This document shows positions 1 through 44,737 of a stretch of DNA of 44,737 bases, piece by piece (positions within the stretch are counted from its first letter, which is position 1; each line of letters starts with the position of its first letter). The position numbers and the translations under genes were made by a program. Under the pieces are notes generated by a model. It saw only the letters and a program-made list of their open reading frames with translations, was not told where the DNA came from and did not search any database. The stretch is from Candidatus Nanohalarchaeota archaeon QJJ-9 (GTDB lineage Archaea; Nanohalarchaeota; Nanosalinia; Nanosalinales; Nanoanaerosalinaceae): NCBI GenBank assembly GCA_022865275.1, contig JALIDQ010000002.1, positions 1-44,737 on the forward strand, in the 5' to 3' direction.

Positions 1-779
1 AGATCAGCTCCATGGCAGACAGAAGCTACTGCGGAGTCTTTCACAATCACCTTCTTCAGGTGTCTTATTCCTGCTTCTATAGGCAGTATGATCTCGTCCA
101 GACGGTTGTCATCACCTTCCTTCCAGTCCATGTACTCGTCTTTAACCTCCTGCAGCTTCCAGAGGGAATCCTCACCAAACACCCCCACCTTCACGCGTCT
201 GAGATCCTCCATCTCTCCTTCTGTACCTAACTCCTCGGCAAAACTCCTGCAGAAAACCCTTACATAGAACCCTTTCTCGCATTCTATCCTGAAGAGGATT
301 TGAGTGCCTTTAACCTCAAGAATATCTAAATCGTAGATCTCCCTCTCCCTTTCCTCACGCTTTACTGCAGATTTCTCAGGTGGAACCTGTTTTACCTTTC
401 CTATATAATCCTCTGCTTCTTCGGATATCCTACTTTTACTAAACTCTTCCTCCAACTCCATAGAACCTACGTAAGCCTTCCCTGCGTTAGTCAAGGCCTG
501 AAGAACCTTTGTACCTCTATTAGTAGCTACAGGGAGAACACCTGTTGCGTTAGGATCAAGCGTTCCAGAATGTCCTGTCTTTCCCCTTTCAAGAACCTTC
601 TTTACCCAGATAGAGACCTGGTGAGAGGTAGGACCGTCAGGTTTGTCTAGGATAACCAACCCGTTGCTTAACTTTTCTTCCATAGACCTTTCTTCAGGCC
701 TTTCTCCGTAGGACCAGTCTGTCTCTGCTTCTTCTCGTATCTTCCATTCCCTGTTGTAGTTTTTCTTCCCGGGTAGCAT
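1..779 (-). CDS. cbf5: H/ACA RNA-guided pseudouridine synthase Cbf5 (TruB family); C-terminus runs off the window edge
   Basis: Not in the ORF track. Manual translation from ATG at 779 gives MLPGKKNYNREWKIREEAET...ILDKPDGPTSHQV...GHSGTLDPNATGVLP...VKQVPPEKSAVKR..., i.e. TruB/Cbf5 motifs I and II including the catalytic Asp in GTLD. Confidence 0.93.
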   Translation of the reverse strand, partial: MLPGKKNYNREWKIREEAETDWSYGERPEERSMEEKLSNGLVILDKPDGPTSHQVSIWVKKVLERGKTGHSGTLDPNATGVLPVATNRGTKVLQALTNAGKAYVGSMELEEEFSKSRISEEAEDYIGKVKQVPPEKSAVKREEREREIYDLDILEVKGTQILFRIECEKGFYVRVFCRSFAEELGTEGEMEDLRRVKVGVFGEDSLWKLQEVKDEYMDWKEGDDNRLDEIILPIEAGIRHLKKVIVKDSAVASVCHGAD

Positions 780-814
780 ACAAAGAAAGAGTTGTACAAG
801 AGATTTAAATTAAC

Positions 815-1579
815 TTACTGTACACCCAGCAGTTTCCTGAATATAAAGGTGAATGGGAACTGGAAAAGTATATAGAAACCAAGCCATTCAAAGCTACTTC
901 CTGCAAGAGGGAGGCTTACAGGAAGCTGTAGGAACTCTAGAGCGAGCTTTACCTCTGCCTTAGACTCATCTTCTGTAACGCTTATGTCCCTTACCTGCCA
1001 ACGCATATCTTCGAGCTTTATCTCCTCGCTTGTATTGTAGGTCTGGTTGTTATGGACCAATACGTAGCTGCTGTTTCCTTTTCTCTCCACTTCAAGCTCT
1101 TCAAGGTTGTATCGCCCGTCCATCATCGTAAAGTTGCCTTTAAAGCCATTATCTGCCTGCGGAAGGCCTACAACAGGAACAAATGTATGGAGAATATAAG
1201 GAATGATAAGGAAGAACACGAACATAGAAGCTATCATAGGCTTGAACATAGATTTGAACATCTCTTTCTGCAGTTTCATGTTCTCGCTCATATACTTGTT
1301 TGCTTTGTCCATCTCTCCCTCACTTCTAGCCTCCTTCATATCGTTCTGAAGCTCTTTTTGCTTATCTTTTATCTCTTGGTGCCTTTCTTGGTCCATTAGT
1401 AGAAGATAAAGCACGGATATAATCGCCGCGATTATTATAGAAATCAGACCTACGGTTACCTGCGCAGATGTAAGATTTACTCCTATAGTAGAGAAAACAA
1501 TACTAAATATTGCGTCTATTACGGGAAAAGCGGGCTCTACAACCCCCATAAAAAGTCCGAAAAGGAAAGGATAGCTCAT
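815..1579 (-). CDS. DUF106 / EMC3-TMCO1 (Oxa1 superfamily) membrane protein
   Basis: TM helix, then a cytoplasmic coiled coil (QERHQEIKDKQKELQ), MFKPM motif, second TM and C-terminal WLGFYIL...RKLLG. Lies downstream of secY as usual in archaea. Confidence 0.85.
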   Translation of the reverse strand: MSYPFLFGLFMGVVEPAFPVIDAIFSIVFSTIGVNLTSAQVTVGLISIIIAAIISVLYLLLMDQERHQEIKDKQKELQNDMKEARSEGEMDKANKYMSENMKLQKEMFKSMFKPMIASMFVFFLIIPYILHTFVPVVGLPQADNGFKGNFTMMDGRYNLEELEVERKGNSSYVLVHNNQTYNTSEEIKLEDMRWQVRDISVTEDESKAEVKLALEFLQLPVSLPLAGSSFEWLGFYILFQFPFTFIFRKLLGVQ

Positions 1580-1610
1580 GGTTTATCTTCTCCAGACGAT
1601 ACTTTTAAGG

Positions 1611-3053
1611 TTAGCCCATATCCGACATGAAGTTCCTGAGCGAGGGATGCATATCCTCTAGATGTTTCTTAACGACTTCCTCGTAAAGCTGGAAGGAAAT
1701 CATAACAGCAAGCAGAATCCCTGTTCCTGATCCGAAAGCGTTTGTGAAGTTAGCTACCGCGGCGAGCAGACCTATAAACGCTCCTCCGAGGATGGATAAA
1801 GCGGGAATATATCTGTTCAGTATCTTCACAATCACGCGTTTGTCTTTCCTGAAGCCTGGGACCTTCATCCCTGTATTCATAATCTTCTCAGCTACAGAAT
1901 GTGGATCCTGGCCTGAGGTCTCCATCCAGAAAAGGGAGAATATCGCTGCTCCCACGATATAGGTTGCGGTATATGTTATAGCCTGTATAATAGTCGCTAC
2001 AGGAACTTGAAGGCTTACCGTGGTTATAGACTGCCATAAGAGGGTTGGAATGTTCTGCGGAGAGGTGAAGTAATATATAAGCTGGTTTGCTGCGGGGGAG
2101 GAGTTAGGAGCGTACTGTCCCACGAGATAGAAAGCCTCTTCCATGAACGGAAGCTGGAAAGAGAGCTCTATTCCTCTCTGGCTTACCATCGAGGCGAAAA
2201 GTCTTAGGTTGCTCATTATAGCTGATACAAAGATCACAGGGATAACGCTTGTGTATACAAACTTTAGAGGCCATTTCCTACCGAAGCCCCGTACATTTCC
2301 AAAGGTCAAAGGTATCTCTACACGCATGGACTGCGCATAAACCGCTACAGCGAATACTAGTACTGTGAACAGCAGTCCTGAAATAACACTGGGAGAAAAG
2401 ACTCCTGTCATAAACTGTAGAAGAGCTCCTACGGGTGTAGCTCCTGTTTCAGCAAACCATAGAGCCCCACCGGATGTAAGAGGAGATATTAACCGTACGA
2501 CTATGGTTTTAGATACTCCTCCGAGGATGAATAGGGATATTCCTGAGTGGAAACCCCATTTAGATACAACCTCGTCCATAAGGATTATAAGCCACGCTCC
2601 TAGAGCTAGCTGGCCTACTACTAGTCCAAAGGTAGATAAGCCTGTCCCTGCTGGTTTTATAGCTCCCATAGCTACAAAAGCGACAGCTTCAAACAAGCCA
2701 AAAAGATAAGCCAACAATTTTTGCGTGTTCTGGAACTTTGCTTTTCCTTCAGAAGAGTTCAGATCCCAGGGAATTATGTCTGAGCCTGTCAGAAGCTGCA
2801 GTATGATTGAAGCGGACACGATAGGCCCGATACCCAGCGTTACAAGAGTACCGATTCTTGCTCCTAGAATAGTCTGGAAAGTCTGAAACTGCTGTAGCTG
2901 TGCTGGAGAGGCCCCAAAGATATATATTTCGCTCATAACGAAGTAGAGAACCAGGATTGTAGCAGTCCAAGTAAGCTTCTCCTTAAAACTTATATTGCGG
3001 TCTGGCCTCTTGACTGAGGGTAGAAAGTTTGCAATTTGTGCTATCATGGACAT
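1611..3053 (-). CDS. secY: Preprotein translocase subunit SecY (Sec61alpha)
   Basis: Multiple TM segments; motifs LGIGPIV, SGISLFI, PLKFVYTSVIPVI, PGFRKD, GSGTGILL; follows uL15. Confidence 0.98.
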   Translation of the reverse strand: MSMIAQIANFLPSVKRPDRNISFKEKLTWTATILVLYFVMSEIYIFGASPAQLQQFQTFQTILGARIGTLVTLGIGPIVSASIILQLLTGSDIIPWDLNSSEGKAKFQNTQKLLAYLFGLFEAVAFVAMGAIKPAGTGLSTFGLVVGQLALGAWLIILMDEVVSKWGFHSGISLFILGGVSKTIVVRLISPLTSGGALWFAETGATPVGALLQFMTGVFSPSVISGLLFTVLVFAVAVYAQSMRVEIPLTFGNVRGFGRKWPLKFVYTSVIPVIFVSAIMSNLRLFASMVSQRGIELSFQLPFMEEAFYLVGQYAPNSSPAANQLIYYFTSPQNIPTLLWQSITTVSLQVPVATIIQAITYTATYIVGAAIFSLFWMETSGQDPHSVAEKIMNTGMKVPGFRKDKRVIVKILNRYIPALSILGGAFIGLLAAVANFTNAFGSGTGILLAVMISFQLYEEVVKKHLEDMHPSLRNFMSDMG

Positions 3054-3065
3054 ATTACTCCCTCA

Positions 3066-3491
3066 TCAGACTTCTATTGCTTCATTACCAGATTCTTCAA
3101 TCTTTTCTTCGGCCTTACCCGAAAAATCCGGAGCTTTTACATCTATATCATTTCTCAGCTGGCCTTTTCCAAGAACCTTGTCGAAACCAGCTTCCTCCGC
3201 ATCAAAGACAAACTTGCCACTTTCTTCCTCGGCAGCACCTTCCTCGACAAACTCTTCGATGTTCTGGTCGATTTCAAGGAGGTTGATCGCTTTTTCTTCC
3301 TCTACTATGGACTTTGGCCTGTTGAATCCTTTGTCTGAACCTAATACATCTTCAGCAAGCCCTATCTGTTTCTTATGCTTCGCTTTCTTTCCTTTACCTG
3401 CTTCTCCCCTTCCTCCACGGTTTCCTGCATGTCTTCTCTTCTTGCTTGTGCCGTGGCCGTGTGTGTTGCTTCCTCTTCCTTTCTTTGACAT
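3066..3491 (-). CDS. rpl15: 50S ribosomal protein uL15
   Basis: RGSNTHGHG...RGGRGEAG, KVLGKG; spc operon position. Confidence 0.96.
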   Translation of the reverse strand: MSKKGRGSNTHGHGTSKKRRHAGNRGGRGEAGKGKKAKHKKQIGLAEDVLGSDKGFNRPKSIVEEEKAINLLEIDQNIEEFVEEGAAEEESGKFVFDAEEAGFDKVLGKGQLRNDIDVKAPDFSGKAEEKIEESGNEAIEV

Positions 3492-3501
3492 ACTATCACC
3501 T

Positions 3502-3849
3502 TTACATCTTTTTCAAAAGTCCTTCAATCTCCTCTCCCCTATATCCGAGCGAACCTCCCTGGTTGAACTGCGATTTAGTATCCTTGTATCCCTTGCTTGG
3601 AGGATTAGTAGTAACTAGAGTCTTTCCATTGATTTCCACACCTTTTTCCTTACAGAACTCTTTGGCGAACTTCTTATCTACTTTTCCATAGGCTATTGTG
3701 TCCTTTACCTTCTCCAGCATACCTTGGAACTCGTCTTCTTCAGGGAAGAATCCGATCTGGTTCTTTTTCTCAAGTCCAAGTAGCTCAAGAGTGTCCTTGA
3801 CCTCCTTTGCTGCGTCCGGTTTTCCTACTATTCTTACCGCTGCAAACAT
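3502..3849 (-). CDS. rpl30: 50S ribosomal protein uL30 (short form)
   Basis: FAAVRIVG...DTLELLGL...GMLEKVKD...PPSKGYK...LGYRGEEI; lies between uS5 and uL15. Confidence 0.93.
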   Translation of the reverse strand: MFAAVRIVGKPDAAKEVKDTLELLGLEKKNQIGFFPEEDEFQGMLEKVKDTIAYGKVDKKFAKEFCKEKGVEINGKTLVTTNPPSKGYKDTKSQFNQGGSLGYRGEEIEGLLKKM

Positions 3850-3852
3850 GTA

Positions 3853-4551
3853 TTACACCTTACCTCGGATTAGGCCTGTACTTTCCTTCGCGTTTTCAGG
3901 CATCTTGATCTTGTTCATGTTTTTGAAAGCGTTGAAGGTAGCTTTCACAAGGTTTTCCCGAGTCCTTGTATTTCCTCTTGACTGAACCCATATATCCTCA
4001 ACTCCTGAAAGCTCTAGCATCTTCTTTATGCCTTCGGATGCAGCGAGGCCTGTACCTTTTGGTGCAGGCTTTATACCCACTTCTACAGAGCCAGACTTTC
4101 CTTCCTCTCTGAATGGAATAGTATTAGGTTGGGTTCCACGGTCCTCCCATGAACCGTTTCCTCTTCTTATCTCGATAAGATCGAGCTTTGCGTTTTCTCT
4201 TGCGTTATCGATGGCTTCACGTGTATCGTCCGCATAACCTTCTCCTACACCTAACAAACCGTTTTTATTACCTATAACCACCATTGCTTTAGATTTGAAT
4301 CTTCTTCCGGACTTATGCATCCTTACAGTTCTTTTAGAAGCAGTTCTTCTTTTTCCCCCTCCCTTCCCTGGAGAACCTCCTATAAGGATTACTTCCTCGT
4401 CCAGGTTTGGAACAAGGTGGTCGATTATCTCCGGCTCTTTAAGCTCCTTTTCGTAGTTGAGCGCTTCGTGTATATCAGTTAGCTTACCCTGCTTTACAAG
4501 CCTTCCCAGCTCAGTCTTCGGCTTCCATACTTCTTGCTCTTCTTCTGCCAT
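3853..4551 (-). CDS. rps5: 30S ribosomal protein uS5
   Basis: WKPKTELGRLV, RMHKSGRR, PAPKGTGL, DIWVQSRGNT. Confidence 0.97.
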   Translation of the reverse strand: MAEEEQEVWKPKTELGRLVKQGKLTDIHEALNYEKELKEPEIIDHLVPNLDEEVILIGGSPGKGGGKRRTASKRTVRMHKSGRRFKSKAMVVIGNKNGLLGVGEGYADDTREAIDNARENAKLDLIEIRRGNGSWEDRGTQPNTIPFREEGKSGSVEVGIKPAPKGTGLAASEGIKKMLELSGVEDIWVQSRGNTRTRENLVKATFNAFKNMNKIKMPENAKESTGLIRGKV

Positions 4552-4552
4552 A

Positions 4553-5062
4553 TTATCCCTCTATCTCAGATTTTACTTCTTCAAAGTTTTCGGTAATACC
4601 ATTGTTCTTAAACTCTTCTATGTGTTCTCCTCTACACCTTTCCTCGCTTGGAAATGCTTTACCATCAGCATTTATGTCCATACCAGCGTCAACAAGACCC
4701 TTTATAGCTGAATAAATCCTCGAGCCATGGTGGTTGTTTTGGAGTCCTATATCCACGACCGCTTCGTCCAGACCTTCTTCAAGAGCTCTTTTACCTGCTA
4801 AAAACCCGGTAAGGTACGCTGCGGGGAGATTGCCTGTATGGTGCTCCCATCCGAACTCTTCCAGGTCGCCTGAAAAAGCGGAGGCCTGAGTTTTATCATC
4901 TTTTCTATTGTATAAAACTAGCTGTACTCTCATATGGTTGTTGCTCTCTCTTACTACAGCTCTGGGCTTACCTGACTTCAAAAGCTCTAGTCTTTTTTTG
5001 TAATCAGTCTTCTTTTCTCTTCTTCTCCTGTGTGGCACCTTGTACTGTGGTCCTTTTGCCAT
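4553..5062 (-). CDS. rpl18: 50S ribosomal protein uL18
   Basis: GPQYKVPHRRRREKKTDYKKRL, NLPAAYLTG. Confidence 0.97.
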   Translation of the reverse strand: MAKGPQYKVPHRRRREKKTDYKKRLELLKSGKPRAVVRESNNHMRVQLVLYNRKDDKTQASAFSGDLEEFGWEHHTGNLPAAYLTGFLAGKRALEEGLDEAVVDIGLQNNHHGSRIYSAIKGLVDAGMDINADGKAFPSEERCRGEHIEEFKNNGITENFEEVKSEIEG

Positions 5063-5063
5063 T

Positions 5064-5510
5064 TTACTCGCCTCTTATCTTTTTATCGATATAGATTTTC
5101 ATATGTTTCTTGTTTCGGAAGAATCCTCCCTTGGCCATGTTGTAAAGCTTGCGGTATTCGCTGCTGCTAAGCTCTCCTTCGTCACGCATCTCTTTCAGCT
5201 CTTCTCTCAACGAACGGATTTTTTCCTTCCATTCGTCCTTGTCGGACTTCCTTCCTCCTTTTGCTCCTTTCCTGCTTCCATGTCCTTTCTTTCTTCCTTT
5301 AGACTTCTGCTTCCGTTCTTTACGGGTCCTTCCTCGACTGTTACCTTCTTTATCCTTTTTCTGTATAGTTCCCCCTTCTATAAGGTTGCGTATATCCTGC
5401 TTGGTTATAGCATCGGCTACTTCGTCTACTTCTTCGGGATCGATCCATACTCGGTTCTCTCCCACGCCTAGTATCTCCGAAGCCATCCTTTTCTGTGAGC
5501 TTACATCCAT
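5064..5510 (-). CDS. rpl19e: 50S ribosomal protein eL19
   Basis: QKRMASEILGVGENRVWIDP, GHGSRKG, YRKLYNMAKGGFF. Confidence 0.97.
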   Translation of the reverse strand: MDVSSQKRMASEILGVGENRVWIDPEEVDEVADAITKQDIRNLIEGGTIQKKDKEGNSRGRTRKERKQKSKGRKKGHGSRKGAKGGRKSDKDEWKEKIRSLREELKEMRDEGELSSSEYRKLYNMAKGGFFRNKKHMKIYIDKKIRGE

Positions 5511-5518
5511 ACTATCAC

Positions 5519-5689
5519 CTAATGATTCCTAAACTCTACTTTCTCCCCTTTCTGGAGCACCATGTAGTTGTTGAATACGGTGGAGCAGTTTGGACATACT
5601 TTACCTTCCTCATCGCTCATATTCTCTCCGAACTCTCCACAGTTGGGGCATTTCCCTTCTCCTGGTTTGTAAAAAGACGCTCCTGTCAT
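5519..5689 (-). CDS. Small CPxCG-type zinc-finger protein (56 aa), not in the ORF track
   Basis: Manual translation: MTGASFYKPGEGKCPNCGEFGENMSDEEGKVCPNCSTVFNNYMVLQKGEKVEFRNH*. Two CxxC knuckles; SD-like GGAGATGA upstream; fills the eL32-eL19 gap on the operon strand. Confidence 0.85.
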   Translation of the reverse strand: MTGASFYKPGEGKCPNCGEFGENMSDEEGKVCPNCSTVFNNYMVLQKGEKVEFRNH

Positions 5690-5704
5690 TGTATCATCTC
5701 CTTT

Positions 5705-6040
5705 TTACCTATTCAACACTTTTATATCCAGCTCATCCGCTTTTTCCAGCATTTCTTCCTTCTTTCTTCCTCCGACTGTTGAGCCGATTCTTGCCGCTTC
5801 TTTCTCAGGGTCGAGTTTCTTCAAATCCTCGGTGTTATGGACTAGCACGTCCTCGTAACCTGAGGGATGAGTTCCGCGTTCATCCTTCGGCTTTCTGTAG
5901 CCAGGGTTAGGCATGTCCTTTGCATATTTCTTCTTCAGCCTTACGTTGCTATGCCTGCCGCGAGGCTTTCTCCAGGAATTGTCTAAACGGTTGAACTTGT
6001 GCGAATTCTGTCTTGTAAACTCTTTATCATCCGACATCAC
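5705..6040 (-). CDS. rpl32e: 50S ribosomal protein eL32
   Basis: FTRQNSHKFNRL...WRKPRG, RGTHPSG; the start may be the ATG at 6037. Confidence 0.96.
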   Translation of the reverse strand: MMSDDKEFTRQNSHKFNRLDNSWRKPRGRHSNVRLKKKYAKDMPNPGYRKPKDERGTHPSGYEDVLVHNTEDLKKLDPEKEAARIGSTVGGRKKEEMLEKADELDIKVLNR

Positions 6041-6561
6041 TTATCACCTTTGCTTGTAATATATACTCCATCCTGGAATTTTCTTAGGTCTCTTGAGCCC
6101 TTGTAACAGGCCTGTTCGATGTTTGCAGCGGTCTGAGATACTTTCTCTTTGTTTGGACCGGACACGGTTATTTCGTCCTCGCTTACCTGCACGTTTACTC
6201 CTTCCAGTATATCGACCTTTCTTGGTGCCCGCTCCCCTATGAAGTTCTGTATAACGACTTGGTTGCCTTCAACTTTGACTGACATAGGGAAGTGCGCGTA
6301 TAGCGCTTTAAGCTTGTATTCATACTCTTCTTCAAGGCCTTCAAACATGTTTTCGACGTGTGATTTGTAGGTACCGATCACCGCTCTATCGTCACGCTTT
6401 GAAGACTCTGTATGGATTATTACTTGACCTCCATCAACTCTAACATCTACTTCCGGATATCCGAACTCTTTTTCTACTTCCTCATCTCCCGCACTAGCTC
6501 TAATCATATCTTCTTCTTTTTCCACTTCTATGTTCTCAGGTATCTCTACTTTTTCTTCCAT
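6037..6561 (-). CDS. rpl6: 50S ribosomal protein uL6
   Basis: YAHFPM, NFIGER, QTAANIEQ, RDLRKFQDGVYI. Confidence 0.97.
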   Translation of the reverse strand: MEEKVEIPENIEVEKEEDMIRASAGDEEVEKEFGYPEVDVRVDGGQVIIHTESSKRDDRAVIGTYKSHVENMFEGLEEEYEYKLKALYAHFPMSVKVEGNQVVIQNFIGERAPRKVDILEGVNVQVSEDEITVSGPNKEKVSQTAANIEQACYKGSRDLRKFQDGVYITSKGDK

Positions 6562-6570
6562 TCTATCACC

Positions 6571-6960
6571 TTAGTAGACGTATGCCAATAGCTTTCCTCC
6601 TATTCCTTCTTCTCTAGCCTCATCATGCGTCATTATTCCTTGAGACGTTGTTAGGATAAGCTTTCCGAAACCTCTCGCGGGAAGATAACGCTTCTCGTAC
6701 TTCTGAAACTCTCCTTTATCTACTGAAAACCTCGGCTTTATAGCCTTACATTCGTTGAAGGTATTTTTAAGCTGTACCTTGAACTTACCTCCTTTCCCGT
6801 CATCTATCTTCTCGAATAGACCTATGTATTCTTCTTTCTGCATTATATGGAGTACGTTCTTTATAAGATTGGAGGCGGGCTCCACAACTACTTCCTGTTT
6901 CCCTATGCTCCTGGCGTTGTCTATTGCTGATAATTCGTCAGCCAGTATGTCTTGCTTCAT
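6571..6960 (-). CDS. rps8: 30S ribosomal protein uS8
   Basis: IKPRF, EKRYLPARGFG, TTSQG, GGKLLAYVY. Confidence 0.97.
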   Translation of the reverse strand: MKQDILADELSAIDNARSIGKQEVVVEPASNLIKNVLHIMQKEEYIGLFEKIDDGKGGKFKVQLKNTFNECKAIKPRFSVDKGEFQKYEKRYLPARGFGKLILTTSQGIMTHDEAREEGIGGKLLAYVY

Positions 6961-6969
6961 ATTTTACAC

Positions 6970-7194
6970 CTAGTCCATTTTTTTGAAACCCAGGTTTTCC
7001 GCTACCTCGCGGAAGCACTGTCTACAGTAGTAGAGGTCGTATTTTCTTATAATCCCTCTACCACGCCTTCCACAACGTCGACATTTCCGTTTTGACTTTC
7101 CGAAGCCACGGTCCTTGGGTTCGTTATGCTTCTTAAGTTTTTCTACCTTGTTGTTATTATCCTTTACCTGCTGTAGTATTCCTTGATAACTCAT
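6970..7194 (-). CDS. rps14: 30S ribosomal protein uS14 (Zn-binding) with an N-terminal extension
   Basis: CRRCG...[15 protein letters not shown]...LGFKK; start set at the ATG at 7194, just after the uL5 stop. Confidence 0.95.
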
Positions 7195-7195
7195 C

Positions 7196-7714
7196 CTATA
7201 CACCTTCCACTTCAACGCCGAAATTATCAGCTATAAAGTTTGCAGATTCTTCTGGAGTTACTTGATGCGACTTCCCGACCTTTTTCGACTTGATATCTCT
7301 TTTCTTTACTCTGTAACCAGGTCTTTCGATGTTTACCGCAACATCAAAACCCTGCATACCTATATCCGGATTGTACTCGACTCCAGGGAAGTTGATATAT
7401 TCTTCTACTCCGAATGAAAGGTTTCCCTGCTTATCAAAGTTATCTACAGAGATATTTTCTTCCAGAGCCTGGAAAGCCTTCTCCAAAAACTCTTCCGCTT
7501 CTTCACCTCTTAGAGTAGTCTTTGCACCGATTTCAAGGTTTTCTCTTAGACCGAAACCCTTTGCGTTCATTGAAGACTCTGTCTTTACCGCGTACGAGTT
7601 GGTAAGGGTCTCTAGGAGATTTAATGCTTTATTTACCTCCTTTCCAACCTCCCCTACTCCTATATTCACTGTCACCTTCTCTATCTTTATCTCTTTCATA
7701 GGGTTTTCAGACAT
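7196..7714 (-). CDS. rpl5: 50S ribosomal protein uL5
   Basis: [35 protein letters not shown]. Confidence 0.97.
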
Positions 7715-8397
7715 CAGACCATCACCTCTGGCTCATCTTTTCCTACTACGAATATGAACTCTTCAACGGTTTCGAACTCCTTATCATCGGACTCCAGCTT
7801 TACAAGGTTCTCCTGAGGCCCTTTCACTACCTCGTGCTCCTTTATCTCTGCTACCTCTCCAACGTGTTTTCCACCGGTTATGAACGCTTTATAACCTTTT
7901 TCAAGCGGTATATTCTTCTCGACGCTCATATCCCCTATATTAACTACTAGTGAGCCTTTGGTATCGTATTCTTCGTCTGTAAGCAGGTTAACTCCTGCGT
8001 CCAGATTGAGCTGAGTCTTTCCGCCTTTAACCGTTGTCTTGTCTTCTACACGGAACAGACGTGAATCCGGATCATCCACTTCCTTGAAAACAAGCCCTTC
8101 TTTGTCTATAAGGACTCTATAGTCCTTATCTACCTTATCCAGAGATATGATATCCATAAATCCTATTGTAAAGTTAGTATCTTTCTGTATGTTTCCGTTG
8201 ACCTTTACATTACCTTCTTCAAGTATATTATTCGCTTCAGACTTGCTGTCCGCGAGTTCGAGTATTTCACGTAGCAGTAATACTAGTGGAACTCCAGCTT
8301 CTTCTGCCTTAGGTCCTTTACCCTTAGCTACGTAAGGTTCCTCTTTCCTTGCTACAGGATAATGCTTTGGTGCTGAAAGTCTTTTCTGATGTGCCAT
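7714..8397 (-). CDS. rps4e: 30S ribosomal protein eS4
   Basis: HQKRLSAP, S4-like domain, ITGGKHVG (KOW). Confidence 0.96.
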   Translation of the reverse strand: MAHQKRLSAPKHYPVARKEEPYVAKGKGPKAEEAGVPLVLLLREILELADSKSEANNILEEGNVKVNGNIQKDTNFTIGFMDIISLDKVDKDYRVLIDKEGLVFKEVDDPDSRLFRVEDKTTVKGGKTQLNLDAGVNLLTDEEYDTKGSLVVNIGDMSVEKNIPLEKGYKAFITGGKHVGEVAEIKEHEVVKGPQENLVKLESDDKEFETVEEFIFVVGKDEPEVMV

Positions 8398-8882
8398 TAG
8401 TTATCACCTTCATCCTCTTCAGTATCATTATCTTCTTTCTCTTCTTCGTTTACTTCCGCTTTTTCGTCTTCTTCCTCTTCTGCTTCTATTTCTTTTTTAT
8501 CCTCTTCCGAGATGTTATATTTCTCTATACGAGCTTCATCGTCCAGTTTAAGCTTTGTAAGCTTTAGATTGGAAGGTCTTAGAGCTATCTTCGCGTCTGT
8601 AGTATCCACTCGTTCTCTATCGATCCCTTCCACGTAAATCTTATACTCCTGTTGGTCTACTTTTGATACCTCTCCTGACAGACCTTTCCAGTCCCCTCTC
8701 ATAACTTCAACCTTGTCTCCTTCCTTTACAGGAAGGCTTCTTGTACCTATCTTGTCCCTTACTTTTTCGGATAGATGTGCGGATATGAACTTCTTTCTGT
8801 GGTGGTATTCTGCGTTTTCTCTATACTTCCTCTGCTTCTTGGGCTTCACCGAACTTTTCCATGAGCTTTTCCATTCAGCCAT
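8397..8882 (-). CDS. rpl24: 50S ribosomal protein uL24 with an acidic C-terminal tail
   Basis: KPKKQRK, GDKVEVMRGD (KOW), PSNL. Confidence 0.96.
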   Translation of the reverse strand: MAEWKSSWKSSVKPKKQRKYRENAEYHHRKKFISAHLSEKVRDKIGTRSLPVKEGDKVEVMRGDWKGLSGEVSKVDQQEYKIYVEGIDRERVDTTDAKIALRPSNLKLTKLKLDDEARIEKYNISEEDKKEIEAEEEEDEKAEVNEEEKEDNDTEEDEGDN

Positions 8883-9283
8883 TATACCACCATCGAGGCG
8901 ATTTTTCCTACGGGAGAATATCTTTCTACCACTTCCTTCGCTACAACTCCCTTTATACGGTTTGCTTTAGGCACGTTTGTATCTCCTTCTACGATTACGG
9001 CTGCGTTGTCCTCAAACTTTACTCTCATACCGGATGCGCGCTGGAACTCTTTTTTCTGTCTTATTATAACTGCGTCGTGTACTTCTTTCTTCATCTCCTG
9101 TTCTCCTTTCTTTACGCGAACCGTTACTTTATCAGATATTCCGGCATTGGTTCTCTGCCTTCTTATTCCTTTATAACCTTTTACACCTATCAGCTCGAGC
9201 TTTTTAGCGCCTGAATTATCCGCACATACAAGCTCTGCTCCAGGTTCCAAAGTCTTTGTTATGTTTGATGCTAATGCTTTCAC
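8882..9283 (-). CDS. rpl14: 50S ribosomal protein uL14
   Basis: CADNSGAK, FEDNAAVI. Confidence 0.97.
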   Translation of the reverse strand: MKALASNITKTLEPGAELVCADNSGAKKLELIGVKGYKGIRRQRTNAGISDKVTVRVKKGEQEMKKEVHDAVIIRQKKEFQRASGMRVKFEDNAAVIVEGDTNVPKANRIKGVVAKEVVERYSPVGKIASMVV

Positions 9284-9615
9284 TTTCCATCCCCTTTCTC
9301 GACTATAACGAATTTCTTAGTCTTGGATAGAGGCCTACATTCTGCAATAACTACCTCGTCTCCTTTCTCAGCGTTTATACATTTAGGATTATGGGCTGAA
9401 ACTTTAGTATTACGCCTCTCGTATCTCTCGTATTTTGGCAGTTTGTTCGCGTATTCCCATGTAACTACTGCTGTATTATCCATCTTCGCAGACTCTACAT
9501 TACCTTCGAAAGTCCTACCTCTGACCTGAAGATCTCCGTGGAAAGGACATTTATCGTCCTTGCATTCTCCTTCGGGTTCTTCTACATCGAGTCCAATGTC
9601 TTGTGTTTCGGGCAT
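9280..9615 (-). CDS. rps17: 30S ribosomal protein uS17
   Basis: CKDDKCPFHG, KYERYERR, ECRPLSKTK. Confidence 0.97.
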   Translation of the reverse strand: MPETQDIGLDVEEPEGECKDDKCPFHGDLQVRGRTFEGNVESAKMDNTAVVTWEYANKLPKYERYERRNTKVSAHNPKCINAEKGDEVVIAECRPLSKTKKFVIVEKGDGK

Positions 9616-9619
9616 CTTA

Positions 9620-9919
9620 TCACCTTTCTTTTACATAACCCCACTTAGGAGGCAACCTTTTACTTATTCTCTCTTCCGGTTTTCCTTCCAACAGTTTCCC
9701 GTTGACCTTAACTTTTTTATCCCCAAGGTAAAACCGGAAGACTGATTCTTCCTTGGGTATCTTAGCTCTACTATCCTTCCTGCCTATTATTAATATTCCT
9801 TCAGTCTCATCGACTACTTTACCCTCTATACCTTCCTTTTCAGGGTCGCTGGACTCCACTACTTCTGTCTTGAGCCCTATGAGTTCGTGCCTCGGAAGGT
9901 TTTCAGGTTCCCTGGGCAT
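9620..9919 (-). CDS. rnp1: Ribonuclease P protein component 1 (Rpp29/Pop4)
   Basis: HELIGL, GIEGKVVDET, IPK, GKPEER; canonical position before uS17. Confidence 0.94.
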   Translation of the reverse strand: MPREPENLPRHELIGLKTEVVESSDPEKEGIEGKVVDETEGILIIGRKDSRAKIPKEESVFRFYLGDKKVKVNGKLLEGKPEERISKRLPPKWGYVKER

Positions 9920-9952
9920 CAATACATCCTTTAAACGGAACCTTTTTAATCA

Positions 9953-10261
9953 CTAGTGAACCTCGATCGAATCTTCTTCGAATCCCAGCTCGCTCAGCAC
10001 ATCCTTTATCCGGCGGGTATGGTCTCCCTGCAGTTCTATTTTGCCTTCCTTTGAGGTTCCCCCGCATGCGAGCTTTGACTTGAGCTTTGACTCGAGGCTC
10101 CCTATATCGACGTCCTCATCGTCAAGCCCCTCGATTACGGTCATGACTTTTCCTAGGCTTCGGTCGGAAGTCCTTACTTCAATCTTCTGCTCTTCCCTTG
10201 CTATGTCCTTGCAGACACAGATGTCCTTGGGCAAGCCGCAGTTAGGACAGTTTTCTGTCAT
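9953..10261 (-). CDS. sui1: Translation initiation factor aIF1 (SUI1)
   Basis: [24 protein letters not shown]. Confidence 0.96.
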
Positions 10262-10461
10262 CTTTTCTCCTTCTGGTTTTCTATAGTTTTTATTCTCGCT
10301 ATGGTTCGCTTGATCTCTTTTATCCTTCCTGGATCCTCCGGAAAGCCGCCACTAGCGACTTTACCGTCTTCCTTGGAAAGTTCTAACTTAAGATCGTTTA
10401 ACTTCTCCTCCCTTTCCTTGGCTGACATGTCTCTAATTTCTTCGGCTTTTAGGATTGCCAT
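10258..10461 (-). CDS. rpl29: 50S ribosomal protein uL29
   Basis: [22 protein letters not shown]. Confidence 0.96.
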
Positions 10462-10479
10462 AGTAGTATCCTCTATAAA

Positions 10480-11187
10480 CTAGTCTTTCTCTTCTTCAGT
10501 TTCATCTCCAGCGTTTTCGTCTTCTTCGTTCCTATCTTCTTCGCTTTCTTCCTCAGCTTCTTCTTTCTCCTCTTTCTCTTCTTCCTCTTTCTCGAGCTTC
10601 TCTACTGCCTGCTTTCTTGTAAGATAGGATGGAAGTTCTTTCATTATCCTTACCTTTATACCAAGAGCTCCAGGCTGTGTGACGGCTTCTTCGTACGCAT
10701 AGTCCACGTGTTCCTTTGCAGTATTACCACACCGCTTGACATAGCCTTGGGTAAACTTTGCAGTCCTTCCTCTGGAACCGCTTAGCTTTCCGGCAATACT
10801 TATCTGCACTCCTACAGCACCGGACTCCATAACACGTCTCGCGTAGGTATTTCCTACACGCTTTGGATGTCCTCCCTTCTCAAGCCAGCCCGAAATATTC
10901 TTCGCTACTACTCTAGCATCTAAATCCGGCTCTTCTACCTCCTGAGCCTCTATTTGAGGGTTTTCTATATTGAAACGTCTTTTTACAGTCTCAGTTACTT
11001 CCTTAATTCTGTGCCCTCCTGAACCTATTACAAGACCAGGTTTCTGGCTGTAAATCGTTATCTTAGTGGAAGTACTGGTTTTAGTGAAGTCTATATGACT
11101 GTAGTTCGCCCCTTCTAACTCTTCTTCCAGGTATTCTTCAAGCTTAGCCTTGTTGATGTTTTCTTTTACAAACTCTTTTTCGATCAT
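10480..11187 (-). CDS. rps3: 30S ribosomal protein uS3 with an acidic tail
   Basis: KH domain PGLVIGSGG, GKLSGSR, LGIKVRI. Confidence 0.96.
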   Translation of the reverse strand: MIEKEFVKENINKAKLEEYLEEELEGANYSHIDFTKTSTSTKITIYSQKPGLVIGSGGHRIKEVTETVKRRFNIENPQIEAQEVEEPDLDARVVAKNISGWLEKGGHPKRVGNTYARRVMESGAVGVQISIAGKLSGSRGRTAKFTQGYVKRCGNTAKEHVDYAYEEAVTQPGALGIKVRIMKELPSYLTRKQAVEKLEKEEEEKEEKEEAEEESEEDRNEEDENAGDETEEEKD

Positions 11188-11188
11188 A

Positions 11189-11605
11189 TTATCTCTCCCT
11201 CAGCTTGATTGTGATATTTGCTGACTTAGGTTTTCTACCCCTATGCCTCTTAGGAGTCTGATATCCTTCACCCTGGCTTGCATAAAACTCGGAAACGTAC
11301 AGATTATCAGTACTCATTCCCTGGTCTACCGCATTGCTCTCTGCAGATTTAACGAGGCTCATTATCTCCTCTGAAGCGTTTACAGGGTATCTGCCCGCAC
11401 CCATATCTCCTTTCTTGTGTGCTAAATCCTTGTTGAACTTCTTGTAGGGCACAGGTTGTTCCTTATTTATTACCTTCTCCAGCTTCTCCTTGGCTTTTTC
11501 GACCGAGTCGTTTTTTATGAAGTTGCCTACCTCTGTGGAATGCTTTCTGGAGACTGAAACATTTACTCCTCGTGCTTTTGCGGTTTTCTGATCTTCTTCG
11601 GTCAT
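11189..11605 (-). CDS. rpl22: 50S ribosomal protein uL22
   Basis: SRKHSTEV, GRYP, SAESNA. Confidence 0.96.
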   Translation of the reverse strand: MTEEDQKTAKARGVNVSVSRKHSTEVGNFIKNDSVEKAKEKLEKVINKEQPVPYKKFNKDLAHKKGDMGAGRYPVNASEEIMSLVKSAESNAVDQGMSTDNLYVSEFYASQGEGYQTPKRHRGRKPKSANITIKLRER

Positions 11606-11609
11606 TTTA

Positions 11610-11987
11610 TCACTTCAGCGGTATGTACTTCGAGCTTCTTGTTGCTCCGAGTCCTGGAGCTGAATGCTCTACTTCTTCACGGTTTCTAGTGAACTCTCCA
11701 AGGTAATGGCCTATCATTCTTTCTTCTACCTCCACTTCTACAAACTCCTGGCCGTTGTATATGCCTATAGTCTTACCGACCATCTCGGGAACTATTATCA
11801 TATCTCTGGCATGTGTTTTAACCTGGTCGTTCTCTCTTATCTCCTTAAGCAGCTTTTTCTGCCTTTCGGTTAGTCCGCGCTTTATGCTTCTTCTTTTTCT
11901 TGCAGGGAGGAGCTCTGCGAACTCGTCCATGTCCATCTTCTTCAGTTCCCCAAGCGTCTTACCGCGGTATTTGAATTCTTTAGCCAT
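11610..11987 (-). CDS. rps19: 30S ribosomal protein uS19
   Basis: [29 protein letters not shown]. Confidence 0.97.
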
Positions 11988-11997
11988 TCTTTAACAC

Positions 11998-12699
11998 CTA
12001 CTCTTTCTTCTTACCAGACCGTTTTGCTGAAATGTTTCCGACCTTCTGTCCTGGAGGCGAGTCTCCTGAGACTGTTTTAGGCCTTCCAGGATCTGCTGAA
12101 CCACCAAATGGGTGATCTGTAGCGTTCATAGCTACCGCCGATGTTCTTGGATAAAGCTTACCCCTTGCTTTAGATTTGTGGTGCATGTCTCCGGCCTTTT
12201 TCAAGTCTTTATCCGTCCTTCCAGCTCCTGATACCTTTCCTATAGTAGCTCTACAGTCTGGGCTTATGTCCTTTATACTCTTTGAGGGTAGTCTTACCTT
12301 TGCAGAGTCTCTAGTATGCGTTACGATAAACCCGTGCGTGCCTGAGGAACGGGCGATCTTCCCTCCGTCTCCCGGAGTCAGTTCTATATTGTATATAGGG
12401 ACTCCTTCCGGAATTTCTTTCAAGGGTAGGGTGTTTCCTGTCTCAAGAGGAGCATCTCTTGAAATGGTTATCTCATCTCCCTCAGTCATCCCCTCTGGGG
12501 CAAGTATGTATTCCTTGTCCTCCTCGCTGAACTTTACCTTGGCTATAGGCGCGGTTCTTCCAGGGTCATGTTCTATACTTACGACTTCCCCTGTCTTATC
12601 TCCTCTAGGATATTCTACTCCTCCCTTTGCCTTGTGGGAGTTAGCCTTGTATGTATGTGATCCTTTTCCTCTTCTTCTTGAGATAATTCTCTTGCTCAT
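11998..12699 (-). CDS. rpl2: 50S ribosomal protein uL2
   Basis: HDPGRTAP, GDGGKIARSSG, AMNATDHPFGG. Confidence 0.98.
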   Translation of the reverse strand: MSKRIISRRRGKGSHTYKANSHKAKGGVEYPRGDKTGEVVSIEHDPGRTAPIAKVKFSEEDKEYILAPEGMTEGDEITISRDAPLETGNTLPLKEIPEGVPIYNIELTPGDGGKIARSSGTHGFIVTHTRDSAKVRLPSKSIKDISPDCRATIGKVSGAGRTDKDLKKAGDMHHKSKARGKLYPRTSAVAMNATDHPFGGSADPGRPKTVSGDSPPGQKVGNISAKRSGKKKE

Positions 12700-12709
12700 A
12701 TCAATCCCC

Positions 12710-12970
12710 TCACAGCATTCCTAGTTTTGTGGCGACATCCAAGGCTTCGTAATCGTCTGTAAGCCTTACGAAGGCCTTTTTCTCGCCGTCCTGTGTTATT
12801 AGAGTGTTTACCTTCTCGACTTCCACGTCAAACATACTTTCTACAGCATCTTTTACCTGTAACCTATTTGACCTTTCGTCTACTATAAATACGAGAGTAT
12901 TCTCCTCATCCACCTTCCCCACAGACTTCTCTGTCAGGTGCGGGTGCTTGATTATCTCGTTTGATTCCAT
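12710..12970 (-). CDS. rpl23: 50S ribosomal protein uL23
   Basis: HLTEKS, VEKVNT, KKAFVRL. Confidence 0.96.
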   Translation of the reverse strand: MESNEIIKHPHLTEKSVGKVDEENTLVFIVDERSNRLQVKDAVESMFDVEVEKVNTLITQDGEKKAFVRLTDDYEALDVATKLGML

Positions 12971-12981
12971 CTTTTAAAACC

Positions 12982-13803
12982 TCAGTTGAAAAGGTTTTCC
13001 TCCTCTAGTTTTTCTATAGCGTTTTCAGACCATACAGTAAGCCTTCCTACGTGAGTTCCAGGAGCAAGCATCTCCGCGTTCAGGTTCTCGACCTCTACCG
13101 CTTCCACGCCTGGAAGATTTCGTGCGGCGTTCTTTATACCTCTGTCTTCCCCTACGACTATCAGAGGGCCGGTTTTTCTCTTGTACTTTCTTCCTCTATT
13201 CTTCCCTTTACCTGCTCTAACCTTTTTCTTCTCGCATCGCTTGAGCTCTTTTTCAAGGCCGAGCTCTACTAGTGTATCTATTACCTCAGCAGTTTTTTGC
13301 TTCTCTTCTATACTGTCTTCCACTACAAGAGGAAGATCTATTCCATCGACTTTGTGGCCTCTTTCTTTGACTTTTTCCAAGTCTTTCGTAGCGGATATAG
13401 CTGACCTTATAGCCTTACGCCTTTCTTTTTCATTAATATCTTTACTGAAGTCTTTCTCGGCTTTAGGAGGATGCGCTCTTCTACCGCCTACTGTCTGTGG
13501 TGCCTTTCCTCCTGGCCCGCTCATCTGCATTCCCCGTCTGAAAACGATCTTTCTCGGAGTCCTTGACGAAGGATAGCTTTTACCTCTTCTTGAGCGGTAG
13601 GCTCTGTTCCTGTTCCTCCACTGGGTAACATGCTGCAGTCCTGATTTTTTATCAGCTCCATATGACTGTCTATTCTTTGACTGAATTGAAAGGACTGCTT
13701 TCTTCACGATATCGTCTCTAACCCTTTCGTTGAACTGGGCGGGAAGCTCTACTTCCCCTTCTTTTTCACCTTCAGTTGTCTTTACTTCTGTCATTTCTAT
13801 CAC
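12982..13803 (-). CDS. rpl4: 50S ribosomal protein uL4
   Basis: GGRRAHPPK, RAGKGKNRGR, LAPGTHVGRLTVW; the start may be the ATG at 13794. Confidence 0.97.
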   Translation of the reverse strand: MIEMTEVKTTEGEKEGEVELPAQFNERVRDDIVKKAVLSIQSKNRQSYGADKKSGLQHVTQWRNRNRAYRSRRGKSYPSSRTPRKIVFRRGMQMSGPGGKAPQTVGGRRAHPPKAEKDFSKDINEKERRKAIRSAISATKDLEKVKERGHKVDGIDLPLVVEDSIEEKQKTAEVIDTLVELGLEKELKRCEKKKVRAGKGKNRGRKYKRKTGPLIVVGEDRGIKNAARNLPGVEAVEVENLNAEMLAPGTHVGRLTVWSENAIEKLEEENLFN

Positions 13804-14759
13804 TTCTCGATGTGTGTTATCTCAGGGTTTTTGGGATAGCTGTCCTTTCTAAGTGCAGACCTTAACATTGTTAACCTTTTCGAAGGCCCTGGGACAGACC
13901 CTTTTACAATAATATAGTCGTTTTCTACCTCGCCGTACTTTGTAAAGCCTCCTTCTGCGTTTACTTCTTCTGGATTCTCTCCTATCTTTAGAAGCCTTTT
14001 GTTAAACTCTGTACGCCTTACATTACCTGTCTGACCTGCCTGAGGAACTTTCCAGGAAGTATGGTCGGGATGCCATGGACCGAGGTTTGCTGCCTTTCTA
14101 GATATCTTCTGGTCCTTTCTTTTCATTGGTTTTACACCGTGCCTCTGTACAGCTCCTTCCCATCCCTTTCCTTTGGTTATACCTATAACGTCCAGATATT
14201 CTCCGCTGTCGAAGACATCGTGAACGCTTACTTCGCCCCCGAGCTTCTCTTTTGCATATCCTATCTGGTTCTCTACAGAGCCTCCTACAGGCATCTCGAA
14301 TACTTCAGGCTTTTTCTTACCTATGCCTGCTTTATACGGCTGTGTATGGACTAGAAGCTTTATCTCGCTTACTTTTTCCTTCTCCAGTTCTTCAGGATCG
14401 TGGCCTTCTTTAGGAGCATCGATCTTTCTCTCAAGGTTGTCGTGGAGGTTGTCTCCTATAATATCCGTGAGGACTTCTTTTCCTTCTACCGTGTCTTCAT
14501 AACCTCTTATCCCGAAAACTTTTAGTGGAGGACATTCTAGTATAGTTACAGCGTCCGCTACTTCCCTACCTTTTGATTCGGAGTTTTTACTGTCCTCTAT
14601 TCTTAGTACTCGAGTCATCCCTGCCTTGTAGCCTGCAAAACCTAGCACTTTCTGCTCCCCTGTATCTTCTACCGCATCAAGCGTAGGGTAAAGCCTATTC
14701 GACCTCTTCTGAGGCTTGTAGGCGAGTGATCCTCTTCTTGGGTGCGATTTTTCAGCCAT
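13800..14759 (-). CDS. rpl3: 50S ribosomal protein uL3
   Basis: PRRGSL, GYKAGMT, TKGKG, GPWHP, GSVPGP. Confidence 0.98.
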   Translation of the reverse strand: MAEKSHPRRGSLAYKPQKRSNRLYPTLDAVEDTGEQKVLGFAGYKAGMTRVLRIEDSKNSESKGREVADAVTILECPPLKVFGIRGYEDTVEGKEVLTDIIGDNLHDNLERKIDAPKEGHDPEELEKEKVSEIKLLVHTQPYKAGIGKKKPEVFEMPVGGSVENQIGYAKEKLGGEVSVHDVFDSGEYLDVIGITKGKGWEGAVQRHGVKPMKRKDQKISRKAANLGPWHPDHTSWKVPQAGQTGNVRRTEFNKRLLKIGENPEEVNAEGGFTKYGEVENDYIIVKGSVPGPSKRLTMLRSALRKDSYPKNPEITHIEK

Positions 14760-14865
14760 TAGTATCTCCTCCTGTGAAGTTGTTCTACTGCAGAGGCCTC
14801 CTATGAGGCTTGCCCTGTCCAGAATCTGGACATTGTATGGGCTTTAACCACTAACTTTTAAATAG
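14760..14865 (-). promoter_or_regulatory. Promoter and structured 5' leader of the S10-spc operon
   Basis: TATA-like TATTTAAA at about 14857-14864; palindrome TGTCCAGA-T-TCTGGACA (14816-14832); hairpin GCCTC-ATAG-GAGGC (14796-14809); SD AGGAGG before the rpl3 ATG. Confidence 0.6.
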
Positions 14866-14923
14866 GTAGTTAATCCCTTTCCGCTCCCTATCTTACTCAG
14901 TACTTTATGCAATGAGAAGTGTT

Positions 14924-16369
14924 TTAGCCTTTTATATTAGCTATCGGCTTGAGCCTTACAACCTTGTTGCCTATACCAAGCTGGTCGGAAACTTTGACTA
15001 CCTCGTCCACGTCTTTATAGGCTCCTGGAGCTTCTTCTGCGATTGTTGATCCGGACTGGGCTTTTACCAGTATCTTATCCCTCTTGAGCTCTTTCTGGAC
15101 GTCTTCACCCCAGTATTTGTCTTTTGCCTTTGTCCTCGACATCAGCCTTCCGGCTCCATGCGCTGTACTTCCGAAGCTGAGGTTTAACGATTTCTCTCCG
15201 CCTTTTAGGATATACGAACTGGTTCCCATAGAACCTGGAAGGATGATAGGCTGGCCTACATCTCTGTATTTATCAGGAACTTCTTCTCTTCCAGGAGGGA
15301 ATGCTCTAGTCGAACCTTTTCTGTGGATGTAGACTTCTTTTTCTTCTCCGTTTATCTTATGCTTTTCTTTCTTCGCTACGTTGTGCGCAACGTCGTATAG
15401 TACTTCCATTCCTAGTTCCTCCCATGACTGGTTGAAAATCCTTTCAAAGCTCTCTCTTACTTTTGAGGCGATGACCTGGCGGTTCGCCCATGCAAAGTTT
15501 ACAGCGGAAGCCATCGCTCCGAAGTAGTCCTCTGCAAGCGCGGATTCTCCTGGTGCGTAGGCTAGTTCCTTGTCGGGAAGCTCGTCTATCAGCTCAGGCC
15601 TTTCCTTCTCTATTCTCCTAACATAGTCGGAGCAGATCTGGTGTCCGAGGCCTCGCGACCCGCAGTGTATCATGATTAACGCTTTACCTTTTTCCAGACC
15701 GTATTCCTCCGCTACTTTCTTGTCGTATACTTCCTCCACTTTCTGTATTTCTAAGAAATGGTTCCCACTTCCTAACGACCCTACTTGGTCCCTTCCCCTG
15801 TTCTTGGCTTTTTCGGAGACTTTTGAGGCGTCAGCTTCTTCCATCTTTCCTCCGTCCTCGCACCGTTTAACGTCTTTTTCTGTCGCGTAGCCTTCTTCTT
15901 TTGCCCATTCAAGCCCTTTTTCCAGTACTTCGTCGAACTCGCTGTCTGAGCTTATGTCTGCGATACCTCCTTTTCCTGTACCTGAAGGGATTTTCTGGTA
16001 AAGGATGTTGGCTAGCTGTTCCGCTCTATCGTAGATTTTCTCTGCTTCTATATCTGTCTTTACTACTTTGACTCCGCAGTTTATATCGTAGCCGACTCCT
16101 CCAGGACTTATACCTCCTTTTTCCGTATCTAGTGCGGCTACTCCTCCGATAGGAAAGCCGTAGCCCTGGTGTCCGTCCGGCATAACCGCGGCGAATTTCT
16201 GTATGCCTGGGAGATGTGCTACATTCTTTATCTGTTGGAGTGTTTTGTCTCCTTTTATAGCTTCGAGAAGTTGTTCAGAAGCGTATACTCTGGCTGGAAC
16301 GTTCATCCCATCCTTTTTAGGAATCTTGTAGACGTTCTTGGAGACTTTTTCTATCTCTATCTCGCTCAT
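14924..16369 (-). CDS. rtcB: tRNA-splicing ligase RtcB
   Basis: MPDGHQGYGFPIGG, GYDINCG, GSLGSGNHFLE, HCGSRG, HNVAK, HRKG, PGSMG, HGAGR, EEAPGAYK. Confidence 0.98.
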   Translation of the reverse strand: MSEIEIEKVSKNVYKIPKKDGMNVPARVYASEQLLEAIKGDKTLQQIKNVAHLPGIQKFAAVMPDGHQGYGFPIGGVAALDTEKGGISPGGVGYDINCGVKVVKTDIEAEKIYDRAEQLANILYQKIPSGTGKGGIADISSDSEFDEVLEKGLEWAKEEGYATEKDVKRCEDGGKMEEADASKVSEKAKNRGRDQVGSLGSGNHFLEIQKVEEVYDKKVAEEYGLEKGKALIMIHCGSRGLGHQICSDYVRRIEKERPELIDELPDKELAYAPGESALAEDYFGAMASAVNFAWANRQVIASKVRESFERIFNQSWEELGMEVLYDVAHNVAKKEKHKINGEEKEVYIHRKGSTRAFPPGREEVPDKYRDVGQPIILPGSMGTSSYILKGGEKSLNLSFGSTAHGAGRLMSRTKAKDKYWGEDVQKELKRDKILVKAQSGSTIAEEAPGAYKDVDEVVKVSDQLGIGNKVVRLKPIANIKG

Positions 16370-16408
16370 AAAGAAGGAATTGGAACGGATTATTAAAAGT
16401 CTAACCTG

Positions 16409-16825
16409 TTACATATCCACGACCGCTTGTAGAGTAAAACCTTCTTCTCCTTCCCTTATCTCCATCTCACTGTAGGTCATCGCTTTGGCGTCTTTTACGT
16501 TTATTTCTTCTATCTTCCGCCCCTTTACTGCTGCTTCAAGCCTGTATTGTTCTTTTTCTTTCTCTATATTGACTTTAAAACCCTTAAATACCGCGTTTTC
16601 AACGTCTTTTAGATATATTAAATGGTCTAAAAACTCGTAAAGCAATGCTTCTCGGCTTTCTGCTTCTATAACGAAGCTAACCTCTTTTTCGAGGCCGATC
16701 TTTTCCAGGTCCGTCATCACTGAGAATAGAGCCTTTCCAGCGTTTTCAAACGCTTCTTCGAGGTTTTTTCCGTACGTTTGGAACTTTGCGTCAGCTTTGT
16801 GCTCCAGAATCTTGAAATCTTGCAT
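16409..16825 (-). CDS. Archease (RtcB cofactor)
   Basis: N-terminal EHKAD, LEEAFENA, C-terminal KAMTY...VVDM; adjacent to rtcB. Confidence 0.94.
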   Translation of the reverse strand: MQDFKILEHKADAKFQTYGKNLEEAFENAGKALFSVMTDLEKIGLEKEVSFVIEAESREALLYEFLDHLIYLKDVENAVFKGFKVNIEKEKEQYRLEAAVKGRKIEEINVKDAKAMTYSEMEIREGEEGFTLQAVVDM

Positions 16826-16843
16826 CTCAACCAGCTGAGAGAA

Positions 16844-17050
16844 CTAGCATTTTATCTTCTTTGCCAGCTCGGTCTTGTCCAGTTTGTGGAGGATTTTCTT
16901 TACCTCCATCCTGTAGAGTATAGGAAGCTCGTTTACTTCCTCAGCTCCGGTTGTCTCTACTCCCTCAGCTACTTCTTTAAACAGCTCCCAGTTGTCAAGC
17001 TCTTTTCTAGATGCTTCTTCCACCGCTTCCTTCAGCTCCTCCTGATCCAT
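16844..17050 (-). CDS. Hypothetical small helical protein (68 aa)
   Basis: ATG-started ORF with host-like composition filling the gap between tRNA-Ser and archease; no motif recognised. Confidence 0.65.
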   Translation of the reverse strand: MDQEELKEAVEEASRKELDNWELFKEVAEGVETTGAEEVNELPILYRMEVKKILHKLDKTELAKKIKC

Positions 17051-17107
17051 AGCTATATAGGTTTTCCTCTCCTACAAATAAAAACTCTTTGAAAGAGAAA
17101 AACTGAG

Positions 17108-17257
17108 CGCCGGGAGTGGGATTTGAACCCACGCAGGCTGTAACGCCCACCAGCTATTTGTTGCGAAAACCATAAATTTTCTTCACTGCATTCTCTTGTA
17201 AAACTCCGAATGCAGTGGTCTCCAAGCTGGCGCTCTACCAGACTAAGCGACCCCGGC
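17108..17257 (-). tRNA. tRNA-Ser(GGA) with a 64-nt intron at 37/38 (intron 17156-17219)
   Basis: Acceptor GCCGGGG/TCCCGGC with G73; anticodon stem CCAGC/GCTGG, loop TT-GGA-G|A; long variable arm; T arm GTGGG-TTCAAAT-CCCAC. Confidence 0.92.
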
Positions 17258-17309
17258 AACTAGTGTATAGTCTCTCCCAACAACTAGAAGAAAGGTTTAT
17301 GCGCAATTT

Positions 17310-18095
17310 TTAATAAGCATTACCCGTACCGAATAACTCGTCAAACCTTTCTTCCTCCACCAGAAAGCCTAGCTTCTCCCTTGCTTCGTGGAGGCTTTCA
17401 ACCTCAAGAAACCTATCCTTGTCTATTCCATCCTCTACTTCATTGTTAATAGACCATTCAGTATCTCTGTTGTAGTAGATAGCCTTACCTCCTGCCTTAA
17501 GTATTGGAATGATATCATGCCTCATAGAATCTCCTGCATGGACTACTTCCTCCGGCTCAACCCCTAAATCGTCTAAAACTTCCTTGTATTCCTCCGCACT
17601 CTTCTCTTCCATTATCTTTATCTCATCAAAGTATTTTTCAAGACCCAGTGCTCGAATCTTCCTTCTTTGAATTTCTTCATCTCCTAGGGTTAGGAGAACC
17701 ATCTGGACGTCTTTATCCTTTAAGTATTCCAAAAGCTCTTTTCCTCCTTCTTCGAACCCATTATCTGCGTATTCATCCTCTGAGAGATACACTCTTCTTC
17801 CGATCTCCTCCGCCTGTCTTAGATCTTCCTGGCTTACTTCGAAACCGTATTCTTCACCAAGTTCTTCAAGTCCTCGCTTGAAGGCTAATATACTTCTCTC
17901 TTTATCGAATCCGTACTCGTCTATCAGCCCCTCATCTACATTATCAACTGCTCCAAGTATCTCTTCTTCTGACAGATGCGCGTCAAACTTTCTCTGGACC
18001 CAGTGCACGAACGCTTCCCGCACGAGCTGATAGTTCTCGAACGTCGGCATCAGCATGTCGTCCAGATCAAATGAGAGGATGGTTTCCGAGTTCAT
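17310..18095 (-). CDS. HAD-superfamily hydrolase
   Basis: Motif I FDLDDML, motif II LLTLGD, motif IV GDSMRHDI. Confidence 0.88.
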   Translation of the reverse strand: MNSETILSFDLDDMLMPTFENYQLVREAFVHWVQRKFDAHLSEEEILGAVDNVDEGLIDEYGFDKERSILAFKRGLEELGEEYGFEVSQEDLRQAEEIGRRVYLSEDEYADNGFEEGGKELLEYLKDKDVQMVLLTLGDEEIQRRKIRALGLEKYFDEIKIMEEKSAEEYKEVLDDLGVEPEEVVHAGDSMRHDIIPILKAGGKAIYYNRDTEWSINNEVEDGIDKDRFLEVESLHEAREKLGFLVEEERFDELFGTGNAY

Positions 18096-18190
18096 AGGAA
18101 TGGTATTTTTAAAGGCTAACTCTTATATTATTACCGCCTCAGAGACCAACGAAACCTTTTAAAAGGTCAGTTCCGGTTCGTTGATATACA

Positions 18191-18499
18191 ATGGAAAAGG
18201 CAAGAGTCAAGCTTAGAAGCAGTGATTCGGAAAAGCTCGACAGTCTGGCAGAGGAAGTTATAGGAGTAGCAGACGAATACGACGCTTCAGTCTCAGGACC
18301 TGTACCACTGCCAACAGACCACCTGAGAATTCCTATAAGAAAAGCTCCGGACGGAGAAGGAGCTTCTACTTTTGAGAGGTGGGAGATGAGAGTCCACAAG
18401 CGGATTATCGACGTAGCAGAGTCAGAGAGAGCTCTCCGCCAGATAATGCGAGTACATGTACCGGAAGGAGTGAACATCGAAGTAGAACTGATGGAGTAG
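18191..18499 (+). CDS. rps10: 30S ribosomal protein uS10
   Basis: GPVPLPT, RKAPDGEG, WEMRVHKRIID. Confidence 0.97.
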   Translation: MEKARVKLRSSDSEKLDSLAEEVIGVADEYDASVSGPVPLPTDHLRIPIRKAPDGEGASTFERWEMRVHKRIIDVAESERALRQIMRVHVPEGVNIEVELME

Positions 18500-18547
18500 T
18501 CTTACTCTTCTTCCATAATTCTTTTCGATTCTCTATTTTGGAACAGT

Positions 18548-21500
18548 CTAATCTATACAGGCCTTTCCCGACTTTCCTGATTCGCCCCACTGGTTGTATG
18601 AGGAGATTTTGTAACAAGTGTGTTTTTTCTCTGTCAAAGTCTCATCTATAAAGGTCTGGGAATAGTATTTTCCTTTCCCACTCCTGTCAGGTGTTGGAAA
18701 TGTATGCACCTTCTTCCAAGATCCTGATGCGTTGGAATAAACCTTGAAACCGGATTCGGTCTCTGACCGGTCTCTATAAGTAAGGTTGATTTCCAAGCCT
18801 GTGGAAAAAGTAAAAGTATTGGAAGTGGTATTAGTATTCCCATCTGAGGCTTTTATATACCATCTATAGGATTTGTTAGGTTTTAAGCTCTGTAACAGGT
18901 AGTTGGAAAAGGTGTTGTTTGTTACTCCGAGTTTTTGGCCTATTGCGGTTTCTGTGGTTCCGTTGAAGAACCATGTGTCGATTTTGGAACTATTATGATC
19001 TACGACTTTTGCTGAAAGAGTGACTTCTGTATCTACTGATGTGTTATTAGGTTCTGGTTCTGTTACTATGGGAGGCGGGTCTGGTTTTAGAACTTTCAGG
19101 GTTCTGTTCTCTGTCTTGCTTTGCTGTCCATCTGGCTGACGGAGTTTTATTGTCCAGTTGAAAGTTGCTGGAACTTTTTTCTCTTGAAACGTGTAGCTTA
19201 TTGTGTTTTCTGTATTGTTTTCTACTGGTGACTGGTTTACCTTCCTTTTTCTCCAAGTTTTTTCCTCCCTGACATAGGTAAGATTTATCTGGTATATTTC
19301 TGGTGTTTCTGTACCGTTTCCTTCCAAGGAAAGATTGTACTTCATATATTGGGTGTAGATACCTTCAGGAAAGCTTTCGTGATATCTCCATGTCCCTGTC
19401 GAGTTTTCCGCGTATGTTATGTTGTAGTCTGTTCCGTTCGGTGTTGAAGAATTGATTGTAGAAGAGTTCCAGAGAACTTTTTCTCCAGGATTGTAGACTT
19501 CCGACGTGTAGTTCCCCGAGTTCTTGTATTTTTGTGATTCTATAAGTTCGGCTCCCGGCTCTAGAGCTAATAGCGAGAACCCTTCATCAGTGTGTCCTCT
19601 TTCACCGTCTGTACTGTCTTCTTCTGCGTAGTAGCTAGCTGAGCTTGAGCTGTATGTCCCTGCTCCTCTTGTCCAGTATCCGTCCTGTCCAGCCCCAGTA
19701 TAGCCGTCTATGAGGACTGCAGGGTTTGTGGAATAACTATAGCTGAATGTTTCGGATGAATCTTCTACACCGTCTCCATCTCCGTCTTTTCCATGGGTTT
19801 TGACTGTGTATTTGTAATTGTTTACTGTGGAGCTCCCACCTATGTTTTCAAAAGCTATCCATCCTATATCTTCAGTTGAAGCAGAAGAACCTGAACCTCC
19901 AGCTTCCTGCTGAATTTTGAAACCTGTAGAGTTTACTTTAGGGGAAACTGTAGACATGAAGGCAGTATTTTTGTATGTGTTCAAGGTGTGAAAAAGCGCG
20001 GGCTGGCTGGAAAAGTTCTGGTTAAACTTGACGTAGTCTCCGTTAAAGCTGTTTCCCTCTCTATGTACATTGCTAGTTGTGTGAATCCCTGCTTCTACTT
20101 TTGTGCCGTCTGTAATTTTGTGTGTTCCTTCTTCCACCACTAACCAACCTACTGATTCTTTGCTATGGACCTGATTATCCGGCTCTTCTGTAAAAATTTT
20201 AAATGAGCTGTTCGTTACGTTTTTGACCCTTACATCCACCGACTCACCTCCGTTCCTTGTTGCGATGTAGGCTACTACTACTGGATTCTGATAGGTGTAT
20301 TTGAGGTCTACAGTCTTAATTACTCCGCCGTCTATAGTACTGTCTATAGTGCTGGAGAGCGAAACAACTCCTGATTCACCTATTACATTTTTCTCAAGCC
20401 CTAGCCTGTCTTTTCCTGCAGTACCTGTGTTTTTAAGCGTTCCTTCCCACCATTCGGTTTTTACATCCTTTTTCCAAGTATAAGTTATGTTTTCCGTTCT
20501 ATTAAACCAGAGCTCCGCTTTCTCACATCCTCCGGGTGTGAAGCACTTAGGAGTGTAGGAAAAACTTACAGTCTCGTTTCTAGTCTCTTTTCCGTCCTTC
20601 GGTTTTGTTGAAACTATTTTAGGTGCAGATTTTAGCTTTTGTTCCTCATCTATGTTGTAGGAAGGCTCTGGAGATGTATATCGAGTAAGCTTAAAGTTAT
20701 CGTAATGTGCATCGAAGTTCCAACCGTTAGACCTCAGCGTCACGCGGCTTAAATTCCCGTCCCCGCCTGACCAGTCTACTGTGTTATACTCCAGTGTATA
20801 CCAACTTCCATGTGAACTAATATCCGAGTGATAATGAGTGTTACCGCTCGAACTAGCTGATCCATGGCACCATGCATGCCGGATACCGCTTGTACTATAA
20901 CCAAGCCCTACAGATGCAGGAAACTCACAGCAACCGCCGTATCCACCGCATTCAAGGCCGTGGCTGTCTACTTTCACGTCCACTAAAAACCTTGTGTCAC
21001 CTATATTGGTTAAGAGATCCTGATAAACACTCATAGAACCTCCATTACCCGAACATCCTCCTCTATGGAGGTTTAAAGCACCGTTACTGACTGAAACACT
21101 TCCTGCACAGTCGTCGTTGTTGTCTACACCCCACTCTGGATTGTTCAAATCCCCGTCATTAAAATCGTCATAAACAATAAACACATCTGAAGCACTACCC
21201 GTAGACGTTGCCTCCGGATTACCGTAGTAAATATAGAAGGTTCTGGAAGAAGCAGCAGATAGATTGACATTTACCCAGACTTTAGTCGAACTGGTGTTGC
21301 ATCCAGACTCTATCCAGTAGTCCAGTTTCTTCCCTTCCGAGTCCACCAGCCTTATATCTGAGCAGTTACTTTCCATCTTTCCTGAGCTTATTAAAGAACT
21401 TGTATCGAATTTAAGCCTTACCTGATAGTTTTTGAGGTCCTCACCTGAGTTCTCAGTTATGTTAACAGGCTTCCTGTACTGCCAGGAAGTGTCAAACCAG

Positions 21501-21574
21501 GTATCGTAGGCAGAGGCAATATTTGGTAGAAGAAATGCAGATATAACTGCAACGATTAGAACCTTTGTATTCAT
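18548..21574 (-). CDS. Large secreted DUF2341-domain multi-domain protein (adhesin-like)
   Basis: Signal peptide; WQYRKPV...DIRLVD...LDYWIE...KVWV...YIYYGNP (DUF2341 pattern); Cys-rich beta domain; three ~95-aa repeats; Ig/Fn3-like C-terminus; many NxS/T sequons. Confidence 0.85.
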   Translation of the reverse strand: MNTKVLIVAVISAFLLPNIASAYDTWFDTSWQYRKPVNITENSGEDLKNYQVRLKFDTSSLISSGKMESNCSDIRLVDSEGKKLDYWIESGCNTSSTKVWVNVNLSAASSRTFYIYYGNPEATSTGSASDVFIVYDDFNDGDLNNPEWGVDNNDDCAGSVSVSNGALNLHRGGCSGNGGSMSVYQDLLTNIGDTRFLVDVKVDSHGLECGGYGGCCEFPASVGLGYSTSGIRHAWCHGSASSSGNTHYHSDISSHGSWYTLEYNTVDWSGGDGNLSRVTLRSNGWNFDAHYDNFKLTRYTSPEPSYNIDEEQKLKSAPKIVSTKPKDGKETRNETVSFSYTPKCFTPGGCEKAELWFNRTENITYTWKKDVKTEWWEGTLKNTGTAGKDRLGLEKNVIGESGVVSLSSTIDSTIDGGVIKTVDLKYTYQNPVVVAYIATRNGGESVDVRVKNVTNSSFKIFTEEPDNQVHSKESVGWLVVEEGTHKITDGTKVEAGIHTTSNVHREGNSFNGDYVKFNQNFSSQPALFHTLNTYKNTAFMSTVSPKVNSTGFKIQQEAGGSGSSASTEDIGWIAFENIGGSSTVNNYKYTVKTHGKDGDGDGVEDSSETFSYSYSTNPAVLIDGYTGAGQDGYWTRGAGTYSSSSASYYAEEDSTDGERGHTDEGFSLLALEPGAELIESQKYKNSGNYTSEVYNPGEKVLWNSSTINSSTPNGTDYNITYAENSTGTWRYHESFPEGIYTQYMKYNLSLEGNGTETPEIYQINLTYVREEKTWRKRKVNQSPVENNTENTISYTFQEKKVPATFNWTIKLRQPDGQQSKTENRTLKVLKPDPPPIVTEPEPNNTSVDTEVTLSAKVVDHNSSKIDTWFFNGTTETAIGQKLGVTNNTFSNYLLQSLKPNKSYRWYIKASDGNTNTTSNTFTFSTGLEINLTYRDRSETESGFKVYSNASGSWKKVHTFPTPDRSGKGKYYSQTFIDETLTEKKHTCYKISSYNQWGESGKSGKACID

Positions 21575-21600
21575 AATATTAGAACCTTTGTATTCATAAT
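21555..21600. repeat. Perfect tandem duplication of 23 bp (attagaacctttgtattcataat x2) spanning the start codon of the DUF2341 gene
   Basis: Copies at 21555-21577 and 21578-21600, read directly. Confidence 0.95.
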
Positions 21601-21761
21601 TTTTCTTTCTTCTCTCTATCTTTTAAATTTTTATCCATCCAAACTCTCTGTTGAATGATTTTTACGGTAGGATGGATGTTTGTTCAATTTTCTGATTCTC
21701 ATATTAGGTTGTATAATAAGACTGGCGTGTCTATCACAGTTTGATATTTTTCGTATGAGAA

Positions 21762-21806
21762 TAAATAAAAGAGAAAAAGAGAGATAGGCCGCTTTTTACA
21801 CGGTCC
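21762..21806 (-). terminator. Probable terminator after EF-1alpha
   Basis: On the minus strand a short hairpin (GACCG...CGGCC) is followed by the pyrimidine/T-rich tract CTCTCTTTTTCTCTTTTATTT right after the stop. Confidence 0.5.
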
Positions 21807-23096
21807 TTACTTTTCTTCGAGGATCTCGATACACATTCCAGCTCCAACAGTCTGTCCCATGTCTCTGATAGCGAACCTTGCGAGCTGTGGAATGTCGTCG
21901 TTCTCCTCGATTACAAGAGGCGACTTAGGCTTCAGCTTGACGATCGCTGACTCGCCTTCCTTCACGTAGTCAGGATCCTCGTCCTTTGTCTCTCCTGACT
22001 TTGGATCCATCGTCTTGACCACGTCAGTAAACTGACACGCTACCTGAGCGGTGTTAACGTGGAATACAGGTGTGTAACCTTCAGTAACCACGTTCGGATG
22101 GTTCAAGACAATGATCTGAGCCTGGAACTCGTCTACTACTGTTGGAGGATTGTTGGAATGTCCTGCAACGTCACCACGTTTTACGTCGTCCTTTCCAACT
22201 CCTCTTACGTTGAAACCAACGTTGTCTCCTGGCTCTGCTTCCTCAACTTCCTCGTGATGCATCTCGATGGACTTGACTTCTCCACCGATCTCTTCGTTAA
22301 GCCTTGTAGAAGCAGGCTCGAAGACTACATTGCCGCCCGTCTGTAGCTTTCCTGTCTCAACTCTTCCTACAGGTACAGTACCTACACCCTTGATCTTGTA
22401 GGCGTCCTGGATAGGAACTCTGAGTGGAAGATCAACAGGCTTTGTCGGCTCTTCAAGGTTGTCGAGTGCTTCATGAACTGTAGGACCGTCGTACCAGTCC
22501 ATATTGTCCGATTCCTCTGCTACATTGTCTCCTTCGTACGCAGAAATTGGAATGAACTTAATATCGTCGGCTGGGAATCCTACACCCTTCAGAAGCTTCT
22601 TGGTGTCCTCTTTTACCTCTTCAAAACGATCTTCAGACCAGTCCTGGGTGTCCATCTTGTTGACCGCGACCATAAGCTGGTCGATACCCAGAGTCTTCGC
22701 AAGATACGAGTGCTCCTTGGTCTGAGGCTGTACACTGTCATCCGCCGCAACAACTAGAATTCCAGCATCAGCCTGTGAAGCTCCAGTAATCATGTTCTTG
22801 ATAAAGTCACGATGTCCTGGAGCGTCGATCATAGTAAACTCGTAGTTACTCGTATCGAACTTCTGATGTCGAAGATCGATTGTGACACCTCGCTCACGCT
22901 CTTCTTCCAGATTGTCCATCGCGAATGCGAATTCGAAAGTCTCTTTTCCTTGTTCCTCAGCTTTTTCCTCTAACTTCCTCATTTCCGATTCAGGCAGGTT
23001 TTCAGTATCCCACAGAAGCCTACCGATCATAGTGGACTTTCCGTGGTCAACGTGCCCGATTGTTACAAGATTAATGTGTGGTTTTTCATGTGCCAT
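21807..23096 (-). CDS. tuf: Translation elongation factor EF-1alpha
   Basis: [47 protein letters not shown]. Confidence 0.99.
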
Positions 23097-23193
23097 TTTA
23101 TTTCACCTTGATCTATACAGCGAAATATTCTCTATAAACTTTAAAAAGGGTGTGGTATATGGAGGAAAGAAAGATAGGGAGAGAGGAAAAAAA

Positions 23194-25386
23194 CTACTCC
23201 TCTATGTCCTCTCCAGGAATAGCCTCCTTCATACCCTTCCTCTTACGTATCTCCAGAATAGTCTCGTTTTGGAGATTTCCGGGCATAGGCTCGAATACCT
23301 GGTTCATCAGGTTGTGGTAGCCCTTTCCAGCGGTAGCAGACTTGAGATCGGCTTCAAAGCCAAACATCTCCGCGACAGGCAGCTTGGACTTAATCTTAGT
23401 CTGCCTATCACCTTCTTCCATATCAAGAACTTCTCCCCGCCTATTATTGACCTCGTTCATAGCCGATCCCATCTTGTCAGGCGGAGTACTGATCTGGATA
23501 ATCTGCTTCGGCTCCAACAGAGTAGCGTCCGCATCGATCATTCCTCGCGTGATAGCCTCTCTTACTGCGGGAATGACCTGTGCCGGTCCTCTATGTGCGG
23601 GATCTTCGTGTATATCCGCGTCGTGAAGCCTTACCATCAATTTTGCGGTAGGCTCGTTTGCAAGAGGCCCTTCGTCACATATATTCTGGAAAGCGTTCAC
23701 TATAAGCTCCATGATCTCGTTCAGATGCTTTACTCCCCGTGTATCATCGACAAACAGGTTGCCTTGGTATACGTTGTGGACGTTCTGCGCTGTCTCCTTA
23801 TCTACGCCCGCTTCAGTTAACTCTTCCTTGACCTCCTGTTCATCCTTATCCCTCACTTTTCCAGTAGGAACTTCTCCGGACATAATCTTGTCGTAAGCCT
23901 CTTCTGAAACAGTTTCTACAGAAAGCCAGAACTTGTTATGACGGTTAGGTGACTTACCCATAAACTCTTCTGACTCCCCTCTTATAGATTCACGGTAGAC
24001 TACGATAGGCTCAGAGACCTGTATATCGATTCCCTGTTCCTGAAGATACCTTTCAACCTTCGCTTCGATATGGAGCTCTCCAAGTCCTGATACGAGAGTC
24101 TCTCCAGTCTCCTCGTCGATAGATACCTTGATAGTATTGTCCTCCTTTGCCCTATCACGCAACGCCTCGATAAGGTCAGGAAGGTCAGAAGTTTTCTTCG
24201 GTTCAATAGACTTGGTTACAACCGGCTCGAAGACGTGTTCAATCTTCTCAAACGGTTCTATCCTTGTCTCAGTCCCGACTATGGTCTCTCCAGTATTGTA
24301 ATCCACACCTGTAAGCGCGGCGATGTTTCCTGCTGGTACCTCATCTATAGGAAGTTTTCTAGGACCCGAATAAATTCCTACCTTCTGTGCTCTCTGCGTC
24401 GACTTGCTTCCTATCCCATAGATTTCCTGTCCCTCGTCTATCTGCCCGGAGAACATCCTTACTGTACAGATAGTTCCAGCATGCTTATCGCTCTCCACAT
24501 TAGTCACGACTCCTGCAAACTCTCCCTCGTGTTTACAGTTTTCCATCGACCGTCCTATATCCGAGTCAACATCCCCGTTCCATATAGACGGTATACGGTA
24601 GTCCTGAGCTTTTTGAGGGTTGGGTAGATGGTTTACAACCATGTCCAGCACTACTTCGTGCAGAGGAGCTTTCTCCCCTAACTCCTCATTCCTATCATCG
24701 CTTACATGGTCGACTATATCCTGAAAGGTTATGCCTGTCTCCTCCATGAACGGCTTGCTTATAGCCCAGTTGAGCAAAGCAGAACCAAAAGCAACAGTTC
24801 CATCGTTTACTGAAACAGTCCAGTCCTTATCTATCTCCTCAGGCATCATATCCTTTATAAGACCGTTTACCTCTGCTATAATCTCCTGGAACCTCTGCTG
24901 CATTTCCTTATCGGTCAGCTGGAGCTCGGTTATAAGCCGGTCGACCTTGTTTATGAACAGTATAGGCTTAACCCTTTCCTTCAAAGCCTGTCTTAATACA
25001 GTTTCAGTCTGCGGCATAACACCGTCAACTGCATCTACTACGACTAGCGCACCGTCCACAGCACGCATAGCTCTTGTAACATCTCCTCCGAAGTCAACGT
25101 GTCCTGGTGTATCGATAAGGTTAATTAGGACTTCATCTCCCTCGTATTCGTGGACCATAGAAACGTTCGCAGAATATATAGTTATCCCACGCTCCTGCTC
25201 CTGGTCATCATAGTCCATGAAAAGCTGCTCTCCAGCCAGCTGATCTGAAATCATTCCTGCTCTAGCCAGAAGGTTGTCTGTTAGTGTTGTCTTTCCGTGG
25301 TCGATATGTGCGACTATTCCAATGTTTCTTATCTGTTCTGGAGTACCGATCATCTCTTTTATTTCCTGAATCTCATCGTCTGACAT
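23194..25386 (-). CDS. fusA: Translation elongation factor EF-2
   Basis: AHIDHGKTT, RGITI, DTPGH, NKVD, diphthamide loop HEDPAHRGPAQVIPA. Confidence 0.99.
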   Translation of the reverse strand: MSDDEIQEIKEMIGTPEQIRNIGIVAHIDHGKTTLTDNLLARAGMISDQLAGEQLFMDYDDQEQERGITIYSANVSMVHEYEGDEVLINLIDTPGHVDFGGDVTRAMRAVDGALVVVDAVDGVMPQTETVLRQALKERVKPILFINKVDRLITELQLTDKEMQQRFQEIIAEVNGLIKDMMPEEIDKDWTVSVNDGTVAFGSALLNWAISKPFMEETGITFQDIVDHVSDDRNEELGEKAPLHEVVLDMVVNHLPNPQKAQDYRIPSIWNGDVDSDIGRSMENCKHEGEFAGVVTNVESDKHAGTICTVRMFSGQIDEGQEIYGIGSKSTQRAQKVGIYSGPRKLPIDEVPAGNIAALTGVDYNTGETIVGTETRIEPFEKIEHVFEPVVTKSIEPKKTSDLPDLIEALRDRAKEDNTIKVSIDEETGETLVSGLGELHIEAKVERYLQEQGIDIQVSEPIVVYRESIRGESEEFMGKSPNRHNKFWLSVETVSEEAYDKIMSGEVPTGKVRDKDEQEVKEELTEAGVDKETAQNVHNVYQGNLFVDDTRGVKHLNEIMELIVNAFQNICDEGPLANEPTAKLMVRLHDADIHEDPAHRGPAQVIPAVREAITRGMIDADATLLEPKQIIQISTPPDKMGSAMNEVNNRRGEVLDMEEGDRQTKIKSKLPVAEMFGFEADLKSATAGKGYHNLMNQVFEPMPGNLQNETILEIRKRKGMKEAIPGEDIEE

Positions 25387-25492
25387 AAGAATACACCTTT
25401 ATTTGCGTTAATTAGTACTAAAGAGAACTGTCAATATAACCTTTATAAATGTAAATCGGGCTGTAGAGAAAAAAGGAGAAAGAGAGAAAAGG

Positions 25493-26758
25493 CTATAGAT
25501 TGCCTCTAGCCTTCTCCGCCTCCATAATCCTCTCGATAGCCAGGATGTACGAGGCTTCTCTCATCGAAACCTCTTCTTCCTCCTGTACCTCTTTGACTTC
25601 TTTATAAGCGCTGACCATATAGTCTTCCAACTTTTCTCTGACCTTTTCCTCACTCCAATACTCGTTTGAGAGGTTCTGCAGCCACTCGAAGTAGCTTGTG
25701 GTTACTCCACCAGCGTTAGCCAGGATGTCAGGAACTATTGGAATTCCCTGCTCCTTGAGGAACTCGTCAGCCTCCGCACTAGTAGGTCCGTTCGCCATCT
25801 CGATTATCGCTGAAGCCTGTATCTGCTCCATGTTTTCTTCGGTTATCTGATCCTCTATCGCTGCGGGCATCAGAATGTCGACATCCATGGTCAGAATATC
25901 ATGATTGCTTATCTTCTCTCCTTCACCAAGCTTCTTGTAGTCTCCTGGACTTTCATATTCTTCGAATAGCTTCTGTACGTCTATCCCGTTTTTATCCTGC
26001 CATCCTCCTGAGGAATCGCTTATCGCAACCACTTTGTAGCCTTTCTTATCCAGGAATCTAGCTAGATTTGAGCCAACGTTTCCAAAGCCCTGTATAGCTA
26101 TGGTTGTCTCCTCTTTCTTCCAGCCCCGGTCATCTACAAACTGGTCGACTATATGGGAGCCTCCAAGACCTGTGGCGTAACTTCTAGCCTTGCTTCCACC
26201 GAATTCTACAGGTTTTCCTGTAATAACTCCTGGAGCGTGTTCTCCCTCAACCTGCTCGTACTCATCACGCATCCATCCCATTATCTTCGCGTTGGTATTC
26301 ATGTCAGGAGCTGGAACGTCTTTCTCTGGTCCGATAAATTCGCTGTAAGCTCTCGCATATGCGCGACTAAGCCTTTCCTTCTCCTGTTCCGATAACTCTC
26401 TCGGGTCTACTTTCACACCACCCTTAGCTCCTCCGTACGGTATGTCAGCTACCGCGCACTTTAGAGCCATCAGGAACGATAGCTCCTGAACTTCCTCACG
26501 GTTAACCTTTGGATGGAATCTTATACCTCCTTTTGTAGGCCCTCTAGCATCGTTGTACTGCATCCTGAAGGAGGGAAAGATTTCGACAGCTCCATCGTCC
26601 ATCTTTACTGGGAGGCTAACATTAAGCGACTTCTTAGGTCTCTTGAGAAGTTCTATTCCTTTCTTATCCACCCTTTCAGATTCTTTTACTTTTTCGAGGA
26701 GGTTTTCGCATACACCGCAGACCGTTTCTCTATCATTGTTTCCGAGATCATCAGACAT
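25493..26758 (-). CDS. gdhA: Glu/Leu/Phe/Val dehydrogenase (glutamate dehydrogenase)
   Basis: GPTKGGIRFHP, LKCA, GGAKGG, DVPAPD, QGFGNVG, EMANGP, PDILANAGGV; start set at ATG 26758 behind an SD-like AGGTG. Confidence 0.95.
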   Translation of the reverse strand: MSDDLGNNDRETVCGVCENLLEKVKESERVDKKGIELLKRPKKSLNVSLPVKMDDGAVEIFPSFRMQYNDARGPTKGGIRFHPKVNREEVQELSFLMALKCAVADIPYGGAKGGVKVDPRELSEQEKERLSRAYARAYSEFIGPEKDVPAPDMNTNAKIMGWMRDEYEQVEGEHAPGVITGKPVEFGGSKARSYATGLGGSHIVDQFVDDRGWKKEETTIAIQGFGNVGSNLARFLDKKGYKVVAISDSSGGWQDKNGIDVQKLFEEYESPGDYKKLGEGEKISNHDILTMDVDILMPAAIEDQITEENMEQIQASAIIEMANGPTSAEADEFLKEQGIPIVPDILANAGGVTTSYFEWLQNLSNEYWSEEKVREKLEDYMVSAYKEVKEVQEEEEVSMREASYILAIERIMEAEKARGNL

Positions 26759-26816
26759 TTTGAACACCTTCCTTTTCCATGGGCAGTTAACCTATTTAAT
26801 TTTTGTGACTTCCAAC

Positions 26817-26930
26817 CTACTCATTGTCCTCGCCGAACCCGCCTTCTTCCCGCTGTATGCCTTGGTAGTATTCTTCTATCACTCCGAGTATAGAATCGGC
26901 AGGGTCCTCCTCTTGTCTGGGTCTTTCCAT
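26817..26930 (-). CDS. Putative 37-aa acidic small protein (not in the ORF track)
   Basis: MERPRQEEDPADSILGVIEEYYQGIQREEGGFGEDNE*; purine-rich codons like the neighbouring genes; AT-rich box about 25 nt upstream. Confidence 0.5.
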   Translation of the reverse strand: MERPRQEEDPADSILGVIEEYYQGIQREEGGFGEDNE

Positions 26931-26967
26931 AGAAAATGATTGGATTCTAATATTATCAGTTTTTCCC

Positions 26968-27222
26968 TTAAAGATGTTCAGCCAAGAAAACTCTAGTTCT
27001 CTGCCCTAACTGTAAAGCTGCACCAATCGCAGGCTTTAGGGCGCCTTTTAGAATCCATCCCCCTACAAAGCTTACGATAAGACCGGCTGTAGTGTAAAAA
27101 AAGGATCCAGCAACTTTTAAAGTGTAATAAATTCCTCCTAGGAGCATTAGCGCAGCTATAGCGGATGCGGCAAGCGTAGCCACCTTACGGAACAGGGAAA
27201 CCGCTTCCTGGTTAGCGTCCAT
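26968..27222 (-). CDS. Small membrane protein (2 TM)
   Basis: Two hydrophobic segments; TATA-like TTTAAATA about 30 nt upstream. Confidence 0.65.
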   Translation of the reverse strand: MDANQEAVSLFRKVATLAASAIAALMLLGGIYYTLKVAGSFFYTTAGLIVSFVGGWILKGALKPAIGAALQLGQRTRVFLAEHL

Positions 27223-27294
27223 CTTAAAACCTGTTTATAGCTGGTACCTATTTAAAGGTTTCTTCACTTCTGAGAATTTTAAGAGCATTATCCC

Positions 27295-27708
27295 CTATTC
27301 TTTGTAAGAATAATCCCTAGTTACAGGCTTGTTCCTCTCTTTGAAAGCAGCCCAACGCTTTTCTATGAGGTTGAAGCATTTCTTGATTCTATCATAACCT
27401 TTTTGGGAGTCTTCCTTGAAGAAAATCCTTAGTTTTTTTGTTTTCTCCCCTTTCTCCAGCTTGAGAAGTATATGTGGATAGCTTAGAAAATCGCACTTTT
27501 TTTCTATGCTATTAATCTCTCTGAAGAAGACTTTTCCAGCAAGTATCTCCTCCTCACCAACCATTGAGGCGATTTTATCCCAGTCATCCTTTCCCTTAAG
27601 CTTTTCTCTTTTAATAGCTATCTCTGAGACTTTTACATCGCCTAGAACGGATTTGAATGTCTTATTGTTCCTTAAGCCCATGCTTACAGATCTGTCCCTG
27701 TAGGTCAT
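27295..27708 (-). CDS. Hypothetical basic protein (137 aa)
   Basis: ATG-started ORF filling the gap after asnS; no motif recognised. Confidence 0.7.
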   Translation of the reverse strand: MTYRDRSVSMGLRNNKTFKSVLGDVKVSEIAIKREKLKGKDDWDKIASMVGEEEILAGKVFFREINSIEKKCDFLSYPHILLKLEKGEKTKKLRIFFKEDSQKGYDRIKKCFNLIEKRWAAFKERNKPVTRDYSYKE

Positions 27709-27749
27709 ACAGTAAAAAAATTAGAAAGAGGGGGTTAAAACTTTAACCC

Positions 27750-29033
27750 CTAAGGCTGGAAACGGTTAGGTGTTCTTGGGAACGGAATCGTATCTCTGAT
27801 ATGGTCCATGTCCGTTATCCAACGGATAAGGCGTTCTATGCCTAGTCCGAAGCCGGAGTGGGGGACAGAACCGTACTTCCTCAGGTCAAGGTACCAGGTA
27901 TAATGGTCCAGATCCGCTCCTTCTTCCTTTAAACGGTCTATCAGAACCTGGTTATCCGTCTCTCGTTCAGATCCTCCTATCATCTCTCCGTATCCTTCTG
28001 GAGCGATAACGTCATCACATAGGACCTGCTCCGGCTTTTCTGGGTCGCTCTTCATGTAGAACGACTTCGCCTCGACAGGATACTTTTCAACGGTCAAAGG
28101 CTCTTTCCTGTCCTCTGTAAGGAAGCGTTCCTCAGGTGTTCCGAAGTCGTCTCCCCATTCGATGCCGAAACCTTCTTCCTGAAGCTTTTCGACCGCTTCA
28201 GTGTAAGTCATTCTATCAAAGGGAGCGCTTACTGAAGCTATTACTTCAGGGTCTCTTCCCAGAGCCTCAAGCTCCTCCGACCTTTCCTCCACTACTTTCT
28301 GGCAGATATGTTCGATAAGCTTTTCCTGTATCTCCATGTTCTCTTCGTGGTCGACCCATGCTGCTTCAGGCTCGAGGTGCCAGTACTCTGTAACATGCCT
28401 CTTAGTCTTCGACTTCTCCGCTCTAAAGCTCGGAGCGAAGGCAAAGACTTTCTCCAGCGAAAAGGTTAACGCCTCAGCGTACATCTGCCCTGACTGGGAA
28501 AGGTAGGCGTCTTCTCCAAAGTAGTCTAGGTTGAACAGTGTTGAGCCTCCTTCACACGCTGATGCGGTAATCAGTGGGGGCTGAACCTCTATCCAACCTC
28601 TTTCCTTGAAGAAGTTCCTTGCCGCGTCTATTATAGTTTCCCGCACTTTCATCATGTTCCTCATCTTCCCGCTTCTAATCCATAGGTGGCGTTTGTCCAG
28701 TAGGAATGAGGTTGATTTGTCGTCTGTTATCGGGAACCTTTCTGCGTTATGTATAACATTTATATTCGAGGCATGGACTTCGTAGCCGGTTGGAGCTCTT
28801 TCGTCCTCGTGGATAGTGCCTTCTATCTCTACTGAGGACTCTATACGTATGTCCGCGGCTTTTTCGAACGTTTCTTCTTCTACCTCATCTTCCTTGAAGA
28901 CGCATTGTATCGTACCTGTCTTGTCCCTAAGCCTTACAAACGCGACCTTATTGCTTGAGCGCTCCCTGTAAACCCATCCTCTGAGTTTCACTTCTGCGCC
29001 TTCTCCTTTTTCCTCTGCCTCTTCTATATACAT
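27750..29033 (-). CDS. asnS: Asparagine--tRNA ligase
   Basis: OB fold (LRGWV...FVRLRD), CEGGSTLF, YLSQSGQMY, motif 2 FRAEKSKTKRHVTEYWHLE, EMIGGSERE, WYLDLRKYGSVPHSGFGLGIER. Confidence 0.93.
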   Translation of the reverse strand: MYIEEAEEKGEGAEVKLRGWVYRERSSNKVAFVRLRDKTGTIQCVFKEDEVEEETFEKAADIRIESSVEIEGTIHEDERAPTGYEVHASNINVIHNAERFPITDDKSTSFLLDKRHLWIRSGKMRNMMKVRETIIDAARNFFKERGWIEVQPPLITASACEGGSTLFNLDYFGEDAYLSQSGQMYAEALTFSLEKVFAFAPSFRAEKSKTKRHVTEYWHLEPEAAWVDHEENMEIQEKLIEHICQKVVEERSEELEALGRDPEVIASVSAPFDRMTYTEAVEKLQEEGFGIEWGDDFGTPEERFLTEDRKEPLTVEKYPVEAKSFYMKSDPEKPEQVLCDDVIAPEGYGEMIGGSERETDNQVLIDRLKEEGADLDHYTWYLDLRKYGSVPHSGFGLGIERLIRWITDMDHIRDTIPFPRTPNRFQP

Positions 29034-29260
29034 TGTACCTTATCCTTTCACACGAATCTTTTTAAAATCAACTGCTGTTGTAGGGAGTATGTGAATCTTA
29101 AGCTGTGATTATTGACTTTTTGTCAACTTTTATGCTATTTACTAACGTATATGTTAGAAATACTCCTATACTCTGGAAAAACTGCATCAGGTTTTCTAGC
29201 CCTGATTTTCTTCTTAAATATTTATGTGTACGTGACTAATTTAGTTCTAGGTGCATTACT

Positions 29261-31258
29261 GTGAAAAAGACAGCTGCTGTCGCGATACTTACTGCTTTAA
29301 TGTTGGTAACTCCAGCCGTTGCTGAAACTTCAAACAGTACTGGTTTTCAGATAGTGACTGTAGAGGGAGAAGATGCTTCTAAGGTCAATGAGATAAAGAT
29401 AGGATACCGCGACGGTATAGAGGTAGGTCTGGAAAACGCTGATTATGAGAACGCGAAGTTTGTAGCCTACCTTGACGGTCAGGAGATGTTTATGGGCGAC
29501 GATGAAGAGATCTCCATAAGACCGGATTATAAGCTCAGCACTGGAAAACAGGAGCTGAGAATTGAAAGACAGTCAAGGAGAGAGGAGGACGTTTCCAGGA
29601 CAACGATGATTGACATCAGGGAGATCGACAGAGAGAGGGATGACGAAACCAACGTTGATTCTGAGGATATGGAAACCGTTAACGGCTCTGATAGTGAGGA
29701 TTTCGCGATCGCAACTGTCAAAGGACAGGACGCGGACCAGGTGAATGGCCTTGACGTGGAGGTCGGCGAAAATGTAGATATCGGTCTTGAAGGAGCTGAA
29801 TTCGAGGAAGACAAGCTCAGAGCTTTTATTGACGGGACAGAGATGCATGTCGAAGAAGGAGGAGTTACCATGGTTCGTGACATTAAAAACGTTGGAAAAG
29901 GACAGCACGAGCTTAAGCTTCAATACTACTACGAGGGAGAAGGCACGTTAAACGCTTCTACACAGATAGATATCAAGGATATTGAGGAAGATAGGGATTT
30001 AAGTAGGTCGGAACCCGGCGATTTCAAAATCGAGAGCATTGCAGGACAGGAAGCAGACCGGGTTAACGATCTAGAGCTTTCTGAAGGCGATAGGATTGAT
30101 TTTGAGCTTGATGGTATAGACAGAGGGAAGTACAGGTTCGAAGCGTTCATAGACGGTATAGAGCTCCCAGCACCCGAGGACGGAATAGTTTTGACCTCGA
30201 AAGTGGGAGATCTTGAAGAAGGCAGTTATACGTTAAGGATTGCCAGCATATTTGACGATGAAGAAGCGACTGACGCGGAGACAGAGGTAGAGGTGACAGA
30301 CGTAGAAACACGCGAAGAAAAAAGGATGCCGGACGAGTTAGATACTGAACTGTACGACCCGGACTTTAATCCTGACGTGGAGGGTCAGAAAGTGGAGAGA
30401 AACGATGGGAGTATTGTAATAACTGCTACAGAGGAATCGCTAAGTAGCGATGACAAAGTTGTTGTAGGTGACAGTATAGAGGATTTAACCGAAGTAAAAC
30501 TTCGTTACAAGAGAGGAGCCGGCGGTTTAGGTGGCGGTGTAAAGCTAAAGATTGAGAAGGAAGATCCTTCATCTGTCGAGAACGAGGATATGGAAGTATA
30601 TTCAGTCCTCGAGCTCTCAGGCCAAAACCTTGAGTTAATAGGTCCGGTTTTGAAGTTTGCTGTGGAGAACGAATGGGCTGACCAGTACGGCTTCGACGAA
30701 GCTGCCCGTGAAAGAGGTGGAAGCCGGGGTTCAAAGGCTGAAATCGCGTTTTACGATGTTGAAGAGGACTGGCAACGTATGGGAGCCTATATTAGAGATA
30801 CGACAAGCACCCACAGTATCTACCATCTACAACCCTTCAGGCTGGACGAGGATATGAGTCTTGAGAGCAAGACTAACACTATAGCTATCGGCGGGAACCC
30901 TGAAGGTGGTCTAGTCTACGCTGTAAGCCCTCAGGGTCAGTGTGAGAGCTTTAAATCAGAGGAAGAGATTCCTAGTGGATACGAAGTTATAGAAAAATCC
31001 TGTATCGAGCGTGAAGAGCTTTCAAGGGAGAAAGAACAGCTTAGAGGCAGGATAAATGACTTGATGGAGGATATAAAAGGAAATGAGGACAGGGGAAGTG
31101 AAGAACATGTTGAAAGGCTGCAGAATGCTACAGACGAGCTTGAGAAAGGGAATATCGACAGGGCGGAGCAGATCTATGAAGAGGTGCAGAAAGAGACTGC
31201 AAAAAGCTTCCTAAGAGGGTTCATAATCAAGGTAGTTCAGGATATCCTACCGTTTTAG
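29261..31258 (+). CDS. Secreted acidic surface protein with three ~95-aa internal repeats
   Basis: GTG start with AGGTG SD; signal peptide; repeats beginning FQIVTVEG, FAIATVKG and FKIESIAG; PGF-pre-PGF-like segment; Cys pair; C-terminal coiled coil. Confidence 0.85.
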   Translation: MKKTAAVAILTALMLVTPAVAETSNSTGFQIVTVEGEDASKVNEIKIGYRDGIEVGLENADYENAKFVAYLDGQEMFMGDDEEISIRPDYKLSTGKQELRIERQSRREEDVSRTTMIDIREIDRERDDETNVDSEDMETVNGSDSEDFAIATVKGQDADQVNGLDVEVGENVDIGLEGAEFEEDKLRAFIDGTEMHVEEGGVTMVRDIKNVGKGQHELKLQYYYEGEGTLNASTQIDIKDIEEDRDLSRSEPGDFKIESIAGQEADRVNDLELSEGDRIDFELDGIDRGKYRFEAFIDGIELPAPEDGIVLTSKVGDLEEGSYTLRIASIFDDEEATDAETEVEVTDVETREEKRMPDELDTELYDPDFNPDVEGQKVERNDGSIVITATEESLSSDDKVVVGDSIEDLTEVKLRYKRGAGGLGGGVKLKIEKEDPSSVENEDMEVYSVLELSGQNLELIGPVLKFAVENEWADQYGFDEAARERGGSRGSKAEIAFYDVEEDWQRMGAYIRDTTSTHSIYHLQPFRLDEDMSLESKTNTIAIGGNPEGGLVYAVSPQGQCESFKSEEEIPSGYEVIEKSCIEREELSREKEQLRGRINDLMEDIKGNEDRGSEEHVERLQNATDELEKGNIDRAEQIYEEVQKETAKSFLRGFIIKVVQDILPF

Positions 31259-31292
31259 GGAAATTAGCTGGATCCAATTCTGCGCTAGTAAT

Positions 31293-31453
31293 TGCGCTGG
31301 CCGGGATTTGAACCCGGGTCGCCGGCTATTTTCTCTCATGCCCCTCGGAGCGGAAGTGATATTCAGAGCGGTTCACTTTGAACCGGTCATTGCGTCCTCA
31401 GAGCGTAACCTGAGTCGGGAAGCCGGAGTCTTACCGAGCTGGACCACCAGCGC
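31293..31453 (-). tRNA. tRNA-Gly(CCC) with an 88-nt intron at 37/38 (intron 31328-31415)
   Basis: Acceptor GCGCTGG/CCAGCGC with A73; anticodon stem CCGGC/GCCGG, loop TT-CCC-G|A; T arm CCGGG-TTCAAAT-CCCGG. Confidence 0.9.
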
Positions 31454-31574
31454 TTAGAGAGACTTTCTTGACCAGATTTTTATCTTCTTCGATTGTAAGG
31501 TTCTTCCTTTAGAAATAGATAAAAACAAGAATAATAAGAAGAAAAAATCTTCAAACGCTTCAGATGCAGAGGGA

Positions 31575-31775
31575 TCAAAGAACCTCTACGTTTGCTGCCT
31601 TAGGGCCATCTTCCGACTCTTCTGTCTCGAACTCGACGTCATCTCCTTCCTGGATTTCCTCACCGTCCACGTCACTGATATGGAAGAAGAGATCGTCTTC
31701 GTCCTCGTCAGCGTCTTCGGGCTGAATAAAGCCGTACTTCTTGACGTCGTGGAAGAAAGCTACTTCACCTTTCAA
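31575..31775 (-). CDS. csp: Cold-shock protein (CSD), very acidic
   Basis: KGEVAFF...KYGFI (RNP1)...LFFHIS (RNP2)...GPKAANV; TTG start at 31775 behind a strong SD GGAGGTG. Confidence 0.93.
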   Translation of the reverse strand: MKGEVAFFHDVKKYGFIQPEDADEDEDDLFFHISDVDGEEIQEGDDVEFETEESEDGPKAANVEVL

Positions 31776-31862
31776 AACTTTCACACCTCCTTTAGATACC
31801 AAACAATGCGGGGGCCAGCTTTTAAAATTGTGGCCCTTCCCCTTCCCGAATAAAGTTCTCCA

Positions 31863-31933
31863 TGGCAGGGCTGGGATTTGAACCCAGGTCCACGGCGCCC
31901 GAGGCCGCGATGATACCGCTACACCACCCCGCC
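31863..31933 (-). tRNA. tRNA-Pro(CGG), no intron
   Basis: GGCGGGG/CCCTGCC-A; anticodon arm GCGGC-CT-CGG-GC-GCCGT; T arm CTGGG-TTCAAAT-CCCAG. Confidence 0.93.
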
Positions 31934-31994
31934 AAATATTGCTTTCAAAAAGGCTCTAGAGAAGAATGGGTTATCCGGAGATTAAAAACCTGTT

Positions 31995-33452
31995 CTAGAG
32001 AACCGCAGGAACAATCGAAAAAGCAAGTATTCCAACGAATACAAAGAGTGTAAACGCAGACACTACTCTTGAAAGACCGCCTTCCCATTCAGGCTTGTAA
32101 TGTTCGACGAGAGTTGAAAACATCCAGCCTCCGTCGAGAGGCTTTAGAGGAAGCATGTTGAAGACTCCCACTCCTAGATGGATCATTGTAAGGAACAGAA
32201 ACAGCTTCATGAGGACAAGTACAGGCGTTTCCAGCCAGGCAAGTCCCGCCTTTACTTCCCGTTCAGGCAGTACAGCGATACCTAGGTAAGGTTCTTCCTT
32301 ATTTTCTATCTTCCCACCCAGCTTTTCTATCCTCTCATCCGCTTTATCGTCCAGAGAGTCGTAGTCCTCTTTTATCCACTTCCATCTCAGAAGTTGCGTC
32401 TCCTTGTCTTCAGGAACGATGAAATTATTATGCTCTTCGTAGGTCTCTATACTGCCCGGAAACCTCGATTCCAGCGGAACCAGAACATAATCCACCGGGG
32501 CGGGCGAGTAAGACTTGTTTTTCTCAGGCTTTACTCCTATTTTAACAGTTTTGTTGAAACTTGTGCCGTTATAATTCCCTCTTACCTCTATAGAATCGTT
32601 GATTGTAAGATTCGAAGCTTCTTCAAAGTCTTTTAGGTCTTTTATCTCCTCGCCGTTCATATAGGTGACTACCATACCTTTCTTTAGGCCAGCCTCCTCC
32701 GCAGCTGTACCATTGACCACCTGAGCTACCTCAACTCCTTCGTGGTTGTACAAGCCTTTTACCTCTCTTCCGCCATGTGTTCCAGTAGTAGCTCCGAATA
32801 TTACAAGGAAGACTATAAAAGCTACTGTAATATTTGAAAAACTACCTGCAGCAAGCACTCTTAGCTTTGAAATCCAGTTACCATTGCTCCAAGGAGGTCC
32901 TTCGCTTGTTTTTTCCTCCTCGCTTCCAGGCATCATGTCCTCTCCTTCAGGCTCTACAAAAGCTCCTGGGATTATCCCTAGTATGAACCAGCCTACTGAT
33001 TTGATATTGAATCCCTCGTTCCTTCCTACCACACCGTGCATAAGCTCGTGTACCGCTGCTACAGAACCTATCGCAACTATCCAATACCAGAACGGAATGA
33101 GCATAACTCCCGGCCTAAGGCTTAACTGCGTGGAAGGAGTCGGTAAAACTAGCCTTACCCCAGCAACCGCCTCCGGAACCATAATAACCTTCAGGAAGTT
33201 CTTTGTAAGGAAGTATAGAGCTACCGCCATCACTCCAAACGCTACAAGGACTCCTAAGCTAGACCATACCTTCCATAGTCTTGGAAAACGTTTTGCCACT
33301 CTGTCCAGTAATTCTATTCCTTTATCCGTCCTCCTTACAAAAAGTATCGACTTTCTCTCGATTTTATCCTGATCGCGCCAGAGAAAATATGCGACTGCTA
33401 GAACGAATAAAACTATCGCGGTATTGTTAAGAGTCAGGAGACCTTCTAGCAT
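31995..33452 (-). CDS. Site-2 protease (M50) with a PDZ domain
   Basis: HELMH zinc motif, GAFVEP, AGSFSN, PDZ (AEEAGLKKG), NMLPLKPLDGG. Confidence 0.94.
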   Translation of the reverse strand: MLEGLLTLNNTAIVLFVLAVAYFLWRDQDKIERKSILFVRRTDKGIELLDRVAKRFPRLWKVWSSLGVLVAFGVMAVALYFLTKNFLKVIMVPEAVAGVRLVLPTPSTQLSLRPGVMLIPFWYWIVAIGSVAAVHELMHGVVGRNEGFNIKSVGWFILGIIPGAFVEPEGEDMMPGSEEEKTSEGPPWSNGNWISKLRVLAAGSFSNITVAFIVFLVIFGATTGTHGGREVKGLYNHEGVEVAQVVNGTAAEEAGLKKGMVVTYMNGEEIKDLKDFEEASNLTINDSIEVRGNYNGTSFNKTVKIGVKPEKNKSYSPAPVDYVLVPLESRFPGSIETYEEHNNFIVPEDKETQLLRWKWIKEDYDSLDDKADERIEKLGGKIENKEEPYLGIAVLPEREVKAGLAWLETPVLVLMKLFLFLTMIHLGVGVFNMLPLKPLDGGWMFSTLVEHYKPEWEGGLSRVVSAFTLFVFVGILAFSIVPAVL

Positions 33453-33569
33453 AGAAACAACCTTCTCAGAGAACAGTTAAAAAAGTGGAGTATCCTGTAG
33501 AAAATTTCCTAGACAGTTCCAGATTTTTAACATTCCAAGACAAAATTTAAACCAGAGCCGGGACCTAAA

Positions 33570-34190
33570 ATGGAGAGGAAGTATTACGCAATAAAGCTCA
33601 GCATAGCTATGATCTTTGTCTATCTCCTACAGTTCCTTTTACCCTCACTAACCCAGCACCTAGCTTTTCAGGCTTCATCGTTCCTAACAAGACCCTGGAC
33701 CTTTGTTTCAAGTATCTTTGCGCATTCTCAGACCGATTTGATGCATCTTTTGAACAACCTGTTCTTCCTCGCTCTGTTTGGAAGTATATTAGAGGGAGAA
33801 GTAGGTTCCAGGCGTTTTCTTGGAGCCTTTCTTTTAACCGGCTTGTTTGCAAACCTTTCTGCGTTCTTCTTTTATCCTGAATCACTTGTACTTGGAGCAT
33901 CAGGAGCTATCTCCGGTATAGTTGCGGCACTCGCAATCTACAAGCCCCGTCAGATAGGGCTTTTCTGGGGTGTTCCTGTTCCTATGTGGGTTGCATTTCT
34001 GGGATGGATTGTAACAAACCTTGTAGGATTTGGTGCAGAGTCTTCTATAGCTTTTGAAGCCCATCTTTTTGGCCTATTCGCAGGCTCAATCTATGGGGCC
34101 TATCTAAGAAATAAAAGAGAGAGAAAAAAGAAAAGCAAGGAATCGGTAGATGAGGAGGAGATAGAGAAATGGGAGGAAAGGTTTATGTAA
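33570..34190 (+). CDS. Rhomboid family intramembrane serine protease
   Basis: PWTFVSSIFAH, HLLNN, GASG (catalytic Ser), AHLFG (catalytic His). Confidence 0.94.
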   Translation: MERKYYAIKLSIAMIFVYLLQFLLPSLTQHLAFQASSFLTRPWTFVSSIFAHSQTDLMHLLNNLFFLALFGSILEGEVGSRRFLGAFLLTGLFANLSAFFFYPESLVLGASGAISGIVAALAIYKPRQIGLFWGVPVPMWVAFLGWIVTNLVGFGAESSIAFEAHLFGLFAGSIYGAYLRNKRERKKKSKESVDEEEIEKWEERFM

Positions 34191-34191
34191 C

Positions 34192-34299
34192 CTACCAACG
34201 CGGATCTAAGAGAATCATAAACTCCTTTAGCTTCTTCTTAAGCTTCTTCTCCTCTCTTTTAACCACTTTCATCTGCTCGTAGCTTAGTGCTCTTCCCAT
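34192..34299 (-). CDS. Putative 35-aa Lys-rich small protein (not in the ORF track)
   Basis: MGRALSYEQMKVVKREEKKLKKKLKEFMILLDPRW*; SD-like GGAGTGA overlapping the upstream stop; fills the gap to the convergent rhomboid stop. Confidence 0.6.
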   Translation of the reverse strand: MGRALSYEQMKVVKREEKKLKKKLKEFMILLDPRW

Positions 34300-34304
34300 C
34301 CTGC

Positions 34305-34589
34305 TCACTCCAGCCAATCGTTCTCTTCCTGACTTTCCTCTCTCTGCTTGAAATGCTGGCTTTTATCGTCCTGTTTATCCATGTTACCACCTTTCTTTTG
34401 CTTTTCTCCCATTTTACGACCTATTTTGTCTAAATATTCCTCTATATCCACGCCTTCATCCTTGAGAGCGTTTGCATGGTTTTCGATGAGAGAATCAACA
34501 ATCTGGAGCATTTTAGAGAGCTCTTTCTTCTCCTTTACAAGCGTTTCAAGAGCTCCTTTGTGGTATCCGACTTTTTCCTGTTCGGGCAT
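34305..34589 (-). CDS. Conserved-looking hypothetical coiled-coil protein (GYHKGAL motif)
   Basis: N-terminal KVGYHKGALETLVKEKKEL amphipathic helix. Resembles a small uncharacterised DPANN family from recollection; not searched. Confidence 0.75.
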   Translation of the reverse strand: MPEQEKVGYHKGALETLVKEKKELSKMLQIVDSLIENHANALKDEGVDIEEYLDKIGRKMGEKQKKGGNMDKQDDKSQHFKQREESQEENDWLE

Positions 34590-34727
34590 GGTATCAGGAA
34601 ACAGGTAGGGAACAACTATTTAATAAATGTTCACAGACCAGCTTTTTCCTTCTGTTGCTGAAACTATAGAACTCGAATCTGGCTAGTTCTGAAACCGGTA
34701 AAACAATAAAAATAGAATAGGGGGCTT

Positions 34728-35003
34728 CTAACCCCAGAGCTTCTTACCTCTCTCGCTCTTAACTCCATTAACGTAGCTGATCATTCCGGAGAAAAATCCA
34801 ACATATCCTACTGCGATTAGAGCCCAGTTAAGGTTGCCTGTAGGTATCAACTGAGCTATACCGGTAGTAATCACTAGACTAATTACCATAGAGATGATAC
34901 CAGAGATCACAGATTCTTTGAAAGGTTTTAGAAAGTATGCTAGCCCTGAGCCAGCTAAAATAGCGATAGCCCAGTTCATTCCTAACATAGCAAGCTGATT
35001 CAT
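34728..35003 (-). CDS. Small membrane protein (3 TM)
   Basis: Three hydrophobic segments and a basic C-terminus. Confidence 0.7.
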   Translation of the reverse strand: MNQLAMLGMNWAIAILAGSGLAYFLKPFKESVISGIISMVISLVITTGIAQLIPTGNLNWALIAVGYVGFFSGMISYVNGVKSERGKKLWG

Positions 35004-35041
35004 TTGTTTACACCTAATAGAACTATTATCAGACTGATTTT

Positions 35042-35590
35042 TTATAGATTTGCTCTGTACTTAGCCCAGGCGGAAAGAGTTAACGCGTCAGAGACCTCGT
35101 CTGCAAGAACTTCTTCAATACTTTCCTCATCAACCTTCCGCAGTTCATCGGTATCCTGCTCCGCAAAACCTTCCGCTAATAGGATGTAAGCTTTTGAATC
35201 TATAAGACTGTTGAACGGATAAATCTCCCCGATTAACTCTACACTCTGAGGCTGTATCCCTAGCTCTTCATCAACCTTCATCTCCGCCGCATCTTCCGGA
35301 TCCTCTTCCTCACTTATTCCCCCGTTTATGAACTCTAAGGATTTTTTGTTCGTAGCGTATCGTACATCCTCGGTCATATAGAAGTTTCCAGAATCATCTT
35401 TTGCAATCACTACAAGAGAACTATCCATCTTGATAAGGTTTCTAGTAGTCTCTGTTCCGCTAGGAGTGACTACCTTGTTCTCCTGCAGTTCCATCAAAAG
35501 ATTCGCGTAGACAGTATTTCTCTCCTTAGTCTCCCATTTTTCCTCTGGCATAAAGAAAGGTTTGGGTTCCTGACTTAAATCGTTATCCAA
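35042..35590 (-). CDS. Nudix-fold protein (ADP-ribose pyrophosphatase-like) with a degenerate Nudix box
   Basis: SLEFINGGISEEEDPEDAAEMKVDEELG aligns to GX5EX7REUXEEXGU but lacks RE; start uncertain (TTG 35590 or ATG about 35551). Confidence 0.8.
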   Translation of the reverse strand: MDNDLSQEPKPFFMPEEKWETKERNTVYANLLMELQENKVVTPSGTETTRNLIKMDSSLVVIAKDDSGNFYMTEDVRYATNKKSLEFINGGISEEEDPEDAAEMKVDEELGIQPQSVELIGEIYPFNSLIDSKAYILLAEGFAEQDTDELRKVDEESIEEVLADEVSDALTLSAWAKYRANL

Positions 35591-35646
35591 TATCCGAGCG
35601 CTCGGAGTTATCTATCATTTTAAAAATAGGCGCATAGTTTTTCCTT

Positions 35647-37296
35647 ATGGATCTAGAGGTCGCGATAGTGGATGGGTACGTGGACGAGCCAGCGCACCAT
35701 GGAGCGCCTCCGTACATTTCCACGTATCCGCGTTATGTATCAGGCGCTCTTGTAGATTCTGGAATAAGCAGAGACTCTATCAAATACTACACCATAGACC
35801 AGATACGTGATGACTCTGAAAAGTACAGGAAAGCGATTTGTTCTGACCTTCTTATTGTTGTAACTGGTATGGCTGTTCCTGTAAACTCTGTGGGTGGAGA
35901 TTACATGGAACGGGATGAGATGGACGAGCTTGCAAGTAAGGCACAGGGTACCACTTTAATAGGCGGTCCTGTACAGTTTGGAGTGCTTGAAAAAGGTGGA
36001 GAAGTCGCTAAAGGGATTCCAGAGTCGTTTGACTTTGTTGCAGAGGGTGATATAGAAGCTGCGGTTTTTGACCTGGTACATAACGACCTTGAAGGTTTTA
36101 ACAAGAGGCAAAGATCGCTAGATGAGCTTGAAAGATGGTCTAAGAAGGGGGCTTTTATCGTCCAGCAGCATCCAAACCACCCTGATTATATTATCACTGA
36201 GGTAAAGATTGGCCGCGGATGTCCGTTTAACTGCTCGTTCTGCATCGAACCTCTTTACGGCAAACCTACCTTCAGAAATCCTGAAAAAGTTGTAGAAGAG
36301 GTAAAAGCTCTGAATTCTTTTGGGATAAACGACTTCAGGCTTCAAGCACCGAATTTCCTGACCTATGGAGGTGATGGGGTCCATCCTAACCCTGAGGCGA
36401 TGGAGAAACTTTACTCGGGTATAAACGAAGCGGTGAATAATCTGGAGACGCTCCATCTGGACAACTTCAACGCGAATGTCATAGTAAACTACCCTGAGAA
36501 GTCGAGGAGATGCCTAGAGACCATTGCGAAGTATAACACTCCTGGAGACACGTGTTCCCTTGGCCTTGAATCAGCTGATTCTGCGGTCCAGGAGGCTAAT
36601 AACTTGACTATAAGCAATCAGGAGTGTATGGAAGCTGTAGAGATGATAAACGAGATAGGAGGCTTCCGAGTTAACAACGAAAGAAGTTTACCCAAACTTC
36701 TTCCAGGTATAAACTTCGTGTTTGGTCTGAAAGGCCAGACTGAGGGGACTTTTGAGAAGAACTTTGATTTCCTAAAGAAGATTTACGATAAAGGACTGAT
36801 GCTTCGGAGGATTAATCTTCGCCAAGTCTCTACACATCCTGGAACAGAGATGTATGATTTTGGCAACAGGCTTGTGAAGGAGCATAAGTCTCTTTTCCAC
36901 AAATGGAAGGAGCGTATCAGAAAGAAGATAGATAATCCTATGCTTGAAAGAGTAGCGCCTCCTGGAACGGTTATACGGAACGTCTACGCGGAGTACCACG
37001 AGGGTAAGAAGACTTTTGCAAGGCCTCTTGGAAGCTATCCTTTGCTTATAGGTCTGAACGAGAAGTATGAGATAGGTTCTAAGTTTGATGTGGCGGTAAC
37101 GGACTACGGATACCGCAGTATATCTGGTGTAAAGTATCCTCTTGATCCTAACTCTGCTTCAATGAACGAGCTATCGTCTGTTCCAGGTGTAGGTCAGAAG
37201 CGTGCAGGTAAGCTGGTTATAAACCAGCCTTACGATTCTCTTAAGGAACTAACCAAGATTTTAGAGGAGAAGTCTCTGAAGTTCTTTGAGTTATAG
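35647..37296 (+). CDS. Radical SAM protein with TRAM-like and C-terminal helix-hairpin-helix domains (COG1031-like)
   Basis: VDGYVDEPA...PPYISTYPRY N-terminus; CPFNCSFC cluster motif; GLES; LRRINLRQV; LSSVPGVGQKRA (HhH). Confidence 0.9.
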   Translation: MDLEVAIVDGYVDEPAHHGAPPYISTYPRYVSGALVDSGISRDSIKYYTIDQIRDDSEKYRKAICSDLLIVVTGMAVPVNSVGGDYMERDEMDELASKAQGTTLIGGPVQFGVLEKGGEVAKGIPESFDFVAEGDIEAAVFDLVHNDLEGFNKRQRSLDELERWSKKGAFIVQQHPNHPDYIITEVKIGRGCPFNCSFCIEPLYGKPTFRNPEKVVEEVKALNSFGINDFRLQAPNFLTYGGDGVHPNPEAMEKLYSGINEAVNNLETLHLDNFNANVIVNYPEKSRRCLETIAKYNTPGDTCSLGLESADSAVQEANNLTISNQECMEAVEMINEIGGFRVNNERSLPKLLPGINFVFGLKGQTEGTFEKNFDFLKKIYDKGLMLRRINLRQVSTHPGTEMYDFGNRLVKEHKSLFHKWKERIRKKIDNPMLERVAPPGTVIRNVYAEYHEGKKTFARPLGSYPLLIGLNEKYEIGSKFDVAVTDYGYRSISGVKYPLDPNSASMNELSSVPGVGQKRAGKLVINQPYDSLKELTKILEEKSLKFFEL

Positions 37297-37322
37297 GAAG
37301 TTTTATTTAATAATGGAACTAT

Positions 37323-37691
37323 TTGATTGTTATGCCATCGAACCTGACTCTTTTGTTCGCGGATAGAAGAGCGGATTTTGCGATGGTCTTCCTTGTTGCT
37401 TTTCTGCTTCTAGTGTTTTTGTTGGGAGCGATGAGCGAGGGCTGTCCTCGAGGTTTTAGCCTTGACAGGTCTATGGATGCCTGTGTAGACAACTCTTCTC
37501 TTGACCAATCCCAGTACAGAGCGGCAGAGATAGCTGTTGAATCCTTAGAGAGCTCAAAATTAGTTGTTGTGCAGAATGTATTGACTTTAAAGTGTCCGGG
37601 GTGTTTTAAAGTTATTATAAACCATGAAGATCTTTACAACAATGTTACTCTCATGGACTGGACTGTAGCGGAGTCGACAGGCTGGAAGTAG
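37323..37691 (+). CDS. Small membrane-anchored protein with four Cys
   Basis: One TM helix, then CPRGFSLDRSMDAC and CPGCF; the start may be the ATG at 37332. Confidence 0.7.
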   Translation: MIVMPSNLTLLFADRRADFAMVFLVAFLLLVFLLGAMSEGCPRGFSLDRSMDACVDNSSLDQSQYRAAEIAVESLESSKLVVVQNVLTLKCPGCFKVIINHEDLYNNVTLMDWTVAESTGWK

Positions 37692-37725
37692 AAAAGAAAA
37701 ATATAGGAAGGCCTGTTTGCACAGG

Positions 37726-38394
37726 CTACTGTGGTCCTGTATCGTTTACAGGCTGTTCTGGATTAGTTGTATTTCCTTCAACAGGTTCTGTACCGTTCTC
37801 AGGCTCTTCTGTTGTGTTTCCTTCTTCCGGTTCTGTAATGTTTCCAGGCTGTTCTGGTGTCTGATTTATTTGTTCTCCTGCTCCCGGATTTCCAGGAGTT
37901 TGATTCCCTGGTGTTGTGTTTTCTGGTCCTTGATTGCCTGGATTTTCTTTAGGTCCTTTGCTCTGGCTCTTGTTCATTGCCTGTCTCTTTCTTTCCATTG
38001 CTTGTTCCATGTTGTTCAATGCGTTCTGCATTCCCTGTCTTGCCTGTTCGTTAGGCGCGTTTTGAACTGTTTCTCTCATTTTCTGCATCGCTCTCTGAAG
38101 TCCTTCTGAATCAGGGTCTTCTGAGCGATTTACTGCTTTGCCCATGTTTTTTGCAGCTCTTTCTGCTGCTCTTGTCTGGTTTCTTTCCATTGCCTGTTCT
38201 GCTTCTGCTGATCTTTCCTGAGCTACTTCTGTAGCGTTTTTAAGCCCCATACTCATAGCTGCGTTATCCCATGCGACTTCTAACCCATATAACGGAGAAC
38301 CTGCTCCGATCATCCCTGGGCTAAAGTCTGCCTGGGCTGTGGCTAAAGGACTTATAGCTACGACCAGTGCTGCGATCAAAATTTTTCTGTTCAT
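37726..38394 (-). CDS. Secreted helical protein (DUF5667-like) with a Pro/Asn/Glu-rich low-complexity tail
   Basis: Signal peptide; GSPLYGLEVAWD...AQERSAEA pattern; PGNQ/PE repeats. Confidence 0.75.
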   Translation of the reverse strand: MNRKILIAALVVAISPLATAQADFSPGMIGAGSPLYGLEVAWDNAAMSMGLKNATEVAQERSAEAEQAMERNQTRAAERAAKNMGKAVNRSEDPDSEGLQRAMQKMRETVQNAPNEQARQGMQNALNNMEQAMERKRQAMNKSQSKGPKENPGNQGPENTTPGNQTPGNPGAGEQINQTPEQPGNITEPEEGNTTEEPENGTEPVEGNTTNPEQPVNDTGPQ

Positions 38395-38467
38395 AAAGAT
38401 TTCACCTTAGTTATAATAAGAATGCTAGGCTTTAAAAGTAATTGCTTAATAATTTGTTTTTGCTGTC

Positions 38468-39232
38468 TCAGACTTTCTTGTATATTCCATGGATCTCTTC
38501 TAAACCACCGACTTCTACAGGTATTCCTACTAGTTCTACTTCCTTTTTTTCACCTGTTTTTGTCTCCCTTAATGCTTTAGAATTAATCCTTTCACCGTTT
38601 AGGCACTTCTTTGTATATTTCAAAGCTGTTTCCTGCCTGCTTTCCGGTACTATGTGATCATCGAGATCTTTTTCTAAGATTTCCTCTTCCTTGTATCCGA
38701 AAAGCTCCTGGAACTGCGGATTAACTTCTTTAACTTTGACATCAGGCCCTACCCGTGCTATAGCTACAGGTATTTCATTGAATAGTTCTTCATACCTTTT
38801 TGTGTGGAGCATAATCTCCTCTTCTAATATTTTATGGTAGCCTTCTTGTTCAATAGCTTCTGAAAGGACGTTAAACTGTGCTTGAGGATCGCCGCCTTTT
38901 TTTAAATACCTGTCGGCACCGAGATTGAGCGCTTCCATAGCTACTTCCTCTCTTCCTTTACCTGTGAACATTATAAAGGCAGGAGAGTTTTTATCAGTTT
39001 TTACCTCCTCCAGAAGATCTAGCCCGTTTATTTCAGGCATTTCGTAATCCGATACTATTACTTCGTATTTGTTATTTTCAATCTTTTCAACCGCTTTTTT
39101 AGGGTTTTGTACTGTATCTATCTCGTATTTGCCCTTGAACCTCTCAAGATATAATTTTTCCTGTTCAAGAAAAGATTCTTGGTCGTCTACAAGCAGAACA
39201 GAGAGCTGTATTTCCTCTGTTGATGGAGGCAT
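38468..39232 (-). CDS. Response regulator (REC-PAS)
   Basis: LLVDD, VSDYEMP (phospho-Asp), FTGKG, GADRYLKK; C-terminal PAS (VNPQFQELFGY...GEK). Confidence 0.9.
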   Translation of the reverse strand: MPPSTEEIQLSVLLVDDQESFLEQEKLYLERFKGKYEIDTVQNPKKAVEKIENNKYEVIVSDYEMPEINGLDLLEEVKTDKNSPAFIMFTGKGREEVAMEALNLGADRYLKKGGDPQAQFNVLSEAIEQEGYHKILEEEIMLHTKRYEELFNEIPVAIARVGPDVKVKEVNPQFQELFGYKEEEILEKDLDDHIVPESRQETALKYTKKCLNGERINSKALRETKTGEKKEVELVGIPVEVGGLEEIHGIYKKV

Positions 39233-39269
39233 TTTAGATGTTTTTTATAAATTGCCCGACTTTTAAAAG

Positions 39270-39352
<83 letters not shown>

Positions 39353-39472
39353 GTTGGAGGCGTAAAGTTCTTGATATTATATCACTGGCATCTGAAGTTT
39401 TAAATCTATGGACTGTTGTGAGAGACGGTCTTACAAAAAATGTAAAAGAGTTTGTAGAGAATACTCCCGGCT

Positions 39473-41074
39473 ATGGAACTCAGTATTCTCTTTGGGGGTA
39501 CCCAGGGACAGGGAGTCGACAAGGTAGCAGAGATCGCTGCAAAACTTTTTGCGAACATGGGATACTATATTTTCCGTTACAGGGATTACAGCTCTCTTAT
39601 CGAAGGAGGCCACAGCTTTAGTGTTTTGAGTGTTTCCGAAAAACCTATACACTCTCATAAAAAAGAGCTAGATGTTATATTAGCGCTTGATGAGGATGTT
39701 ATGGATAGGCACAGCGATAGACTAGCGGAGGAAAGCTGTGTTCTAACACCTGAAGGTTTGGAGGAGGATGTTAATTATAACTACATCAACACAGCGCTTT
39801 TAGGAGGGCTAGCCAAACTTTTTGGGGTAAAAAAGAACAGACTGGAAGAAGTTGTGGAAGAAGAACTTCAGAAAACATCTGTAGGAAATAAAAAAGCGGT
39901 AGAGGAAGGATACCAGTCATTCGAGCAACTTGTAGAGCTGGAAGACAAGGAAAGATCCTATGAGATAATGACAGGGAGCCAGGGAGTGGTTAGAGGAGCT
40001 ATAGAATCAGGTATGGATGTTTTCCTAGCCTATCCTATGACTCCTGCTACACCTGTGTTCCATCTTCTTGCGGAGAAGGAAGAAGACGAGGACTATATAA
40101 CCTACCAGCTTGAAAATGAACTTGCAGTAGCTAACGCAGCCTTGGGATCAGCCCATACAGGAGCTAAGACCATGGTAGGTACCTCGGGTGGAGGTGCAGA
40201 CCTTATGTCAGAAGCTACGTCTATGCAGGGGATTGCGGAGATACCTTTTGTTTTATACCTTGCACAGAGAGCAGGAGCGGGTTCAGGAGTACCAACCTAT
40301 ACAGCACAGGCTGACTTAGGCCTTGCTACGAAAGGAGGGCATGGAGAGTTCCCAAGAGTAGTTATAGCTCCTGGTGACGCTGTAGAATCGGTAGAAGCCG
40401 CTAACCAGGCTTTCTACTTCGCAGAAAACTACCGGCTGTTGTCTGTAATTCTAGGAGACAAGCATGTAGCTGAATCGGATTTCACATTTACCAGCGAGCC
40501 GGATACTGTAGAAGTAGGTCGAAATATAGATTCGGAAAACCAGGGAGGCGAATACGAAAACTACAAGATCACAGAGACGGGTAACAGTCCCAGAAGCGTA
40601 CCGCAACTCAACGTTGTCAAGTCTTCTTCTTACGAGCATGATGAGAAAGGTATAACTGTAGAGGATGCTGAAAAAGTAGATGAGATGACAGAAAAGCGCT
40701 TAAGGAAGGGAGAGGAGGTTGAAAAAGAGTCCAAAAGATTTGAACGCTTTAAGGTACACGGAGACCAGAGTTCTAGCACTGTTATCATAGGCTGGGGATC
40801 TACAAAGGGAGTCCTTAAAGACGTAGCGAAGGAGAAAGGTTACAGTTTCCTACAGGTATTCTATCTCGAACCGTTTCCCGAAGAGATAGAAGAGCATTTA
40901 AAGGATGCAGAAGAGGTTGTTCTGGTAGAAAATAATTCAACAGGGCTTTTGGGAGATCTTATAGCTGAAAATACAGGTATTAGAATAGGGGATGATCAAA
41001 AAATCTTGAAATACGATGGAAGACCGTTTAGAAGGGACAAACTTTTGGAAAGGATAGACGAGGTTCTAGGATAA
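39473..41074 (+). CDS. korA: 2-oxoacid:ferredoxin oxidoreductase alpha subunit (gamma-alpha fusion)
   Basis: GGTQGQG, IEGGHS, AYPMTPAT, ENELA, TSGGG, QRAG..SGVPT, GHGEFP, GWGSTKG, VENN, YDGRPF. Confidence 0.94.
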   Translation: MELSILFGGTQGQGVDKVAEIAAKLFANMGYYIFRYRDYSSLIEGGHSFSVLSVSEKPIHSHKKELDVILALDEDVMDRHSDRLAEESCVLTPEGLEEDVNYNYINTALLGGLAKLFGVKKNRLEEVVEEELQKTSVGNKKAVEEGYQSFEQLVELEDKERSYEIMTGSQGVVRGAIESGMDVFLAYPMTPATPVFHLLAEKEEDEDYITYQLENELAVANAALGSAHTGAKTMVGTSGGGADLMSEATSMQGIAEIPFVLYLAQRAGAGSGVPTYTAQADLGLATKGGHGEFPRVVIAPGDAVESVEAANQAFYFAENYRLLSVILGDKHVAESDFTFTSEPDTVEVGRNIDSENQGGEYENYKITETGNSPRSVPQLNVVKSSSYEHDEKGITVEDAEKVDEMTEKRLRKGEEVEKESKRFERFKVHGDQSSSTVIIGWGSTKGVLKDVAKEKGYSFLQVFYLEPFPEEIEEHLKDAEEVVLVENNSTGLLGDLIAENTGIRIGDDQKILKYDGRPFRRDKLLERIDEVLG

Positions 41075-41904
41075 TGGATCTGGAAGATTTGGAGACAGGA
41101 GCTGGGAAGACGTGGTGTCCTGGATGCCATAACTTTATGGTTTTACAGGCGGTAAAGAACGCTATAGTTGAGCATTCGGAGGAAAACGATTTGGAATGGG
41201 AGAAGTATTCGATGGCTACGGGTATAGGATGTCACGGGAAGATGTTTGACTATCTTGACATTGGAGGTGTCTACTCTCTACATGGTAGGGTTATCCCGAC
41301 GCTTACTGGGATGAAAATTGGCAATCCTAACCTTGTACCTATAGGTTTTGGAGGAGACGGCGATACTTACTCTGAAGGAATTTCTCACCTAGTACATGCT
41401 GCGAGGTTTAATCCTGATGCTGCTATGGTAGTCCACAACAACCGTGCTTTCGCTCTTACCACAGGACAGGCCACACCGACTACAGGTAAGGGATCAGTAA
41501 CCAAGGCACAGCCCCAAGGGCATTTTGAAGAGGCCATAAATCCGATCGAACTTGCTATATCAAACGATACAAGCTTTGTAGCCAGGGCATATCCCCGTAA
41601 TATCTCTCAAACAACTGAAATTCTCCGTGAGGCTATGGAGTGGGATGGATTTGCTCTTGTAGATCTTATATCCCCTTGCCTTGCTTACAACATAGACGTG
41701 ATGGATCTTGAGGATAGGATGTATTATATGGAGAATCATAACCCTAGAGACAAGCAGAAAGCGTTTTCAAAGGCTGTGGAGTGGGAGAAAGGTGATAAGC
41801 TCCCTCTTGGTATTTTCTACAGGAAAAGTAAAGATACTATGGTTGAGAGGAGACCTCAGCTTGAAGAGCTTGCGGAAGACGATAAAGCGTGGTTTATGAA
41901 GTAG
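41074..41904 (+). CDS. korB: 2-oxoacid:ferredoxin oxidoreductase beta subunit
   Basis: WCPGC, GIGCH, LHGR, GGDGD (TPP motif), NN..FALTTGQ, SPC; TAATG overlap with the alpha gene. Confidence 0.94.
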   Translation: MDLEDLETGAGKTWCPGCHNFMVLQAVKNAIVEHSEENDLEWEKYSMATGIGCHGKMFDYLDIGGVYSLHGRVIPTLTGMKIGNPNLVPIGFGGDGDTYSEGISHLVHAARFNPDAAMVVHNNRAFALTTGQATPTTGKGSVTKAQPQGHFEEAINPIELAISNDTSFVARAYPRNISQTTEILREAMEWDGFALVDLISPCLAYNIDVMDLEDRMYYMENHNPRDKQKAFSKAVEWEKGDKLPLGIFYRKSKDTMVERRPQLEELAEDDKAWFMK

Positions 41905-41956
41905 AAGAGGCCTTACCCAAACATAGAAAAGATTTCATATCAAGCATCTGATAGAG

Positions 41957-43129
41957 ATGGTAGAAAACCCTATACCTGAGAAAGAAGTATACGCGGACAA
42001 CAACGCTACAACTCCAGTAGATCCTCGTGTAAAAGAAGCGATACAGCCTTTCCTGGAAGAAAAGTATGGAAACCCTAACTCCATGCATAGCAGAGGAAGA
42101 GAGGCAAGAGAAGCGGTTGAGGAAGCTAGAGCGAAGATTGCATCGCTTATAAATGGGGAAAAGGAGGAAATAGTGTTTACAAGCTGTGCAACAGAAGCAA
42201 ATAACCATGCTTTGAAGGGTGCAGCATTCTCAAAAAAAGGAAAACATATAGTGACCACCAAAATAGAGCATGACTGCGTTTTAAACGCTTCCAACTGGCT
42301 GGAAGAGCAGGGATTTGATGTCACCTACTTGGAACCCGATAAGAACGGTTTTGTCTCACCGGAACAGGTGGAAGAAGCGGTGAGGGATGATACTATACTA
42401 GCCTCAGTCATGCTTGCGAACAACGAGATAGGAACCATTGAACCTATAGAAGAGATAGGAGAGCTTCTTGAGAAGAAAGACATTCTATTCCATACAGATG
42501 CGGCTCAAGCGGTTGGTAAGATTCCTGTGGATGTGAAAAAGCTTAAAGTCGATATGCTTACTCTTAATGCACACAAGATGTATGGACCGAAAGGTATAGG
42601 TGGGCTATGGGTTAAAGATAACGTGAAAATCGACTCCCTGATCCATGGGGGCGGCCAGGAAAAAGGAAGGCGTTCGGGAACAGAGAACGTTCCCTATATT
42701 GTAGGTTTTGGGAAAGCTGCGAAGATAGCAGAATCAAGCCTGAAAAGCGACCGAAAGAAGTTAAATAAGATTTCCGGGAAGCTTATGGAGCTTATTCCCG
42801 AAAAAGTTGATAATGTGGTAGTGAATGGTCCTGAAGATGTTGATAGACGGTTACCCGGCAATACCAACTTCTCGTTCCACGGGGTAGAAGGGGAAAGCCT
42901 AGTTCTCAGGCTGGATTCAAAAGGTATAAAAGCTTCAACTGGTTCTGCATGTGCTTCGGAAAGTCTTGAGGCATCACATGTTCTTAAGGCTATAGGTCTG
43001 GATGAATCTTTGGCTCACTCTTCTTTAAGGATGAGCTTTGGAAGGTTTAACAGTATTGAGGACGTGGAAAAAATCCGGGAAGTCCTCCCGGGAGAGGTTG
43101 AAAAACTTAGGGAGATAAGTTCTATGTGA
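41957..43129 (+). CDS. iscS: Cysteine desulfurase IscS/NifS
   Basis: YADNNATT, YGNPNS, ATEANN, HTDAAQ, AHKMYGPKG (PLP Lys), RSGTEN, GSAC (catalytic Cys). Confidence 0.97.
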   Translation: MVENPIPEKEVYADNNATTPVDPRVKEAIQPFLEEKYGNPNSMHSRGREAREAVEEARAKIASLINGEKEEIVFTSCATEANNHALKGAAFSKKGKHIVTTKIEHDCVLNASNWLEEQGFDVTYLEPDKNGFVSPEQVEEAVRDDTILASVMLANNEIGTIEPIEEIGELLEKKDILFHTDAAQAVGKIPVDVKKLKVDMLTLNAHKMYGPKGIGGLWVKDNVKIDSLIHGGGQEKGRRSGTENVPYIVGFGKAAKIAESSLKSDRKKLNKISGKLMELIPEKVDNVVVNGPEDVDRRLPGNTNFSFHGVEGESLVLRLDSKGIKASTGSACASESLEASHVLKAIGLDESLAHSSLRMSFGRFNSIEDVEKIREVLPGEVEKLREISSM

Positions 43130-43133
43130 TACT

Positions 43134-43616
43134 ATGTATTCAGAAAAAGTTATGAAGCATTTCAGAAACCCTAGCAATATGGGTGAACTAGATGAACCAG
43201 ACGTAGAGGTGCAGGTCGGAAACCCTACCTGCGGAGACATGATGACGGTTTATATGGATATAGAGAAGAAGGGAGACGATAAATACGTGGAAGATGTAAA
43301 GTTTGAGACTTTTGGGTGTGGAGCTGCTATAGCGACGTCTTCAGTAGCTACAGAGCTGGTTAAAGGCGAGACAATTGAGGAAGCTGAGGAGCTTGAGTTT
43401 GAAGATATTGCGGATAAACTTGGCGGGCTGCCTAAGATAAAGATGCACTGTTCTAACCTTGCATCGGTTGCTGTACATGAAGCTTTATACCAGTACAGGA
43501 AGGAAGAAGGTATGGAGATATCCCAAAAACTTGAAAAACAGCATAAATCAGCTTTAGAATCTAAGAAAGCTGTGGAAGAGAGAAGAGAAGGACAAGGAAA
43601 GGTTTTTGAAGGGTGA
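43134..43616 (+). CDS. iscU: Fe-S cluster scaffold IscU/NifU-N
   Basis: YSEKVMKHFRNP, GNPTCGD, FGCG, KMHCS. Confidence 0.96.
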   Translation: MYSEKVMKHFRNPSNMGELDEPDVEVQVGNPTCGDMMTVYMDIEKKGDDKYVEDVKFETFGCGAAIATSSVATELVKGETIEEAEELEFEDIADKLGGLPKIKMHCSNLASVAVHEALYQYRKEEGMEISQKLEKQHKSALESKKAVEERREGQGKVFEG

Positions 43617-43620
43617 TAAG

Positions 43621-43821
43621 ATGGATAAGGACCTTTATATAGATGAGGATAAATGTATAGGCTGTAGTTCGTGTGTTAGCATTGCACCAGCGGTTTTTGA
43701 GATGGAAGGAGTTTTAGCGAAGGTTAAAGAAGAGGTAGAATTTGATGAAGAAGTTTTGGAAAAAGCTCAGGAAGCGGCTGAGTTCTGCCCTACAGACGCT
43801 ATAACTGTGGAAAAGGACTGA
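43621..43821 (+). CDS. fdx: Monocluster [4Fe-4S] ferredoxin
   Basis: CIGCSSC...CPTDAI; ATG at 43621 behind SD GGTGA. Confidence 0.93.
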   Translation: MDKDLYIDEDKCIGCSSCVSIAPAVFEMEGVLAKVKEEVEFDEEVLEKAQEAAEFCPTDAITVEKD

Positions 43822-43825
43822 TAGT

Positions 43826-44692
43826 ATGGTCGATACTAGAAAGCCAGCTGCCGCAGGCCGATTTTATCCTGGTAAAGGAACCCGGCTGAGAAAAAAGGTT
43901 GAAGAATGCTTTAAATCGGAACTAGGTCCTGGAAAAATACCTGAAAAAGGAGAGATAGGCGATATAAGGGCGGGAATTGTTCCACATGCTGGATACGATT
44001 ACTCAGGACCTGCCGCGTCCTACTTCTACTCAGAGCTTGTAGAATCCGGCATACCCGACACTGTAGTGGTTATGGGAACTATGCATACTCCTGTAAGAGA
44101 GAAAAAGCCAGGTATAACTACAAAACAGGACTTTAAAACTCCTCTTGGTGAATTAGAGGTGGATAAGGAGGTGGTTGAGGAGCTAGTAGCTGAGAAAGCT
44201 GTGTTGAACGATCCTAAACCCCATCGCAGAGAACATTCGATAGAGGTACAACTACCTTTTCTCCAGTATTTTTCAAGCGAGTTCAAGCTTGTACCTATAG
44301 GAGTACCAACAAAGGAACTTGAGGAAGCTAAAAGGCTTGGTAGAGCGCTAAAAAACATTTTAGGCGATAAAAACGCGGTTTACATAGCAAGCACAGACTT
44401 TTCACACTGCGGTATGAGCTATGGACAACTACCTCCTGGTGAAAAGTCGGCGGGAGAGTACGCTGAAGAAAAAGACCGCAAGGCTATAGATAGGATAGAG
44501 AATATGAAACTTCAGGAACTTTTTGAGACTATAAGAGAGGAAGAGATTTCTATATGTGGACCTGGAGCGATATATGCTCTCATGTCTGTTTTGGAAAACG
44601 GTTCTAATGCAGAGCTTCTCAAGTACTATACTTCTCAGGAACTAGGCTCAGGTTCCAACGCTGTAGGGTACGCTTCAATCAGTTTCCGTTGA
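43826..44692 (+). CDS. MEMO1 family protein (AmmeMemoRadiSam system protein B)
   Basis: RKPAAAGRFYP, PHAGYDYSG, TPLG, EHSIEVQLPFLQ, STDFSH, CGPG, VGYAS. Confidence 0.94.
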   Translation: MVDTRKPAAAGRFYPGKGTRLRKKVEECFKSELGPGKIPEKGEIGDIRAGIVPHAGYDYSGPAASYFYSELVESGIPDTVVVMGTMHTPVREKKPGITTKQDFKTPLGELEVDKEVVEELVAEKAVLNDPKPHRREHSIEVQLPFLQYFSSEFKLVPIGVPTKELEEAKRLGRALKNILGDKNAVYIASTDFSHCGMSYGQLPPGEKSAGEYAEEKDRKAIDRIENMKLQELFETIREEEISICGPGAIYALMSVLENGSNAELLKYYTSQELGSGSNAVGYASISFR

Positions 44693-44737
44693 AAAAACGT
44701 TCAGGAGAATATTTAAGGCCTTCAAAGTTTAGTTGAT

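Follow-up and report, generated by a model that had tools for sequence, protein, structure and literature searches.

The window analysed here is a 44,737-nt stretch of DNA from Candidatus Nanohalarchaeota archaeon QJJ-9 (contig JALIDQ010000002.1 of assembly GCA_022865275.1), with a typical archaeal spc operon on its minus strand, in which the genes for uL6 (6037..6561), eL32 (5705..6040; PF01655, 136 bits), eL19 (5064..5510; PF25476, 103.5 bits, and PF01280, 88.8 bits) and uL18 (4553..5062) were confirmed with Pfam. Between eL32 and eL19, and on the same strand, the ORF list contains the gene for a 56-aa C4 zinc-ribbon protein, ZR56 (5519..5689; start ATG 5689..5687, stop TAG 5521..5519), with the translation MTGASFYKPGEGKCPNCGEFGENMSDEEGKVCPNCSTVFNNYMVLQKGEKVEFRNH. 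The protein has two knuckles, CPNCG and CPNCS, separated by 13 residues, with the two CPNC motifs standing 14 residues apart. The eL32 stop codon TAA (5705-5707) is followed by a 15-nt spacer (5690-5704) and a Shine-Dalgarno-like GGAGATGA (5694..5701, minus strand) that lies 4 nt upstream of the ZR56 start, the same spacing as that of the AGGTGAT-type motifs before uL15, eL19, eL32, uL6, eS4 and uS17 in this operon. At its other end, the ZR56 stop codon (5519-5521) shares bases with the AGGTGA Shine-Dalgarno motif of eL19 (5515..5520, minus strand), which is placed 4 nt ahead of the eL19 ATG. The original prediction, made from the sequence alone, had described a 56-aa CPNCG-x13-CPNCS ORF in the spc operon between eL32 and eL19, with its start 15 nt past the eL32 stop behind an SD-like motif and its stop overlapping the eL19 SD; all of these features were found as described.

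The same r-protein superoperon also carries, on the minus strand and matched by Pfam, genes for RNase P subunit p29 (Rpp29; window 9620-9922), SUI1/aIF1 with an N-terminal CPNCG...CVC knuckle (window 9953-10261) and an EMC3/TMCO1-like membrane protein, an EMC3-like insertase (window 815-1579), as well as SecY; operon position alone thus does not make ZR56 an r-protein. The exact ZR56 protein stands in a protein collection and in the ESM Atlas, so it had already been predicted by at least one gene caller. A sequencing-run look-up found the window stretch in four DNA runs of one hypersaline-lake study and returned no RNA runs carrying the ZR56 locus. Elsewhere in the window, Rfam tRNA matches at 17108-17257 and 31293-31453 (both minus strand) were not called by ARAGORN and, with lengths of 150 and 161 nt, probably represent tRNA genes with introns, while a tRNA-Leu called by ARAGORN at 39269-39352 is missing from the Rfam gathering list.

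Conservation of ZR in Nanohaloarchaeota and Aenigmatarchaeota

A six-frame search of 41 related genomes gave full-length matches to ZR56 in 20 (E 2e-7 to 1e-20), and in 19 other genomes the position between eL32 and eL19 is taken by a full-length homologue of 33-63% identity. Nei-Gojobori dN/dS values were 0.04-0.20 in seven of the nine pairs tried, the remaining two being left out for saturated dS. Furthermore, in 12 of the 20 Nanohaloarchaeota loci the eL32 stop codon and the ZR start codon overlap or are no more than 5 nt apart, an arrangement typical of translational coupling. ZR56 is a true protein-coding gene under purifying selection.

We surveyed 70 Nanohaloarchaeota genomes, 20 of them outside the Nanosalinaceae (families f1, f2, f4 and f5) and 50 within (f3, which includes 'Candidatus Nanosalina sp. 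J07AB43'); the window belongs to f1, a genome of which carries the label 'Candidatus Asbonarchaeaceae'. ZR was present in every genome of f1 (10) and f4 (8) and in the one genome each that represents f2 and f5, with profile E-values of 1.3e-23 or lower and the gene order uL6-eL32-ZR-eL19-uL18 in every one (20/20). The ORF and its position, on whose conservation in relatives the original prediction had staked itself, are therefore kept throughout these families, and in part of the Aenigmatarchaeota as well (see below). No ZR homologue was found in the 50 Nanosalinaceae genomes, where profile matches were no better than 1e-5, and a six-frame search of 21 of them gave weak knuckle-level matches only (E >= 1.8e-4). 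The weak profile matches (E ~1e-5) turned out to be S27ae-like ORFs beside eS24- and Kae1-like genes at the four loci read. eL32 abuts eL19 in all 17 Nanosalinaceae loci examined. Among Nanohaloarchaeota this family is the one known best, and cultivated members of the phylum are not known from any other. Across 76 other archaeal eL32/eL19 loci (Thermoplasmata, Methanobacteria and others) the gap was at most 56 nt in 67, in line with the earlier statement that the two genes are normally adjacent in archaea, and the nine longer gaps were non-coding or filled by the eL32 tail and lacked a zinc-ribbon ORF.

When 1.84 billion representative proteins were searched with the ZR profile, 93 matched at E <= 1e-3, 18 of them at E <= 1e-10. 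About 20 of the matches were full-length (54-67 aa), and the twilight zone contained 48-70-aa proteins of the same architecture. Two twilight subtypes were traced to MAGs mostly labelled Aenigmatarchaeota, and both showed the order uL6-eL32-ZR-eL19-uL18 (4/4 and 7/7 loci). In hhalign comparisons with the Nanohaloarchaeota ZR alignment, subtype C reached a probability of 98.9% (columns 5-58, full length) and subtype D one of 97.9% (columns 12-50), compared to 29.5% for three Nanohaloarchaeota eS27 sequences. On the strength of this profile-profile similarity and of their common position behind eL32, the Nanohaloarchaeota and Aenigmatarchaeota forms (subtypes A-D) are assigned to one ZR family. 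With a profile built from 54 members, a ZR match (E <= 1e-5), nearly always single, was found in 143 of 251 sampled Aenigmatarchaeota genomes and none in the other 108; eL19 was detected in 245 of the 251. The family thus reaches beyond halophiles and is widespread in Aenigmatarchaeota. Among DPANN phyla, the genome survey covered Nanohaloarchaeota and Aenigmatarchaeota. A contig scan with two N-extended subtype-A representatives found knuckles only in long open frames, aminoacyl-tRNA-synthetase-like by eye, with no eL32 or eL19 nearby.

In the 31 loci read from both phyla (20 + 4 + 7), ZR had eL32 as its upstream neighbour in 31/31, with an extra ORF intervening in two (L007 and L009), and eL19 as its downstream neighbour in the same 31/31. 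Among 96 Aenigmatarchaeota genomes in which the places of both genes were listed, ZR lay immediately upstream of eL19 in 51 (gaps of 8-204 nt), and in the other 45 the two were far apart or on separate contigs. Reading 20 of these split-operon genomes (loci L157-L176) showed that uL6-eL32-ZR stands apart from eL19 in 18 and that eL32 is directly upstream of ZR in 17, in the order RpoA''-uL6-eL32-ZR; RpoA'' (Rpb1 domain 5) was Pfam-matched upstream of uL6 in five of the six loci scanned. In the remaining three loci, a 275-aa ORF with no Pfam match separates eL32 from ZR (L162:2686-3513, minus strand), eL32 lies 2 kb from ZR on the opposite strand (L171), or no eL32 occurs within the fetched 3.9 kb, a stretch that reaches the contig end (L159). 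As ZR stays with eL32 through the break in the operon, it is eL32 rather than eL19 that is the steadier neighbour of ZR and to which the data point as a functional companion. However, the split-operon genomes read all carry one ZR subtype, ending W-[NTSA], and may descend from a single rearrangement, so that one or two independent breaks may account for this persistence.

We also sampled 20 Aenigmatarchaeota genomes that have eL19 and no ZR match. Here eL32 abuts eL19 in eight, a Lys/Glu-rich eL32 tail fills the gap in six, uS3 lies in the gap in three, and no eL32 was present within 1.5 kb in three. Together with the absence of ZR from Nanosalinaceae, these loci reveal that ZR is dispensable and has been lost repeatedly. 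A comparison of 49 eL32 sequences from ZR-positive and 92 from ZR-negative genomes, in which start codons were chosen crudely, found no residue or indel that tracks the presence of ZR (criterion: a column at least 80% conserved in the former and at most 15% in the latter).

Several loci showed unusual arrangements of their own. In genus g4 (genomes G003 and G006), the ORF inserted between eL32 and ZR (L007:1125-1469, plus strand, and the matching stretch of L009) encodes 114 aa with an N-terminal CxxC...HxxC and no Pfam match at E <= 0.001. The uS3 gene between eL32 and eL19 at the ZR-less locus L177 (870-1529; Ribosomal_S3_C and KH_2, Pfam-confirmed), and likewise at L178 and L179, represents an unusual relocation. 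The Lys/Glu-rich C-terminal eL32 extensions that run up to eL19 in six ZR-negative Aenigmatarchaeota (L181-L184, L186 and L190) are long, and similar tails occur in L128, L136 and L142. RpoA'' of L168 (30-1445) and L173 (169-1539) begins with a segment that resembles an intein (Intein_splicing cut-off 35.8 bits; scores of 28.8 and 39.4 bits, respectively). Finally, the eL19 match of genome G027 (L017:1651-2060) is split between different frames, with overlapping parts that cover residues 1-79 and 77-146, which suggests a frameshift or an assembly error.

Sequence motifs and predicted structure

The 20 Nanohaloarchaeota proteins can be aligned end to end, with nine invariant residues: K13, C14, P15, C17, G18, C32, C35, F39 and G48. 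The first knuckle, C14-P-N-C17 (5639..5650, minus strand), belongs to a family motif K-C-P-x-C-G, of which C14, P15 and C17 are invariant in the alignment of all 54 members; the second, C32-P-N-C35 (5585..5596, minus strand), is followed by a T-x-F-N-x-Y-[MIV]-[VI]-L strand, and P33, N40 and Y42 are at least 90% conserved among the 20 sequences. All four cysteines are invariant in the 54 sequences, which is the pattern of a generic C4 zinc ribbon, a class marked by paired CxxC knuckles on beta-hairpins with some 10-20 residues between them, and on these grounds ZR is a predicted metal binder. The loop between the knuckles is variable, and both termini carry short conserved motifs. The N-terminal segment is conserved and aromatic (FF[RK]), and the C-terminal tail, F-R-N-H in ZR56 (5522..5533, minus strand), follows a family pattern of hydrophobic-x-N-N. 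The last two residues are Asn-Asn in 34 of 54 members, and a terminal Glu occurs in one; in the Aenigmatarchaeota subtype D, the penultimate residue is Trp with at least 90% conservation and the ending is W-[NTSA].

With a median pI of 5.1 and a median net charge of -2 over the 54 members, ZR proteins are mildly acidic to neutral, and this extends to the non-halophilic Aenigmatarchaeota members. An AlphaFold2 model made with the 54 sequences (pLDDT 74, pTM 0.54) has a compact core at residues 11-50 with short strands around both knuckles and a strand at residues 44-46, and confidence is lower at the ends (block means of 52 for the first ~10 and 60 for the last ~6 residues); a model made from the 20 sequences reached a pLDDT of only 52.8. 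Foldseek with the 54-sequence model gave no match in the PDB at E <= 0.001, the best being TFS4/RpoM at E 0.35, and the top VIA-align score among 48,161 chains was Z 3.8, to Rieske/rubredoxin-like knuckles, with no specific fold relative. A search for longer proteins containing ZR yielded three, all generic multi-ribbon proteins, which is weak evidence against fused forms. Taken together, such a layout is more in keeping with a docking or adaptor protein than with a basic one embedded in rRNA.

Possible roles of ZR

The original prediction had put forward a lineage-specific r-protein, an assembly factor or a Zn-responsive regulator as candidate roles. Our tentative choice, which we hold with rather less than even confidence and which draws on gene context, is that ZR serves the large ribosomal subunit, or its assembly, as a lineage-specific accessory protein produced along with eL32. 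In such a scheme, ZR is a single C4 zinc ribbon of ~55 residues, aromatic over a short stretch at the N-terminus and with a flexible C-terminal tail that usually ends Asn-Asn. Its reading frame would follow directly on that of eL32 in the polycistronic spc mRNA, the stop codon of the one often touching the start codon of the other, and ZR would thereby be made with and in step with large-subunit proteins; from the operon structure we infer that ZR is co-expressed with r-proteins. The protein might then act as a peripheral component of the large subunit or as an assembly helper working with eL32, and it would dock via its conserved N- and C-terminal motifs and not via the basic RNA-binding surfaces of core r-proteins. 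A complex prediction for eL32 (30-row alignment) and ZR (54-row alignment), run without controls, scored 0.00 against a mark of 0.32 and speaks neither for nor against binding. Several observations count against a large-subunit role: the acidity of ZR, whereas core rRNA-binding r-proteins are basic; its dispensability; the non-r-protein genes in the same superoperon; the possible descent of the split-operon genomes from one rearrangement; the lack of any eL32 residue or indel that tracks it; and the loci in which the eL32-ZR adjacency is broken (genus g4, L162 and L171) or no eL32 was present in the stretch read (L159).

Some of these observations speak for a different reading, namely that ZR is a non-ribosomal passenger, a zinc-ribbon adaptor that would use the growth-coupled expression of the superoperon and act elsewhere, for example on an RNA-processing, translation-factor or protein-targeting component. 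The operon demonstrably holds such genes (RNase_P p29, SUI1 and EMC3_TMCO1), the family is acidic to neutral and has been lost repeatedly, and its conserved short terminal motifs are typical of docking peptides. Rpp29, aIF1/SUI1, SecY and the EMC3/DUF106-like protein resemble ZR in being embedded in the r-protein operon of this window, but they belong to known families with known partners, and ZR has neither. Against a passenger role, the spot directly behind eL32 is kept across two phyla and through a break in the operon, and no second conserved neighbour or fused domain hints at another pathway. We regard a passenger role as the main rival, somewhat less likely than a large-subunit role.

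ZR could also be a regulator of the operon that binds the spc mRNA or senses zinc and tunes translation of eL19 and the genes downstream. In the window, and in several relatives too, the ZR stop and the eL19 SD share bases (TAGGTGA), and metal status could in principle be read out by the four Cys ligands. However, ZR is conserved in the 45 of 96 Aenigmatarchaeota genomes where eL19 does not follow it, so that a regulatory or zinc-sensing role fits poorly; an acidic-to-neutral protein is a poor fit to mRNA binding, no result points to zinc sensing, and the apparent lack of a pattern of zinc-free paralogues, known from zinc-regulated r-proteins of bacteria, likewise counts against it. Regulation by ZR is thus improbable.

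Relation to known proteins and to archaeal phylogeny

That ZR56 is a very divergent or relocated version of a known zinc-ribbon protein (eS27, eS31, eL43, eL40, eL37, RpoP, Spt4, Nop10 or LysW) is very improbable. Such a relationship could be read from profile matches to PDB sequences, which are confined to the knuckles (RpoM 1.3e-5, LysW 6.6e-4, eS31 7.9e-4, eL43 8.3e-4 and eS27 1.6e-3), and from the nearest ESM Atlas clusters, which are auto-named 'S27 domain-containing' and viral proteins (score 0.93, with only 122 shared features). However, no Pfam or NCBIfam model reached its cut-off with ZR56, consistent with the original prediction, which had been unable to match it to a known r-protein. 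The best Pfam match was DUF7573 (PF24458; 20.0 bits, E 6.5e-4, cut-off 30.2), MJ0042_CXXC scored 16.8 bits against a cut-off of 20.9, and eS31/S27ae (PRK00432) scored 9.3 bits (E 1.1) against a cut-off of 54 bits. eS27 (PF01667, cut-off 24.5 bits) was not among the best 25 of 37 weakly matching families, all at 20 bits or below, and neither Trm112 nor rubredoxin was among the Pfam matches listed for ZR56 or for the 54 members. Across these 54 members, the recurring matches were to generic Zn_ribbon models only, and weak.

The known ribbons also coexist with ZR, which is consequently not a displaced eS27, eS31, eL37, eL40, eL43, RpoP or Spt4. Bona fide eS27 scored above cut-off in all nine other f1 genomes and in 65 of 70 genomes of the order, so ZR is not the sole eS27-like gene, and the profile-profile score of 29.5% given above sets the two apart; eS27 is missing from the window's own assembly (G000), which is 88% complete. 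The same genome holds candidates for eS31 (a separate S27ae-like ORF at G000 C4:1355-1537), Spt4, TFS, eL40, Rpp21, uS14, aIF2-beta, RpoP, eL43 and eL37 (all identified by eye). Comparison with eS27, eL37, eL40, eL43, RpoP and Spt4, as originally suggested, thus left ZR distinct from each of them, with eS27 present in sister genomes and candidates for the others in the same genome. The archaeal zinc-ribbon r-proteins eS27, eS31/S27ae, eL43/L37ae, eL40 and eL37 are, like ZR, small (~50-90 aa) single C4 ribbons encoded among translation genes; they differ in being separate genes that coexist with ZR, which is acidic to neutral and has its own N-terminal FF[RK] and C-terminal NN. A search for eL33 (PF01247) as a complementary r-protein gave matches in 0/70 genomes, with the control genomes silent as well. 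NCBI names exist for three ZR homologues, each 'hypothetical protein', and the names 'rubrerythrin' and 'TiaS', which two JGI homologues had received automatically, are taken to be knuckle-level mislabels.

LysW acts via the C-terminal Glu of its EDWGE motif and sits in amino-acid biosynthesis clusters. Like ZR, LysW/ArgW (PDB 5k2m chain E) is an acidic zinc ribbon of ~54 aa with a conserved flexible C-terminal tail, but the profile match of ZR to 5k2m_E (E 6.6e-4) covers the knuckles only and reflects architectural resemblance, not membership. ZR sits behind eL32, lacks an acidic EDWGE-type tail and ends in NN, NH or W-x in place of the terminal Glu of LysW. Haloarchaeal zinc-finger micro-proteins, including DUF7573, share with ZR the character of CPxCG-type micro-proteins; DUF7573 is, however, not among the 25 families matched by most of the 54 members, and ZR is mostly non-halophilic (Aenigmatarchaeota). 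Lastly, the view of ZR56 as a chance ORF or annotation artefact, to which its length of only 56 aa and an initial search of a clustered protein collection that returned ZR56 itself alone might have lent weight, has a negligible probability and is refuted by conservation (homologues in 20/20 related genomes and 143/251 Aenigmatarchaeota, nine invariant columns in the 20-sequence alignment), by purifying selection (dN/dS 0.04-0.20) and by the proper SD in front.

Lineage-specific archaeal r-proteins have been found by experiment, aS21 among them, and the genes for L45-L47 and aS21 are not known to lie inside the spc operon, unlike ZR. All are small, taxonomically restricted and left 'hypothetical' by annotation pipelines, as is ZR, but they were identified in purified ribosomes, whereas ZR is a predicted protein. 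For L45-L47, this identification is described in PMC6393860. Our literature search found no title or abstract that mentions such a gene. A family with these terminal motifs, fixed in position behind eL32 and spread over two phyla, therefore appears undescribed, while in fold it belongs to an ordinary class.

Few parts of an archaeal genome are as conserved and as well annotated as the spc operon, and even there two DPANN phyla have a gene, strongly constrained by purifying selection, that lacks a family name. The translation machinery of these ultra-small symbionts has, to our knowledge, never been studied biochemically, and ZR, if ribosome-bound, would add a lineage-specific component to their ribosomes. 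The family merits a profile model, so that gene callers neither miss the gene nor label it 'hypothetical'. Whatever its function, the presence or absence of ZR is a simple synteny marker, as it occurs in Aenigmatarchaeota and the early-branching Nanohaloarchaeota families and not in Nanosalinaceae. Most probably, the common ancestor of Aenigmatarchaeota and the non-Nanosalinaceae Nanohaloarchaeota already possessed the family, which was then lost several times. A sisterhood of Nanohaloarchaea and Aenigmarchaea has been proposed from indels in a preprint (bioRxiv 10.64898/2026.06.17.729505) whose main text does not contain the terms eL32, eL19, L32e, L19e or zinc. The distribution of ZR agrees with the sisterhood as put forward there, and ZR could add a rare-genomic-change marker for the two phyla. 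A fuller proposal, which as a whole we consider speculative and unlikely, is that ZR is an unrecognised, zinc-binding, acidic archaeal large-subunit protein situated at or next to eL32, that it arose in the Aenigmatarchaeota-Nanohaloarchaeota ancestor and was lost repeatedly, for example in Nanosalinaceae, that its hydrophobic-x-Asn-Asn tail would act as a docking peptide, with its partner located on the ribosome or away from it, and that its insertion would be a rare genomic change backing the sisterhood.

Two further micro-protein ORFs were observed. In genome G001 (contig C3), a 51-aa ORF (L062:1478-1633, minus strand; profile E 2.6e-4) contains CPDCDAEFNNY, which resembles the second ZR knuckle and the residues after it, and this ORF, which has small acidic ORFs for neighbours and lies at a distance from the spc operon, may be a distant ZR paralogue. 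The window's own assembly contains, on contig C25 (715-882, plus strand), a 55-aa ORF with four CxxC motifs, another zinc-finger micro-protein, which presumably resembles the HVO_2753 type.
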